64,000 bases of DNA, from the IMG/VR virus record IMGVR_UViG_3300029288_001872, positions 125,633-189,632 of that record; one strand, given 5' to 3'. This stretch comes from a virus. Lineage: Duplodnaviria > Caudoviricetes. Below the pieces are notes generated by a model that was not told the DNA's origin, searched no databases, and worked only from the letters and a program-made list of their open reading frames with translations. The translations under genes and the position numbers were made by a program. Positions 1 through 64,000 of this stretch are shown here, one piece after another. Within the stretch, counting starts at the first letter, position 1. Every line of letters begins with the position of its first letter.

Positions 1-12
1 ATTTGGAAAGGG

Positions 13-309
13 TTGAAAGCCTTGTCTCAGTCTACTAAAACTTTGGTTTTGACAGGGACGCAGACTAGAAGAAGCACTTTGGAAAAAGGTGAGGTTGGAC
101 AAGCTGACATGGCAGAGGACATAAGGAAATTGGCTCATGTGGATGCCATGTGGGGTTTGAGCCAGACGCCTGATGAGAAGAGGTGGGGTCTAGCCAGGAT
201 AGGAATGCTGAAACAGAGGCATGACGAATTTGATGTAGTTTCACAGTGTTACATATTGCAACAGTTGAAATGTGGTCAGTTTTGCTTGGATTCTAGACTC
301 AAAAAATAA
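13..309 (+). CDS. C-terminal part of DnaB-like replicative helicase (gene starts before the window)
   Basis: 'LVLTGTQTRR...DMAEDIRKLAHVDAMWGL...LKQRH' resembles SF4 helicase motifs H3/H4. Confidence 0.7.
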   Translation: MKALSQSTKTLVLTGTQTRRSTLEKGEVGQADMAEDIRKLAHVDAMWGLSQTPDEKRWGLARIGMLKQRHDEFDVVSQCYILQQLKCGQFCLDSRLKK

Positions 310-333
310 TTTCAAGAAATTTGAAAATAATTC

Positions 334-361
334 TTGACAAAGGGTTTTGAGGGTCTATAAT
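334..361 (+). promoter_or_regulatory. sigma70-type promoter
   Basis: TTGACA-16nt-TATAAT, member of a recurring promoter family in the window. Confidence 0.65.
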
Positions 362-943
362 ATAGGAAAACTAAGAAGGGGGAGGAAATTTTTGGATACA
401 ACTCATGAAGAAGAATTAAAAATTCTAGGCAAAGAATTGATGGGTTGGACCCTTTTTGGAATTTCTCCTATAACTGGCGTGTTTGGCGCAAGATGGTTAT
501 TTTACCCCTTTGAAGATTATGGCACTAAATTTGAATTTTTTGATGATAAAAATTGTATTGATTTTATAAAATGGAACCCGTTTGAAAACACTATTCAAAC
601 CTTTGGAATAATAGACAAATTAATTGACAATGGGTGGAAAGTTTTTAGCCTTGAATATGACAATTTATATAATGATGGTAAATGGAAGGCTTTATTTTAT
701 AAACTAGGAAACGCAGTAGGTTATGGAGAAACTAGAGAAGAAGCAATTTGTTTTGCTGCTCTTGAAACTTTGGAAACAATTGAAGAAGAATCTTATGTTT
801 TTCAAGGTTATAGATTTTGGAAATGTTGTCACCAAAATATTGCCTTTGGTCATTTTTCTAATTGTCCGATAGTATTGAAAAAGAAATTAGAATTGGAATT
901 AAAAAAGAAATCTAATGTTATAGATAAAGAGGGAAATCAATGA
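347..943 (+). CDS. hypothetical phage protein (true start probably TTG near 392 after GGAGG)
   Basis: ORF track; 'WNPFEN...IIDKL...GETREEAICFAALE' resembles phage ABA-sandwich-like proteins. Confidence 0.5.
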   Translation: MRVYNIGKLRRGRKFLDTTHEEELKILGKELMGWTLFGISPITGVFGARWLFYPFEDYGTKFEFFDDKNCIDFIKWNPFENTIQTFGIIDKLIDNGWKVFSLEYDNLYNDGKWKALFYKLGNAVGYGETREEAICFAALETLETIEEESYVFQGYRFWKCCHQNIAFGHFSNCPIVLKKKLELELKKKSNVIDKEGNQ

Positions 944-1929
944 GAATCTTAAGACATCTTAAAGTCCCAACTGGTGACATTTTGGTTGCCCAAGGTGAAA
1001 AAGACCAATTAGAAATGCTTTCTTTGGGTGATTATGGCAAAGAAGTAAACCTAAAAGCTGATTTCATGGGACTTTCTAGACCTCTTGACCAAGTTTCTCA
1101 TTGCAATCTTCTTCCTTTGACTGAAAAATGGGTAATTACAATATCTACTCAATACGGTTGCTCAATGAATTGTACTTTTTGTGATGTTCCAAAAGTTGGT
1201 CCTGGCAGAAACGCCACATTTAAAGACCTCATACATCAAGTTCTAACTGGTATTAAATTGCATCCAGAAATTACCCATACAAACCGGCTTAATGTCCACT
1301 TTGCTCGTATGGGCGAACCTACTTGGAACCCAAACGTATTAGATGCAACAAAATGGATGAAAGAACATTTGGATGCAGAATATAAAGTTCATCCTGTAGT
1401 TTCTACAATGATGCCAAAGAATAATATTTGGTTAAAAACTTTTATTCACACTTGGATGAGAATCAAAAATCGCTTATATCTTGGCAATGCTGGTTTGCAA
1501 CTCAGTATCAATTCAACTAATGAAAAAGAACGAAATGAAATGTTTTCTGGTAACGCATTGTCTCTTAAAGACATTTCAAAAATTATGGAAGGTATTATTC
1601 CGGCAGGTCGCAAAATCACTCTTAATTTTGCGATTGCTGACTATGAAATAAATCCAGAAATCCTTTTGGAATATTTTGACCCCGACTACTTTATCATCAA
1701 ACTAACTCCGATGCATAAAACAGAGAAAGCACTTCAATTTAACATTAAAACTAATGGTGATTATACGACTTATCATCCATATCAAGAAATTGAAGAAAAA
1801 TTAAAAGTTGTTGGATATGACGTTCTTGTTTTTATCGCTTCTGAATATGAAGATATGGGTAGAATAACTTGTGGTAATGCTATTTTATCTGGGACTCTTC
1901 CAGAATGTCCTTATGAGGAATTAATATGA
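940..1929 (+). CDS. radical SAM protein, RlmN/Cfr-like
   Basis: ISTQYGCSMNCTFC (CX3CX2C), MGEP motif, C-terminal CG. Confidence 0.85.
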   Translation: MRILRHLKVPTGDILVAQGEKDQLEMLSLGDYGKEVNLKADFMGLSRPLDQVSHCNLLPLTEKWVITISTQYGCSMNCTFCDVPKVGPGRNATFKDLIHQVLTGIKLHPEITHTNRLNVHFARMGEPTWNPNVLDATKWMKEHLDAEYKVHPVVSTMMPKNNIWLKTFIHTWMRIKNRLYLGNAGLQLSINSTNEKERNEMFSGNALSLKDISKIMEGIIPAGRKITLNFAIADYEINPEILLEYFDPDYFIIKLTPMHKTEKALQFNIKTNGDYTTYHPYQEIEEKLKVVGYDVLVFIASEYEDMGRITCGNAILSGTLPECPYEELI

Positions 1930-2234
1930 ATTCATGGATAGATGATTTAATTGTGTTTTTAATGGGAGTTTTCGCTTTGCTTTTATGTGTTGCTATCTTT
2001 GCTTTACCAATAGAATATTATTCGGCCAAAAGTAAAATAGCTGAATACAAATCAGTCCAAACTACTTTGGAAAACGCTCGTGAAAATAAAAATGCTAATC
2101 CTTATGAAATCGCCGCTATCCAACAAAAAGTAGTGGATAGCAATAAATGGTTGGCTAATAAACAATATTGGAATGATACTATTTTAGGTTGGTATATTCC
2201 TGACGAAGTTGATGATTTGAAGCCGATAAGGTAA
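1926..2234 (+). CDS. hypothetical membrane-anchored protein
   Basis: N-terminal hydrophobic segment; start overlaps upstream stop. Confidence 0.55.
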   Translation: MNSWIDDLIVFLMGVFALLLCVAIFALPIEYYSAKSKIAEYKSVQTTLENARENKNANPYEIAAIQQKVVDSNKWLANKQYWNDTILGWYIPDEVDDLKPIR

Positions 2235-2468
2235 ATTATGAACATTCTATGTAAAAGTTGTGGTGATCCCATCAACCATCTTTCCCTTTTGTTGAAAGGA
2301 GAAGAAGTTTTTGGCAATGGTTCTGCAACCAATGAAGGAGATTGCCTATCTTGCTACTTCATCAAGAACCCGATAGGAAGCGAACCCGAGTAGTGCAAGG
2401 ATTTGGAAAGATGGGGTTGTCTTGATTTTATGAACTGAAAATTATTTTCAATTTTCTCAACTTTTCTC

Positions 2469-2497
2469 TTGCGCTATGGGTTTTGAAATTCTATAAT
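2469..2497 (+). promoter_or_regulatory. sigma70-type promoter
   Basis: TTGCGC-17nt-TATAAT upstream of ORF 2554. Confidence 0.6.
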
Positions 2498-2553
2498 ATA
2501 GGTAATGAAAGATTGTGGTAGAAGAATAGAATTTAAACTGTAGAGGAGGGATT

Positions 2554-4584
2554 ATGGACTTTAGGATGGTCAAGATAGCCATAGCAAAACAGTTTGAGAA
2601 ACTTCAAGGTTACAATCTGTTTCGGTCAAGGGTTGGTAAGGAAGAAATGTGGCAGACATATCTTTCCAGTTTTCCAAATGGGTCAAATCCCATCTTTCGT
2701 GAGCGAACAGAACATGATTGCAGTTGTTGTCGGCAATTCATTGGCGCGGTTGGGAACATTGTGGCTGTGGTTGATGGAAAATTGGAAAGTATTTGGGATT
2801 GCAATGTACTTGGCGAACCAGATTATCAAACTGTAACTGATGCTATGGCCACCTTGGTCAAATCAAAGCCGATTGAATGTGAATTTTTTAATCCAGAAAG
2901 AATTGCTGGGACGGACAAAAACTTTGAGCAGTTGACCGAAGGAGTTAAGACTTGGGAACATTTTTTTATCAATATCCCCAATAAATTTGTTAAACCAAAA
3001 GTCGCTATTGGTCCTTTACTCTCAGAATCATGTTCGAACCATGATGTTTTCTTGCGAAGCCTTAATGAGATTACCACAGAATCTATTAACATAGTGCTTG
3101 AACTCATAGGCCAAAATTCCCTCTATCGCGGAGAAGAAAACAAGTTTGCAGTGGATTCATTCCGAGTCCTAAAAAAGAACTTTGATAAGATTGAACTTGA
3201 TTCCGATAAGGATATTTTTGTTTGGGATAATCTTAAAGAAACTCCCTTGTCTGTAACCAAAATCCGCAATACTGCTATTGGCACATTGCTCACTGATCTT
3301 TCAGAAGGAGTTGATATTGAAGTTGCAGTGAGATCATTTGAAGCTAAGGTAGCCCCGGCCAATTATAGGCGTCCTACAGCCCTAATAACTAAAGGGATGA
3401 TCGAACAAGCGAAGATGAAATTAGAGGAATTGGGGCTTACCTCAGCTTTGGAACGCCGCTTTGCCTCCCTTGAAGACATTTCTGTAAACGACATTCTATT
3501 TATTGATCGTCAGATAGAAACACAAGTGAATACTGACATCTTTGATGAATTATCTGCGGGGGTTCAACCCAAGAACAGGAAAAATTTTGATAAGGTTGAA
3601 GAAGTTCCGGTAGAAAAATTTATTAAGGATGTTCTCCCTCAAGCTAAATCAATGGAAATCCTATTTGAAAATCACCAAGCAGGAAGTCTTGTAAGTTTGG
3701 TGGCTCCAGTTGACCCAACTTCAAGAGAACTTTTCAAATGGGGCAATAAATTTAGTTGGACGTATAATGGAGAAGTTGCCGATTCTGTCAAAGAACGGGT
3801 GAAAAAAGCTGGTGGAGTTGTAGAAGGAGACCTATGTTGTCGCCTTTCTTGGTTTAACTTTGACGATCTTGACCTTCACATGAAAGAGCCAAGCGGGTAT
3901 GAAATATTTTATGGAAATCGCAATAAGACTTCCTCTTCTGGTGGTCGTTTGGACGTAGACATGAACGCTGGTCGTGGTCAAACCAGAGAGCCGGTTGAGA
4001 ACATCTTTTATCAAACTAAAAATCGGATGAAAGAAGGGGTTTACACTCTCAAAGTCCATAATTATCATAAACGAGAAGTTGATAATGTCGGTTTTGAAGT
4101 AGAAGTAGACATTGAAGGAATAATCAACCGTTTCTCCTATATTCAACCTGTTGCTAATCAAGCCGTAATTTTTGTTGCTGAAATTAAATACACTAAAAAA
4201 GACGGCTTTGAAATTGTCAAATCATTGCCGAAACAAACCCAAGTTGGAAGGGAAATATGGGGAATTAAGACTAATAGTTTTAATCAAGTCCGTGCTATGA
4301 TGTTATCGCCCAATCATTGGAACGGCCATTCCATAGGGAATAAACACTACTTCTTCATATTGGATGGTTGTGTTAATGATGGCCCTGCTAGGGGTTTTTA
4401 TAATGAATTTTTGAAAGAAGAACTGAATGCTCATAGAAAGGTCTTCGAGATTATAGGCTCCAAGACCAGACTTGCCAATAGTGGTGAACAACTGAGTGGG
4501 CTTGGTTTTTCATCAACCAGAAGAGATAGTTTGGTATGTAAGATCAAGGGAAATTTTACTCGCACTATAAAAATCATTTTCTAA
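2554..4584 (+). CDS. conserved large-phage protein with YfaP/DUF2135-like domain
   Basis: 676 aa; HDCSCC motif; 'LSWFNFDDLDLH...GGRLDVDMNAG...PVENIF'. Confidence 0.65.
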   Translation: MDFRMVKIAIAKQFEKLQGYNLFRSRVGKEEMWQTYLSSFPNGSNPIFRERTEHDCSCCRQFIGAVGNIVAVVDGKLESIWDCNVLGEPDYQTVTDAMATLVKSKPIECEFFNPERIAGTDKNFEQLTEGVKTWEHFFINIPNKFVKPKVAIGPLLSESCSNHDVFLRSLNEITTESINIVLELIGQNSLYRGEENKFAVDSFRVLKKNFDKIELDSDKDIFVWDNLKETPLSVTKIRNTAIGTLLTDLSEGVDIEVAVRSFEAKVAPANYRRPTALITKGMIEQAKMKLEELGLTSALERRFASLEDISVNDILFIDRQIETQVNTDIFDELSAGVQPKNRKNFDKVEEVPVEKFIKDVLPQAKSMEILFENHQAGSLVSLVAPVDPTSRELFKWGNKFSWTYNGEVADSVKERVKKAGGVVEGDLCCRLSWFNFDDLDLHMKEPSGYEIFYGNRNKTSSSGGRLDVDMNAGRGQTREPVENIFYQTKNRMKEGVYTLKVHNYHKREVDNVGFEVEVDIEGIINRFSYIQPVANQAVIFVAEIKYTKKDGFEIVKSLPKQTQVGREIWGIKTNSFNQVRAMMLSPNHWNGHSIGNKHYFFILDGCVNDGPARGFYNEFLKEELNAHRKVFEIIGSKTRLANSGEQLSGLGFSSTRRDSLVCKIKGNFTRTIKIIF

Positions 4585-4602
4585 TCAAAAGGAGGAATTG
4601 CT

Positions 4603-5013
4603 ATGACTGAAATTAACAATTTGTTTGCAGTGGCTTCACGTTTGAAATTTCGTTTTGAAACTCCCAGAGGTTCTTTGACAGTTGAAGACCTTTGGAACTT
4701 GCCTTTAACCAGCAGAACCGGCAAAGTTAATCTTGATGATATTGCTCGCAGCCTCTATCGAGATGTAAAAGATATGGGAGACGAGGTATCTTTTGTTGCT
4801 CCGATTCAAAAAACTGATGAAATCCCTGGACTCAAACTCGAATTGGTTAAGTATATCATTTCAGTTCTTGTTTCTGAGCGCGATACAGCAGCACAAGAGG
4901 CGGTCAGAAGAGAAAAGAAACAGCGGCTCTTGGAACTCATCGTCAGGAAGGAAGATGAAACATTGGCTGGCAAGTCTTTGGATGAACTGAGAGCCATGGT
5001 AGAACAACTGTAA
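4603..5013 (+). CDS. conserved hypothetical phage protein
   Basis: GGAGG RBS; 'ASRLKFRFETPRGSLTVEDLWNLPL'. Confidence 0.65.
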   Translation: MTEINNLFAVASRLKFRFETPRGSLTVEDLWNLPLTSRTGKVNLDDIARSLYRDVKDMGDEVSFVAPIQKTDEIPGLKLELVKYIISVLVSERDTAAQEAVRREKKQRLLELIVRKEDETLAGKSLDELRAMVEQL

Positions 5014-5019
5014 CCGTGT

Positions 5020-5096
5020 CGGCCCTTGGCGCAGTCTGGTAGCGCACTTGCCTTGGGCGCAAGGGGTCCTTGGTTCAAATCCAAGAGGGCCGACCA
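5020..5096 (+). tRNA. tRNA-Pro(TGG)
   Basis: Cloverleaf: CGGCCCT/AGGGCCG acceptor, CTTGC-CTTGGGC-GCAAG anticodon arm, TTCAAAT T-loop, encoded CCA. Confidence 0.95.
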
Positions 5097-5099
5097 TGT

Positions 5100-5455
5100 T
5101 TTGGGTATGGGAAGATTAAACCATCTTGCGAGCAGGTGGGTGGGGTGCAGCCTGAGAAAGAAATAAGGAGTCGCTGACCGTCTTTGAAGTTCTTTCTGAA
5201 TAGTGCCTCTTATATGTTCGGTGCCACTTGTTGGCTTGATATGGGGTAATGCCCAGCCGGACATGACCACAGAAGGGACGCCTTCTGTTTGTAGCCCCAG
5301 GTCTCACCTACCTGTCTGAATAAGAGAATAGGTGGCTCTGGTGTGAGCGTACTGCCTCTGGACAAAATCAGAGGTAGCTTGGCAGAGGCAAGTGTCAGCA
5401 CTAGTCGCAAAGCGTCTGGCAGAGTCGTTAAACGTCTCGAAGCGGCTTGTTTCTG
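5100..5455 (+). ncRNA. candidate structured ncRNA of unknown family
   Basis: GC-enriched tract after tRNA-Pro with no convincing ORF; long-range helix 5133-5144/5303-5314 and hairpins 5269-5288 and 5352-5377. Confidence 0.5.
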
Positions 5456-5624
5456 TTAAGTTTACATTTTTTAGAGAGGAAGTGAGTATGAAAATAATTG
5501 ATGTTTCTGATAACTTACAAAAATTGAATTTACACAATACTTTTTTGTCCATAAAACTTTTGAAACTACTTGCTATAAAGAATAATTACATTTTTATTAC
5601 AGGGAATCAAAAGAAGAAAAACAA

Positions 5625-6134
5625 ATGAATCTTATTTCTAGACAAGACCTTAAAAAAGCAATTAAAGAAGTAAATGAAAAATTCAAGATAAAACAAAGTC
5701 TTGCTGTTTCAACAGAAGATTTATCTAGTTTCTTGCGCTCTGTTTATATCAAACAAAAAGAAGCGATGCCTAAATTTGCAAGACAAGTGGCAGAATTGAT
5801 ACCGGAAGAAGAAACTTGTCCTGAATTTGGTTATGGATACAATCCTAAAGAATGCCAAGGATGCGATGAAGGACAAGAATGTAGGAGATTATCAGACCTG
5901 GCAGCAAAAGGTGATTATGATCCAGTTAAAAGATTTGTGGATAAATATGGAAACGTCCAACCTGTGAATGTCATGTTTGATATTATTTGCAGAGAACCAG
6001 ATATAGACAAGAATGAATTTGAAAAGAGAGTGAAAGCAACTGGAATAGACTATAGTTATCATGGTTTTGATTTGGCATGGAGAATGACGCAAAAGGTTGT
6101 CGCTGGGTTGAGAAGGCACAAATGGATGAAATAA
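5625..6134 (+). CDS. hypothetical protein
   Basis: ORF track; Cys cluster CPEFG..ECQGCD..C. Confidence 0.55.
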   Translation: MNLISRQDLKKAIKEVNEKFKIKQSLAVSTEDLSSFLRSVYIKQKEAMPKFARQVAELIPEEETCPEFGYGYNPKECQGCDEGQECRRLSDLAAKGDYDPVKRFVDKYGNVQPVNVMFDIICREPDIDKNEFEKRVKATGIDYSYHGFDLAWRMTQKVVAGLRRHKWMK

Positions 6135-6511
6135 TGGAAGAATTAATAATTACACAAAAATATCTTCAAGATAATCCAAATTTTATCTTCGTCTTCGGGG
6201 ATAACCATTTGAGGGAAGGAAAGGCTGGCGCAGCAAAATTAAGAGACCTTCCTAATTCCTATGGATTTATCACAAAGAAGTTCCCAAACAATGACATCAA
6301 AAGTTTTTACAAACCAGAAGAATATAAACTCGTCTTTGAAAAAGAATTAGACAAATTGATATTTCAGATTGTAATGCACCAAGATAAGACCTTTCTAATT
6401 AGCAAATTAGGCAGCGGCCTTGCAAACCGCTTTCATATTTGGGAAAAGGTTATCGAGCCAGAATTAAAAACACTGACTAGATATAAGAATGTAAAACTTT
6501 TATGGATGTAA
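6077..6511 (+). CDS. conserved phage protein (FVFGDN family; start probably near 6122-6134)
   Basis: 'IFVFGDNHLREGKAGAAKLR...LGSGLA'. Confidence 0.6.
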   Translation: MENDAKGCRWVEKAQMDEIMEELIITQKYLQDNPNFIFVFGDNHLREGKAGAAKLRDLPNSYGFITKKFPNNDIKSFYKPEEYKLVFEKELDKLIFQIVMHQDKTFLISKLGSGLANRFHIWEKVIEPELKTLTRYKNVKLLWM

Positions 6512-6514
6512 TAA

Positions 6515-6886
6515 ATGAGAAACAATAGTTTAAAAGATGAAAGTTTAAAAGATAAAATAACAAAAGACTTTCCAGAAATTTATTCAGACTGTTTCGATTT
6601 TTCTATTGGAGAAGGATGGTACAAAATTGTTTATAATTTAACAGAATCAATAAGTAAGATTGACAAAAATGTAAAAGTTTTACAAGTGAAGGAAAAACTA
6701 GCCCTATTGAGATTCTACATCTCAATTCCAAACGAAGAAACAGTTGATGAAATTTATGTGTTAATTAGGAAAGCGATGGAAGAATCAAGTAAAACTTGTG
6801 AATTTTGTGGCACCAAAAAGAATGTTACTAAGGAAGGTGAATTTTGGGTAAAAACCTTGTGTAATAAATGTAGAGAAAATTTATGA
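6515..6886 (+). CDS. conserved hypothetical phage protein
   Basis: 'GEGWY...QVKEKLALLRFY...CEFCG...TLCNKC'. Confidence 0.6.
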   Translation: MRNNSLKDESLKDKITKDFPEIYSDCFDFSIGEGWYKIVYNLTESISKIDKNVKVLQVKEKLALLRFYISIPNEETVDEIYVLIRKAMEESSKTCEFCGTKKNVTKEGEFWVKTLCNKCRENL

Positions 6887-7459
6887 AAACTATCTACATT
6901 GTTTTTGGTAGTGAAGGAAGTTATGATGACTATCATGAATGGGATATTAAAGCATTTATTTCTAAAGACAAAGCAGAACAATTTGTTGAATTGTTGAAAG
7001 AAGAAGCAAAAAGAGTAATTGAATATAATAATACTATTGGGAAAAAATATCCTTTTCCAAATAATGATGGAACACTAAAAGACAGGAAAGAAAAGTTATC
7101 AGAATATCAAAGGATAAATGAATTAAGAAGAAGCGAAATAACCGAAAACAAGTATGATTCAATGACATTTGAAGATAATCCTGAATATAACATAAAAGAA
7201 CTTGAATTGGATGAAACACTACCTGTAGAAATAGTAGAATAAAATAAACACTGGAGAATTGAAAGAAAATGACTTTAGACTGTGAATTTAACCCAGAAAA
7301 GAATCGCCCTTTGACCTTAAAGGAATATAGGGATGGTTTGTCTCATGCCAAGGCCGTGTATATGCTAGGTGGAGAAGAACAACTTGCAGTGTGTGAACAC
7401 TGTGCTGAGATTCCTTTGTTGGTGAAGAAGTATAAGATAAAGAAGATGATAGAGGGATA

Positions 7460-8773
7460 ATGGAAGTTTCTTACATTATAGAAAGACTTTGTGGTTGTGG
7501 CTACCAAGTCTATATTGCAGGAGGAAGTGTAAGAGACGCCTTGGCTGGTCTACCATCCAAAGATGAAGATATAGTTACTAATGCCACACCAGAAGAAATT
7601 GAAAAGATGTTTTCTGGCCACGATATAAAATTTGTTGGCAAACAATTTCTTGTAACTCTTGTGGACGGCATAGAAGTAGCCACATATCGCAAGGATGATT
7701 ATGGCGGTTTATCTGATAAGAATTGTGAAGTATCCTTTGTTGAAACTTTGGAAGAAGATTTAGGTAGGCGTGATTTCACTATCAATTCCCTTGCGAGGTG
7801 TGAATTTACAGGAAAAATTCTTGACCCTTATAACGGCCAAGAAGATTTGAAGAAAAGAATAATTCGTTTTGTGAATAATCCAAAAGACAGAATTTATGAA
7901 GACCCAAATAGAATAATCAGAGCTTGCAGATTTCTTGCTAAGATTGATGGTAGTTTTGAATGCAAAACTTTTGAAGCATTATGTGAACATTCTCATTATG
8001 TTCGAGATCATGTTGCTAAGGAAAGAATTAGACTTGAAATATTAAAGGCATTGGAATTACCAAAACCATCTTTGTTTTTCCAAGCATTGTTTGAAATTAA
8101 TGCTTTGCAATATATTTTTCCAAGTATGATTCCATGTGCTGACCACCATCACGGCAAACATCATAGAGAAGATATTTTTACTCATTTAATGATTGTTGGT
8201 GATTCTATTTCTTCTAAATATCCTTTATTAAGACTATCAGGATATTTACATGATGTTGGCAAACCAGAATCATATTCAGATGATGGTAAATTTATAAATC
8301 ATGAAAACGTTGGTGCTAATATAGTTGTAAAAGAACTACAAGACTTGAGATTTTCTATGGATGAGGTTTCTAAAGTATCAAATTTGATAAAATGCCATAT
8401 GTATTCAATTAAAGATATTTCACCAAAATCAATTAGAAAGTTATTGGTTTTTCTCAATGAATTAGGTTTAGATTATTCAGAGTTTTTGAGGTTGAGAATT
8501 GCAGATAGAATTGGTAATTTAGCTAAACCAAATTTTACTTTAAAAGAAATCAAAGAAGTTCTGTTTAAGTTTAAAAATGTTATAGATGAAAAGACTCCGT
8601 TTAATGTTAAAAATCTAATGATAAATGGCGATGATGTCATGAATCTTCTTAATCTTGTTCCTGGAAAAAAAGTAGGAGAAATCTTAAAAATGTTGTTTGA
8701 ATATGTTCTTGAAAATGGACCTGAGTATAATACTAGAGAAAATCTACTTGAGCAATTAAGAGAGATGGAATAA
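7460..8773 (+). CDS. cca: CCA-adding tRNA nucleotidyltransferase with HD domain
   Basis: GGSVRD..DED, DLGRRDFTINS, EDPNRIIRACRF, LHDVGK. Confidence 0.9.
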   Translation: MEVSYIIERLCGCGYQVYIAGGSVRDALAGLPSKDEDIVTNATPEEIEKMFSGHDIKFVGKQFLVTLVDGIEVATYRKDDYGGLSDKNCEVSFVETLEEDLGRRDFTINSLARCEFTGKILDPYNGQEDLKKRIIRFVNNPKDRIYEDPNRIIRACRFLAKIDGSFECKTFEALCEHSHYVRDHVAKERIRLEILKALELPKPSLFFQALFEINALQYIFPSMIPCADHHHGKHHREDIFTHLMIVGDSISSKYPLLRLSGYLHDVGKPESYSDDGKFINHENVGANIVVKELQDLRFSMDEVSKVSNLIKCHMYSIKDISPKSIRKLLVFLNELGLDYSEFLRLRIADRIGNLAKPNFTLKEIKEVLFKFKNVIDEKTPFNVKNLMINGDDVMNLLNLVPGKKVGEILKMLFEYVLENGPEYNTRENLLEQLREME

Positions 8774-9654
8774 TGGCAAGCATTGTAACAAACCTCGCTA
8801 AAAGAGGATTAATCAAACCTCCTTCGTATGCAATTGACACCCAGTATGAAATTATTACTGGTAGTGTTTCATATGGTGTGTCTTCTGGTTCTTCTGACCT
8901 TGATGTTGTTGGATTTTGCATTCCTTCCAAAGAAATTGTATTCCCCCATCTTGCAGGAATAATTCAAGGTTTTGGTTCTCACGGAGAAAAGTTCAATCAG
9001 TTTCAACAACATCACATAGAAGACAAAGAAGGAAGAAAAGAGTATGATTTAACAATTTATAACATTGTAAAATTTTTTCAATTGTGTATGGAAAATAATC
9101 CAAATATGGTGGATTCGCTTTTCGTAAGTCAGAGATGTGTTTTACATATTACCAAAATTGGGCAAATGGTGAGGGACAATAGAAAAGAATTTTTACATAA
9201 AGGTTGCTTTTACAAATTTCGCGGATATTCTTACAGCCAATTGCACAAAGCGAGAATCAAACAACCAACAGGGAAAAGAAAAGAAATTGTAGATAAATTA
9301 GGATTTGACCCAAAATTTCTTTATCATTGTGTAAGATTGTTGGATGAAACAGAACAAATACTCATTGAAGGAGATTTAGACCTTGAAAGAAACAAAGAAT
9401 ATTTAAAAGAAATTAGAAGAGGAGAGGTATCATTAGAAAGAGTTGAAGAATATTTTCAAACAAGAGAAAAATATCTTGAAGAAGTTTATCAAAAATCAAC
9501 CTTGCCTCATTCTCCAGATGAACAAAAAATTAAGAACTTGCTCCTTTCTTGCTTTGAAGAATTTTATGGAAATCTTGATGGTTGTATAAAAACGCTTGGA
9601 ACTACAGAACAGATTATCAACGATTTGAAATTAATTGTAAATAAATATAGTTAA
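8773..9654 (+). CDS. Pol-beta superfamily nucleotidyltransferase (RlaP/YcgL-like)
   Basis: GSVSYG..SDLDVVG, NNPN, FDPKFLYHCVRLL. Confidence 0.8.
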   Translation: MASIVTNLAKRGLIKPPSYAIDTQYEIITGSVSYGVSSGSSDLDVVGFCIPSKEIVFPHLAGIIQGFGSHGEKFNQFQQHHIEDKEGRKEYDLTIYNIVKFFQLCMENNPNMVDSLFVSQRCVLHITKIGQMVRDNRKEFLHKGCFYKFRGYSYSQLHKARIKQPTGKRKEIVDKLGFDPKFLYHCVRLLDETEQILIEGDLDLERNKEYLKEIRRGEVSLERVEEYFQTREKYLEEVYQKSTLPHSPDEQKIKNLLLSCFEEFYGNLDGCIKTLGTTEQIINDLKLIVNKYS

Positions 9655-9678
9655 ACATTTCATAATGGATACATCATA

Positions 9679-10083
9679 ATGGCTATAAAATTCTCTTGGG
9701 AGAAAATTGTTGAAGGTCGTTTTAAAATGTCATTAGATGAGGCATGGGAACTTGAATCAGGTAAAAACAAAAATGATGAAAAAATTTGGTATCAAAGAAT
9801 AGGAATTAGACATGATGGTTACATAATTTTAAAAAGTTTAGACCCAGTATTGTTTGAGGCGTGGACACCTAAACAAAAACAAACATTAAGAATTATAGCT
9901 AATAAATATCCAGAAATTGTAATAGATGAATATTATGAAGGTCAAGAAGGAGCTATTGTTTTTCCACCAAAATATCTACATGAAGTTGCCGAAACATTAG
10001 GCGCTAAGAAAAAAAGGAAGTTGACTGAAATTAAAAAAGATGAACTTGCAGAAAGGATTAGGAAGTATAGATTTAAACCTTAA
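9679..10083 (+). CDS. hypothetical protein
   Basis: ORF track. Confidence 0.5.
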   Translation: MAIKFSWEKIVEGRFKMSLDEAWELESGKNKNDEKIWYQRIGIRHDGYIILKSLDPVLFEAWTPKQKQTLRIIANKYPEIVIDEYYEGQEGAIVFPPKYLHEVAETLGAKKKRKLTEIKKDELAERIRKYRFKP

Positions 10084-10211
10084 TTTCACGCCTGAGAGAG
10101 CGTAGAAAAGGCTCAAAAACAAGAGATAATCTGAAATAGGTAGTTTGACAAGTCTTAGTAAAAATTTATCAAAATAGAGGCTATTTAATTCAAGTTAAAA
10201 AAGGAAAATAA

Positions 10212-11192
10212 ATGAATAAAGTTAATGTTATCAAGGTATTAGACAGTATTTCGCCTATTTTATCTGAGGATTATGACATTATCCACTTCAATCAAGATTC
10301 CATTTATGCCGAAAGCAACATGATAGGAATTTCTTGCAATTTGGATTTTGGCTTCAAGGCTTCAATTAGAGGTATTGAATTAATAAAATTACTTAAAAAG
10401 ATGTCTGGCGATGAAGTAGAGTTTAAACTCACAGACAAAACTTTGTCAGTCAAAGGTGGCGGTTTATCAGCCAAGTTTAAGAAATATGATAAAGAAAAAA
10501 CACCACCAGATTTCACTGAATTAGAATTTAAAGAAGTACCAGACAATTTTATTGAAGCAATAACTGCTTGTTTACCTTCTGTATCAGATAAAGATATTCA
10601 AGGAATTTTAACTGGTTTGCATATTGACAATGCTTTAATGTATGGATGCAATAATGTTTCTGTGACTGAATATGAAATACCAGATATGGATGTAACATTT
10701 ACACTTCCGAAACAAACTGCTTCTTTGCTGACTAAATTTAATCCAAAATACTATTATATTACTGATAACAAGGCCATATTTGCCAATGAAGATAAAACTT
10801 CATATTTGTGGTCTGTGCTTATGGCTGGTGCTTATCCAGTTGAGAATATGGTTAAATTGTTGTCTAAAGAAGGTGATATTTTCTCTTTACCAGAAGAAAT
10901 AGGTAAAAGAGCAGATATTGTAAGTCTGTTTGCCTATGATGCTCAAGACGGCAGTTCTTTTATTGAAGTAGATATACAACCAGATAAGATTGTATTAGGC
11001 GGTAACAAGTCTTTTGGGAATTTGGAAGATGTGATGGAATATAAGTCGGAAGGAAGTGTGAAGTTTCATGTGAATAGTTTGTCTTTGAATCGAGCTTTGT
11101 TGATAGATAACAAATTTACATATTGTGGAAATTTCATTGTTTTTGAAAACAGCCAAGTCCGGCATCTGGTTTGTCTAGTTGACCACGCTTGA
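10212..11192 (+). CDS. dnaN: DNA polymerase III beta-like sliding clamp
   Basis: 326 aa; 'VSDKDIQGILTGLHI', 'LMAGAYP' match beta-clamp signatures; DnaE and DnaX nearby. Confidence 0.7.
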   Translation: MNKVNVIKVLDSISPILSEDYDIIHFNQDSIYAESNMIGISCNLDFGFKASIRGIELIKLLKKMSGDEVEFKLTDKTLSVKGGGLSAKFKKYDKEKTPPDFTELEFKEVPDNFIEAITACLPSVSDKDIQGILTGLHIDNALMYGCNNVSVTEYEIPDMDVTFTLPKQTASLLTKFNPKYYYITDNKAIFANEDKTSYLWSVLMAGAYPVENMVKLLSKEGDIFSLPEEIGKRADIVSLFAYDAQDGSSFIEVDIQPDKIVLGGNKSFGNLEDVMEYKSEGSVKFHVNSLSLNRALLIDNKFTYCGNFIVFENSQVRHLVCLVDHA

Positions 11193-11212
11193 TAACAGAG
11201 TAAATTAGATAA

Positions 11213-11328
11213 GGTATGGTCGGGTCAGGTTTGGTATGGTTGGGTCTGGTGTGGTGAGGTCAGGTAGGGTTAGGTAAGGTGTGGTAAGGTGAGGGTGTAA
11301 GTCTAGAAAATTAGGCTTACACAGTTTT
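11213..11328 (+). ncRNA. guide array A: 16 x GGT-NN plus terminal hairpin
   Basis: Perfect 5-nt periodicity 11213-11292; stem 11295-11305/11312-11322 followed by AGTTTT. Confidence 0.8.
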
Positions 11329-11354
11329 AAAGAAATTAAAAAGGAGAATTCAAA

Positions 11355-11609
11355 ATGCTAATGACACCACAAAATAAAGATTGGGATGACTTTTGCGCCA
11401 TTCTGGAAGGTCCAGAGGGATGCGATTTTAAGAAAGACGAAAAAGGAAAAATCACCTGGAAATGCGACAGTAGTATGAATAGGCCGCTTGCCATTAAAAT
11501 TCTTGCAGAATATTTTCCAGAAATAGATATTGAAGGTTCGTTAGAATATTTCAATGAGCACGGTGGTCTTTGTGATTGTGAAATTCTATTTAATGTAGGT
11601 GAGGAATGA
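11355..11609 (+). CDS. DUF2695-like protein
   Basis: HGGLCDCEILFN motif. Confidence 0.65.
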   Translation: MLMTPQNKDWDDFCAILEGPEGCDFKKDEKGKITWKCDSSMNRPLAIKILAEYFPEIDIEGSLEYFNEHGGLCDCEILFNVGEE

Positions 11610-11992
11610 CAGAAAAGAATTTAGAAGGTTGGACTTGGATTATTGGTACTCCAAAATGGCATTATATGAGAAAAGGTTTTTCTCTATGTGGAAAATGGAT
11701 GTTACTTGGTAATCCAACTTTGGAACAAGGCAAACCTTTTTCTCTAGATAATTGTAAGGCGTGTAAAAAGAAATTGTTTAGTGAATATCCCAAAAAGGAG
11801 AAGAAAACCAATGGGTCCAAAAAGTTGTTATGAATGCAATAATAAAGATTTGTGTGCTATTCTTTTTTGTTTTCAGAAAGCAATGGAAGAGAGTCCTACG
11901 CTTCCCGTAGTGGACAGTGATGATTTTGAACACAGACTATACGAACTGCTTGGCCAAGATTGTTTGTATTATAATTAAAGGAGATAAATAAG

Positions 11993-12274
11993 ATGCCTAC
12001 AATTAAAATTCCAGCAGAATTGGCAAGAGCTATTGTTTATGATGATACAGATGAGGGTGAATTAATTGAAGAAGAGATTTTTGATAGTGGCAGATGGTCT
12101 ATCACCTATAAGGCTATAATTAAATATCAAGATAAATTTTACAAAACATTTTATAGAGTAGGTGCTACTGAAGCACAAGAAGAAAAGCCTTGGGAATATG
12201 ATGATGAAGCAGAATTAGTAGAAGTTAAGCAAGTAGAAAAAATGGTTAAAGTTTGGGAAAAAGTTGTTGATTAA
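11993..12274 (+). CDS. conserved hypothetical phage protein
   Basis: RBS; 'GRWS...GATEAQEEKPWEY'. Confidence 0.6.
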   Translation: MPTIKIPAELARAIVYDDTDEGELIEEEIFDSGRWSITYKAIIKYQDKFYKTFYRVGATEAQEEKPWEYDDEAELVEVKQVEKMVKVWEKVVD

Positions 12275-12400
12275 TGAAAACTAAGAATCAGGATTTAGAT
12301 ATCGGGGAAGATTTTGTTTCTGTTCCCAAAGAAGATTTAGATGTTTTCTTTCCACATATAGAAGGTCAATATCATGCTGTTTGTCTTAATAATGGAATAA

Positions 12401-13012
12401 TTGGGCCATTATGTAAAAATAATAAAGATTCTATTTGTATTATGGGTTCTTTTGAAAGACCAAGGAATTTTTATCATGCTTGGGACGGGAAAAATTGTTG
12501 GAAATGTCCTTGTGGATAACATACCAGAAATTATAAAACCATTCACAATTTTAGTGAAGAAGTTGATCGTTACCAATAAAACTTCTGAATGGTGTAAACT
12601 TCCTTATCCAAATCATCCAAAAGGTTGTCCTAATTATAACAAAAAGTTATTTTGTCCTCCCAATCATATTGACATTAATAAATATTTTGATTTATCAAAA
12701 CCATTATATTTCGTATTTGCAGAATTTGATTTAGAGAAACATTCAAAAAGAATGAAAGTTTTACATCCAAATTGGACAGAAAGACAATGTAAATGTTGTC
12801 TATATTGGCAATCAAAAGTTAGAAAACAATTAACTGAAAATATTAAGTTAGTATCAATGGTTTTAGGAACTGATAGAACAACCAGTTGTCCAGAAGCAAT
12901 GGGAGTAAATGTATTCGCTACTTGTGCTTTATCTGGTCTTAAATTGGAAAGAACAAGAGATTTGAAAATAGATAGACATATAGCTTTAATAGGATATAAA
13001 ATAGGAGAATAG
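12401..13012 (+). CDS. DUF2284-like metal-binding protein (start probably GTG 12512)
   Basis: 'CPNYNKKLFCPP', 'PEAMGVNV'. Confidence 0.55.
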   Translation: MGHYVKIIKILFVLWVLLKDQGIFIMLGTGKIVGNVLVDNIPEIIKPFTILVKKLIVTNKTSEWCKLPYPNHPKGCPNYNKKLFCPPNHIDINKYFDLSKPLYFVFAEFDLEKHSKRMKVLHPNWTERQCKCCLYWQSKVRKQLTENIKLVSMVLGTDRTTSCPEAMGVNVFATCALSGLKLERTRDLKIDRHIALIGYKIGE

Positions 13013-13471
13013 ATGGCAGATTTTGACAATAATAGATTTGCTTCAAAAAATCAAGAATGGGAAACACCAATAGAACTTTTCAACTTCTTGAATGAAGAAT
13101 TTAATTTCACTTTTGATGTATGCGCTGATGAAAATAATAAGAAAACAAATAATTATTTTTCAGAAGAAGATGACGCTTTAAGTAAAGAATGGAATGGCAT
13201 CTGTTGGATGAATCCTCCATACAAAGATTTGAAACTGTGGGTCAAGAAAGCCTATCTCGAAAGCAGACACAAAGATTGCACTGTTGTCTGTCTTGTTCCT
13301 GCTAGAACTAATACTAACTGGTTCCATGAATATTGTATGAAAGGTGAAATAAGATTTATTAAAGGCAGACCTAAATTCAAAGGATGCGAACATGGTCTGC
13401 CACAACCACTTGCAATAATTGTATTTGGATTAGATTATTCAAATAATTATAAATCTGTAAAGTTGAAATAG
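13013..13471 (+). CDS. phage DNA N6-adenine methyltransferase (Dam-like)
   Basis: WETP, DVCA, WMNPPY, LVPART. Confidence 0.9.
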   Translation: MADFDNNRFASKNQEWETPIELFNFLNEEFNFTFDVCADENNKKTNNYFSEEDDALSKEWNGICWMNPPYKDLKLWVKKAYLESRHKDCTVVCLVPARTNTNWFHEYCMKGEIRFIKGRPKFKGCEHGLPQPLAIIVFGLDYSNNYKSVKLK

Positions 13472-13513
13472 ATAATGACTCCACAAAAGGTGGTTATATT
13501 TTGAGAGAGATTA

Positions 13514-14383
13514 ATGAAAATATGTTGGGAGAATTTAGAGAAAGTAAGGCTAAGGGGTGGAAATTTTTATTCTGGGAATATTCCTTTATTTTATATTGAA
13601 GAATGTACAGTTTGTAAAGAGTCTTTTTTAACTAAAAAGTTTGGGTTGTTTTGTTCTAGAGAGTGTGAACATGAGAAAGAAAGACCGCTTTGTAAATGTG
13701 GATGTGGTAAATACACCACTTGGCATAAAATAAAATTAAAATGGAATGAATTTCTTCATGGGCATCAATTTAAAGGGAAGAAACATAAAGAGGAGAGTAT
13801 AAAAAAACAATCGGAATCTAAAAAAGGAAAGAAACATTCAGAAGAACACAATAAAAAGATAGGACTAAGTGGGATTGGGAGAGTACAATCAGAAGAAACT
13901 AGAAAAAAGAGAAGTGAATCATTAAAAAAACACAATTATGCTCCAGAGCGAATAGAAAAATTAAAATTAATAGGGCGTGAAACTTCATTAAAAAGAAGAG
14001 GATATCACCATACAGAAGAATCTAAAAAGAAGATGAGTGAATCACAGAAGGGAAAGATAGGGATGGCTGGAGAAGATAATCCGAATTGGAGAGGAGGAGT
14101 TTCTTTTTTACCATATCCAATTATTTGGGATAATAAACTCAGAAATGAAATAAAAACAAGGGATGATTTTAAGTGTCAAAATCCAGAATGTTATTGCAAT
14201 GCAAAAAGACTTAATGTTCATCATATTGATTATGATAAACAAAATTGTTCCGAATTTAATTTAATAACATTGTGTGTTGGATGTAACAGTAGAGCCAATT
14301 ATAATAGAGAATATTGGCAAGGACTTTACCAATGGATGATTTCGGAGAAATATTTTGAGTTTTTTTCATGCACATGTTCATGA
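13514..14383 (+). CDS. HNH homing endonuclease with NUMOD3 repeats
   Basis: HSEE/HTEE repeats; 'VHHIDYDKQNCSEFNLITLCVGCN'. Confidence 0.85.
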   Translation: MKICWENLEKVRLRGGNFYSGNIPLFYIEECTVCKESFLTKKFGLFCSRECEHEKERPLCKCGCGKYTTWHKIKLKWNEFLHGHQFKGKKHKEESIKKQSESKKGKKHSEEHNKKIGLSGIGRVQSEETRKKRSESLKKHNYAPERIEKLKLIGRETSLKRRGYHHTEESKKKMSESQKGKIGMAGEDNPNWRGGVSFLPYPIIWDNKLRNEIKTRDDFKCQNPECYCNAKRLNVHHIDYDKQNCSEFNLITLCVGCNSRANYNREYWQGLYQWMISEKYFEFFSCTCS

Positions 14384-15800
14384 TGAATTTAGTACTCTCG
14401 ATGGAGAAGGAAAACCGGAGACCTATGTTCAAGAAGCAAGTCGTCTTGGTTTTAAATATCTGGCAGAAACAAATCACGGAAATTGTGATGGCTTCTTAAA
14501 GTTTCAAGAAGCATGTCTCAAAAACAATATTACACCGATTTATGGCGTGGAACTCTACATAGTCCCAGACATTACCAAAAGAGATAAATATGAAAAGAAA
14601 TATCATATCACTGTTTTGATTCAAAACAAGATTGGGTTTACCAATGTCCTAAAAATGCTTACCATAGCTAACCTTGAAGGCCATTATTATAGACCACGAA
14701 TTGATCCATCGGTATTACTTAAACATTATGAAGGTCTGGTCTTTATGACTGCTTGTGTATCTTCTTTCATCAATATGGAAGGAGGAACAGAATTATTATT
14801 AGAATTACACAAGAAAGTTCCAACCTATCTTGAATTGATGCCACATAATTATCCTATCCAGAAAGAAATCAATTTAAAGAAATTAGAATTAGGAAAGAAA
14901 TATAACATTCCATTTAGTGCATCGAACGACTGCCACTACGCAAAACCAGAACACGCCAAGGCACAGGAAATGCTTCTTGCTATTCAGAAAAAAGCTAAAT
15001 GGGATGACCCAAAAAGATGGAAATTTGATTTTGGTGGTCTGTATTTAAAATCTGAACAAGAAATGGAACAAGCGTTCATAGAGCAGAATTGTGTTCCTAA
15101 AGAAATTTGGCGGCCAGCTATGGATAATACTATGGAAATAGCCAAACTTTGCGAAAATTTTAAAATCAGAAAAAGAAAAGTTTCTTTGCCAAAAGTCTAT
15201 GGCTATGAACATAGAGATGAAACCGAATTGATGAGGGAAATAATTGAAAATGGGATGAAAGAAAGAAAAATAGGCAATTATGAAACATATAGAAATAGAG
15301 TAGAAGAAGAATTTGAAATAATTTGTAAACTTAATTTCCAAAGATATTTCCTTATAGTGTGGGAATTGATAGAATATTGTAAGAGAAATAATATTGGTGT
15401 CGGCCCTTGTCGTGGGTCATCAGGTGGGAGTCTAATCTGTTATTTGATGCATATCACAGATATAGACCCAATAAAATATGGCCTTATTTTTGCAAGATTT
15501 ATTTCTATGGAGAGGTGTTTCGTAGAAAATACAAAAATGATAATAAATAATAAGATTGAAGAGATAAAAAATGCAAAAATTGGTGATTTTATTATAAACA
15601 AATATGGAGAATTAGATAAAATAAAAAAAATTCATAAATATCAAGTAAATAAAAAACTTTTAAAAATTTATTTTAATGGAGATTATGTAATTTGTACTAA
15701 AAATCATAAATGGATAGTAGTTGATAAAAATGGAAATACAGTTGAAAAAAAAGCAGATCAAATAATTATGAAGGAGGATAAATTAATAAGAATTAAATAA
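14355..15800 (+). CDS. dnaE: DNA polymerase III alpha, N-terminal half plus N-intein
   Basis: PHP motif HAHVHDEFSTLDG, GPCRGSSGGS; ends in intein N-part starting CFVENT at 15516. Confidence 0.9.
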   Translation: MSFFHAHVHDEFSTLDGEGKPETYVQEASRLGFKYLAETNHGNCDGFLKFQEACLKNNITPIYGVELYIVPDITKRDKYEKKYHITVLIQNKIGFTNVLKMLTIANLEGHYYRPRIDPSVLLKHYEGLVFMTACVSSFINMEGGTELLLELHKKVPTYLELMPHNYPIQKEINLKKLELGKKYNIPFSASNDCHYAKPEHAKAQEMLLAIQKKAKWDDPKRWKFDFGGLYLKSEQEMEQAFIEQNCVPKEIWRPAMDNTMEIAKLCENFKIRKRKVSLPKVYGYEHRDETELMREIIENGMKERKIGNYETYRNRVEEEFEIICKLNFQRYFLIVWELIEYCKRNNIGVGPCRGSSGGSLICYLMHITDIDPIKYGLIFARFISMERCFVENTKMIINNKIEEIKNAKIGDFIINKYGELDKIKKIHKYQVNKKLLKIYFNGDYVICTKNHKWIVVDKNGNTVEKKADQIIMKEDKLIRIK

Positions 15801-15823
15801 TATCAATTAGAGGTAATTAGAAA

Positions 15824-16654
15824 TTGGGAAAGAATAAGAGAAATCCTGGAATATATATTATTAGAAATATAAAAACAAATAAAGCCTATATTGGAAGTTC
15901 TGTCAATCCTACTAATAGATTAAAAGAACATTTTAGTTCTCTATTAAAAGGAAAACATCATAGCGTTTATTTACAACGTAGTTATAATAACCACAAAAAG
16001 GAGTGTTTTGAATTTGGAGTAATTGAAAATATAGATGATGAAAAAGATTTAATAAGTAGAGAGCAATATTGGATCGATTTCTTTGATAGTTATAATAATG
16101 GATATAATGTTTGCCCTAATGCTGGAAATTCTTTAGGAAGAAAGGCTACAGAAGAAGAAAAGAAAAAAGCAAAAGAACGTATGTCTGGTGAGAAAAATCC
16201 CATGTATGGAAAAACACATACAGATGAGGTGAAAAAGAGATTATCTGAAATTCATACAGGATTAGAAGTGACTCAAGAATTTAGAGAGAAAATGTCTGAA
16301 ATTACAAGTGGTGAAAACAATGGGATGTATGGTAAGAACCATACAGAAGAAACTAAAAAGAAACAAAGGGAAATTAAAATTGGTTTATATGAAGGGGAAA
16401 ATAATCCAAATTATGGGAATAAATGGAGTAAAGAAGCAAGAAAAAAGATGAGTGAAAATGTAATAGCTTCTGGGAGAGTAAGTGGTGAAAACAATGGGAT
16501 GTATGGTAATTTTAAAATAAAGAAAGAAGAATGGAATGAAATCATATATGATATTAAAGAAAAGAAAATAAAGGTTTCGATTATCGCTAATAAATATAAT
16601 GTACACGTACAAACAATTTATAGTATTTTAAAGGCAAAATTTGATAATGAATAA
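15824..16654 (+). CDS. GIY-YIG homing endonuclease with NUMOD3 repeats, between the dnaE halves
   Basis: PGIYIIRN..AYIGSS; GENNPMYGK repeats. Confidence 0.9.
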   Translation: MGKNKRNPGIYIIRNIKTNKAYIGSSVNPTNRLKEHFSSLLKGKHHSVYLQRSYNNHKKECFEFGVIENIDDEKDLISREQYWIDFFDSYNNGYNVCPNAGNSLGRKATEEEKKKAKERMSGEKNPMYGKTHTDEVKKRLSEIHTGLEVTQEFREKMSEITSGENNGMYGKNHTEETKKKQREIKIGLYEGENNPNYGNKWSKEARKKMSENVIASGRVSGENNGMYGNFKIKKEEWNEIIYDIKEKKIKVSIIANKYNVHVQTIYSILKAKFDNE

Positions 16655-19100
16655 AAACATAAACATTAAAGAATTAGTAACTATAGATAAAATAGAAGAG
16701 ATTGATTATAATGGTTATGTTTATGGATTGACAATTGAAAATGATCCATCTTATTGTTTAGAAAACAACATTATAACAAAAAATTCCGATCTACCAGATA
16801 TTGATGTTGACTATGAAGATATAAAAAGAGAAGATGTAAAAAAGCATTTAAGAGATTGTTATGGAGAATACAATGTGGCAGGAATATCAACATTTTTAAC
16901 ATTAAAAGGGAGAGGAGCATTACGAGATGTAGCAAGAGTTTTTGATTTACCATTAAGAGAAGTTGATTTAGTTTCAAAAGAAATAGAAACAAAATTAGAC
17001 GGAGACAAACTTTGCGGGCATACAATTGAAGAAGCATGTAAAAAATCTGAAATTGTTGCTTCATTTAAAAAGAAATATCCAGAAACAGTTCAACTTGCAA
17101 TAGATTTGGAAGGACAGACAAAAGCAGTTGGTCAACATGCGGCTGGTATAGTTATTTCTGCTGATGATTTGAGAAAAGGAGAAAGATGCAATCTCTGTGT
17201 TAGAAGCGGAGAAATTGTAGTTAATTGGGATAAAGAAGACGCAGAACAAATGGGTTTAATGAAACTTGATGTTCTTGGTTTAACTTCTTTGACTATTATT
17301 AATTCTACTAAGAAATTTATTAAAGAAAATTACGATGTTGATATAGAATTAGATAAACTTACATTAGATGACAAAGAAATATATGAAGAAATTTCTAAAG
17401 GGAATAATGTAGGTTTGTTTCAATTGAACTCACATGGTTTAACTGGGTTGTGCAAAGAAATGGGAGTAAAAGAATTTAATGACACAGTTCTTGCTACTGC
17501 CATCTTCCGACCAGGAGTATTGGGAAGTGGAATGGCAGATGAGTATATTAAAAGGAGGAAAAATAAAAAGGAAATAAAATATATTCATCCAAAATTAAAA
17601 AAATATACAAAAGACACACTTGGAATTGTTTTATATCAAGAACAAGTAATGTGGGTTATGTATGAACTTGCTGGCTTACCTTGGTCTGTTTGTGATAAAG
17701 TAAGAAAAGTAATGGGTAAATCTCAAGGGGATGCAAAGTTTCAAAAATTTAAACAACAATTCATTGATGGATGTAAAAAGAATAAAACATTATCAGAAAA
17801 AGAAGCAGATAAAGTTTGGGATACATTAGCTTCATTCTCAAAATATGGATTTAACTTAAGCCACGCTACTGCATATTCTATGATAACTTATTATTGTGCT
17901 TATCTAAAATATTACTATCCTAAAGAATTTCTATGTGCTTGTTTGACCTATGGTGGTGAAGATAAGAAAGCAGAATATGTCAATGAAGCAAGAAGATTAG
18001 GTTTAGAAGTAAGTTTACCAAAAATAAACAAATCGCTTGCTGATGTTTGGTATCCCAACAAAGATAGCAATATTATTTATGCGCCATTGACTGAAATAAA
18101 AGGTGTAGGTAAAACACAAGCAGAAAAAATAATTGAGCAGAATACTAACAAGAAAGTTGGTTTTTTCACTATCATGGACCAGTCTGTTGTGCCTGCAAAT
18201 TCTACTGATGAATTATTGAATAAAGTAGGATTTTACAAAAAAACTTCTTTGACGCAAAAAGAATTGATGAAAGCCAGACAATACCTAAATTTTAATCCAT
18301 TGACTGGTATGAACAGATTTAGTAGATTGCCAAAAGATTTGGATTATTCAGATGATGATATTATTAAATGTAATTTGGAAGGATTTAAAGGCAATCTAAT
18401 TGAAATAAAGAAATATGTAAAGAAGATAGAATGTGATAAATGTGAATTAAGAAAAGAAGCAAAGAAGCCTGTTTCATCATCATTTGGTAGATATAATATA
18501 ATGGTTTTGGGCGAAAGTCCATGGATTGATGAGGATCGAGAAGGACTTGGGTTTGTTGGTAAAACTGGCAAGGAAATATTATGGCCAGAGTTTAAAAAAC
18601 ATGGATTACATAGAGATATGTTTCACATCTCGAATGTGATTAAATGTAAAATTAAGAATCCTTCAAAAAAACAAATACCTCCTTGTTCACATCACATCAT
18701 AGAAGAAATAGAAAATTTAAAACCAATTTTAATCTTGGCTTTTGGAAATACCAATGTAAGATTTTTCAAAGAACAAGATGGTGGAATAATGAAATTGAAT
18801 GGTGAAACTGAATGGTCAGATAAATTTCAATGCTGGATTTGTTGGTCAATTCACCCTTCTGCTGTCATCTATCATGATGCTGAAAACAGACCACTATTTG
18901 AAAAAGGAATTAAGAATTTTGCAGATAAAATAAATATGATTGGTGGCAATTGGTTGAGAAAGAATAAAGAACAAATACTTATTAAAAAATGTTCTTATGG
19001 CGGTAAATTTGGAATAGATAATAATGAGTATGAGGAATGCTCCCAATGCAAAATCTGGTTTGATTGTACTAAAATTGCGATGAATGAGGATTTTAAATAA
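16647..19100 (+). CDS. dnaE: C-intein plus DNA polymerase III alpha C-terminal half, fused to family-4 uracil-DNA glycosylase-like domain
   Basis: 'VYGLTIEND..ITKN|SDLPDIDVD', GQHAAG, KLDVLGL, YGFNLSHA; C-terminal 'CDKCEL..LGESPWIDED..GFVGKTG..IHPS'. Confidence 0.9.
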   Translation: MNKNINIKELVTIDKIEEIDYNGYVYGLTIENDPSYCLENNIITKNSDLPDIDVDYEDIKREDVKKHLRDCYGEYNVAGISTFLTLKGRGALRDVARVFDLPLREVDLVSKEIETKLDGDKLCGHTIEEACKKSEIVASFKKKYPETVQLAIDLEGQTKAVGQHAAGIVISADDLRKGERCNLCVRSGEIVVNWDKEDAEQMGLMKLDVLGLTSLTIINSTKKFIKENYDVDIELDKLTLDDKEIYEEISKGNNVGLFQLNSHGLTGLCKEMGVKEFNDTVLATAIFRPGVLGSGMADEYIKRRKNKKEIKYIHPKLKKYTKDTLGIVLYQEQVMWVMYELAGLPWSVCDKVRKVMGKSQGDAKFQKFKQQFIDGCKKNKTLSEKEADKVWDTLASFSKYGFNLSHATAYSMITYYCAYLKYYYPKEFLCACLTYGGEDKKAEYVNEARRLGLEVSLPKINKSLADVWYPNKDSNIIYAPLTEIKGVGKTQAEKIIEQNTNKKVGFFTIMDQSVVPANSTDELLNKVGFYKKTSLTQKELMKARQYLNFNPLTGMNRFSRLPKDLDYSDDDIIKCNLEGFKGNLIEIKKYVKKIECDKCELRKEAKKPVSSSFGRYNIMVLGESPWIDEDREGLGFVGKTGKEILWPEFKKHGLHRDMFHISNVIKCKIKNPSKKQIPPCSHHIIEEIENLKPILILAFGNTNVRFFKEQDGGIMKLNGETEWSDKFQCWICWSIHPSAVIYHDAENRPLFEKGIKNFADKINMIGGNWLRKNKEQILIKKCSYGGKFGIDNNEYEECSQCKIWFDCTKIAMNEDFK

Positions 19101-19457
19101 ATGACTAAATTTATCCTTTCTTTAGAAACTACTGTTGATTATGATAAAGCTATTGAAGTTGGTGGAACAACTAATAAAGAAGAAGCGATTGAAGGTTTGA
19201 AAAAGGTGTTGGAAGAATTAAAAGAATTTATATTGGAAGGACAAGAATTAGAAGATTGGATTGAAGTAAAAACTTCATTTAGAGAGGAAGAATAAATAAT
19301 GGTTGACATATCAATTGAAATAAAATGTACTTGTGGAAATGTTTTGGAAGCAGAAGTTAAAAATGACAGGTTTGGCGTTCAATATGTTCTTATAGAGCCT
19401 TGCGAAAGATGCCTTGAAGAAGAATATTATAGAGGCAAGGATGAAGGAAGATAATTT

Positions 19458-20327
19458 ATGAAGTGTTTTTATCATTCTTCTGATCTTGACGGCTTTTGTT
19501 CGGCAGCCATTGTCAAATATAAATATCCAGATTGTGAATTGTTTCCAATTAATTATGGAGATGAATTTCCATGGGAGAAAATTGCAGATAAAAACGAAGT
19601 AGTTTTTATGGTTGATTTTGGATTACAACCATTCAGTGATATGGTTCTTTTAAACAAAAGATGTTGGTTGATTTGGATTGACCATCATGGAACTGCTATT
19701 CAATCTGCTATTGAAAGTAAAGAAGAAATTAATGGTTGTAGAATTGAAGGACAAGCAGGTTGTGAACTGACTTGGGATTGGATTTTTGGGACTAAAAGAC
19801 CAAAAGCGGTAAGTTTATTGGGGAGGTATGATATATGGCAATATAAAGATAATAATGAAGTTTTACCTTTTCAATATGGTATAAGAATAGAAGAAACAGA
19901 CCCAAGAAATCCAAAAGTAATGAAAAATCTTTGGATACCTTTGTTTAATGGCAATAACTGCAATTCAATAATTCAGGAAGGTCATACCATATTAAAATAT
20001 GAGAATCAAGTTAATGAAAAATTTTGTAAATCATACGCTTTTGAAACAGAATTAAGAATTCCAGAAGGTGTTCTTGGTAAAACATATAATCTAAAGGCAA
20101 TTTGTCTCAATAAAGGTTTCAATAGTTCAAAAGTATTTGAATCTGTTTGGGACAACAATAAATATGATATCATGGTAGGTTTCTGTAGAAGAAATAAAAA
20201 ATGGGATGTAAGTTTGTATTCTGACAAATTAGAAATACATTGTGGTGAAATTGCTAAGATTTTCAAGGGTGGTGGTCATGCAGGAGCGGCTGGATGTCAA
20301 GTTGATGAATTACCTTTTGATTATTAA
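19458..20327 (+). CDS. DHH family phosphoesterase
   Basis: DLDG, IDHH, GGGHAGAAG. Confidence 0.85.
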   Translation: MKCFYHSSDLDGFCSAAIVKYKYPDCELFPINYGDEFPWEKIADKNEVVFMVDFGLQPFSDMVLLNKRCWLIWIDHHGTAIQSAIESKEEINGCRIEGQAGCELTWDWIFGTKRPKAVSLLGRYDIWQYKDNNEVLPFQYGIRIEETDPRNPKVMKNLWIPLFNGNNCNSIIQEGHTILKYENQVNEKFCKSYAFETELRIPEGVLGKTYNLKAICLNKGFNSSKVFESVWDNNKYDIMVGFCRRNKKWDVSLYSDKLEIHCGEIAKIFKGGGHAGAAGCQVDELPFDY

Positions 20328-20547
20328 GGAGTAAAAACTTATGGCTTGTGTTTGTTGGAGTTGCCATGGCAAAGGAAAATTTATTTATCCTATATATGAA
20401 AGATGTTCTGAAAACAATGAAGGCGCAATAAATCTTATGGGAAAATTCATTCATATTGTAGGTGAAAAAGAAGTTGATTGTCCGAATTGTGATGGTACAG
20501 GAATTATTTCTCGCAAACAAATTCCAAATTACTTCTTTGGAGACTAA

Positions 20548-21003
20548 ATGAACATCTACTTTGCAGCACCACTATTCACCATGGCAGAGAAAGAATTCAA
20601 CAAGAGGCTTGCAACTACCATCGAAGAAAAAGACAAAAATATTAATATATTTCTTCCACAAGAAAATTCTGTCTTTGATGAATATGGTGAATTTCTTTCA
20701 AAAGAAACGTTTGATTCTGATTTGAAAGCCATAGACAATTGCGACTTGGTATTGGCGATTTTAGACGGTTCTGACGCTGATTCGGGTACTTGCTATGAAT
20801 GTGGATATGCTTACAACAAAAAGAAAATCCTTGGCATAAGAACTGATTTCAGGTCTGGTGAAGAAGATGGTCTAAATGTGATGTTGAGACACGGGGTTGA
20901 TGACTTGATATTCTATCCTTGTAATGAGAACCCGCCTGATGTTGATTGTTTGGCTTGGATGATAATCGAGAAGATACGAGCAATGTTTGGAGAAGATTTT
21001 TGA
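20548..21003 (+). CDS. nucleoside 2-deoxyribosyltransferase family protein
   Basis: IYFAAPLF, DSGTCYECGYA. Confidence 0.85.
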   Translation: MNIYFAAPLFTMAEKEFNKRLATTIEEKDKNINIFLPQENSVFDEYGEFLSKETFDSDLKAIDNCDLVLAILDGSDADSGTCYECGYAYNKKKILGIRTDFRSGEEDGLNVMLRHGVDDLIFYPCNENPPDVDCLAWMIIEKIRAMFGEDF

Positions 21004-21149
21004 GGTTTAAAAAATGACTTATGATACTGGATTTCAAACTCAATGTCCAGAGTGTGGTTTTTGGACCGATTGTTATCAAATAAGATGTTTTGGAAGATGC
21101 AAAGACTGTCAAGACAAGAAAGACAAAGAAATCATAAAGGAGAAATAAA

Positions 21150-21593
21150 ATGGCTACTACTTACACGGATGCTCCAATTGAAGAAATGGCGAATAAACTA
21201 ATTGAAAAGTATGAAGAACTTGAAGATTGTTTTGATGCAAAAATAAAATATCTTTTCAAAGGAAGCGCGAAGTCTTCCTACATCGGAAAATGCAGTAAAG
21301 CGACAGGTAAGTGGCGGTTCTTGACCGGCGACCTCGACTACGTAGTAGAAGTATGGGAACCTTATTGGACCGTGGCTTCTGACAAACAAAAAGAAGCATT
21401 GCTGTATCATGAACTAAGGCATGTTGAAAAGAAAATAAAAGAAAATGATGATGGTGAAGAAACGGTAACATGGAAAGTCAGGAAGCATCATGAAGAAATT
21501 TTTGTAGATGAGATTGAACATTTTGGTTCATGGAATGACGGCCTCAGCAATCTTATGGGTGCTTTCTTGGCACAAAACATTGGGAAAAGATAA
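21150..21593 (+). CDS. putative phage metallopeptidase
   Basis: ALLYHELRH (HExxH). Confidence 0.7.
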   Translation: MATTYTDAPIEEMANKLIEKYEELEDCFDAKIKYLFKGSAKSSYIGKCSKATGKWRFLTGDLDYVVEVWEPYWTVASDKQKEALLYHELRHVEKKIKENDDGEETVTWKVRKHHEEIFVDEIEHFGSWNDGLSNLMGAFLAQNIGKR

Positions 21594-21960
21594 TGAAAAT
21601 TAAATGGGAAGTTGAGGATGGTTATGTTGGCAAATCAAGACCGCATCATCTTGAGATAGATGATGATGAATTAGAAGGATTGTCAAAAGAAGAAGTTGAA
21701 AGTTATATCAACGATTCTGTTCAAGAAGAATTTGAGCAAAATGTTTATCCTGTGTGGGAAATCGTGAAAGAATAGATGTACATCTACTGGCGCATACAGC
21801 AAGACTTGACTTGCCTTGGCGAAATAATTCAGTTTAAAGACCCAGTTTTCATTAATGCAATTCGCAAATGGGTAAAGAAAAATTTCACCGGAATAATGTT
21901 AGCAGAAGAAATTTCTTCTGGACGTTGTTTCTTCAAAATTGAAAATAAGAAGGTTTATCA

Positions 21961-22584
21961 TTGACCTATAAGATTTTTCCAGAAACAACAGTCCAAGAAT
22001 CTGCCAAGATTATTCAGTCTATAAATTTTGACCAAAACCAGATTTTGGCAGATATAGTTAATCTTCATACTGGATTAATTGAATTAGATGTATGTTATGG
22101 AAGTGGTTGCTTCTACCGTAAGATACCAAAACCAAAATATTGTTTTGATTTAAACCCTAGAAAGCCAGGAATAATTGCAGCAGATGTGAGACATTTACCA
22201 TTGAAAGATAATTCTATATCATCTGCAATTTTTGATCCTCCATTTTTAGCAAGAACTGGTCCTGGTGCAACATTAAAGGCCAGATTTGGAGAATTAGTTG
22301 GGACTATTCAAGTCTTGTGGGAGATTTATTATGATGGTATGGAAGAATTATATAGAGTTTTGAAAACCAAAGGATGGATGGTTGTAAAATGTCAGGATGG
22401 TGTCCTTTCAGGAAAGAATAATAATACTTATGGAAAAATTTGTAACAAGGCAGAAGAATTAGGATTTGTTTGGAAAGATTTATTTATATTGTTAGCCAAA
22501 CATAGAATGCAACATCCGCGCCCACATATTCAACGTCACTCGCGTAAATTTCATTCGTACTTTATTGTATTTTATAAGAAATGA
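21961..22584 (+). CDS. DNA amino-methyltransferase
   Basis: DVCYGSG, FDPPF, KCQD. Confidence 0.75.
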   Translation: MTYKIFPETTVQESAKIIQSINFDQNQILADIVNLHTGLIELDVCYGSGCFYRKIPKPKYCFDLNPRKPGIIAADVRHLPLKDNSISSAIFDPPFLARTGPGATLKARFGELVGTIQVLWEIYYDGMEELYRVLKTKGWMVVKCQDGVLSGKNNNTYGKICNKAEELGFVWKDLFILLAKHRMQHPRPHIQRHSRKFHSYFIVFYKK

Positions 22585-22593
22585 GAGAATATT

Positions 22594-23187
22594 ATGAAAA
22601 CTATTATAATTAATAATAAAGAATACAAACTCATTCCTTATGGATATTGTTATTGTGGTTGTGGGAAGAAAACTAATATTAGTAAAGAAAATGGCAATGG
22701 ATATAAAAAAGGAGAACCAAAACGGTATTTTTATAGGCACCAAGAAAAATTAAAAAATCACCATTTGTGGAAAGGAGGAAGAGTTGTTGATAAAAGTGGT
22801 TACATTTTAATTTATAATCCAGAACATCCAAGAGCAAGTTATGGATATGTTAGAGAACATATTCTTGTAATGGAAGAGGCTATAGGTAGACAACTTAAAA
22901 AAGAAGAAATAGTTCATCATATTGATGAAGATAAAGGGAATAATTACATAGGAAATCTAATCTTATTTGCTAATGGAACAATGCATAAAAAATTTCATAA
23001 TAGATTGCTAGCTTTTAAAATTTGTGGTCATTATGATTGGAGAAAATGTAAATTTTGTAAGAATTATGATGATATAAGCAATATGCATGAGAATTATAAT
23101 AAAAGAACTAATTGTTATAATTATTACCATAAAAAATGTCAGAATTTATACCAACTAAATAAAAGAAGGGATAAGCAATGCCATTAA
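22594..23187 (+). CDS. HNH homing endonuclease
   Basis: 'YVREHILVME..VHHIDEDKGNN..NL'. Confidence 0.8.
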   Translation: MKTIIINNKEYKLIPYGYCYCGCGKKTNISKENGNGYKKGEPKRYFYRHQEKLKNHHLWKGGRVVDKSGYILIYNPEHPRASYGYVREHILVMEEAIGRQLKKEEIVHHIDEDKGNNYIGNLILFANGTMHKKFHNRLLAFKICGHYDWRKCKFCKNYDDISNMHENYNKRTNCYNYYHKKCQNLYQLNKRRDKQCH

Positions 23188-24083
23188 ATCTCACATACCG
23201 TCCCAAATCGTTAGATGAATTTTATGGAAATGTAAATTTAAAAGAATCTATTGCTTCTATTTTTGAAAGAGAAGACAAACCAAGAGCGTGGCTTTTCACA
23301 GGGCCGAGAGGATGTGGCAAGTCATCAATGAGCAGGATTATAGCAGATAATTATGGTTGCAATAAAGAGGATTATCAAGAGTATGATTTAAGCAATACCG
23401 GTGGAATAGAAGAAGCTAGAGAAATTAAACGAACAGTGAATTATAAACCATTAGCAGGTAAATATAAATTCTATTGCTTAGAGGAAATACATCGTTCATC
23501 ACCAAATTTCCAAGATGGATTATTAAGAACAGTAGAAGAAGGACCAGAACACGCTATTTTTATCCTTTGTACTACAGATGCTCAAAAACTTATCCCAGCT
23601 TTAAAATCAAGATGTTTTCAATATGAAGTGAAACCTTTACAAACACCAATAATGATGGGTTTGTTAAGAGATATATTGAAGAAAGAAAACGTAGAAAACT
23701 TTCCCAAGGAAGCATTGGATTTAATAGTTGAATTTTCTAAAGGTATTCCTAGAGAAGCTATAATTTTATTGGATGAAGTCATAGATATACCAACAGATGA
23801 AGGTGTCATAGCATTTCTTAAAGAAAAGAAGGCATCAGAAGAAGCAACTGAAAGTCTTGCTAAACTATTGTTGCAGAAAGCAGATTGGAAAGAAGTGTCC
23901 AAAGCATTGAAAGCGATGAAAGAGCAAGATTCAGAAAAGACAAGAAATGCTGTGTTGGGATATTGCGGCAAGGTGTTGTTGGACAGTGGGAATAAAAGAG
24001 CAGGAATGATTATGGATATTTTTGCTTTGCCGATGTATTCATTTAATCTATTAGTATTAGCAAGTTATAAGGTGGTGTTGTGA
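23178..24083 (+). CDS. dnaX: clamp loader, DNA pol III gamma/tau-like
   Basis: YRPKSL, GPRGCGKS, SRC motif. Confidence 0.85.
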   Translation: MPLNLTYRPKSLDEFYGNVNLKESIASIFEREDKPRAWLFTGPRGCGKSSMSRIIADNYGCNKEDYQEYDLSNTGGIEEAREIKRTVNYKPLAGKYKFYCLEEIHRSSPNFQDGLLRTVEEGPEHAIFILCTTDAQKLIPALKSRCFQYEVKPLQTPIMMGLLRDILKKENVENFPKEALDLIVEFSKGIPREAIILLDEVIDIPTDEGVIAFLKEKKASEEATESLAKLLLQKADWKEVSKALKAMKEQDSEKTRNAVLGYCGKVLLDSGNKRAGMIMDIFALPMYSFNLLVLASYKVVL

Positions 24084-24664
24084 TTAGGGAAGAAATAACA
24101 AAGTTAGAAAAGAAATATAAAACTATCTATATTGACCCACCTTGGCCAGAAAGAGGAGGTGGAAAAATCAAAAGGGGAGCAGATAAACATTACCCTCTTA
24201 TGTCTATCAACGAAATCCTTGAATTAAAAATTCAGTCTTTAGTTCAAGAAGATGGGGCACATCTTTATTTATGGGTGACTAACAATTTTTTACTTACTGG
24301 TTTGAAGGCAATGGACAGATGGGGATTCAGATATGTAACTATAATCACTTGGGCAAAAGATAAAATTGGATTGGGGCAATATTTTAGAGGTCTCAGTGAA
24401 CATCTCCTTTTTGGAGTATGTGGGAAACTTCCTTATCGTTTTAAAGAAAATGGAAAGCGCGCCCAAGGAAAGACTTTAATTTTTAGTCCTAAAACTAAAC
24501 ATTCTGAAAAACCAGAAGAATTTAGAAGAATGATTGAAACAGTAAGTTATCCTCCTTACTTAGAAGTTTTTGGGAGAAATAAATGTATTGGTTGGGATGT
24601 TATTGGGAATGATGTTTCAGAATTTCTAAAAAATAGTTCTAAAACCAATGATTTAGGTTTTTAA
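24080..24664 (+). CDS. MT-A70 family adenine methyltransferase
   Basis: IDPPW, LYLWVTN, HSEKP. Confidence 0.9.
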   Translation: MIREEITKLEKKYKTIYIDPPWPERGGGKIKRGADKHYPLMSINEILELKIQSLVQEDGAHLYLWVTNNFLLTGLKAMDRWGFRYVTIITWAKDKIGLGQYFRGLSEHLLFGVCGKLPYRFKENGKRAQGKTLIFSPKTKHSEKPEEFRRMIETVSYPPYLEVFGRNKCIGWDVIGNDVSEFLKNSSKTNDLGF

Positions 24665-24672
24665 ACCACTAT

Positions 24673-24748
24673 GCGGGGATAGCTCAATTGGTAGAGCGCA
24701 GACCTTCCCGGTCTGAGGTTGAAGGATCATACCCTTCTCCCCGCTCCA
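24673..24748 (+). tRNA. tRNA-Gly(TCC), atypical loops
   Basis: GCGGGGA/TCCCCGC acceptor, T73, CCA; anticodon loop CTTCCCG; T-loop ATCATAC. Confidence 0.8.
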
Positions 24749-24803
24749 ATTCCAAGAGTCCAAAAAATTTTACCTCTAGAGTACAAAAAATTGAACTTTT
24801 CTA

Positions 24804-24832
24804 TTGCGCCCACCTTCCAGAAATTCTATAAT
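24804..24832 (+). promoter_or_regulatory. sigma70-type promoter
   Basis: TTGCGC-17nt-TATAAT. Confidence 0.6.
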
Positions 24833-24836
24833 ATAG

Positions 24837-25136
24837 ATGAGAGAAGAAACCATGAAATTTTTAATTAAGCACTTTCCCCAGATTCCTTGCAAACCTTTTG
24901 AAATTCCAGTAGAAAATGTGGAAGAGGCGGTCAAAATCATGGATATTTTGGCCGACTATGACTTATTTCAATTTTACAATAAAATTAAACCAGATTATGC
25001 AAATACCACCGTTCTTTGTATGTGGGACGAAGAAGAAAAAGATTGGATTGATTGGTATATAGAATTAGAAGATGGCAATTATTTTGATGATCCACAGGAA
25101 TATCTGGAATATTTAGAAAACAAAAAGGAGGAATAA
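24837..25136 (+). CDS. small conserved phage protein (superinfection-exclusion-like)
   Basis: 'HFPQIPCKPF...LADYDLFQFYNKIKPDYAN' recalled family pattern; function uncertain. Confidence 0.45.
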   Translation: MREETMKFLIKHFPQIPCKPFEIPVENVEEAVKIMDILADYDLFQFYNKIKPDYANTTVLCMWDEEEKDWIDWYIELEDGNYFDDPQEYLEYLENKKEE

Positions 25137-25314
25137 ATTGTCAGTTTCTTATTTTGATCCAGAATGTTTTTGTCCATTTTGTGAATGGGTGGGTGATTAT
25201 GATGATACGATTTCAGATTTTATTCAAGAGGTTTATCTATGCCCTATTTGTAGAAAAGAAGTTAGAGATATGAAGACAGACAATAATATAGCCAAAGGGA
25301 GAATAAATGATTAG

Positions 25315-25992
25315 ATGAAAATTTGTTGGGATAACTTAGAGATAATATTTTTAAGTAGAAATGGAACTTTTAGAAACACAAAAAATGGAAATATTTTACA
25401 AGAACACGAGAAATGCAGAGTATGTAAAGAACCATTTTTGGGAACAAAAACTGGACAATATTGTAGCCATAAATGTGCAATGGAATCAGAAGAAAGAAAT
25501 GGAAAAATAGGTGAAATTCACAAAGGAAGAATATTCTCAGAAGAACACAAGTTAAAACTTCACATTGCTCAACAAAATAGAAAACCAATTTCAGAATCAA
25601 CTAGAAAAAAGATGAGTGACGCTAGAAAGAAAAACAATCCGAGTTATGGTGGTCTTTCTGAAGAACACAAAAAGAAAATAGGCGATGCGGGAAGAGGAGA
25701 AAAAAGCCATTTTTGGAAAGGAGGAATTGCTTATGAGCCATATTGTCCTTTATGGGGGAATAAAGAGTATAAAAATTGGATAAAGTTTGAAAGAGATGAG
25801 GGGGAGTGTCAGAACCCATTATGTGAACATAAATCAAATAGATTGACATTGCATCATATTAATTATGTAAAGAAAGATTGTAGGCCAGTAAATTTGATAA
25901 CTTTATGTAATTCTTGTAATAGCAAAGCAAATATAGATAGAGAATGGCATACTGCTTTTTATCAAGAAATTATAAGAAGAAAGTTAATATGA
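25315..25992 (+). CDS. HNH homing endonuclease with NUMOD3, paralog of 13514-14383
   Basis: Same MKICW.NLE start and 'CQNP.C..LHHINY.K..C..NLITLC..CNSKAN' end. Confidence 0.85.
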   Translation: MKICWDNLEIIFLSRNGTFRNTKNGNILQEHEKCRVCKEPFLGTKTGQYCSHKCAMESEERNGKIGEIHKGRIFSEEHKLKLHIAQQNRKPISESTRKKMSDARKKNNPSYGGLSEEHKKKIGDAGRGEKSHFWKGGIAYEPYCPLWGNKEYKNWIKFERDEGECQNPLCEHKSNRLTLHHINYVKKDCRPVNLITLCNSCNSKANIDREWHTAFYQEIIRRKLI

Positions 25993-26010
25993 TGTTCTAA
26001 TGGAGGATAA

Positions 26011-26604
26011 ATGAAACTTTTACATATTACACCACGAAGATGGGGGAAAACAACAAGTTGTATTTCTGAATTTATAAAATATTGTGATTCTGGCGAATTT
26101 GGTTTATTGATTTTTCCAACATATCAGGTGAAAAAGATTTATCTGAATAAAATTCCACTTCAATTAAAAGATTTTGTTGTTTCTCTTGAAACTTACAACG
26201 GATTTGGTCTTGGGATTTCTGTGAATAAATTATTCTTAGATGAATTTGATATGATTTATCAGAAGAATTTGAGAACTTTAATTAACGACTTAGATTTCCC
26301 AGATATAGAAGGGTGGACAACCGCCAATAAAATTTATGATAGAAATTTATTTGAAGCGGCAAAAGAGAATAAGAAAAGTAAAACTTTTTTGAATCGTTAT
26401 CAATATGACTATTTTGTCAAAAATAAAAAATTAGATGAATATATTTATCTTTATGACAGTATTTTGACAGACACAGATTCAAAGATTATTCAACATGATT
26501 ATACAAATAGACATTTAGCTTTAGAAATGATAAATGAAGCGCGTCAAATGTTGGATGAAGAAACTTTTTGTTGTGAATTTGAAGGACAATTTTTAACCAT
26601 ATAA
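26011..26604 (+). CDS. small P-loop protein resembling a terminase-ATPase fragment
   Basis: PRRWGKTT, FLDEFD, 'F..EFEGQF'. Confidence 0.45.
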   Translation: MKLLHITPRRWGKTTSCISEFIKYCDSGEFGLLIFPTYQVKKIYLNKIPLQLKDFVVSLETYNGFGLGISVNKLFLDEFDMIYQKNLRTLINDLDFPDIEGWTTANKIYDRNLFEAAKENKKSKTFLNRYQYDYFVKNKKLDEYIYLYDSILTDTDSKIIQHDYTNRHLALEMINEARQMLDEETFCCEFEGQFLTI

Positions 26605-26621
26605 ACAGGAGAAATTAACTA

Positions 26622-27107
26622 ATGCCTAAGTTTAAAGTACGCCATTTGATGTTTGTGCCTTACTGGGTTTACACGGAAGTTGAAGCAAAAAGTGTAGATG
26701 ATGCCATTGAAGAATGGAACGAATCAGAGGAACCAGGAGAAATTGATTTTGACAACATGCCAGAAGATATTGATTTTGTTTATGACTTTGATGCGGCTGA
26801 AATAGAAATAAATGGTGAATTTTGTCCCATCTATGAATCTGAAGATGACGAAGATGGAATTGTTGGGAATGCATAAATGAAAAAATTTAATATCAGATAT
26901 CCAAAATACATTCCTTACTGGGCATATGCCGAAGTTGAGGCAGAAAACATTGATGATGCGTTGGAACTTCTTGAAGATGAACCTGACAGATATGAATTGG
27001 ACGTTGGAGAAGAAGTTGTTGAAATGCACGAATCAAACGCTATTGAATTTGCTGAACTTGAAGTTGACGGAAAGTATATTTCTGTTGATTTAGTAGGAGA
27101 TGATTAA
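26622..27107 (+). CDS. two tandem paralogous small acidic proteins (26622-26876, 26877-27107)
   Basis: PYWVYTEVEAKSVDDAIE vs PYWAYAEVEAENIDDALE. Confidence 0.6.
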
Positions 27108-27652
27108 TGAATGATTATGCTAAAGATATTTCTATTCAAAAAGATTCATTAGATTCTGAATGGTTGACTCATCCAGATAAAGTTTATCAATATGCTAAAC
27201 TTCATGCCGATGCTACAGATGAAAGAAATCGAACTAAAGAAAAACTCAATGTGGTTGATTCTGAATTGTGGCTTAAAGCAAGAAGCAATCCAAAAGACAA
27301 TCTGCCTGATGTGCCTGAAAATAAAATAAGTGAAGCAGTAATCAAGGCATGGATAATCACTCAGCCAAACTATAAAGAAGCATTGGAAGAATATCTAAAG
27401 GCTTGCCACAAGGTTGATATTCTTAAAAGCGCGGTAAACGCTTTGGATGCCAGAAAAGCAGCATTGGGAAATTTAGTCAGTTTATGGCTTGCGAAATATT
27501 TTTCTACACCAAAAGTGGAAGAAAGTTATAGGGAAGAAGTTGAACAATCAGTTGAAGAAGATTTTAGAAAAGTTCAACTTGAAGGACTTAAAGATATGGA
27601 ACCACAACTAAAAACACTAAAGAGGAAGAAGAAAAATGAAGGATCAGATTAA
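27107..27652 (+). CDS. UvsY-like recombination mediator
   Basis: Helical protein 'ISEAVIKAWII..VDILKSAVNALDARK'; located with SSB and RecA. Confidence 0.5.
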   Translation: MNDYAKDISIQKDSLDSEWLTHPDKVYQYAKLHADATDERNRTKEKLNVVDSELWLKARSNPKDNLPDVPENKISEAVIKAWIITQPNYKEALEEYLKACHKVDILKSAVNALDARKAALGNLVSLWLAKYFSTPKVEESYREEVEQSVEEDFRKVQLEGLKDMEPQLKTLKRKKKNEGSD

Positions 27653-28132
27653 TTCAATAATTAGTCAAATAGTTGATGTGGTTGAAAACATAAGCGAAAA
27701 CGAAAAGCTATGGACTGCGCTTACTAAAATAATGAACCAAGCAAAGAATAGTGCAATTGAAGTTGGTGCTACAAACAAGGAAGCAATTGCTTTTGCTTTA
27801 AGACTCGGCGAACAATTTCAAATCGCAAAACCAACATGAAATACATAGACTTTTCAATTATGCAACAAAATGGTATGGTGGAATATCCAGATGGTCAATG
27901 TTCGCATGGATATCCAGAAGATATTGACTGCCCAGAATGTATAAAAGATAGATATAATGATGAAATTATTATCTTAGAGGAGGAATTAAACAACAGAGAT
28001 GAACTACTTTTGAAAATAAAAGATTTTTTGTTTGGTTTATCTAATTCAACGAAAGCGATAGGTTTATGGGAAGAAATAGAAGAAATTCTTCCAGAAGATG
28101 AAAGAGGATTTTAAATTTTAAGGAGAAGAAGT

Positions 28133-29152
28133 ATGAGTTTATCAGAAGAACAGAGAAAGAAATTGTATGATGAACACGCGATGGATGGAGCACATCAACA
28201 ATCTTACAACAGTAGGGATGCAGGTGGTTTCAAAGGTATCTTTGACAGGGAAAAATGTCAGAAGTATGGAGTTAATTTCTGGAAGGCTCAACCAGGAGAA
28301 CATTTAATTGACATTCTTCCATATTTAGCTGGTGAAAATGCGCCTTATGTAGATGGAGTGAAAGCCAAACCTGACTCTCCGGCTTATGTGGTGGACATCT
28401 ATGTGCATCAGAAAGTTGGGATAAATAACGATCAATACATTTGTTTACAGAAATCATATCGCAAGTATTGTCCGATTTGTGATGAGATGGAAAAAGGAGA
28501 ATATACACCAGAAGAATTGGATGGAATGCGTTCTAAACGTAGGGTTATTTATGCTGTTCTAGATTTAGATGCAACTTCTAAGGGTGTTCAAATTTGGGAA
28601 ACTTCTCATTTCAAAATGGAAAAGAAGTTGCAATATCGAGCAAAACGTCCTCGTGGTGGGGGTTATGTAAACTATTCTCATGCTAAGAATGGGAAGTCTA
28701 TTGCTTTCACTGTTCTAACAGACCAATATAAAAATTATGATGGTCACGATTTCATTGATAGAGACGGACCTATTGATGAAGACCTTTTGGCAAAGGTTCC
28801 TTGTCTGGACGATTTGTTGCATATTCCCGATGCTGATGAAGTTAAACGAGCCTTTTTTGGCCAGGAAGGGGATGAACCAGAACAAGAAATGGTAAAAGAA
28901 AGAGAGCCAGAACTAGAAAGAACAATGAAATATGCGCCTGAACCAGAACATGAATCTGGTGATAAAGAAGAAGTAAAAGAAGTTGCAACAAACAAAAGTA
29001 ATAAATGTCCAATCGGGGTGACATTCGGGGCTGACTTTGATCAATACGAAGATTGTGACGAATGTGTTGTTCGTGTTGAATGTAAGCGAGAAAAAGAAGG
29101 TCCACCCAAAGATAATGTAACACCTATGCCTCGTCGTAGGAAGAAGGAATAA
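28133..29152 (+). CDS. gp32-like single-stranded DNA-binding protein
   Basis: 'FWK...IDILPY...CL..CPICD...KRR', acidic tail. Confidence 0.7.
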   Translation: MSLSEEQRKKLYDEHAMDGAHQQSYNSRDAGGFKGIFDREKCQKYGVNFWKAQPGEHLIDILPYLAGENAPYVDGVKAKPDSPAYVVDIYVHQKVGINNDQYICLQKSYRKYCPICDEMEKGEYTPEELDGMRSKRRVIYAVLDLDATSKGVQIWETSHFKMEKKLQYRAKRPRGGGYVNYSHAKNGKSIAFTVLTDQYKNYDGHDFIDRDGPIDEDLLAKVPCLDDLLHIPDADEVKRAFFGQEGDEPEQEMVKEREPELERTMKYAPEPEHESGDKEEVKEVATNKSNKCPIGVTFGADFDQYEDCDECVVRVECKREKEGPPKDNVTPMPRRRKKE

Positions 29153-29176
29153 ACAGAAACTTTTTCTGCTGACCTA

Positions 29177-29205
29177 TTGACAAACATTGGGAAAAATTCT
29201 ACAAT
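29177..29205 (+). promoter_or_regulatory. promoter of the RAMP/guide-array locus
   Basis: TTGACA-17nt-TACAAT. Confidence 0.65.
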
Positions 29206-29359
29206 AAAGATAGTCAAAATTTTCATTTCCCATCCTCCTAAACCCCTAACCCTGTCCCATCTGAAAATGGTGGGGCAGGAACTTTTGCCAAAAATTAGGC
29301 GCTATGTCCCAGCGTTAAACCAAGGGACTTAAACCATAAAAGAGAGAGGTAAGCAAAAA

Positions 29360-30019
29360 ATGGCAGCAAAGAAAGACGTAACTGGAATTGTTCCAAGAAA
29401 AGATGTGGCAATCCCGCCTCCACAATTTCAAACTGTTGAGTTTACAATTGTTGGTGATGCTCCTTATGTCCAACAAAGATTTTCTCAGAAGGCAATTGAG
29501 CAAATCAAGGCGGTCCAACTGGCAGGTTCCAAGAGCAAGAAAGGAAAGGCTCGCGAACCAAAAGATTTTCAAGAATGTTATGAACAAGCTAAACACATTT
29601 CGACAGAAGGCTGGTGTGGTATTCCTGCATCTTCCTTTCGTGCTGCAATGATTTCTGCTTGTCGTTTGGTTGGGTTTAAGATGACTTTGGCTAAACTTTC
29701 AATTTTCATTCCTGCTGATGGTTTTGATGTGGTTGATGGAACACCATTGATTAAGTTTTCTAAAGGCGAACCGCGCTATGTTGAACACGCTATGAGAATT
29801 CCTGGTATTGGTGGCGGAGGTACAGATATTCGCCCTCGTCCGATGTGGGACCCAGGTTGGGAAGCAAAAGTGCGTGTCACTTTTGATGAGGCGCAATTTT
29901 CCGCGGAAGATGTAACCAATTTGATGATGAGGGTTGGTATGCAAGTTGGTTTGGGTGAAGGTCGCCCCGATTCCAGAAGTAGTGTTGGTATGGGATGGGG
30001 GACTTTCCAACTGAAATAA
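29360..30019 (+). CDS. stand-alone Cas7/RAMP-like protein (candidate guide-binding effector)
   Basis: N-terminal strand 'VEFTIVGDAPY', IPASSFRAAM (RAMP IPgSslKGa-like), C-terminal G-rich loop GLGEGRP..GMGWGTF; directly followed by the arrays. Confidence 0.75.
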   Translation: MAAKKDVTGIVPRKDVAIPPPQFQTVEFTIVGDAPYVQQRFSQKAIEQIKAVQLAGSKSKKGKAREPKDFQECYEQAKHISTEGWCGIPASSFRAAMISACRLVGFKMTLAKLSIFIPADGFDVVDGTPLIKFSKGEPRYVEHAMRIPGIGGGGTDIRPRPMWDPGWEAKVRVTFDEAQFSAEDVTNLMMRVGMQVGLGEGRPDSRSSVGMGWGTFQLK

Positions 30020-30027
30020 AATAAGTG

Positions 30028-30066
30028 TTCTTGAGGGGGTTCTTATAAAGAGAATCTTCTCAAGAA
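30028..30066 (+). other. stem-loop between RAMP gene and first array
   Basis: TTCTTGAGGGGGTTCT pairs with AGAATCTTCTCAAGAA (G-U allowed). Confidence 0.6.
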
Positions 30067-30071
30067 ATTAT

Positions 30072-30740
30072 GGCAGGCGTGACGACACAAGTTCAGATAG
30101 GGAGAGATGCGTTGGGGTGAGTCTTGGACTGTTAAGGCAGGTAAGACATGGCAAGTAAGACATGGCAAGTTGCAACCAGATATGTTATGGCGGTTTAAGT
30201 TATGGTTCGGCAGGCTATGCTAGTCGGGCTGAGGCTGGTTGAGACCCGTTAGGTTATGGCAGGTGTGACATGACAAGTGATATACGATTAGTTGAGTTAG
30301 GTTTTGGTTGATCGTGTTATGGTTTGGCAGGCCAAGAGTGATGAGATATGTCTTGGTAGGTTAAATTATGGCGGGGAGTATCATGACACGGCAGGTATGA
30401 CGAGACGCCACGAGAGAAGACAAGGAGTGTTGCTGTGCGACTTAACAAGGCAGGCAATTCCTCCTCTTGGCTAGTCGGGGCTTGGCAGGCGTGTTGAGAC
30501 TTTACAAGTTGAGTGTAATGAGTTAAGTTCTGTCACGATAGGGTTAGGCAAAGCAGGTACGACGACACAAGTTATGGTAAGTTCTGGGTGTTACAATGTG
30601 TTGGGTTCAGGCAAGGGTGGCAGGCTATGCTAGTCAGGTTGAGATTAGTTGAGATGATTTCTGGCGAGTTAAGACATAGCAGGTAGGATGAGTTACGTCC
30701 TGATAAGGTTTGTTCTGTCCTGATTTGTCAAGGCAGGCAA
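30072..30740 (+). repeat. guide array U: about 11 units delimited by GGCAGG/AGCAGG, each about 9-13 [triplet+NN] pentamers
   Basis: Delimiters at 30072, 30136, 30209, 30258, 30326, 30390, 30449, 30484, 30552, 30619, 30678, 30732; spacing often 4+5n. Confidence 0.8.
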
Positions 30741-30769
30741 GATAAATAATTAACCACAAGGAGAACTAA

Positions 30770-31258
30770 ATGATGGTAAAGAAACATTTGGATGAGTTGA
30801 ACCAAATTATGGAAGAAAATGGTGGATTACTTCGAGCGGAAGATGTTGTTGAATTCGCCAAAAATCCTAAGACAACTTTGCATAATGCGTTTGAGTGGGA
30901 TGATAAGAAGGCTTCTTATAAATGGAGGTTATTTCAAGCCAATCAACTCATCAGAGTTGCAGTTACTATTCTCCCAAGAGAAAACCAAGAACCCATTATG
31001 GTTCGGCCTTTCGTCAGTTTGAAAGAAGACAGATATAATGGTGGAGGTTATCGTTCCACACTGGAAGTAATGGAAAGTCCAATTCTCAGAAAAACGCTAT
31101 TGGATGAAGCTAAAGAGGATATGCAAACTTTCATGGATAAATACAAATCTTTGGAAGAACTTGCGGAAGTCTTTGTTGCAATGGAACCTTTAATTGTTCC
31201 ACCACCCACTAAAGGACAAAGAAAGTATAAAAGGGTTGAACAACAATTATCAGCTTGA
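30770..31258 (+). CDS. conserved phage protein embedded between the two arrays (candidate accessory subunit)
   Basis: RBS AGGAG; 'GGLLRAEDVVEFAKNPKTTLHNAFEWDDKKA..RL.QA.QLIR'. Confidence 0.7.
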   Translation: MMVKKHLDELNQIMEENGGLLRAEDVVEFAKNPKTTLHNAFEWDDKKASYKWRLFQANQLIRVAVTILPRENQEPIMVRPFVSLKEDRYNGGGYRSTLEVMESPILRKTLLDEAKEDMQTFMDKYKSLEELAEVFVAMEPLIVPPPTKGQRKYKRVEQQLSA

Positions 31259-31268
31259 TGTTTTATAT

Positions 31269-31632
31269 GGCAGGTATGGCACGTTTCGATTTGGTAGGAC
31301 ATGGTGTGTTTGGTCGCATTCTGGTACTTCAAGGCAGGTGTAACAAAGACGAGTCGAGATGAGTTCGGTTGTGGTGAGTTTTAATATGGAAAGATACGTT
31401 GAGGTTCGATACGGCAGGTAAGACAAGATAAGACAAGGAGTGGTGCTACTTGCCCCGATTTGTTAGGTTGAGGAGTTATACGGCAGGTCAGACGTGTCCG
31501 GTTGAGACAAGACATGGTGGGATATGACACGGTTTGTCGGGTTGAGATAAGCAAGGCATGGCAGGCGCGGCAGGTTGAGGCATGGCGCAATGTGACGTGG
31601 TGCGCTGGGGCAAGACAAGAAGAGACATAGCA
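31269..31632 (+). repeat. guide array V: 5 GGCAGG-delimited units; V2-V4 decode to recA
   Basis: Delimiters at 31269, 31333, 31413, 31482, 31560, end AGCA 31629. Confidence 0.85.
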
Positions 31633-31655
31633 ATTTTATTTTGAAGGAGAAATAA

Positions 31656-32756
31656 ATGGCAGGACCAAAGAAAAGAGAAATATCAGATACGGTAAGTCAA
31701 ATCAAAGAAGTTGCAAATTCTCCTATTGTTACTGATGATTCACGGGTGGATTTCCTTGATTCTGGAAGTACATTGTTGAATTTGGCGGCAAGTCAATTTG
31801 GTAAGAATGGAGGTTGGGCGCGAGGTCGAATTATCAATATTGTCGGTGATAAAAGTTCAGGTAAATCAATCACTTGCATTGAAGCCTGCGCTAATGCCTT
31901 CTACAATATTGGAAAGGTAAAATCAAAAATTTATCCAGATGTCCAACAAATTAATATAGTTTACAATAATTCAGAAGGGGTTCTTGACTTCCCAATCGAA
32001 ACCATGTACGGTAAAGCATTTAATGAGTCGGTCAATTGGATTCAAACGCCGATTGCAGAATCTTTCGGACGTGACTTTCAACAACGCCTTGCTGCTTTGA
32101 AGAAAGGTGAATTTATGTTATATGTTGTTGATTCAATTGATTCTTTGGTGTCTGAGGCTGCCGCAAAAAGAATGAGTCAAGTGTTGTCAGATAAAAAAGT
32201 AGATGGTAGTTATGGTGTTGAAAAAGCAAAATTTTTTAGTTCTGAATTCTTTAATCATCTTTGTGGAGCAATGAAGGGGAAAGATGCGACATTGATTTGT
32301 GTGTCTCAAGTTAGAGAAAATATCTCCACAATCAGTTTTGGAGAACGATATTATCGCACTGGTGGAAAGGCATTTGATTTTTATAGTCATCAAGTTTGTT
32401 GGCTTGCAGTTGTTGAAAAATTAAAAAAGACATTTCGTGGTCAAGAAAGAGTATACGGTGTAAAAACACGAGCAAGATTTAAGAAATCTAAAGTATCAAA
32501 ACCTTTCAGAGAAGCAGATTTTACAATTTTATTTGACTATGGTTTAGACAATGTTTCATCATTGGTTGATTATTATTTCGGTCCAAAAGCGAAAGAAATT
32601 GAATGGAAAAACGAAAAGTTAAAAACACAAGATTTTCTCCAGCGGCTTGATAATTCACCAGAAGATTTGGAACTTTTGAAAGACTTGGTTGAAAAAGATT
32701 GGCTTGAAATTGAAGAACATGTCAAACCGGAACGCAAACCGAGGTGGACAGATTAA
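31656..32756 (+). CDS. recA: RecA/UvsX recombinase
   Basis: SGSTLLN, GRIINIVGDKSSGKS, VVDSI, SQVRE, KSKVSKPFRE. Confidence 0.9.
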   Translation: MAGPKKREISDTVSQIKEVANSPIVTDDSRVDFLDSGSTLLNLAASQFGKNGGWARGRIINIVGDKSSGKSITCIEACANAFYNIGKVKSKIYPDVQQINIVYNNSEGVLDFPIETMYGKAFNESVNWIQTPIAESFGRDFQQRLAALKKGEFMLYVVDSIDSLVSEAAAKRMSQVLSDKKVDGSYGVEKAKFFSSEFFNHLCGAMKGKDATLICVSQVRENISTISFGERYYRTGGKAFDFYSHQVCWLAVVEKLKKTFRGQERVYGVKTRARFKKSKVSKPFREADFTILFDYGLDNVSSLVDYYFGPKAKEIEWKNEKLKTQDFLQRLDNSPEDLELLKDLVEKDWLEIEEHVKPERKPRWTD

Positions 32757-33022
32757 TGTACAAAATATTAAAATACCCATTCCAAATAACTGATAATTTC
32801 ACCATTGAAATGCCTTATGATTCAAAAATTCTTAATACCTTTTGTCAAAATGATATTCCTTGTATGTGGGCATTAATAAATCCAGATAGAAAAATACAAA
32901 AACGCAAATTTACCATCATAGGCACAGGCCATCCAATAGAAGAAACTTACAATTTAGAACATATATCTACTTTTTCACAATTTGACGGTAAATTCATCTG
33001 GCACCTTTTCGAGATAAAATAA
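32744..33022 (+). CDS. conserved hypothetical phage protein
   Basis: 'PCMWALI..IIGTGH..FIWHLFE'. Confidence 0.6.
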   Translation: MDRLMYKILKYPFQITDNFTIEMPYDSKILNTFCQNDIPCMWALINPDRKIQKRKFTIIGTGHPIEETYNLEHISTFSQFDGKFIWHLFEIK

Positions 33023-33268
33023 TGCCAGATGATGACAAGAAGTTTGAGGCCATAGCGATTTCCGCGGATTTGATAGCTGAACAATTATTAATCGGTTTTG
33101 GAACTATGGATGTTGATGCAGCAAGCAGTTTGCAATTAGGTATGGTCAAGGCTTTGGCTGTAATGTGGGCTGCTTGTTCTAATGGCGATTCTAATGAAAT
33201 ATTTCACAAAATAATGGAAGCGATGCCGCCATTAGCAAATTTAAAACAGGCAGGATGGGTGCAATAAT

Positions 33269-33793
33269 ATGGATTACGAATATTATTTTTCAATATGCGA
33301 TAAAGTAGCAGAAGTGACTAAGTGTTTGAGTGTTAAAAGAGGTTCCATAATTATCACACCAGATAAAACCATTGTCAGCATGGGTTATAATGGCCCACCA
33401 CGCAATGTAGCTCATTGTAATAGTGAAGAAAGGTTAGATTGGTTATGTAAACAATTAAAAAACACACACGTTGGCGATATCAAAGAATATTTATTAGATA
33501 ATGGTTGGGGTCAAAGTTGTCCACGAAGGATTTTAAAATTTAAATCTGGGGAAGGTTTACAATTTTGTCCTGCTGGACACTCAGAAGCTAATGCCATTTT
33601 TAATGCAGCAAGACATGGAATTAATCTTAAAGGTTGTTATTTAATTCATAATACTTGTCTTCCATGTCAAGAATGCAGTAAGGCGATAATTAATTCTGGT
33701 ATTGTAAAAGTTATCACTAGAAACCTACCAGATTATGATACAGGAAGTAGATGGCTTCTTGAGAAAGCTAATGTTGAAATTGTTCAAGTATAA
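33269..33793 (+). CDS. dCMP deaminase
   Basis: GYNG, HSEANAI, PCQECSKAIINSGI. Confidence 0.9.
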   Translation: MDYEYYFSICDKVAEVTKCLSVKRGSIIITPDKTIVSMGYNGPPRNVAHCNSEERLDWLCKQLKNTHVGDIKEYLLDNGWGQSCPRRILKFKSGEGLQFCPAGHSEANAIFNAARHGINLKGCYLIHNTCLPCQECSKAIINSGIVKVITRNLPDYDTGSRWLLEKANVEIVQV

Positions 33794-34175
33794 AAACAAA
33801 TAATTCAAATTAAAAGAGAGGAATAAACAAAATGAATTTCACACCTGAAGAAATTAAAGAATTGCAAGAAATGGTTGGTGTTTATCTTGAGATGGCTGAA
33901 GTTGTCAAACCAGTAGCAGAAGATATTGTTAAAAGCATTTTGCAATATGGTCCTGTTCTAAGAAAATTATTTGATGCCATCATAGATTACCAAAATGAAA
34001 GAACTATTGCAACTATCAAACAATTTAAAAAAGCTGGTCTTGAACTTAACAACGATCAGGTTCTTGCTTTGGTTCTTGGGAATAAAATGAGTTTTACAGA
34101 TGTGTTGAAAAATATTAGTATAAATAAATAACAAGGAGGGAAGCCAAAATCTTACTATGAAAGTTAAGTTTGATA

Positions 34176-34418
34176 GTCAACCACCCTATAACTATTAAAA
34201 TGTTATGAACTTTAAGTTCGAGGTTGACCAGACTCAGCTAGAGTCACAAGACTATCGGGCTACGTTAATTGAATCATGACACCTTGGGATGCGCGCCAGT
34301 CCCATGCTCTGTCAACTAACATTAAACAGACATACGGGGTTGAAGTCAGTGTGTTGGTTGTAAAAAGTTTAATTAACCTTGTCGAGGCAAACATTACCCT
34401 AGAAATAGGAGGCTCATT
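34176..34418 (+). ncRNA. omegaRNA (HEARO-like) scaffold of IscB
   Basis: GTCAACC...GGTTGACCAGACTCAG, CTACGTT, GACACCTTGGGATGC..CCAGTCCCATGCTCTGTC, TTGTCGAGG; directly 5' of iscB. Confidence 0.8.
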
Positions 34419-35666
34419 TTGAGTAAGGTTTTTGTTTTAGATACTAATAAAAGACCGTTAAATATGGTTCATCCAGGAAGAGCAAGAAAATTGCTTTCTT
34501 CTGGTCAAGCAGCAGTATTCAAAAGATATCCTTTTACAATTATTCTGAAGAAGGAAGTTAATTCGCTTATTAAACCATTGAGAATCAAAATTGATCCGGG
34601 AAGTAGATTTACAGGGTTGGCTTTGGTTGAAGAGAAAGAAGTGGTTTTTGCTGCTGAGATTGAACACAGAGGACATAGGATTAAGAAATTATTGGATTCA
34701 AGAAGAATGATTCGTCAGCATCGTAGAAGTAGAAAAACTAGATATCGTCAAGCAAGATTTTTAAATAGAAAGAAACCAAAAGGTTGGATTCCACCATCTT
34801 TGGAAAGCAGGGTACAAAATATCAAAACATGGGTAAGTCGTTTAAGCAAATTGGCACCAATAAATTCAATTTCTTTAGAATTGGTTAAGTTTGATTTACA
34901 GAAACTTCAAAATCCAGAAATTTCTGGAATAGAATATCAACAAGGAGAATTATTTGGCTATGAAGTTAGAGAATATTTGTTAGAGAAATGGAAAAGAAAA
35001 TGTGCTTATTGTGAATGTGTAGATAAACCATTACAAGTTGAACATATCGTTCCAAAATCTCGTAGTGGTTCAAATAGGGTATCAAATTTGACTTTGGCTT
35101 GTGAAAAGTGTAATCAAAAGAAGGGAAATCTTACCGCTGAAGAATTTGGTTTTCCTGATATTCAAAAACAAGCTAAGAAACCACTTAAAGATGCGACAAT
35201 AGTCAATGCAACAAGATGGAGATTATTCAATTTGTTAAAAGAATTTAACTTTCCATTAGAAATAGGAAGCGGAGGAAGAACCAAATTTAATAGAACAAAC
35301 CAAAATTATCCTAAAACCCATTGGATTGATGCGGCTTGTGTTGGCAAATCTGGAAAGGAAATTGAAATACCTTATTGGATAAAACCTTTATATATTAAAG
35401 CATTTGGTCATGGTTCTCGCCAGAAATGTAGGACAGATAAATATGGTTTTCCTAAATCTTATGTTCCTAAAGAGAAGTCTTTTATGGGATATAAGACTGG
35501 AGATATTGTAAAAGCAAATGTTTTAAAAGGAAAGTATAGAGGACATTATATTGGAAGAATAGCTATTAGACATAGACCAAATTTTATATTAAATAACTTT
35601 GATGTCAATCCGAAGTATTTAAAGATTGTGCAAAAAATGGATGGGTATGGATATTTGTTAAATTAA
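34419..35666 (+). mobile_element. iscB: IscB RNA-guided endonuclease (IS200/IS605 family, no tnpA seen)
   Basis: PLMP-like N-terminus, IDPGS (RuvC-I), RRSRKTRYRQARFLNR, CAYC..VEHIVPKSRSGSNRVSNL (HNH), HWIDA. Confidence 0.95.
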
Positions 35667-35691
35667 AATTTTAAATAAAGATTAAAGGACA

Positions 35692-36081
35692 ATGAATATG
35701 CTTATGGAAAAAACTGATTGGCAAAGAGTTTTTACAGAAACAGAAAAGAGGTCTCCTAAATTCTTTCAAATGTTGGTTAAGGCGGCTGACCTCCACAACA
35801 GAAAAAATCTGAACTATGCCGGTCAAGGGACAGACCCATTTGCTAATTTCAGAGAAGCGGAAAAATACGCTTGTCCTTCTTGCGGTGAAAAAATTCCAGC
35901 ATGGCTTGGAGTAGCAATCAGGATAAGTGACAAAACCAGTAGGATTAATAACTTACTTGGTGGAATTCCAGATATGGTTGGGGAAAGCCTTCTTGACACC
36001 TACACAGATTTAGGGGTTTATTCCAAAATTTTCTGTATTCTTTATGAAGAATGGGAAGAGAAAAAGAAGAAAAAACTCTAA
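35692..36081 (+). CDS. DUF1599-like (nucleotide-modification-associated) protein
   Basis: 'RKNLNYA..DPFANF..IRISDKTSRI..ESLLDTYTDL'. Confidence 0.65.
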   Translation: MNMLMEKTDWQRVFTETEKRSPKFFQMLVKAADLHNRKNLNYAGQGTDPFANFREAEKYACPSCGEKIPAWLGVAIRISDKTSRINNLLGGIPDMVGESLLDTYTDLGVYSKIFCILYEEWEEKKKKKL

Positions 36082-36088
36082 AAATTTC

Positions 36089-36116
36089 TTGACAAGCCGA
36101 TTCTAGTCTATATAAT
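36089..36116 (+). promoter_or_regulatory. sigma70-type promoter
   Basis: TTGACA-16nt-TATAAT. Confidence 0.6.
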
Positions 36117-36145
36117 AGAGGCAAAATCTTGGAGGAGGAACCAAA

Positions 36146-36397
36146 ATGAAAACCTTATTTTTGATTTTGCTTCTGTGTCTACTTGCAAGTCCTGCATGGT
36201 CCAAAGACCACAACAATTATGTAATCAGAGACAAGAATTATACTGTCAAAAATTATGTCAAAGATGGAAAAATTTATGATAAGAATTACCGTCTTGAGGG
36301 CTATGTGACTAATGGGACTATCAGAGACAGAGATTACAAAACCAAAGGGTATCTTGACAGGAACGGGAGTAGCGGTCGCAAAGGACGAAACAAATGA
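36146..36397 (+). CDS. small secreted protein with internal repeats
   Basis: Signal peptide; I(R/Y)D(K/R)(N/D)Y repeated three times. Confidence 0.6.
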   Translation: MKTLFLILLLCLLASPAWSKDHNNYVIRDKNYTVKNYVKDGKIYDKNYRLEGYVTNGTIRDRDYKTKGYLDRNGSSGRKGRNK

Positions 36398-36618
36398 GAA
36401 TTTCTGTTTATGTTCTTATCATGGGATTTACCCTTCTTGTGTGTGGATTGATTTGGTTGGTAAATGATGTTAATTCCAATAAACCACAAGGTTTAAGTCC
36501 AAACCAACAAGTGATGATTGATAATGAAATTTCAATCAAGAAAAAGATTTATGGAAACAGGAGGTAATTAAATTATGATTAATTCTTACATGAGGTTGGC
36601 CTATAATAGACGATTAGA

Positions 36619-37122
36619 GTGACATGGACACTAAAGCTGACGGCCTTCTTATGGCTGATTTTAACAATAACCCTTTACCCGATGGCAACCTCCAGCCAAC
36701 CTTTAAAAGAAACGACTATGTTGTCAACTCGGAAGTATCAAAAACAGGAACCTTCAATCATCGTGATTAAGGCTTTGATTTGCGCTTATGCAATTAAACA
36801 TAAAGTTAAACCGGAAGAATTAATGGCATTGGCTCATATTGAATCTCGCAAAGGCAAGAAAGAATTTCGTGTGGGATTAACTGGTAGATACTATTTGCCA
36901 ATGGGGATACACAAAGGGTGTAAGACTGAAGATGATAAATCAACTTTAAGTGGCAATATTGAAATTGGCGCAAAAACATTGTCTAGACTTATCCATAGGA
37001 GAGGAAGTCTAAGAAAAGCGCTTCAAAAATACAATGCTAGTTTTAATTCTAGTTATTGGAATCAAGTGAAGAAAGCTAGCAAGAAGTATGAATATGAACT
37101 TAAACATGGGTTTGATGGTTAA
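36619..37122 (+). CDS. lytic transglycosylase (SLT-like)
   Basis: ALAHIES, NIEIGAKTL, ALQKYN; N-terminal hydrophobic segment. Confidence 0.7.
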   Translation: MTWTLKLTAFLWLILTITLYPMATSSQPLKETTMLSTRKYQKQEPSIIVIKALICAYAIKHKVKPEELMALAHIESRKGKKEFRVGLTGRYYLPMGIHKGCKTEDDKSTLSGNIEIGAKTLSRLIHRRGSLRKALQKYNASFNSSYWNQVKKASKKYEYELKHGFDG

Positions 37123-37464
37123 AATTATAAGGAGGAATAAGAAATGAAGAAAATGGTTGAGGGTCTTTTGGTGGAGACTTTTCCTAATGAGCAAATTAGA
37201 GTTTGGCATACAAGAAGTCGTCTGTGTGGTCAAGGGTTGGATGGTCATTGTTTTGAATATGACGACCCAGACAAAAAAGATTTGTCTAAAAATGCTAAAT
37301 CTTTGATAAAAGAACTCCGCCTTATCAATGGAATCAAAAAAGCGAATTGTTGGCCTTATGAAATAAATATTGAAAAGGCTAAAACCTATACTTGGGAAGA
37401 ACTTGAATCAACCATCTTATATCTGATGGTTAAATATGAAGTTTATACCGGAAGGTAATTAAAC

Positions 37465-37548
37465 ATCGGTGTGGCGGAACGGAATACGCAGTTGCCTCAA
37501 GAGCAACCGGAGAAATCCATAGGAGTTCGAATCTCCTCACCGATACCA
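37465..37548 (+). tRNA. tRNA-Leu(CAA)
   Basis: ATCGGTG/CACCGAT acceptor, GTTGC-CTCAAGA-GCAAC arm, long variable arm, TTCGAAT, CCA. Confidence 0.92.
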
Positions 37549-37558
37549 AAACAAGAAT

Positions 37559-37634
37559 GGACTCGTAATTCAGTTGGTAGAAGCCTCAACTCATAATTGA
37601 GTAGTCTCCCGTTCGAGTCGGGACGAGTCCACCA
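37559..37634 (+). tRNA. tRNA-CAT (elongator Met or Ile2)
   Basis: GGACTCG/CGAGTCC acceptor, CTCAA-CTCATAA-TTGAG arm, TTCGAGT, CCA. Confidence 0.9.
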
Positions 37635-38474
37635 ATCTTTAATTCATGTCTTATTAAGGAGGACTTAACACAAAGGAGATTTCCATGATCGGTGAACGAC
37701 TATTCATGGCGAATAAAATTGCTGAAAAAGTATGGTGGAAATATCACGGAGAAGATTATCAGCGTTGGGAATATGGAGACCCTTGGTTTTGTAATCACAT
37801 AATTGATACTTTTACATTTCCACCTGTTGGAATATATAGAAAAACTAGAGTATTTTGCAGTAATCCTATATGTTGTGGCAATCCGAGAAGAAAAAAGAAA
37901 GGTAAAGATAGATTGACTTTGCAGGAGAGGAGGGTGATATGAATACAGAAGAAAAACTTGAATTGATTAAAGAATGGCCATTAGGAGTCGGAGATCATTT
38001 TACTTTTATTCCAACAGAAAAACAACAAAATGACCATAAATTTTTATCACTTAAAAAAGAAATAGAAAAAAGTAGAATAGATGATATTTAATAGCAAAGG
38101 GGAAGATTAAATGGAATCAGAAGAAAAGTTGGAATTAATTAAAGAAGCATTAAAAGATTGGAGTAATGGTAGTTTACATGAAACTTCTTGCCTTATTGCT
38201 ATTGATGAAATAGTTAATGGCCTTGGAAAAATTACAAAAAAAGATATTGAATGGGGCAAGAAATCTATTAAAGAAATGGAAGAAAGAGGTGAAATATGAG
38301 TGAAAATAATTGTTTAATTAATAAACATAGATTAAGTCCAGTTGCCTATCACTATGTAAACAAAAATACTATGGTGCCAATTGTTGTTTGTTATGATTGC
38401 AATAGTTTACTTCCACATAAAGATATAATAATTTCTGGAATTTTGAAAACAAATCAAGATTAAAGGAGATAAAG

Positions 38475-39125
38475 ATGCAAATCGTTGAACAATCATGGTC
38501 TTGGGTGAAAAAACCTGACAATCCGCTACAGCTTATTGAAATGGCAGGAAAAACCTGTTATAAGAGTGAAAAAACAATAACACCAGAATCAGCGGCAAAA
38601 TTCTGCAAAAAACTTCTTGATTCTGGCCATCATTCAGTGATTGAACATGCTCATTGTGTTGTAAAATTCATTACTGACCGTGGCATATTGGCAGAACTAA
38701 CAAGGCACCGTTTGGCATCTTATTCGGTCGAGAGTACCCGCTACTGCAATTACGGAAATGATCATATCACTTTTATAAGACCAGTATGGATGGATTATGT
38801 GCCTGTTGGAATTTATGGTTGGGAAGATTTGGATACATGGCCTTATGATACTGCTTCTTTCATTTGGACGCGCTCTATGATGACAATTGAACAAGATTAT
38901 AAAGGATTGTTAAAAGAAGGGTGGAGACCAGAACAAGCGAGACAAGTTTTACCCAACAGCTTAAAGACAGAAATTGTTATGGGAGCAAACTTGCGTGAAT
39001 TTCTTCATGTCTTTAAACTTAGAACATCTAAAGCGGCACATCCACAAATTCGCGCTTTGATGTTTGATTGTCTTGATGGTTTTAAGAATGAAATTCCTGT
39101 GTTGTTTGATAATATAGGAGGATGA
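38475..39125 (+). CDS. thyX: flavin-dependent thymidylate synthase
   Basis: GHHSVIEH, RHRLASYSVESTRY, ARQVLP, AHPQIR. Confidence 0.95.
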   Translation: MQIVEQSWSWVKKPDNPLQLIEMAGKTCYKSEKTITPESAAKFCKKLLDSGHHSVIEHAHCVVKFITDRGILAELTRHRLASYSVESTRYCNYGNDHITFIRPVWMDYVPVGIYGWEDLDTWPYDTASFIWTRSMMTIEQDYKGLLKEGWRPEQARQVLPNSLKTEIVMGANLREFLHVFKLRTSKAAHPQIRALMFDCLDGFKNEIPVLFDNIGG

Positions 39126-39825
39126 ATGCTTTCTTTCCAATGTGATAAATGCAAGAAACTTAGCAATAATATATTTGGCGGTCAATGCGTCATTGAAAAA
39201 GATGGTGTTCAACTTGAAGTTTGTGTAAAATGTTCTGAAAAACTTCAAAAGAAGGATTGGAAAGAAATTTCCAGAGCCAGATAAGGAGGAATCAATGCCA
39301 AAAATAACTTGCAATCAATGTAGAAAAAATGTAGTTAAAGACTTGGAATATGCAGCTTGGTTGTCTTTGATGAATTTCCTTTCATTTCTTTATTATGAGG
39401 AGCAGATTACTAAATTGACCTATGAAACTATGCAGAATGATTTGATGATTCTAAAGCCTTGGAGAACTTCACAAGAGGAGGAGTTGGAAGGCATTATAGA
39501 AAATCTTGAAAAGAGAGATATTACTATTGAGGATGTAATTAAAAAACTAAGGAAAGATTATTATGAAGAAGATTAATCCTGTTGTTATTGATAAAGTGAA
39601 ATTTTTCTTAGATTATGATGGTTGCGCTTTCTTTCTTATGTGCAGGGACGAATATCGAACCGTATCACCAACTTGGGTTGAAGGCAAAGGCAGAAACAAA
39701 ACTACTCATTCAGTACAACTTAAAGAAGGGATGGAAGTGAAAAATTTCATGCGCGGCCTTGGCCTTTTGAATGATTGGACAGATAAAGATTTTGATAAAG
39801 GATGGATAAAAGTTATTGAAATGAT

Positions 39826-39898
39826 ATTGGAAGATATATGCAAATAACATTGGAAGATATATGCAAATAACATTGGAAGATATATGCAAATAACATTG
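39826..39898 (+). repeat. three perfect 23-bp tandem repeats (ATTGGAAGATATATGCAAATAAC)
   Basis: Copies at 39826, 39849, 39872. Confidence 0.9.
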
Positions 39899-40515
39899 AA
39901 AGGTAGACAATGTGGAAAAACACACGATATGGTCAGGAAGGTTATGGCAGTTGGGGAAGACGCTATTATGGTAGTGTTTTCCAAGGAGGAAAAAGACAGA
40001 ATTATAAAAGTATATAAAATGAATTATCCAAATATTGGAGATAGAGTATTAACATTTTCAGATAGAAAAGAATTGATTAAAGAGCACCCAAGCACTTGGA
40101 ATTTATATGTTGATAATGCTGATATTATATTACAAATGTTATTAGGATGGGGAATAAGTGAAATAACTATGACAAAAGGAAAAGAAGATGTGTAGAGTAG
40201 ACCCAGAAACAAAATGTGATGAATGTGGTGGAAGGATGTATTTAAACGATTGGGCTGAAAAAGATAAAGAAAAATGGGTGTGTATGAATTGTAAGAAAGA
40301 AATTAAAATTAAATGAAATTATAAAGGAGGATTAAAAATGTCTTTTCAATGTGAACGCTGTGGCAAGGTAACTGACAAAATCACTTACAAAATTGTTAAG
40401 GAAGAACCAAAGGAAGTCAAAGGTTTGTGTTCATATTGCGAGATGGGCATTAAAATCAAAGACGATTCTCTTTTAGACGCCAATCCATACAGATACGCCC
40501 TTGGAACAATAGATA

Positions 40516-40818
40516 ATGAATAAACCTCATTTCAATAAATTGTCAAACGCTGAATTAGAACGTCTTGCTTGTCTTGCAGAAGAATGCGGAGAAGTAATTC
40601 AAGTAATCGGGAAAGTGATACGACATGGTTACGCAGATTCGCACCCAAAATATGGCAATAAACCAACTAGAGCAATGTTGGAACAAGAAATTGCTGATTT
40701 GCAATTAATAATTGATTTAATGATTAGAGAAAAAGATATAGATAGTTTTAAAATGTTTGATTACTATAAGCTCAAAAGTGATAAAATAAACAAAAGTTTA
40801 AGATATAATGAGGTTTGA
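40516..40818 (+). CDS. MazG-like NTP pyrophosphatase
   Basis: LAEECGEVIQ..EQEIADL. Confidence 0.75.
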   Translation: MNKPHFNKLSNAELERLACLAEECGEVIQVIGKVIRHGYADSHPKYGNKPTRAMLEQEIADLQLIIDLMIREKDIDSFKMFDYYKLKSDKINKSLRYNEV

Positions 40819-42044
40819 ATATGTCACTTAAACAAGTTTACAATATTGTAGAATCAATAGCAGTTACACCTTCTTTGAATGAAAAAGAAAAAATCATTCG
40901 AGATTCCTTAGATATTCCATACTTCAGAAAAGTAGTCTATTATGCTTTAAATACTTTGATGAAATATAAAATCACAGAAGTTGGGTATGCTACCTCAATG
41001 ATAGCAGAAGATGAAGATAAGGCAACTAACAATATATTTGAATTTCTTTATTACCTTTCTAATAAGTCTGGCGCTACAGATGAAGATAGGCTGAAATTAT
41101 CATTCATGTCATCTTTGGACCAACCGACTAATATTATTGTAAACAGAATTTTAAAAGGAGACTTGCGTTGTGGCGCTGGAATAAAACTATTTCGCAAATA
41201 TATTCCAGAAATTCCTATTCACGAACCAATGCTTTGTGGCAAAGATTTTAATAAATTTATGAAGTTGGCTGGCTCTTTTGATAATGTAGTAACTTCAATC
41301 AAACTTGATGGTATCAGAGTTTGGTGTATCGTTACAGAATCGAATGTTAAGTATTTGTCACGTAACGGTAAAGAATATTCTAATTTTAACATATTTAATA
41401 ATGATTTAATTGAAATATGCAAAGAAACGAACTTGCCTTATCCAATCATATTGGATGGTGAAATAACCACTAAAGACAAGAAATTCCAGAAACTTTTAAC
41501 TCAATTCAGAAGAATAACAGAAGTTGATGAAGATTCATTCGAATTGACATTGTTTGATATAGTTTTAGATAAACCATTTTATGAAAGATATGAAAAACTA
41601 AAAGAACATTTCACTTTGGATTATGAAAAGATAAATAGAATTTCTTTATTATATCATTCAACTGATTTTAATACAGAACAAAAGATATTTGATTTCTTGA
41701 ATCAAGTTGCTAAAGAAGGAAAAGAAGGATTAGTTCTTAAAACCTTAAATGGTCCTTATGAGTTTAAGAGGTCTAACCATTGGTGCAAGATGAAAAAATT
41801 TTATGAGGAAGATTTGCCTGTTATCGGTTTTGAAATGGGAACTGGCAAATATTCTGATATGCTCGGTGCTTTGATATGTGATTATAATGGTGTTGAAGTT
41901 AAAGTTGGGTCTGGTTTTACAGATAAAGAAAGAATAGAATTTTTGGAAAATGTACCGGAATTAATAGAAGTCAGATATTGGGAGATCACAGAAGATAAAT
42001 CATTGAGATTTCCAGTCTTTATCAGAATTCGCGAGGACAAATAA
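40815..42044 (+). CDS. ATP-dependent DNA ligase
   Basis: KLDGIR, LDGEI, EGLVLK, KVGSGF, SLRFPVF. Confidence 0.95.
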   Translation: MNMSLKQVYNIVESIAVTPSLNEKEKIIRDSLDIPYFRKVVYYALNTLMKYKITEVGYATSMIAEDEDKATNNIFEFLYYLSNKSGATDEDRLKLSFMSSLDQPTNIIVNRILKGDLRCGAGIKLFRKYIPEIPIHEPMLCGKDFNKFMKLAGSFDNVVTSIKLDGIRVWCIVTESNVKYLSRNGKEYSNFNIFNNDLIEICKETNLPYPIILDGEITTKDKKFQKLLTQFRRITEVDEDSFELTLFDIVLDKPFYERYEKLKEHFTLDYEKINRISLLYHSTDFNTEQKIFDFLNQVAKEGKEGLVLKTLNGPYEFKRSNHWCKMKKFYEEDLPVIGFEMGTGKYSDMLGALICDYNGVEVKVGSGFTDKERIEFLENVPELIEVRYWEITEDKSLRFPVFIRIREDK

Positions 42045-42338
42045 TGCTAATAACTAAAGAATGGATAGATAAAGTTTGCCCTAAACATGGAAGAACTTCC
42101 TGCGGTGATGAGAAAATGTACAATGGTTTTGGTGGATGGAATGGAAAATATAATGCGGATACTGGAGCTAAAATAATCAAATATCCTAGATGCAATAGGT
42201 GTTACTTGTTGGATAATATTGGGATGGATACTGAAAATTTGGAATTTGAAATTGTTGATTTGGGGATTGGTTTAAATTACAAGGGAAAATTACATTCTTA
42301 AATTGAAGTTTGTTTAGATTATAAAAGGAGAAATAAGT

Positions 42339-43241
42339 GTGTTTGTAGATGATTTTATAGAAATAAATCCTACTCTCCAAATGAGCGGTAAACTATTAAA
42401 AGATGCTATTTTTTTTAAATTCCCAAATGAATTTATAACAAAACAAGATACTGATTATATAATTAATATCTATAGTGAATATTTTAAAGATTATTGCGCT
42501 CACTATAAAAAAGATGGCAAGAACTATCTTCCATCTAATTTTAAGATTGATTCTGATTTATCCTTTCCTCCGTATGATAATGTCGTTTATTTTTATAATC
42601 AAACAGATAAACTTTATATGTATTGGTTGGTAGTTATTCCATTTATGGGGAATAAAGTATATTCTATAGTTCCAATGATCGTAGAAAAGAATAAATTACT
42701 TAATTGGGTAAAACCACCAGAAGAAGAAATAGACTTTAAACTATATCCAACTACTAATCAACTTTATAGAATAAATTATAATTATTATAATGACACCTTT
42801 GCAGTAAATCTATCTCATATTATGCTTTCTCGCTTAGATAGAACTAAAATATTACATGATAATCACACCCTAATACAAGCTTTTGTGTTTACACATTTTG
42901 TTTTAAAGATGAGTTCTATATTAAATTGTAAAAATATTGAAACTGTAAAAATAAAACCAACAGAAAGATTACAGAAAAGGAGACAAAAGAAGGGTAAGTT
43001 GCCAATACAATCTTATAATGTATTAAAATTAAAAGGCGTGTCTAAAAAATATGAAACTATAACTGATAAAATAGACCCACAGTGGAAAAATAGAATCCAT
43101 TTATGTAGAGGGCATTTTAAATCATATACTGCTGAAAAACCCTTACTTGGAAAATATATTGGCCTTTGGTGGTGGCAGCCAATTGTTAGAGGAAAAAATA
43201 AAAAAGGAGTTATCTTTAAAGATTATGAAAAAGAAATTTAA
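42339..43241 (+). CDS. hypothetical phage protein
   Basis: C-terminal 'HLCRGHF..WWQP..RG' motif common in phages. Confidence 0.55.
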   Translation: MFVDDFIEINPTLQMSGKLLKDAIFFKFPNEFITKQDTDYIINIYSEYFKDYCAHYKKDGKNYLPSNFKIDSDLSFPPYDNVVYFYNQTDKLYMYWLVVIPFMGNKVYSIVPMIVEKNKLLNWVKPPEEEIDFKLYPTTNQLYRINYNYYNDTFAVNLSHIMLSRLDRTKILHDNHTLIQAFVFTHFVLKMSSILNCKNIETVKIKPTERLQKRRQKKGKLPIQSYNVLKLKGVSKKYETITDKIDPQWKNRIHLCRGHFKSYTAEKPLLGKYIGLWWWQPIVRGKNKKGVIFKDYEKEI

Positions 43242-43242
43242 T

Positions 43243-45597
43243 ATGAAAATTGGCAATAATGCGATAGAAATATTACAAAAAAGATACCTTGTCGGAGAAG
43301 AAACTCCAGATGAGATGTGCGATAGGGTTTCAGATAAAGTATCTTCTGCTGAAGAAACAGAGGAACTAAAGAAATTTTGGTGTGAAAAATTTAAAAGAGT
43401 ATTAATGGAATCATTATTTTCTCCAAATTCTCCAACATGGAGGAATGCCGGAGCCAATCAAGGTAGTTTTAGTGCTTGCTTTTATCTTGATATAGAAGAC
43501 AGTAGAGAATCTATCTTCACAATTTTAAAACAAGCTGTTGAAATTCAAGCTTTTGGGGGTGGTACTGGACACAATTTTTCTAAATTAAGACCAGAAGGCT
43601 CCTTAATTAAAACTACAATGGGCAAATCAAGTGGTCCTATTGGATTTATGAAAGTATTTGATTTTGTTGTAGGAGAAGTAATTCAGCAAGGCGGAGTGAG
43701 ACATGGTGCTCAAATGGCTCTGCTTAATATTGATCATCCAGATATTGAAAAGTTTATCACTTGCAAACAAACAGAGGGTCAACTTAGTAATTTTAATATA
43801 AGTGTAGTTATATCTGATGAATTTATGCAGGATAAATTGTTAAGTAGATATCCTTTCTTATATTGGGATTTACAATTTAATGGCGATCATTATAAAACGA
43901 TAAATGGTCAAGAACTTTGGAATAAAATAGTTGAAGGAGCTTGGAAAAACGGTGAGCCTGGAGTTCTATTTATAGATACTATTAATAGGTTGTCTTCTAC
44001 TTTTCCTTATCAAGTTATGAATGGATGCAATCCATGTGCTGAACAGGTTTTAGGAAATCTAGAAAGTTGCAATCTTGGTAGTATTAATTTAAGTAATTTT
44101 ATATTTGATGATTGTTCTGATGGATTTGAATTCCCAAATCCATCTATTGATTGGAAGCAATTAAGAGAAACAATTAGAATAGCAGTCAGGTTTCTAGATA
44201 ATGTAATTGATGTTAATAATTATCCTATTCCAGAAATTGAAAAAGAAACTAAGAAATTTCGCAAAATTGGTCTTGGAGTTATGGGATGGGCAGATATGCT
44301 CATCAAATTAAAAATTGTTTATGGAAGTCAAGAATCACTTGAATTAGCTGAAAAAGTTATGAAGTTTATTAATGAAGAAGCAGTTAGATATTCAGAAGAA
44401 CTTGCTAAAGAAAAGGGATTTGGAACTTGGGATGGATTTTTAGACCCGGCAATATATGCTCATGATAGAACTAATCCATTATTTAAACGTAGAAATGCCA
44501 CGCTAACTACAATCGCACCTACTGGCACCCTAAGTCTTATTGCTGGATGTTCTGCTGGAATTGAACCAGTTTTTTCTTTTGAATTTAAAAAGAAATGTCT
44601 TGATGGAGAAATGATAGTAATACATCCATTGTTGTTAGGTTGGTTATCAAATCATGATGCTACAATTGAAGATACTCCAGATTACTTTATTGAATCAAAA
44701 GATATTCCTCCTGAACAACATGTAAAAATGCAAGCTGCTTGGCAAAAATACACCGACAACGCTGTTTCGAAGACAGTCAATTTGCCTAATAATGCAACAA
44801 TCAAAGATGTTGATAAAATTTATAGACTTGCATATGAGTTAAATTGTAAGGGAATTACTGTGTATCGTCAAGGCAGTAGAGAATATGAAGCTCAAACCGC
44901 GGTTGTTAAAGAGCCTATCAAACCCAAAGAACTTCCTCCAGAAAAAGTTGAACAAGCCAGAGCAGCTATCGGAAGATTAGCCAAAAATTATCGCAAAAAC
45001 TCAGACCCAGACATAGAGACCCCTGAATGGCTCCCAGGTTGGCGTGAGAAGATTAAAACCGGAGATGGGACATTATGGGTGCATGTCTTTACCGACCCTT
45101 CTACGGGCTTTAGAGAGGTCTGGACGGCTGTTTCTAAACCAGGAAGAACTTTAGCTGCTGCTGCTGATTCAACCGGCAGATTAATCACATTGGCTTTGAA
45201 AAAAGGTGCTTCTTGGGATGAAATTGTTAAACAATTACAAGGACATATCGGAGAAAAGACTGCTTGGAATAATGGTGTTCAAGTTCTGTCGATTCAAGAT
45301 GGGACCGCACAAGTATTGAGAAGAAGATGCATTGAGAAAAATATTCCAATGGTTGAATGTCCATTTGAATATAGTTGTCATAAAGATGAATTAGAAATTG
45401 TTGAAGCAATAGAAGATAAGTCTAGAATTATTTATCAATCCCAAGAAGAAATTAATACTCTTCATGGTTTTGGAGAAAGAGTTGCAGAAGAATTTGTGAA
45501 TACAGATTTATGCCCTGATTGCGGTTCTGCTCTTTTACATGATGAAGGATGTAAAGGTGGACGTTGTGGGACTTGCGGATTTTCACATTGTAGTTAA
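43243..45597 (+). CDS. nrdJ: class II (B12-dependent) ribonucleotide reductase with C-terminal TSCPD/Zn domain
   Basis: PNSP, SACF, NPCAEQ, CNLGSINL, TIAPTGT, KGITVYR. Confidence 0.92.
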   Translation: MKIGNNAIEILQKRYLVGEETPDEMCDRVSDKVSSAEETEELKKFWCEKFKRVLMESLFSPNSPTWRNAGANQGSFSACFYLDIEDSRESIFTILKQAVEIQAFGGGTGHNFSKLRPEGSLIKTTMGKSSGPIGFMKVFDFVVGEVIQQGGVRHGAQMALLNIDHPDIEKFITCKQTEGQLSNFNISVVISDEFMQDKLLSRYPFLYWDLQFNGDHYKTINGQELWNKIVEGAWKNGEPGVLFIDTINRLSSTFPYQVMNGCNPCAEQVLGNLESCNLGSINLSNFIFDDCSDGFEFPNPSIDWKQLRETIRIAVRFLDNVIDVNNYPIPEIEKETKKFRKIGLGVMGWADMLIKLKIVYGSQESLELAEKVMKFINEEAVRYSEELAKEKGFGTWDGFLDPAIYAHDRTNPLFKRRNATLTTIAPTGTLSLIAGCSAGIEPVFSFEFKKKCLDGEMIVIHPLLLGWLSNHDATIEDTPDYFIESKDIPPEQHVKMQAAWQKYTDNAVSKTVNLPNNATIKDVDKIYRLAYELNCKGITVYRQGSREYEAQTAVVKEPIKPKELPPEKVEQARAAIGRLAKNYRKNSDPDIETPEWLPGWREKIKTGDGTLWVHVFTDPSTGFREVWTAVSKPGRTLAAAADSTGRLITLALKKGASWDEIVKQLQGHIGEKTAWNNGVQVLSIQDGTAQVLRRRCIEKNIPMVECPFEYSCHKDELEIVEAIEDKSRIIYQSQEEINTLHGFGERVAEEFVNTDLCPDCGSALLHDEGCKGGRCGTCGFSHCS

Positions 45598-47123
45598 ATC
45601 ATATCAAGGAAATTAGTTATGCATCAGGAAGACTTTAAAACTATGGATGACAAAAACAGAAAATCAATCATTAAACAAGTCAAGAAGTACAAAAACACAT
45701 TAGTTTTGTTTTCTTTTGAAGTTAACGAACTGCTTGATTGGGTTGATGGAGAAGATGACTATTATTGGGTAGTAAACACCAACAGAGAAATAATTTGGCA
45801 TAGTTGTGTTGGTGGTTTTATCCCATTGATAGATTATCTTCCTAAAAATTTATATGATGGTTTGAAGAAAACTTGGGATTACAATGATTCTTTTAAATGG
45901 GATGGGGGTGAGAGACTTAAACAAATAAAAACTAATGGTTGGGTTGATGAAGAATATAGAAGTAGAATTAATGAAGAATATATGAAAGATGGTCTATTAG
46001 AAAAGATATTTAATAAGGAGGATTGATGAAAAAGGAGAAGTGGAAAGAAGATATAATCAAAAAATCCTTTTGCCCGAGTTGTAAAATTCAATTAGAATTA
46101 ATTGATGCTCTTTGTGAGGTTATTGAAAACAAATGTCTAATTATAGGTAATTCATTTTGTCCAATTTGCAGTGAAAAATTTCAAATAATTTTTAATGGAA
46201 AACATCTTAATGGTTAAAATCATATGAAAATACATTATATAAAAGATGGGATTAAACATTCAATCATATCCAACAATACAAAACAGAGTAGTTGCGGTTG
46301 CTTAACTTTAACTGGTACTTGGTTATTGCCAGAATACCAATATCTTGAATATATCACTGATGATATTAATGAAGTTACATGCAAATTGTGTATGAAGATT
46401 ATAAAAGAAAAAGAGGTTGATTGATGAAAGAAGACAGCAATTTAAAAGAACGCCCAATTTGGTTTAAATGTGAATCTTGTTTATTTGGTGAAGAATTAAA
46501 ACTTGAATTTAGCACTCAAATTATCAATTGCTGTGTTGAAAACAAAAGTGTTACCAAACCATTGAATGGATATTGTAGCAAATGGAAATGTAATAATTGT
46601 TGGAAGAGTTGGAACGTCCAACCTCCTTTGGAATTAGGACCAAACATCTATATTTCTAAAAAACAAATGTTAGAAGTTAGATATATTGACCATACCAAAT
46701 GCATCAAAGTGGGGTTTGAATAAATGAAAGGTTTGTGGAACAAATTAAAGAATTCAATTCCAATTAAGATTGTCAAAAAAGAAAATCTGAAATCAATAAG
46801 TGATGAAATTGATAAACAAATTAAAAGAAATTATAATTTGCAATATAATAATGAAAGTTTAAAAAAGGAGATTAAACTTCTTGAAGAAAAAATAATTCCA
46901 GCGATGCCTATGATTTATGGTTTAAAATCACAATTAGACTATAAAGACAGGTTGCTTTATTTTACTATAACTTTAGATTCTGAAATATTTTATCGAATGC
47001 CACAAGTAAATGGAGGGATTGATTATATTGCAGATTACATCTGTTATTCAATTAAGAAAGAACTATCTATGATAAATATTTCCAGATTGCCAGATTATTG
47101 TAGAAAAATAAAAAGGGATATAT

Positions 47124-47669
47124 ATGACCAGAAAGAAATCAAAGCAAACTTCTACACAAGTGGTAAAATTGAAGAAAGATGATTTATTAGATGAATTATT
47201 AGAGTCTTTGAATGACAAACATTGGAATATTATTTGTAAATTATTGGGAAGAGAAATATCTGAATCAAAGACGACCAGGAAGAATCTGCTTGGCAAATTA
47301 TTTAAAAAGACCATAAAAGTATCTTCAAGAAAGGGCAAGGCTAGAATGTTACAAGATTGGTCTTGTGAACAGATTAGCAGATTAGTTGATATTCCTTGGG
47401 GAACAGAAGACGACTTTGAAATACGTCCGAGACCCATGGGGCAAAACGGGCCAGATGTTATAATGACACCAAGAGTTAGGAAGAAGTTTCCTTTAACACC
47501 AGAATGCAAGAATCAAGAATCATGGAATTTGACATCATATATCCAACAAGCAAAAACGAATTGTTATCCAGATACAGATTGGTTATTGATTTTAAGTAAA
47601 AATAACCACGAAGAGATTGTAGTATTAAATGGGCTAACTTTATTTAAGTTGTTGAAAATATATGAATAA
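47124..47669 (+). CDS. Holliday-junction-resolvase-like PD-(D/E)XK nuclease
   Basis: 'SSRKGKARMLQ..MGQNGPDV..ECKNQE'. Confidence 0.7.
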   Translation: MTRKKSKQTSTQVVKLKKDDLLDELLESLNDKHWNIICKLLGREISESKTTRKNLLGKLFKKTIKVSSRKGKARMLQDWSCEQISRLVDIPWGTEDDFEIRPRPMGQNGPDVIMTPRVRKKFPLTPECKNQESWNLTSYIQQAKTNCYPDTDWLLILSKNNHEEIVVLNGLTLFKLLKIYE

Positions 47670-48498
47670 ATATTATATTTATGGTTTGTTAAGACCAGAT
47701 TATCCTGATCCATTTTATGTATGGCAAGATCAACCATTCTATTTTGGTAAAGGTAAGTGTAAAAGAATATATTATCATAGACGAGAAGCAAAAAAGAAAA
47801 TTATTGAGCCAGGAAAGAAATCTATTAAAATAAACATAATTCATAAATTGTGGGAACAAAATTTAGATTTCAAAGAAGTTATATTATTTGATAATCTGAC
47901 TGAACAAGAGGCATTTGAAATAGAAAATAAATTAATCAAGAAGTATGGTAGAATTAATAATAATACGGGATGTCTTGCAAATCTTACAGATGGTGGAGAA
48001 GGACCATCTGGTATGGTTCATACAAAAAAGACGCGGATAAGAATGAAAGAAGCGCAACTTGGAGAGAAGAATCATTTTTATGGAAAACATCATACAAAAG
48101 AATCATTAAATAAAATGAGTGAAAATGGGATGAAAGGAAAACATCATACAGAAGAAACTAAAAAGTTAATAAGTGAAAAAATTAGTGGGGAAAACAATGG
48201 TTTTTATGGCAAACATCATACAGAAGAAACAAGAAATAAATTGAGTGAATCAAAAACAGGGAAGCAAATTGGAGAAGACAATCCAAATTATGGTCATTAT
48301 TGGACAGATGAAATGAAACAGAGAGCGAGAGAATTAAAACTTGGAAAAATTAAAATTAATAAGGAAGGTAAGACTAAAGTTATTGATAGAAAAAATTTAG
48401 AACAATATTTAAATAGTGGCTGGGAATTAGGAACTCACCAAAAACATAATAATAAAACAAAATTAAAAATTAAAAATTCACAATCAGGTAGGAAGTAG
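47662..48498 (+). CDS. GIY-YIG-type homing endonuclease with NUMOD3 repeats (C-terminus apparently clipped by TAG)
   Basis: YYIYGL..PFYFGKG, NLTDGGEG, GKHHTEE repeats. Confidence 0.8.
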   Translation: MNKYYIYGLLRPDYPDPFYVWQDQPFYFGKGKCKRIYYHRREAKKKIIEPGKKSIKINIIHKLWEQNLDFKEVILFDNLTEQEAFEIENKLIKKYGRINNNTGCLANLTDGGEGPSGMVHTKKTRIRMKEAQLGEKNHFYGKHHTKESLNKMSENGMKGKHHTEETKKLISEKISGENNGFYGKHHTEETRNKLSESKTGKQIGEDNPNYGHYWTDEMKQRARELKLGKIKINKEGKTKVIDRKNLEQYLNSGWELGTHQKHNNKTKLKIKNSQSGRK

Positions 48499-48998
48499 AT
48501 TTATAATTTAGAATTAAATATATTTAAAAGAGTAAAGTTAATAGAAATAGAACAATATCTGAACAATGGATGGGAAATAGGTTATTTGAGATTTAAAAAA
48601 TAATGAAAAAGGCCATTGGAAAATGAGCAAACTTCTTTTTCTTCATATTAAAAATTGTGGAGAATGTCCTTATCTGGAAGATTATGATAGAAATTCTGTA
48701 TATTGTAATCATCCAGAATCTCCAAGATATTCCGAAGCAATTATAGATAATGTTTATAAATTTCCAAATTGGTGTCCATTAACAAACAACGAACCACACG
48801 ATGTAGATGAATTTTATAAGGATTAGAAATGACAAGAAAGTATGAATTAGAAATAGTTAAAGATGGAAAAGTGGTTCATATAATAGAAGAATCCAACCAT
48901 AATTCACAACGCATTAGAGAAATGGAGTGGGATGGTCATAAATTTGACATGACTGAATTATATAAAAAAGTAAAAAAGAAAAATGAATAGGTGTTAAA

Positions 48999-49382
48999 AT
49001 GTCTAGACAATTTCTTTTCTCAGTTACTAAGAACGATTTGATAGTTGAAACTCTCGCTAGAGGAGGACCAGGAGGGCAAAATCAAAACAAAATTTCATCA
49101 TTTGTCCGTATCCGTCATCCAGAATCTGGTGCAGTTGGCGAATCAAGAGAGGAAAGAAGTCAGTGGCAAAACAAGAAAATAGCTTTAAGAAGATTAGCAG
49201 AACATCCAAAATTCAAAGTGTGGCTTAATAAGAAATATTATGAATTAAAAACAGGAAAAACTATTGACCAAATTATTGACGAAATGATGGATTTGAAAAA
49301 TATTAAAATGGAAATCAGGGATGAAAAAGGAAGGTGGGTTATCTACGAGGAGAGAGAAGATGCCGCGACTTTATTGTCTTAA
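48999..49382 (+). CDS. RF-1 domain peptidyl-tRNA hydrolase (ArfB/PrfH-like)
   Basis: GGPGGQNQNK, ERSQWQNK. Confidence 0.85.
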   Translation: MSRQFLFSVTKNDLIVETLARGGPGGQNQNKISSFVRIRHPESGAVGESREERSQWQNKKIALRRLAEHPKFKVWLNKKYYELKTGKTIDQIIDEMMDLKNIKMEIRDEKGRWVIYEEREDAATLLS

Positions 49383-49565
49383 ATGTAAATCTGAATGGAA
49401 GTCAACCAACCCATTGTCAACTTGTGAATTTTGTGGAACCAAAGGTCGTATCTTAGAAGAAAAGACTTCTTTTGAGAAATTTACAGATAAACTAATTAAA
49501 AATCAAGAAGATTTAAAACCAGAAATTGTTAAAATGGTTGATGAAAAATTTTGGGAATTAATTTA

Positions 49566-50663
49566 ATGACCATCAATTCGGTAGAACTTTCTTATTTTCA
49601 AAGTCATCAAAAAACAACATTAGAATTAAATTCTAATGTAAACGCGATCATTGGTATTAGTGATAGTGGAAAATCAGCAATAAAAAGAGCAATAAAATGG
49701 AATGTTGAAAATCGACCTAGTGGTGAAGATTTTAAATCTGATTTTGCTCCAGATGAAGAAACCAGAGTTTCATTATTTGTAGAAACAGAAGTCAGAAGAG
49801 GACGTTCTAAAGACTCTAATTATTATTGGATGGATGGAATAAGATATGAAGCATTTGGTCAAGATATACCACAACCTATAAAAGATAAATTGAATCTAGG
49901 TAATCTCAATATTCAAAACCAATTTGACCCACCTTTTCTTCTTTCAGAATCTCCAGGTGCAGTTGCCAGATATCTCAATCAAGTAGTTGATTTAGATGAC
50001 ATAGACGAATCAATAAAAAATGTCAATACACTTTTGAAAAAGACAGAAGGACAATTATCTAATAATAAAGAAAGACTAGAAAAACTTGATTCTGAAATTT
50101 TAACCTATCCAGATTTTACTAAATTAGATAAATTCATCATTGAAGCCGAAAAACTAAATAAGACGCTGCAAGAAAATGAATATACTTCACAACTTCTTCT
50201 ACAAAACATATCTGAAATAAAAGAATCTAAAAAAACACTTAATTCTATAATAATTCCAAAAATTAATATTATAGAAATTGAATTTCTTTTAAAATCATAT
50301 GAAGAAAAATCTGATGTTGTGAATAAATTAGAATTTACTATAAATAAGGTTAATGAATCAGAAAAAATAATAAAATTAATTAACATACCAAATATAAATG
50401 CTTTGGAATTGGGAAAACTTATTGATGAATATGAATTCTTAAACCAAAAAATCAAAGGATTACAATCTTTAATCAAATCAATTGACGATATTGAAAAAAC
50501 CATACTTGAGATTGGAAAGGAGATAATTGAATGGGGGAAGAAATTACAGGAACAGATGGGGGATCGTTGCAAACTGTGCGGACAATCGGTGTCGCAGCAC
50601 TCTCTATCATCGGAAAGTGTTCATGGTGTGGCAAGGAGAAAGAAGAAGGCGATAAGTGGGTAA
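49566..50663 (+). CDS. SbcC/Rad50-like ATPase, N-terminal half
   Basis: FQSH, GISDSGKS Walker A, Q-loop QNQ, coiled coil, CKLC hook. Confidence 0.85.
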   Translation: MTINSVELSYFQSHQKTTLELNSNVNAIIGISDSGKSAIKRAIKWNVENRPSGEDFKSDFAPDEETRVSLFVETEVRRGRSKDSNYYWMDGIRYEAFGQDIPQPIKDKLNLGNLNIQNQFDPPFLLSESPGAVARYLNQVVDLDDIDESIKNVNTLLKKTEGQLSNNKERLEKLDSEILTYPDFTKLDKFIIEAEKLNKTLQENEYTSQLLLQNISEIKESKKTLNSIIIPKINIIEIEFLLKSYEEKSDVVNKLEFTINKVNESEKIIKLINIPNINALELGKLIDEYEFLNQKIKGLQSLIKSIDDIEKTILEIGKEIIEWGKKLQEQMGDRCKLCGQSVSQHSLSSESVHGVARRKKKAISG

Positions 50664-51213
50664 CATGGTGTTGTAAGGGGCATTGTTATTTAGGGAATAG
50701 AGAACTTAAAAAACAGAAAGAAAAAGAAGAAGAAAGATTAAGACCTAAACCTAAACGACATTGTTTAATGTGCGGAAAGAAAGATATTGAAGAATGGTTT
50801 TGTCCAATTTGTAAACCAATTAAAAACAATCTAAGTAGTATTTATGCAGATGAAGCATTAGGTATTGCAAGTTTTGGTTTTTCAATTATTGAAATGAATC
50901 GGGAATGGGGAAGTGGGAATAAACTATAAAAAAGGAATAAAAATGGAAAATCTTGAAGAAATTTTGAAAGATGAAGATGACGAAATCCAAGAAGAACTTT
51001 CTGTAATTCTTACTAAAAAAGGGAAAGTTTATTTCATAACACCAGAGACTACCAAGGATGGAATCAACAACACGGCCAAACTTATAGCCCACTTGATTAT
51101 AAATTGGGCGCACGGAATTGGAGAAAAACTAGGCACTTTTGAAAACTCTTCTATTGTAGTCCCAACCTTGGAACTTGGACTACCAAAAAAATTCAAATAG
51201 GGGTACTTTTCTA

Positions 51214-51242
51214 TTGCGGGACCAGTCTAAAAATTCTATAAT
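51214..51242 (+). promoter_or_regulatory. sigma70-type promoter
   Basis: TTGCGG-17nt-TATAAT, same CTATTGCG..AAATTCTATAAT frame as 24804. Confidence 0.55.
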
Positions 51243-51418
51243 AAAGACATGATGGGCTGGCGCATAAAACTCAAGAATGGCTACGAATGGGATGTCACTT
51301 CAAGAAAATGGCGTCACTGGCTTTGTTACATGGGTCGGGCTGGAGTTTCTTCCGCAATTAAAAGACAGATGAGAAAAAGATTGAGAAGATTGAATAGGAA
51401 AATTTGCAGGAAGGAAAT

Positions 51419-52327
51419 ATGATTTTCAGCGCGGATATTCATGCAAGGGCATCAAAACCTAAATCAAGAAAGGATAATTATCTTGAATCTCAAGATAGAA
51501 AACTAAGATTTCTCTGTCAATTAGCTCAAGAATCACCCCCTTGGTTTGTTTCTGGAGATTTACTTGATAAAGCAAATTCTAACCAATGGCTTGAACAATA
51601 CCTTATAAATTTGTTCAAGGAGTATCAAGTTAAACCAATAATATGTTTGGGACAACACGATCTTGTAAATCATAGTATAGAATTGTTTAATGAAAGTAGT
51701 ATAGCTGTTCTCCAATCTGCTGGTGTTGTTGAGGTCTTAAAAAATGATTATTGGTCAGATGATAGATATTCTGTGTTTGGAGTTTCTTATGGAATAGAAG
51801 AATATTCTGGAAGTTTTCTTAAAAGCGACAAGAAACTCAAAATCCTTTTGTGGCATAAGATGGTAATAAAAGATGACACGCTTTGGAATAAACAAATTGC
51901 AAATACTGGAGAGAAGATATTAAGAAAATATCCAATGTTTGATATTATTTGTACAGGCGACAACCATAATACTTTTCTTTGTCAAAATAAAAATAGATTT
52001 CTTGTAAACCCTGGGTCTATGATGCGTTTAAAAACCAACCAAAAAGACCATAAGCCTTGTGTTTTTAGATGGGATAAAGGGAATTTAGAACAAATTTTTC
52101 TTCCTATAGAAGAAGATGTTTTTGATGATAGTCATATAACAGAGAAAGAAGAAAAGGAAAGCAGATTGGACGGGTTCATAACCAAGTTGAATGAGATACG
52201 TCCAGAACTTAATGAAAATTCATCAGTTTCGTTCAAAGGAAATTTGAAGAACTTTTTTCAAGCGAATCCAGAAACAAGGGAAGTGGAAGAAATTACATGG
52301 CAATGTGTCCCAAAGGATAGGAAATGA
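51419..52327 (+). CDS. SbcD/Mre11-like metallophosphoesterase nuclease
   Basis: ADIH, GDLLD, GQHD, GDNH, NPGS. Confidence 0.85.
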   Translation: MIFSADIHARASKPKSRKDNYLESQDRKLRFLCQLAQESPPWFVSGDLLDKANSNQWLEQYLINLFKEYQVKPIICLGQHDLVNHSIELFNESSIAVLQSAGVVEVLKNDYWSDDRYSVFGVSYGIEEYSGSFLKSDKKLKILLWHKMVIKDDTLWNKQIANTGEKILRKYPMFDIICTGDNHNTFLCQNKNRFLVNPGSMMRLKTNQKDHKPCVFRWDKGNLEQIFLPIEEDVFDDSHITEKEEKESRLDGFITKLNEIRPELNENSSVSFKGNLKNFFQANPETREVEEITWQCVPKDRK

Positions 52328-53121
52328 CTCAAACATATGAACAAGACATATTTAGTATTAAAAACAATCTTGATGAAAGAATAAATAAAAAAGCTAGGGC
52401 TGAAGGCGAACTTGCGGCCCAAACAAAGAGATTGAACGAAGAATTCAATTGTAAGAGTATAGAAGAAGCAATTGAATTTTTAGAAGAACTTCAAGAAGAG
52501 AGAAATGAAATTAAAATTAAACTTGAAAATAAATTGAAAGAAGCTAAAGATTTATTGGGAGAATAAATATGACAATAGAAGAAGCCAAAAATGAAATAGA
52601 AAAAGCAGGCGGTTCTTGGAAAACCTTTTCTGAGTGGATATACGGCCAAACTTGTGGTATTGATAAAGAAGGGAATATTGATATGTATGAATATGATGTT
52701 AAAAGATTTATAGAATATAACTGCAATCCTAAAAACGAACCTCTGACTGAATGGGATTAATATGATTACCGTATCAATTCTTATAAATGGTCAACCTGTT
52801 TATACAAGGTCGGCAGTTAATGTTACTGAAGAAGCTGGTGGTAAATATGGGAAAGGCAAACAAGTTTATCGAATGGATACTGGTGAAATTTTAATAAATC
52901 ATAAAACAGAAGATGGCGCAATCAAACTTGCTTGTCGGATGTTAGAAACAATAAAAGAAATATGAAATTCACAATATCTAAAATAGTTTGTGATTGTGGA
53001 AGTAGATTGTTTTGGTCTCAAAAAGAAATTGAGACAGGGGAATGGATTCAAGTTTATTGCCCAAATTGTGAAAAAGAAGAGAATTACTATATAGATTTTG
53101 TTTATGGAATTGGGTATAAAA

Positions 53122-53739
53122 ATGGACCTAAAACAATTAAAAATATCAATTGAACAAAAGCGTGGTCGTTTTCAACAATTACAATCAGATAAAAAAGAAA
53201 CAGAATTAAATATTTCTGATTTAGAAGAAGAAAGAAATAAAATTGAAAAGTCTAGAAATATAATAAATATAGTTGCTAAACAAACACAAGAACAATTCTC
53301 TTTGAAAATATCAGACTTGGTAAGTTCTGCTTTAGAATCAGTTTTTGATAATCCATACACTTTCCATGCGGAATTTATAAATCGCCGCAATAGAACTGAA
53401 TGTGATTTATATTTCATTAGAGATGGTTATAAAAGAAGTCCTATGGATGCCTCTGGTGGAGGAGTAGTAAATGTAGCTTCATCGGCATTAAGAATTGGAT
53501 TGTTGATGTTGTCCAGATATAGAAAGGTTTTAATTTTAGATGAACCGACAAAAGATTTGCATAGCAAGAAGTTGAAAAAAAGAATGTCTAATTTTTTAAA
53601 AGAAGTGACAAAGAAAGCAGGAATTCAGCTTTTGGTCTTTTCGGGTGATGAGGATGCAGAATTGATTTCTGGTGCAGACAAAGTGTTCATGATTACGCAA
53701 GAAGATGGCATCTCTAAAGTTGAGGAAATGGAAACGTAA
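53122..53739 (+). CDS. SbcC/Rad50-like ATPase, C-terminal half
   Basis: Coiled coil, SGGG signature, LILDEP Walker B. Confidence 0.85.
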   Translation: MDLKQLKISIEQKRGRFQQLQSDKKETELNISDLEEERNKIEKSRNIINIVAKQTQEQFSLKISDLVSSALESVFDNPYTFHAEFINRRNRTECDLYFIRDGYKRSPMDASGGGVVNVASSALRIGLLMLSRYRKVLILDEPTKDLHSKKLKKRMSNFLKEVTKKAGIQLLVFSGDEDAELISGADKVFMITQEDGISKVEEMET

Positions 53740-54189
53740 ATAATAAAAGGAGGAATAATTATGAATCAACTAGATTGGTCTGATGAATGGGATAAAGAAG
53801 TTCAATATCGACATTTCTACAATCGCAAAGCAGAAAGACCCAAAGGAGCGATAACATTTGCCTATCTTGTTGACAAAGAAAATAGGCAAATGCAGTTGGG
53901 CATTTCCTTTTGCAGCAAAAAGGATTATTTCAGCAAGAAAACTGGCAGAATTGGTTCTAAAACTTGTGAAGGCGCTTTGCCCCGTTTGAAAAGAGAACCA
54001 TTAATTGTTGATATGGTTTATCTTGGTGATAAACCATTAATTAAAAGAACATTAAATGATTTGGTCGGATGGCTTTTTTCTTGTGAATTTTCTACCAAAT
54101 GGTTTCTTGTGAAATTAAACAATAATCCTTCTTGGTTTGCTTCTGTTCCCGAAGAAGACATTCCCAACGACTGGTGGGATTGGAATTAA

Positions 54190-55494
54190 ATGTTTAAGTT
54201 CAATATTTATAACTATCTTCTTGAAGATAAAAAAGGGCCTTATGGGATCACTTTGCGTCAAAAGAAAACCAAAAGTGGTCATCCAAGGAGGCTGATTTAT
54301 CGCCCAGACAAGATAGAAAGAATGAATTGGAATGGAGGCGCTTTGTTCCATACCGTTCCAACCCATTGGCACCCAAGAACATTTGAAGAAGAATTTCTGC
54401 GTTATATTAGAAGGATTAAACAAACAAGAGTTATCAAAAAATGTGGGGATGGAGTTTTATCTAATGAACAGAAAAGTTATATTGGTAGAAATTTCAATGT
54501 GATGATAAAACAATGTTTGAAATATGCAGATATTGATTCATTACATACTGTTTACAGATTTCATTTTTCATTAAGAAAAGATTTGTATTACGCTATTTGT
54601 AAACATGGAATAAGAGCAAAACAATTAATGGAATCGTTTCCATATCTTGCAATAAGAATTTATACTGGTATTTATAAAGATGAAGCAAGAATTTGTGATG
54701 TTGAAAATGGGTTGAAATTGAAAAATATTTCTGATTGGATGCAATACCCTTTGATACTAAAGAAATTAAAACCGCAATCTGCTTTTTTCTATCATTACAG
54801 AAATGGCAATTCAATGGATTTAATTTCCATGTTATCAAATAAAACTTGGGAACAATTAAAACAAGTTATAGCATTACAAGCGAGTGGTGAGACTTCTATA
54901 GAATTTAAGAAGTGGTGTATAAAAAATATAAACAATTTTACTACTGCTGAAAATCTTAGAAACAGAATCCAAGATTTTGCTGATTGGTCAAGAACTGTTG
55001 ATTTTAATCAAAATATGTCATTTAGAAGAGTTGAACAATTATCCAATGAATGGCATAGAGGTGGTGGTGGAGGGAGAAATTACACTTGGAATCCAGATGT
55101 GGAAGAAGATTTTTCCGTAAAATCTTGGTTTGATGAAATTGTTATAGATGGATATAAATTTACTCCATTGATTAGTAGGCAAGACTTAGTAAATGAAAGT
55201 GCAGAAATGGGACATTGTGTTGCAACCTATTGTAAAAAAGTTAGAGATGGCAGGTCTGGTATTTTTTCTGTGAGTAATGGTAAAAAATTAGCAACTTTGG
55301 AATTAATTAAAGAAACAAAATGGTCTGATGAAGGTTATACTCCAGAAGCGACAGGTAGTGTTAGATTAAATCAATTAAGAGGGCCAAAAAATATTGACGT
55401 AGAAAATGAAATTAAAATGGCAACATATAAATTTATAGGGATAATAAATAGTCATAATGAATTTAATGATTACAAAAAAGAAGCATTTAGATAG
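54190..55494 (+). CDS. PcfJ-like domain protein
   Basis: 'ESAEMGHCVATY..ATLEL..QLRGPKN'. Confidence 0.75.
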   Translation: MFKFNIYNYLLEDKKGPYGITLRQKKTKSGHPRRLIYRPDKIERMNWNGGALFHTVPTHWHPRTFEEEFLRYIRRIKQTRVIKKCGDGVLSNEQKSYIGRNFNVMIKQCLKYADIDSLHTVYRFHFSLRKDLYYAICKHGIRAKQLMESFPYLAIRIYTGIYKDEARICDVENGLKLKNISDWMQYPLILKKLKPQSAFFYHYRNGNSMDLISMLSNKTWEQLKQVIALQASGETSIEFKKWCIKNINNFTTAENLRNRIQDFADWSRTVDFNQNMSFRRVEQLSNEWHRGGGGGRNYTWNPDVEEDFSVKSWFDEIVIDGYKFTPLISRQDLVNESAEMGHCVATYCKKVRDGRSGIFSVSNGKKLATLELIKETKWSDEGYTPEATGSVRLNQLRGPKNIDVENEIKMATYKFIGIINSHNEFNDYKKEAFR

Positions 55495-55732
55495 GAGAAT
55501 AATATGATTAATAAAGAGCCAGAATATGTCAAATTGTGTACTTTGCCAAGAAATTATATTATACCAAAAGATAATGATGTTGAAAAAGAAGTAATTGCAG
55601 GACAATGTGGTAGAAAATTAACTCAAGCCATGATAAATAGAAATAAATGCCCTTCTTGTCATAGAAGTTTTAGACCAGAAGAGCCAAAAAATAAAGACAA
55701 TGAAAACAAACGTAGGTTGAAAAGAATGAATA

Positions 55733-56296
55733 ATGGTTAGGATTGGTTTTGACATGGATGGAGTTATAGCAGAGTCTAACGAACTTCTATGTCAAGTTAT
55801 AAATGAATATCTTGACATGAATGTTGTTCCAAATGATTTCATAGAATATGGAATAGAAAAATGCTTGGGGTTGTCTCAAGAACAAGTTCAAACAATTGTA
55901 GATGAATTTTGCACAGTAGAACAAACTTGCAAATTAAAACCAATATCAGGAGCAATTGAATTTCTTCAAGATTGGTATGAATTAGGGCATGAAATTCATG
56001 TCATTACCAATAGAAAAAACGAAGAACCATTATATCTATTCTTTGAAAAGTATTTGCCTGAGATTTGTATTAATATACATCATGCAAATCCAAAGACATG
56101 GTTAATAAAAGAATTAGGAATTACGCATTTTATTGATGATTGTCCAGCAGTAATTCTATCTTTGGCAAATGCGGGAATTTGTCCCATAATCTATTCTCAT
56201 CTGTATAATTTAAATTTAGGAAGAAGGTTGGAAAAGTTGGTGTTAAGAGTGTTTTCTTGGGATGATATGAGGAGAAATTTCATTGAAGGAAAATAA
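55733..56296 (+). CDS. HAD-family 5'(3')-deoxyribonucleotidase
   Basis: DMDGV, ITNR, FIDD. Confidence 0.8.
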   Translation: MVRIGFDMDGVIAESNELLCQVINEYLDMNVVPNDFIEYGIEKCLGLSQEQVQTIVDEFCTVEQTCKLKPISGAIEFLQDWYELGHEIHVITNRKNEEPLYLFFEKYLPEICINIHHANPKTWLIKELGITHFIDDCPAVILSLANAGICPIIYSHLYNLNLGRRLEKLVLRVFSWDDMRRNFIEGK

Positions 56297-56647
56297 GATT
56301 GAAAGAAAAAAAGAATGTCCAAACTGTTTTGGGTACTTAGAATACAAAGGGAAGTTAGATAATGATGGAATTAGAAAACTATACCAATGTTCATCATGCA
56401 AAAACGTAGAGATAATTTATGAATAAATTAATCAAGAAATCTAGCGAAGAATGGTTTAAAGAATTGTACGAAGGTAGAATAGAAATTATGGACCCGGATG
56501 GTTGGGATAGATATAACTTTGACTATTCTTGGTATGATGAAAAAATAGATATTATAGAATTTGAGAAAAGATTAATGGTATCAACCTTAAGGATTATGGA
56601 TGAATCTTTAATTAATTTGACTATGGCTTTAGGAATAGGAAAAGATA

Positions 56648-57349
56648 ATGTCTAAAGACAGCCTTGGCGATAGAATGAAACATAATTATGAAGATAGATA
56701 TCGTCATTATTTGACAAGAAGAGTTCCTATCATAATTAGATTAGATGGTAAAGGATTTACCAAATTAACTAAAAAATGTGACAAACCTTTTGATATGAAT
56801 TTTAATTCTTGTATGGTTTATACGATGATAGAACTATGTCAAGAATTGCAAGGAGCAAAATGCGCTTACACCCAAAGTGATGAAATAAGTATTTTACTTA
56901 CAGATTTTGATAATTTAACTACGGAAGCATGGTTTGACTATAATCTTCAAAAAATCGTTTCTGTTTCTGCCGCAATTGCTTCAACTTATTTTACTAAAAT
57001 TTATATTGATAGAGAAAATTTAACAACTGCTTGTTTTGATTCACGAACATTTAACATTCCTCAAGAAGAAGTGACAAATTATTTTGTTTGGAGACAAAAA
57101 GATTGGATCAGGAATTCTGTTTCGATGTTGGCAAGGGCGCATTTTTCTCATAAAGAATGTATGAATAAAAAACAAAACCAACTACATGATATGTTACATA
57201 ATATTGGAATAAATTGGGCTGAACTTGAACCTAAATGGAAAAATGGAACTTTCATTCATAAAGTTGATAGAAATTGGATTGTCAAAGATGATGTTATCTT
57301 TACAGAAAAACGAGAATTAATTGATAATTTGTTGATTGTAAATGAATAA
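56648..57349 (+). CDS. tRNA(His) guanylyltransferase, Thg1-like
   Basis: IRLDGKGF, YTQSDEIS, FDSR, WRQKD. Confidence 0.92.
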   Translation: MSKDSLGDRMKHNYEDRYRHYLTRRVPIIIRLDGKGFTKLTKKCDKPFDMNFNSCMVYTMIELCQELQGAKCAYTQSDEISILLTDFDNLTTEAWFDYNLQKIVSVSAAIASTYFTKIYIDRENLTTACFDSRTFNIPQEEVTNYFVWRQKDWIRNSVSMLARAHFSHKECMNKKQNQLHDMLHNIGINWAELEPKWKNGTFIHKVDRNWIVKDDVIFTEKRELIDNLLIVNE

Positions 57350-57523
57350 AAAGGAGGTAAATTATGCTTAAAAAACAATATATAAAGGATGAAAATTGTA
57401 AACATACATTTCTTCGTTGTTTAGATGGAAAATTTACTTGTGAAAAATGTGGTATTAGATGGTCTAATGAACAGCTAATAGAATGGGAAAGACAAAGTTG
57501 GCCTACAATTTTAAAGGAGAATC

Positions 57524-57970
57524 ATGCCTAAAAAAACAGATTTAGAGAATATTAAAGAAGAAAATCTAGATGAACCTAAAAAAGAAAATCATACAACAGA
57601 AGAACATTTTAAGTTGTTCAAATTAGAATGTAAAAAATGGATAAAAGAATTTGGCCTTATTGGATGGGATGTATCTTTCAAACATGATGGAGAAGAAAAT
57701 GACAGAAATTGGTTAGGATGGTGCAGTACAAATTGTGTGGGTAGAAGTGCAACTATAGGTCTTTGTAAAGATTGGGGAAAGACGGAATCTGATAATTATG
57801 AAATCAAAAGAACAGCGTTTCATGAAGTGTGTGAATTATTAATGAGCAGATTTGACACAATAGCTAGAACAAGAATCATAGGGCCAGACGAAATTGACGA
57901 AGAAAGACACAATATTATTAGAACTATGGAAAATGTAATTTGGGATAAAGAACAGACTAATGAAAGATAA
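57524..57970 (+). CDS. hypothetical protein, possible metalloprotease-like
   Basis: TAFHEVCEL. Confidence 0.45.
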   Translation: MPKKTDLENIKEENLDEPKKENHTTEEHFKLFKLECKKWIKEFGLIGWDVSFKHDGEENDRNWLGWCSTNCVGRSATIGLCKDWGKTESDNYEIKRTAFHEVCELLMSRFDTIARTRIIGPDEIDEERHNIIRTMENVIWDKEQTNER

Positions 57971-58452
57971 ATCTGTAATACCAATTGGTCCATATTGTTA
58001 TACAATGGTTAATGTTGAAATGACTTCAAAAGGTCCAGTTATAAAGGTAAAACAATGTCCGTATTGGTCTGATGGTTATTGTGAATTTCTTGATTCTAAT
58101 GAAGGGCTTCTTTTCGACCAATGTAAAGAATGTGGTGAAAATTTAGGGGATGAGGAATAAGGAAAATTAAAATGATGCCTTGGAATACATCAATATTTGA
58201 GGAATGGTCAATTATCGGCATGAATCACTACGGGCAAGGAACTTTGCGCCATCTTTTTGTGGCTATGGGTCATCCAAGTGGCATGTTTGTTAAAGCAGAA
58301 GGGCCAGATGAAGATCAAGTTTTTGAAGAATTAGCTAAACAAGTAAGGCAATCAGCTTGTTTTACAAGTGAGGGTTGATACAAATAAATCCTTTGAGCAG
58401 ACTTACAATTCATTCAGTCTTATGCTATAATAAAGAAAGAGGATAAAAATTT

Positions 58453-59391
58453 ATGAACATACTGGTGACTGGCGGGGCCGGCTTTCTCGGAAGTGTTCTT
58501 ATTGGAAAATTATTACAAGAAGGGCATGTAATTACAGTAATAGATAATCTGATGTATAGCCAATCGTCATTGTTACAATATTGTAACAATCTGAATTTCA
58601 AATTTGTGTGGGGAGATGTAAATGAAAATGAATTTGTTGATGATTACATAACTGATTGTGATATTTTTATTCCGTTGGCCAGTATTGTTGGCGCTCCAGC
58701 TTGTTCAAGATTTCCTCAATCTGGATTAGTTGATAAATCAATAACAAGATATAAATTACGAAACAAAATGGTAATTTTTCCCATGAGCAATTCTGGCTAT
58801 GGAACACAAAGCGGCGAATTATATTGTACAGAAGAAACGCCATTAACTCCAGTTTCTAGATATGGTTTGCAAAAAGTTGAAGTAGAAAATTATTTATTTA
58901 AACACCATCCCAATACTATTAGTTTACGTCTTGCCACTGTATTTGGTGTCAGTCCTCGTATGAGAACAGACTTGCTGGTGAATTTTACTGTCAACGAATG
59001 CGTCACTAAAAAAGTAATTTTATTGCCAGAAGATGTTATGAACAACAGTCGCAATTTTGTTCATGTTCTGGATGTGGTAAATTGTTTTGTTCATTGCATA
59101 AATAATTTTGACAATATGAAAGGACAATCATACAACTTAGGGAATGATAATTTAAATATGACACTAGGAGAAATGACATATCAAATTGCTGAAAATTTAG
59201 GAAGTGAAGTAGTTCTTTCTCATCATTATAAAGACCCAGATAAAAGAAATTATATTGTTTCAAATGAGAAATTAAGAAAGGCAGGATTTGAAGCAAAGAG
59301 GACAATTTTAGAAGAATTGCCAAACTTAATTGAAGTGTGTCGTATGATCCAAATGATGAATTATGGGAGAAATCAATTTAAAAATGCTTAA
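58453..59391 (+). CDS. NAD-dependent epimerase/dehydratase
   Basis: TGGAGFLG, YGLQK, RLATVFG. Confidence 0.9.
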   Translation: MNILVTGGAGFLGSVLIGKLLQEGHVITVIDNLMYSQSSLLQYCNNLNFKFVWGDVNENEFVDDYITDCDIFIPLASIVGAPACSRFPQSGLVDKSITRYKLRNKMVIFPMSNSGYGTQSGELYCTEETPLTPVSRYGLQKVEVENYLFKHHPNTISLRLATVFGVSPRMRTDLLVNFTVNECVTKKVILLPEDVMNNSRNFVHVLDVVNCFVHCINNFDNMKGQSYNLGNDNLNMTLGEMTYQIAENLGSEVVLSHHYKDPDKRNYIVSNEKLRKAGFEAKRTILEELPNLIEVCRMIQMMNYGRNQFKNA

Positions 59392-59394
59392 TGT

Positions 59395-59542
59395 GGTAAG
59401 GTGCGGTTGGGTGAGGTATGGTATGGTCAGGTATGGTCTGGTAAGGTTAGGTGGGGTCGTGTAGGGTGAGGTTTGGTAAGGTATGGTAAGGGTTTGGTTG
59501 TCATTTTCCAATTAAATCTTATTGGAAAATGACAACAATTTT
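59395..59542 (+). ncRNA. guide array B: 19 x GGT-NN plus 16-bp hairpin
   Basis: Pentamers 59395-59489; stem 59497-59512/59521-59536 then AATTTT. Confidence 0.8.
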
Positions 59543-59573
59543 GAATATAAAAACTGAATTTAGGAATGCTTAA

Positions 59574-60260
59574 ATGCAAATACCAGATACATTAATTCTT
59601 TGTGGCGGTCTTGGTGAAAGACTAAGACCTCTTACCGACAATCATCAAAAATGTATGTTGCCAGTACAAGGAAGGCCATTTCTTGAATACACAGTGGATA
59701 AAATTAAACAATTGGAATTAAAACCACCTATTTTCTGTTGTGGTCATAAATCAGATGAAATAATCAATCATTTTGGAAACGGATATAAATTTTCATATCG
59801 CGACAATATAAATACTGGAGCAAGGATTAAAGAAGCATTATCTTTAATTCACTCAGAACATTCTATCGTCTTTAATGGAGATTCATATTGCAACATAGAC
59901 TATAATTATTTTTGGTACACATATAAGGAATTTATCAATTTAGGAAAAGATGTTTGCAAAATATTGGTTCACAAAAAGAACTCTTTATTAGCTTCATATA
60001 TTTCCAGTTCTGTATATGATTATTATGGTGCTGGAATTTATTTCTTCAAAAAGAATTATATAGAAAGTTTAGAGAAGAATGACAACCTTTCTATAGAAGA
60101 TGATATTTTACCAAATTGTAAAAAGATTTATAATTGTGCCATTCCAGAAGAATTTTTTGTAATTGATATTGGTACTAAAGAAAATTATGAGATGGTAAAT
60201 AGCAAGGAGAATAAATATGGACAATTTTTTACCGACGCAAATAAATGGGTTGTTGAGTAA
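59574..60260 (+). CDS. sugar-phosphate nucleotidyltransferase (HddC-like)
   Basis: LCGGLGERLRPLT..K, NGDS, DIGT. Confidence 0.85.
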   Translation: MQIPDTLILCGGLGERLRPLTDNHQKCMLPVQGRPFLEYTVDKIKQLELKPPIFCCGHKSDEIINHFGNGYKFSYRDNINTGARIKEALSLIHSEHSIVFNGDSYCNIDYNYFWYTYKEFINLGKDVCKILVHKKNSLLASYISSSVYDYYGAGIYFFKKNYIESLEKNDNLSIEDDILPNCKKIYNCAIPEEFFVIDIGTKENYEMVNSKENKYGQFFTDANKWVVE

Positions 60261-60720
60261 ACCATTAAAAGTAATTCCAGACTTTAGGGGAGAATTTCAA
60301 AAAATTAGTTTAAATAGCCCTTTTGTAGAACAAGACATGGCTGTCTCGTATAATAATGTTCTTCGCGGGTTTCATTATGTAACTGAAGGACGACGAATAT
60401 TCTCTCTTGTTCATGGTAGATTATATTGTGTATTTTTGGATATTCAAGAGGAGTCTGATACTAAAAATGACTGGTTTGGTATAACTCTTGATAGTAGTAA
60501 TAGACAAAGATTTTTGATTCCATCATATGTGGCTTGTTCTTATCTTGTTCTTTCTCCTGTTGCTATAGTCCATTATGAATTAGAATTTGAGTATGATGAA
60601 TCCAAGCAGAAGACAATAAGATTTGATGATGAAAGATTCAATGTATATTTCCCAGGCGATCATAAAGGCTATATACTTAGCGAAAGAGATTATTTTATAG
60701 ACGAATCATTAATTAGATAA
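60217..60720 (+). CDS. rmlC: dTDP-4-dehydrorhamnose 3,5-epimerase family
   Basis: DFRGEF, VLRGFH, ILSERD. Confidence 0.8.
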   Translation: MDNFLPTQINGLLSKPLKVIPDFRGEFQKISLNSPFVEQDMAVSYNNVLRGFHYVTEGRRIFSLVHGRLYCVFLDIQEESDTKNDWFGITLDSSNRQRFLIPSYVACSYLVLSPVAIVHYELEFEYDESKQKTIRFDDERFNVYFPGDHKGYILSERDYFIDESLIR

Positions 60721-60737
60721 ATTTTAAACATGTTTGT

Positions 60738-60881
60738 GGTACGGTGAGGTGGGGTAAGGTAGGGTATGGTTTGGTACTGTCCAGTATGGTTTGGTGGGGT
60801 AAGGTTTGGTAAGGTTGGGTGTGGTAAGGTGAGGGTTGCTTCTTTTGTTTTAACAATTTGATAGAAAGAAGCAACAGTTTT
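60738..60881 (+). ncRNA. guide array C: 19 x (G)GT-NN plus hairpin
   Basis: Pentamers 60738-60832; stem GTTGCTTCTTT/AAAGAAGCAAC then AGTTTT. Confidence 0.8.
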
Positions 60882-60915
60882 AACAAATAAAGTTCACAAT
60901 AAGGTAAAAAATCAA

Positions 60916-61896
60916 GTGATTATCGCAAGGTCGCCCTATCGAATTTCATTCCTAGGTGGAAATTCAGATCAAGCTGATTGGTTTAATCTGCATGGCGGTT
61001 GTGTTCTATCTACTACGATAGATAAATATTGCTATATAATGGTTAAGCCAATTACAAACTTTTTTGGGTATAATTATAAAATTGTTTATCGAAAAATAGA
61101 AAATGTTAATACTTTGGATGAAATAGAACATTATACAGCAAGAGAATGTATAAGATATTCTGGAATTAAGACGGGACTAGAAGTGCATCACTCTGGAGAC
61201 CTACCTGCCCGGAGCGGGATGGCTTCTTCAAGTGCTTATGCCACTGCGTTATTATTGGCTCTTTATACTTTAGATGGCAAATATGTAGATAAAGGCCAAT
61301 TAGCAAAAGATGCTATCTATATAGAAAGAAATGTATTGCAAGAAGTAGGCGGAGTGCAAGACCAACTGGCATGTTCTTTCGGGGGATTTAATAAAATAGA
61401 ATTTCTTGATAATAATTTATATCATACTTTTCCAATTCCTATAAGTAGAGAACGATCAGAATTATTTCAAAATCACCTATTGCTATTTTATTTAGGCACG
61501 ACTAGAGCCGCATCAGAAATTTCCAAAACTTTTGTTCCAAACATAGATAGTAAGAGAAGACAACTTAGAGTTTCAAAAGAATTGGTTGAAGAAGGAATTA
61601 ACATACTGTGTTCAAATTCTGATATCAGATTATTTGGCGATTTGTTGCATGAATACTGGATGTTGAAACGTTCATTAAGTGATAAAGTTAGTGATGAAAA
61701 TATAGATAATTATTATGAATTGGCAATGAAAAACGAAGCCATAGGCGGGAAGGTCTTGGGAGCAGGGGGCGGAGGTTTTCTATTATTATTTGCAGAACCA
61801 GATAAACACAATAAAATTATAGAAGGATTTAATGATTTACTTCATGTTCCATTTAAGTTTGAAAAAACAGGTTCAACAATTATCTTTAAAGGTTGA
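60916..61896 (+). CDS. GHMP sugar kinase (HddA heptose-7-phosphate kinase-like)
   Basis: PYRISFLGG, PARSGMASSS, GGVQDQ, GGKVLGAGGGG. Confidence 0.9.
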   Translation: MIIARSPYRISFLGGNSDQADWFNLHGGCVLSTTIDKYCYIMVKPITNFFGYNYKIVYRKIENVNTLDEIEHYTARECIRYSGIKTGLEVHHSGDLPARSGMASSSAYATALLLALYTLDGKYVDKGQLAKDAIYIERNVLQEVGGVQDQLACSFGGFNKIEFLDNNLYHTFPIPISRERSELFQNHLLLFYLGTTRAASEISKTFVPNIDSKRRQLRVSKELVEEGINILCSNSDIRLFGDLLHEYWMLKRSLSDKVSDENIDNYYELAMKNEAIGGKVLGAGGGGFLLLFAEPDKHNKIIEGFNDLLHVPFKFEKTGSTIIFKG

Positions 61897-61951
61897 TAAA
61901 TGCTTAGAGAATTTGAAATTCAAAACCTTTTGCACCAAAAGGATTAAATGA

Positions 61952-62068
61952 GGTCCGGTTCGGTACGGTATGGTTAGGTATGGTCAGGTCCGGTTTGGTA
62001 AGGTTTGGTCGGGTAGGGTAAGGTGAGGGTACTAATCCTACTACACTCGGTAGGATTAGTACAATTTT
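61952..62068 (+). ncRNA. guide array D: 15 x GGT-NN plus hairpin
   Basis: Pentamers 61952-62026; stem 62029-62042/62049-62062 then AATTTT. Confidence 0.8.
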
Positions 62069-62083
62069 TAAGGATTTAAAAAT

Positions 62084-64000: not shown

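What the first reader, a model, noticed from the sequence alone, without database searches (positions are those of the whole stretch)
60379..60881. Array C decodes to an internal segment of the upstream rmlC-like gene
Leading gt plus NN = ac ga gg aa ag at tt ac cc at tt gg aa tt aa tg gt vs codons 60379-60432 (VTEGRRIFSLVHGRLYCV) gives 10/18 dinucleotides and 26/36 nt identical. It decodes as V-T-E-G-K-R-I-F-T-P-I-F/L-G-K-L-N-C-V. The site lies about 300 bp upstream, so the arrays are not simple local duplications of abutting DNA.
Basis: partly seen in the sequence, partly recalled or inferred. Interest (0 to 1): 0.8.

Follow-up and report, generated by a model that had tools for sequence, protein, structure and literature searches.

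The report
Lone VIPR guide aimed at sister phages
The five-base repeat behind this phage's sugar-epimerase (RmlC-like) gene is a stand-alone guide RNA of the recently described CRISPR-like VIPR system: its variable letters spell 18 codons of that gene as sister phages carry it (83-89% match) and fit the phage's own altered copy worse (72%), so it is a clear new example of a known kind, not a new code.

Summary
The NN series of array C matches codon positions 1-2 of window 60379-60432 at 26/36 nt and 10/18 units, in frame. It is the single best site in the window and in the 189,632-bp genome (next best 23). About 1% of 600 shuffled guides reach 26.

This is the published VIPR code (three 2026 bioRxiv preprints): GGY/NN repeats whose NN pairs read double-stranded DNA while skipping every third, wobble base. 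Only a 1-nt skip gives a signal here.

The own gene is not the best referent. The same segment scores 32/36 in a 187,988-bp sister phage (next best there 25; 0 of 600 shuffles above 26), and 31/36 and 30/36 in two metagenome alleles. These pass the papers' 80% target threshold; the own copy (72%) does not. All seven homologues read FTP[IVL][FY]G[KR], and the guide spells TPIFGK. The own gene reads FSLVHGR.

The sister phage lacks array C. The genome encodes a stand-alone Cas7-fold Vipr-like protein.

Most likely this is a solo vrRNA that silences rival alleles during co-infection. Expression, the loading Vipr and silencing are untested.

Earlier reports of this scan reached the same reading for neighbouring arrays of this genome. 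The VIPR lead came from them.

The parts
60217..60720 (+). RmlC-like gene (dTDP-4-dehydrorhamnose 3,5-epimerase family), the phage's own allele of the guide's target gene
   Evidence: PF00908, E 6.9e-26. Seven homologues at 54-78% identity.
60379..60432 (+). Own-allele counterpart of the target site (codons 55-72, VTEGRRIFSLVHGRLYCV). Match to guide C is 26/36 = 0.72, with four consecutive mismatched units (9-12) in the middle.
60736..60822 (+). Variable part of array C: a leading GT plus 17 five-base units, giving 18 NN guide dinucleotides. Fifteen scaffolds are GGT; units 9 and 10 carry TGT and AGT.
60823..60834 (+). Constant 3' junction GGTAA GGTGA GG. The same AA-GA-GGGT junction ends arrays g1, A0, C and D, so it is probably handle rather than guide.
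60835..60875 (+). Tail hairpin: 12-bp stem (60835-60846 with 60864-60875) and a 17-nt loop.
   Evidence: RNAfold. Eight of the nine arrays in the genome carry an 11-16 bp perfect hairpin at this position. The orthologous tails of own array A0 and the sister phage's array differ by a compensatory pair.
60876..60884 (+). AGTTTTAAC after the hairpin (T run 60878-60881). Probable 3' end or terminator of the small RNA.
   Evidence: Sequence. The same A(A/G)TTTT follows the other tails. The consensus terminator scan did not flag it: loop over 8 nt and only 4 T.
29360..30019 (+). Stand-alone Cas7-fold (RAMP) gene, the only Vipr candidate in this genome. It lies about 31 kb upstream of array C.
   Evidence: AlphaFold2 pLDDT 81.7. 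The top Foldseek PDB hits are Csm3/Cmr/Cas7 RAMP subunits of type III and VII complexes, E 1e-4, prob 1.0. The family has more than 6,900 unannotated members. There is no Pfam or PDB sequence hit.
59395..59487 (+). Neighbouring solo array (my 'A', the scan's 'B'). Its NN series matches the last 21 codons of the upstream epimerase gene at 27/36.
61952..62024 (+). Neighbouring solo array D. Its best sister-phage hit is 22/28 on the minus strand.
11213..11290 (+). Solo array A0. It scores 0.67 on the abutting own gene end and 0.80 on the sister phage.

Best explanation
Array C is a solo (orphan) VIPR guide RNA gene, a vrRNA. The following steps are inferred from the published mechanism.

1. The roughly 145-nt stretch 60736-60881 is transcribed and ends at its hairpin tail.
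2. Vipr protomers, each a stand-alone Cas7-like RAMP, bind one per GGY scaffold and expose the NN pairs.
3. The filament pairs those NN pairs with positions 1-2 of 17-18 consecutive codons on the template strand of double-stranded DNA, flipping out each wobble base.
4. The resulting R-loop triplex blocks transcription.

What is shown here is the code, the target preference and the genomic setting. The guide matches the RmlC-like gene of sister phages above the published 80% threshold. It matches the phage's own allele below that threshold. That allele carries own-lineage-specific replacements (T63S, P64L, and H where the others have F/Y) in the middle of the site.

The most likely role is therefore to silence the rival's sugar-nucleotide operon during co-infection while sparing self.

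Which Vipr loads the guide is unresolved. It could be the phage's own 219-aa protein. It could also be a Vipr brought by the rival, since the sister phage carries three other Vipr types that this phage lacks.
For: Code:
- Only a 1-nt skip gives a signal (own 26, sister 32, against 22-24 for skips 0 and 2).
- The match is in frame and wobble-aligned in the own gene and in the sister gene.

Target:
- 32/36 at the orthologous site of sister phage G001. It is the unique best hit in 187,988 bp (next best 25). None of 600 shuffled guides exceeds 26, and z is about 12.
- 31/36 and 30/36 in two further metagenome alleles.
- Protein P0002 allows up to 34/36.
- Self match is 0.72, below 0.8. The papers likewise report no self hits at or above 80%.

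Scaffold and tail:
- GGT in 17 of the 19 five-base units before the GGG junction, with 11 different dinucleotides among the 18 NN.
- A hairpin tail is shared in form by 8 of the 9 arrays, with one compensatory change between orthologous tails.

Protein partner:
- A Cas7-fold stand-alone gene is present.
- Of 117 viral loci fetched only by the DNA pattern (GGTNN)10, 51 encode a homologue of this protein or of the sister's Vipr-like protein.

Setting:
- The sister phage has the same gene order but a 106-aa ORF where array C sits.
- Four other guides of this phage also hit the sister genome above their shuffled ceilings (g1 0.93, A0 0.80, D 0.79, A 0.75). For g1, A0 and D the own-genome match stays at ceiling level.
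- One sister guide hits this phage at 0.88.

Published mechanism.
Against: - There is no expression data.
- No promoter was identified, only one weak sigma-70-like match at 60649-60677.
- No allele with a perfect match was found. Unit 16 (AA against TA, Tyr) mismatches every known allele.
- If the two constant 3' units are counted as guide, sister identity falls to 0.79-0.80 and the other alleles fall to 0.74-0.78.
- Two adjacent scaffolds are TGT and AGT, not GGY. Published mutations of GGY abolish silencing, although the sister's Vipr-adjacent array is mostly TGT/NN.
- Array C has 20 units, against 9-16 published.
- The own Vipr's flanking arrays use a different, staggered GGCAGG-delimited layout, so cognate pairing is uncertain.
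- 'Escape' of the own allele is only suggestive. Two of the four own-unique replacements at otherwise invariant residues lie in the site (p = 0.058). Divergence at positions 1-2 inside the site is not significantly raised (0.25 against 0.17, p = 0.16).
Confidence: 0.75

Rival explanations
1. Self-regulation. The partial match is functional, and array C with Vipr binds the phage's own RmlC-like gene weakly to tune or time expression of its own sugar operon.
For: The own site is the best site in the own genome and exceeds about 99% of shuffled-guide maxima. It lies 300 nt upstream in the same operon. The Oct 2026 paper counts REP decoy matches at identities from 0.722 upward.
Against: Identity of 0.72 is below the 0.8 threshold used for targets. 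The papers found no self hits at or above 0.8. Four consecutive central units are mismatched. Every other allele found matches better than the own one, which is not expected for a self-regulator.
Confidence: 0.08
2. Relic. The array once matched an ancestral sequence of this gene, either as a former guide or as a product of an unknown local guide-writing process. It is now a decaying, non-functional tract kept only as a terminator hairpin.
For: Two adjacent scaffolds are degenerate (TGT, AGT). No perfect target was found. Arrays g2, E and F of the same genome have no detectable target. The hairpin plus T run could serve as an operon terminator.
Against: The other 17 five-base units before the GGG junction keep GGT. 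A neutral tract would not keep a 0.83-0.89 match to three diverged alleles that are themselves only about 77-94% identical to one another at codon positions 1-2. TGT/AGT units are the norm in the array next to one sister Vipr gene.
Confidence: 0.12
3. Chance resemblance. The tract is a protein-binding or G-quadruplex/attenuator RNA element whose NN letters carry no information.
For: G2N3 repeats could form two-tier quadruplexes. The tract sits between genes in front of a hairpin. A test of 155 heterogeneous (GGTNN)n arrays from other phages showed no general enrichment of matches in their own upstream 600 nt.
Against: A score of 32/36 in the sister genome was never approached by 600 shuffles. 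It falls on the orthologue of the adjacent gene, in frame. Four other arrays behave the same way. The absence of local matches elsewhere is expected if targets usually lie in other genomes.
Confidence: 0.03

Closest known systems
Solo (orphan) vrRNAs of VIPR systems in phages and satellites (Lopez et al., bioRxiv 10.64898/2026.10.15.759431)
   Same: A single GGY/NN array with a structured tail, standing away from any vipr gene. It uses the wobble-aligned 1-nt-skip code. Its self-match is lower than its match to relatives, so it avoids autoimmunity while aiming at competing phages.
   Different: The published solos target vipr genes, other vrRNAs, satellites or host REP decoys in Enterobacteriaceae phages. 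This one targets a sugar-nucleotide enzyme gene of sister phages. It sits directly behind the phage's own mismatched allele of that same gene, in an uncultured 190-kb, 33% GC phage. Its tail is a plain hairpin plus U run rather than the SUSP1 pseudoknot, and it has 20 units rather than 9-16.
Type II VIPR of Escherichia phage SUSP1 and the P. fulva prophage (bioRxiv 10.64898/2026.04.26.720920; structures 10.64898/2026.04.26.720927)
   Same: The pentameric GGY/NN scaffold. NN pairs read codon positions 1-2 of double-stranded DNA. There is no PAM. Targets lie in competing mobile elements. The partner is a stand-alone RAMP protein.
   Different: The guide is not in the vipr-vap locus. The Vipr-like proteins here have no detectable sequence match to anything in the PDB copy. 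Function is inferred, not assayed.
Virus-borne mini-CRISPR arrays (Medvedeva et al. 2019, PMC6858448; seen, not read in full)
   Same: A virus carries a minimal guide against close relatives, and its own genome is mismatched. This is interviral conflict and superinfection exclusion using an effector encoded elsewhere.
   Different: Those are CRISPR repeats and contiguous spacers that use host Cas proteins. Here the code is gapped and the effector is a viral RAMP.
Free-standing homing endonucleases of T4-like phages (Seg/Mob, 'marker exclusion'); from my own knowledge, not checked here
   Same: A selfish insert in an intergenic gap acts on the rival's allele of the neighbouring gene, while the carrier's allele is resistant through local sequence differences.
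   Different: That is protein-guided cleavage and gene conversion, not RNA-guided silencing. No evidence of conversion tracts was found here.

Membership tests
VIPR vrRNA (solo) | Tandem 5-nt units with a conserved GGY scaffold and hypervariable NN | tested here: met
   There are 20 units in register: 17 GGT, one TGT, one AGT and a terminal GGG. The 18 guide NN include 11 different dinucleotides. At 20 units it is longer than the published 9-16.
VIPR vrRNA (solo) | NN series matches a target in another mobile element at 80% or more under the 1-nt-skip rule, with skips on wobble positions | tested here: met
   0.89, 0.86 and 0.83 on three alleles of the RmlC-like gene, all in frame. It is the unique best hit in the sister genome, and 0 of 600 shuffles exceed 26/36. 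Skips 0 and 2 give nothing; skip 3 finds only the array itself. With the two constant 3' units counted, identity is 0.74-0.80.
VIPR vrRNA (solo) | No self-target at or above 80% | tested here: met
   The own-genome best is 26/36 = 0.72 and the next is 23/36.
VIPR vrRNA (solo) | Structured, conserved 3' tail after the repeats | tested here: met
   A 12-bp hairpin plus T run follows the array. The junction AA-GA-GGGT is shared by four arrays. Eight of nine arrays have an equivalent hairpin, and there is one compensatory pair between orthologous tails. A pseudoknot, as in SUSP1, was not examined.
VIPR vrRNA (solo) | A Vipr protein (minimal stand-alone RAMP) is available | tested here: met
   The ORF at window 29360-30019 has a Cas7/Csm3/Cmr4-like predicted fold. 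Fifty-one of 117 loci fetched by the (GGTNN)10 pattern encode a homologue of it or of the sister's Vipr-like protein. Whether this Vipr type loads hairpin-tailed GGT/NN solos was not tested.
VIPR vrRNA (solo) | Expressed as a discrete small RNA that co-purifies with Vipr | not testable with these tools
No RNA data were available.
VIPR vrRNA (solo) | Guide-dependent transcriptional silencing of the target | not testable with these tools
   This needs a reporter or co-infection experiment.
RmlC (dTDP-4-dehydrorhamnose 3,5-epimerase) family, for the upstream gene | Match to PF00908 above the gathering score | tested here: met
   91.4 bits against a cut-off of 27, E 6.9e-26. Catalytic residues were not checked.
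CRISPR array | Direct repeats of 25-40 nt separated by contiguous spacers | tested here: not met
   Only a 5-nt period is present and there are no long repeats. Rfam gives no CRISPR direct-repeat hit in the window.
Intrinsic terminator / attenuator only | GC-rich short-loop hairpin followed by a run of at least 5 T | tested here: inconclusive
   The consensus scan found none in 60150-61000. The hairpin has a 17-nt loop and 4 T. This reading does not explain the NN information.

The most novel reading that the evidence does not exclude
Guide and resistant allele may form one linked selfish module, an RNA-guided counterpart of homing-endonuclease 'marker exclusion'.

In this phage lineage, solo guides sit immediately next to the carrier's own mismatched allele of the very gene they silence in rivals. 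This holds for arrays g1, A0, C and D here, and for at least one reciprocal guide in the sister phage. Recombination in mixed infections would then move guide and immunity together and penalise rivals that lack them.

A bolder variant is that this adjacency reflects a still unknown local process that writes new period-5 guides from the neighbouring period-3 coding sequence. No adaptation mechanism is known for VIPR.
Probability: 0.3. Interest if true: 0.7.

Novelty: new member of a known kind. Interest (0 to 1): 0.5.

Why it matters
VIPR was described only in 2026 preprints, mostly from enterobacterial phages and their satellites. This locus shows the same gapped code in a large uncultured phage. 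It is used against ordinary metabolic (sugar-modification) genes of sister phages, not only against regulators, recombinases or vipr itself.

The layout, with the guide parked beside a mismatched self allele, gives a simple and testable pair of near-identical target sites: 32/36 against 26/36. That pair could calibrate how many NN mismatches VIPR tolerates and where. This matters both for understanding phage-phage conflict and for using Vipr as a programmable DNA binder.

It also shows that nine arrays in one genome can be read as a map of which genes two phage lineages fight over.

Tried and rejected
1. Before finding the VIPR papers I considered a TRAP-like ring-protein attenuator, SD-like standby sites, two-tier G-quadruplexes, concatenated T4-type pentamer primers, quintuplet or +2 frameshift decoding, and ribosome-templated copying. 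None explains an ordered, in-frame, wobble-skipping match to another phage's allele.
2. The literature search for 'GGTNN' found nothing relevant.
3. The exact full-guide pattern found 0 hits in IMG/VR. A relaxed 10-unit pattern found only the sister phage.
4. The search for related loci with the single protein found no relative. With the alignment it found the sister phage and two metagenome contigs.
5. I tested whether arrays in general match their own upstream 600 nt, using 155 arrays from 117 loci. There was no enrichment: 10 of 155 at p < 0.05. Local matching is therefore special to this lineage and is not a property of all arrays.
6. The escape-allele tests are only suggestive (p = 0.058; p = 0.16).
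7. The Vipr candidate has no sequence hit in the PDB copy or in Pfam.
10. megablast of the region against GenBank phages gave no match.

Full report
**What is there.** The window is the last 64 kb of a 189,632-bp IMG/VR virus record. It has 33% GC and nearly all long ORFs lie on the + strand.

The genome holds nine tracts of (GGTNN)n with 13-21 units. All are on the + strand and all are intergenic. Eight of the nine are followed at once by a perfect 11-16 bp hairpin and A(A/G)TTTT. Five of them lie in the gaps of a sugar-nucleotide gene cluster: epimerase/dehydratase, NTP-transferase, RmlC-like, GHMP kinase and GT2.

Array C (60736-60834) follows the stop codon of the RmlC-like gene (60217-60720; PF00908, E 7e-26). 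It precedes the hairpin at 60835-60875.

**Checking the observation.** The 18 NN units of array C, laid on every third-base-skipping register, give 26/36 nt and 10/18 dinucleotides at 60379-60432, exactly as reported.

- The site is in the gene's reading frame, so the skipped base is the wobble base.
- It is the only site at or above 24 in the window and in the genome.
- Maxima for 600 shuffled guides average 23.0 (sd 0.8-0.9) and reach 26 in about 1% of shuffles.
- Treating the upstream 500 nt as one of 760 equal windows gives p of about 0.001.
- Arrays A, A0 and g3 behave the same way, and g1 does so more weakly. The Fisher combined p is 1e-6, limited by the floor of the test.

The refutation criterion ('equal or better random sites are common') is therefore not met.

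**What it is.** I first had no mechanism for a period-3 to period-5 correspondence. Earlier reports of this scan on neighbouring arrays named the VIPR system, and I then read the primary papers.

- VIPR consists of a stand-alone RAMP protein (Vipr) and vrRNAs made of GGY/NN pentamers capped by a structured tail.
- Each Vipr protomer sequesters one GGY.
- The NN pairs base-pair with double-stranded DNA while every third target base is flipped out. This is usually the codon wobble base.
- Binding represses transcription.
- Targets are called at 80% or more NN identity, and no self hits reach that level.
- Solo vrRNAs away from vipr genes are known.

These points come from bioRxiv 10.64898/2026.04.26.720920.720927 and 10.64898/2026.10.15.759431.

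**Testing membership.**

- *Code.* Only a 1-nt skip gives a signal.
- *Target.* Seven homologues of the RmlC-like protein all read FTP[IVL][FY]G[KR] where this phage reads FSLVHGR, and the guide spells TPIFGK. At the DNA level the guide scores 32/36 on the sister phage IMGVR_UViG_3300014204_000113 (G001, 187,988 bp), and 31/36 and 30/36 on two metagenome alleles. All three are in frame. In the whole sister genome this site is the unique best (next best 25). No shuffled guide exceeded 26, giving z of about 12.
- *Self.* The own match of 0.72 is below threshold.
- *Tail.* There is a 12-bp hairpin plus U run. The junction GGTAA-GGTGA-GGGT is shared with arrays g1, A0 and D. One compensatory pair separates the orthologous tails of own array A0 and the sister phage's array.
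- *Protein.* ORF 29360-30019 folds with pLDDT 82 into a structure whose best PDB matches are Csm3/Cmr/Cas7 RAMP subunits of type III and VII complexes. Independently, 51 of 117 viral loci retrieved only by the pattern (GGTNN)10 encode a homologue of this protein or of the sister phage's Vipr-like protein.

**Setting.** The sister phage has the same gene order at 74-90% nucleotide identity. Between its RmlC-like and GHMP-kinase genes it carries a 106-aa CxxC ORF instead of array C, and it has no array D. A third relative has nothing in that gap.

Other guides of this phage also hit the sister genome well above their shuffled ceilings: g1 0.93, A0 0.80 and D 0.79. Their own-genome matches stay at ceiling level. 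One sister guide hits this phage at 0.88.

Array C is therefore one of a set of guides that two phage lineages aim at each other's alleles. Each guide is parked beside the carrier's own mismatched allele.

**What remains uncertain.**

1. *Which Vipr loads array C.* This phage has one Vipr-like gene, and its flanking arrays are of a different, GGCAGG-delimited staggered type. The sister phage has three other Vipr-like genes. One of them is preceded by an array ending GGTAA-GGTAT-GGGTT plus hairpin, like the solos here. Another is preceded by a TGT/NN array. That gene and its array are missing from the syntenic spot of this genome. The solos may therefore work with the rival's protein, as in the published 'guns for hire' idea, or with the phage's own.
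2. *Whether the own allele 'escaped'.* T63S and P64L are two of only four own-unique changes at otherwise invariant residues, and both lie in the site (p = 0.058). Divergence at positions 1-2 in the site is not significantly raised (p = 0.16). The site is a divergence hot spot between the two close alleles L118 and L119 (7/36 against 18/300, p = 0.01).
3. *Imperfect features of the guide.* No perfect target was found. Unit 16 mismatches all alleles. Two scaffolds are TGT and AGT. Counting the constant 3' units lowers identities to 0.74-0.80.

**Verdict.** The thing is a solo VIPR guide whose true referent is the rival allele of the adjacent gene. It is a well-supported new member of a known kind.

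The guide/mismatched-self-allele adjacency is its most interesting feature. This scan had already noted that feature on other arrays of the same genome.

Noticed in passing
window 34176-35666: Rfam HEARO RNA (135 bits, E 7e-28) is followed directly by a 415-aa ORF (34419-35666). This is the layout of an IscB/omega-RNA element, here inside a phage genome.
   Followed up: no
G001 (sister phage) 126578-127105; L043 7297-7827 and 11281-11835: The sister phage carries three divergent Vipr-like genes of 176-188 aa. The 188-aa one is 22-28% identical to this phage's 219-aa protein; the other two gave no tblastn hit in this genome (E 0.01 or better). The 188-aa gene is preceded by a TGT/NN array, not GGT/NN. 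This phage lacks all three. At the syntenic spot of the 188-aa gene (own genome 9474-9715) it has a 68-aa ORF.
   Followed up: partly
G001 68927-68989 against own genome 136735 (window about 11103): There is reciprocal targeting. A sister-phage solo array at the position homologous to own array A0 matches this phage's allele at 21/24 = 0.88 and matches its own genome at 0.75.
   Followed up: partly
L118 6160-6213 against L119 929-982: The 18-codon target window is a divergence hot spot between two otherwise close RmlC-like alleles. Positions 1-2 differ at 7/36 inside the window and 18/300 outside (Fisher p = 0.01). This is compatible with an arms race at the site.
   Followed up: partly
window 63104-63171 and 63207-63309; L118 8841-8908 and 8943-9020: Tandem arrays E and F are present in both phages at the same place. 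The GGT scaffold is kept, but the NN series differ by unit insertions, deletions and replacements. Array E has no clear hairpin tail, and no target was found for E or F.
   Followed up: partly
loci L001-L117: (GGTNN)10 or longer occurs in well over 117 IMG/VR contigs across 25-68% GC. Many arrays start right after a TGA stop codon. Some hits are simple microsatellites such as (GGTTA)n and (GGTGT)n, or coding repeats, not guides.
   Followed up: partly
window 5020-5093, 24673-24745, 37465-37545: Rfam finds three tRNA genes.
   Followed up: no
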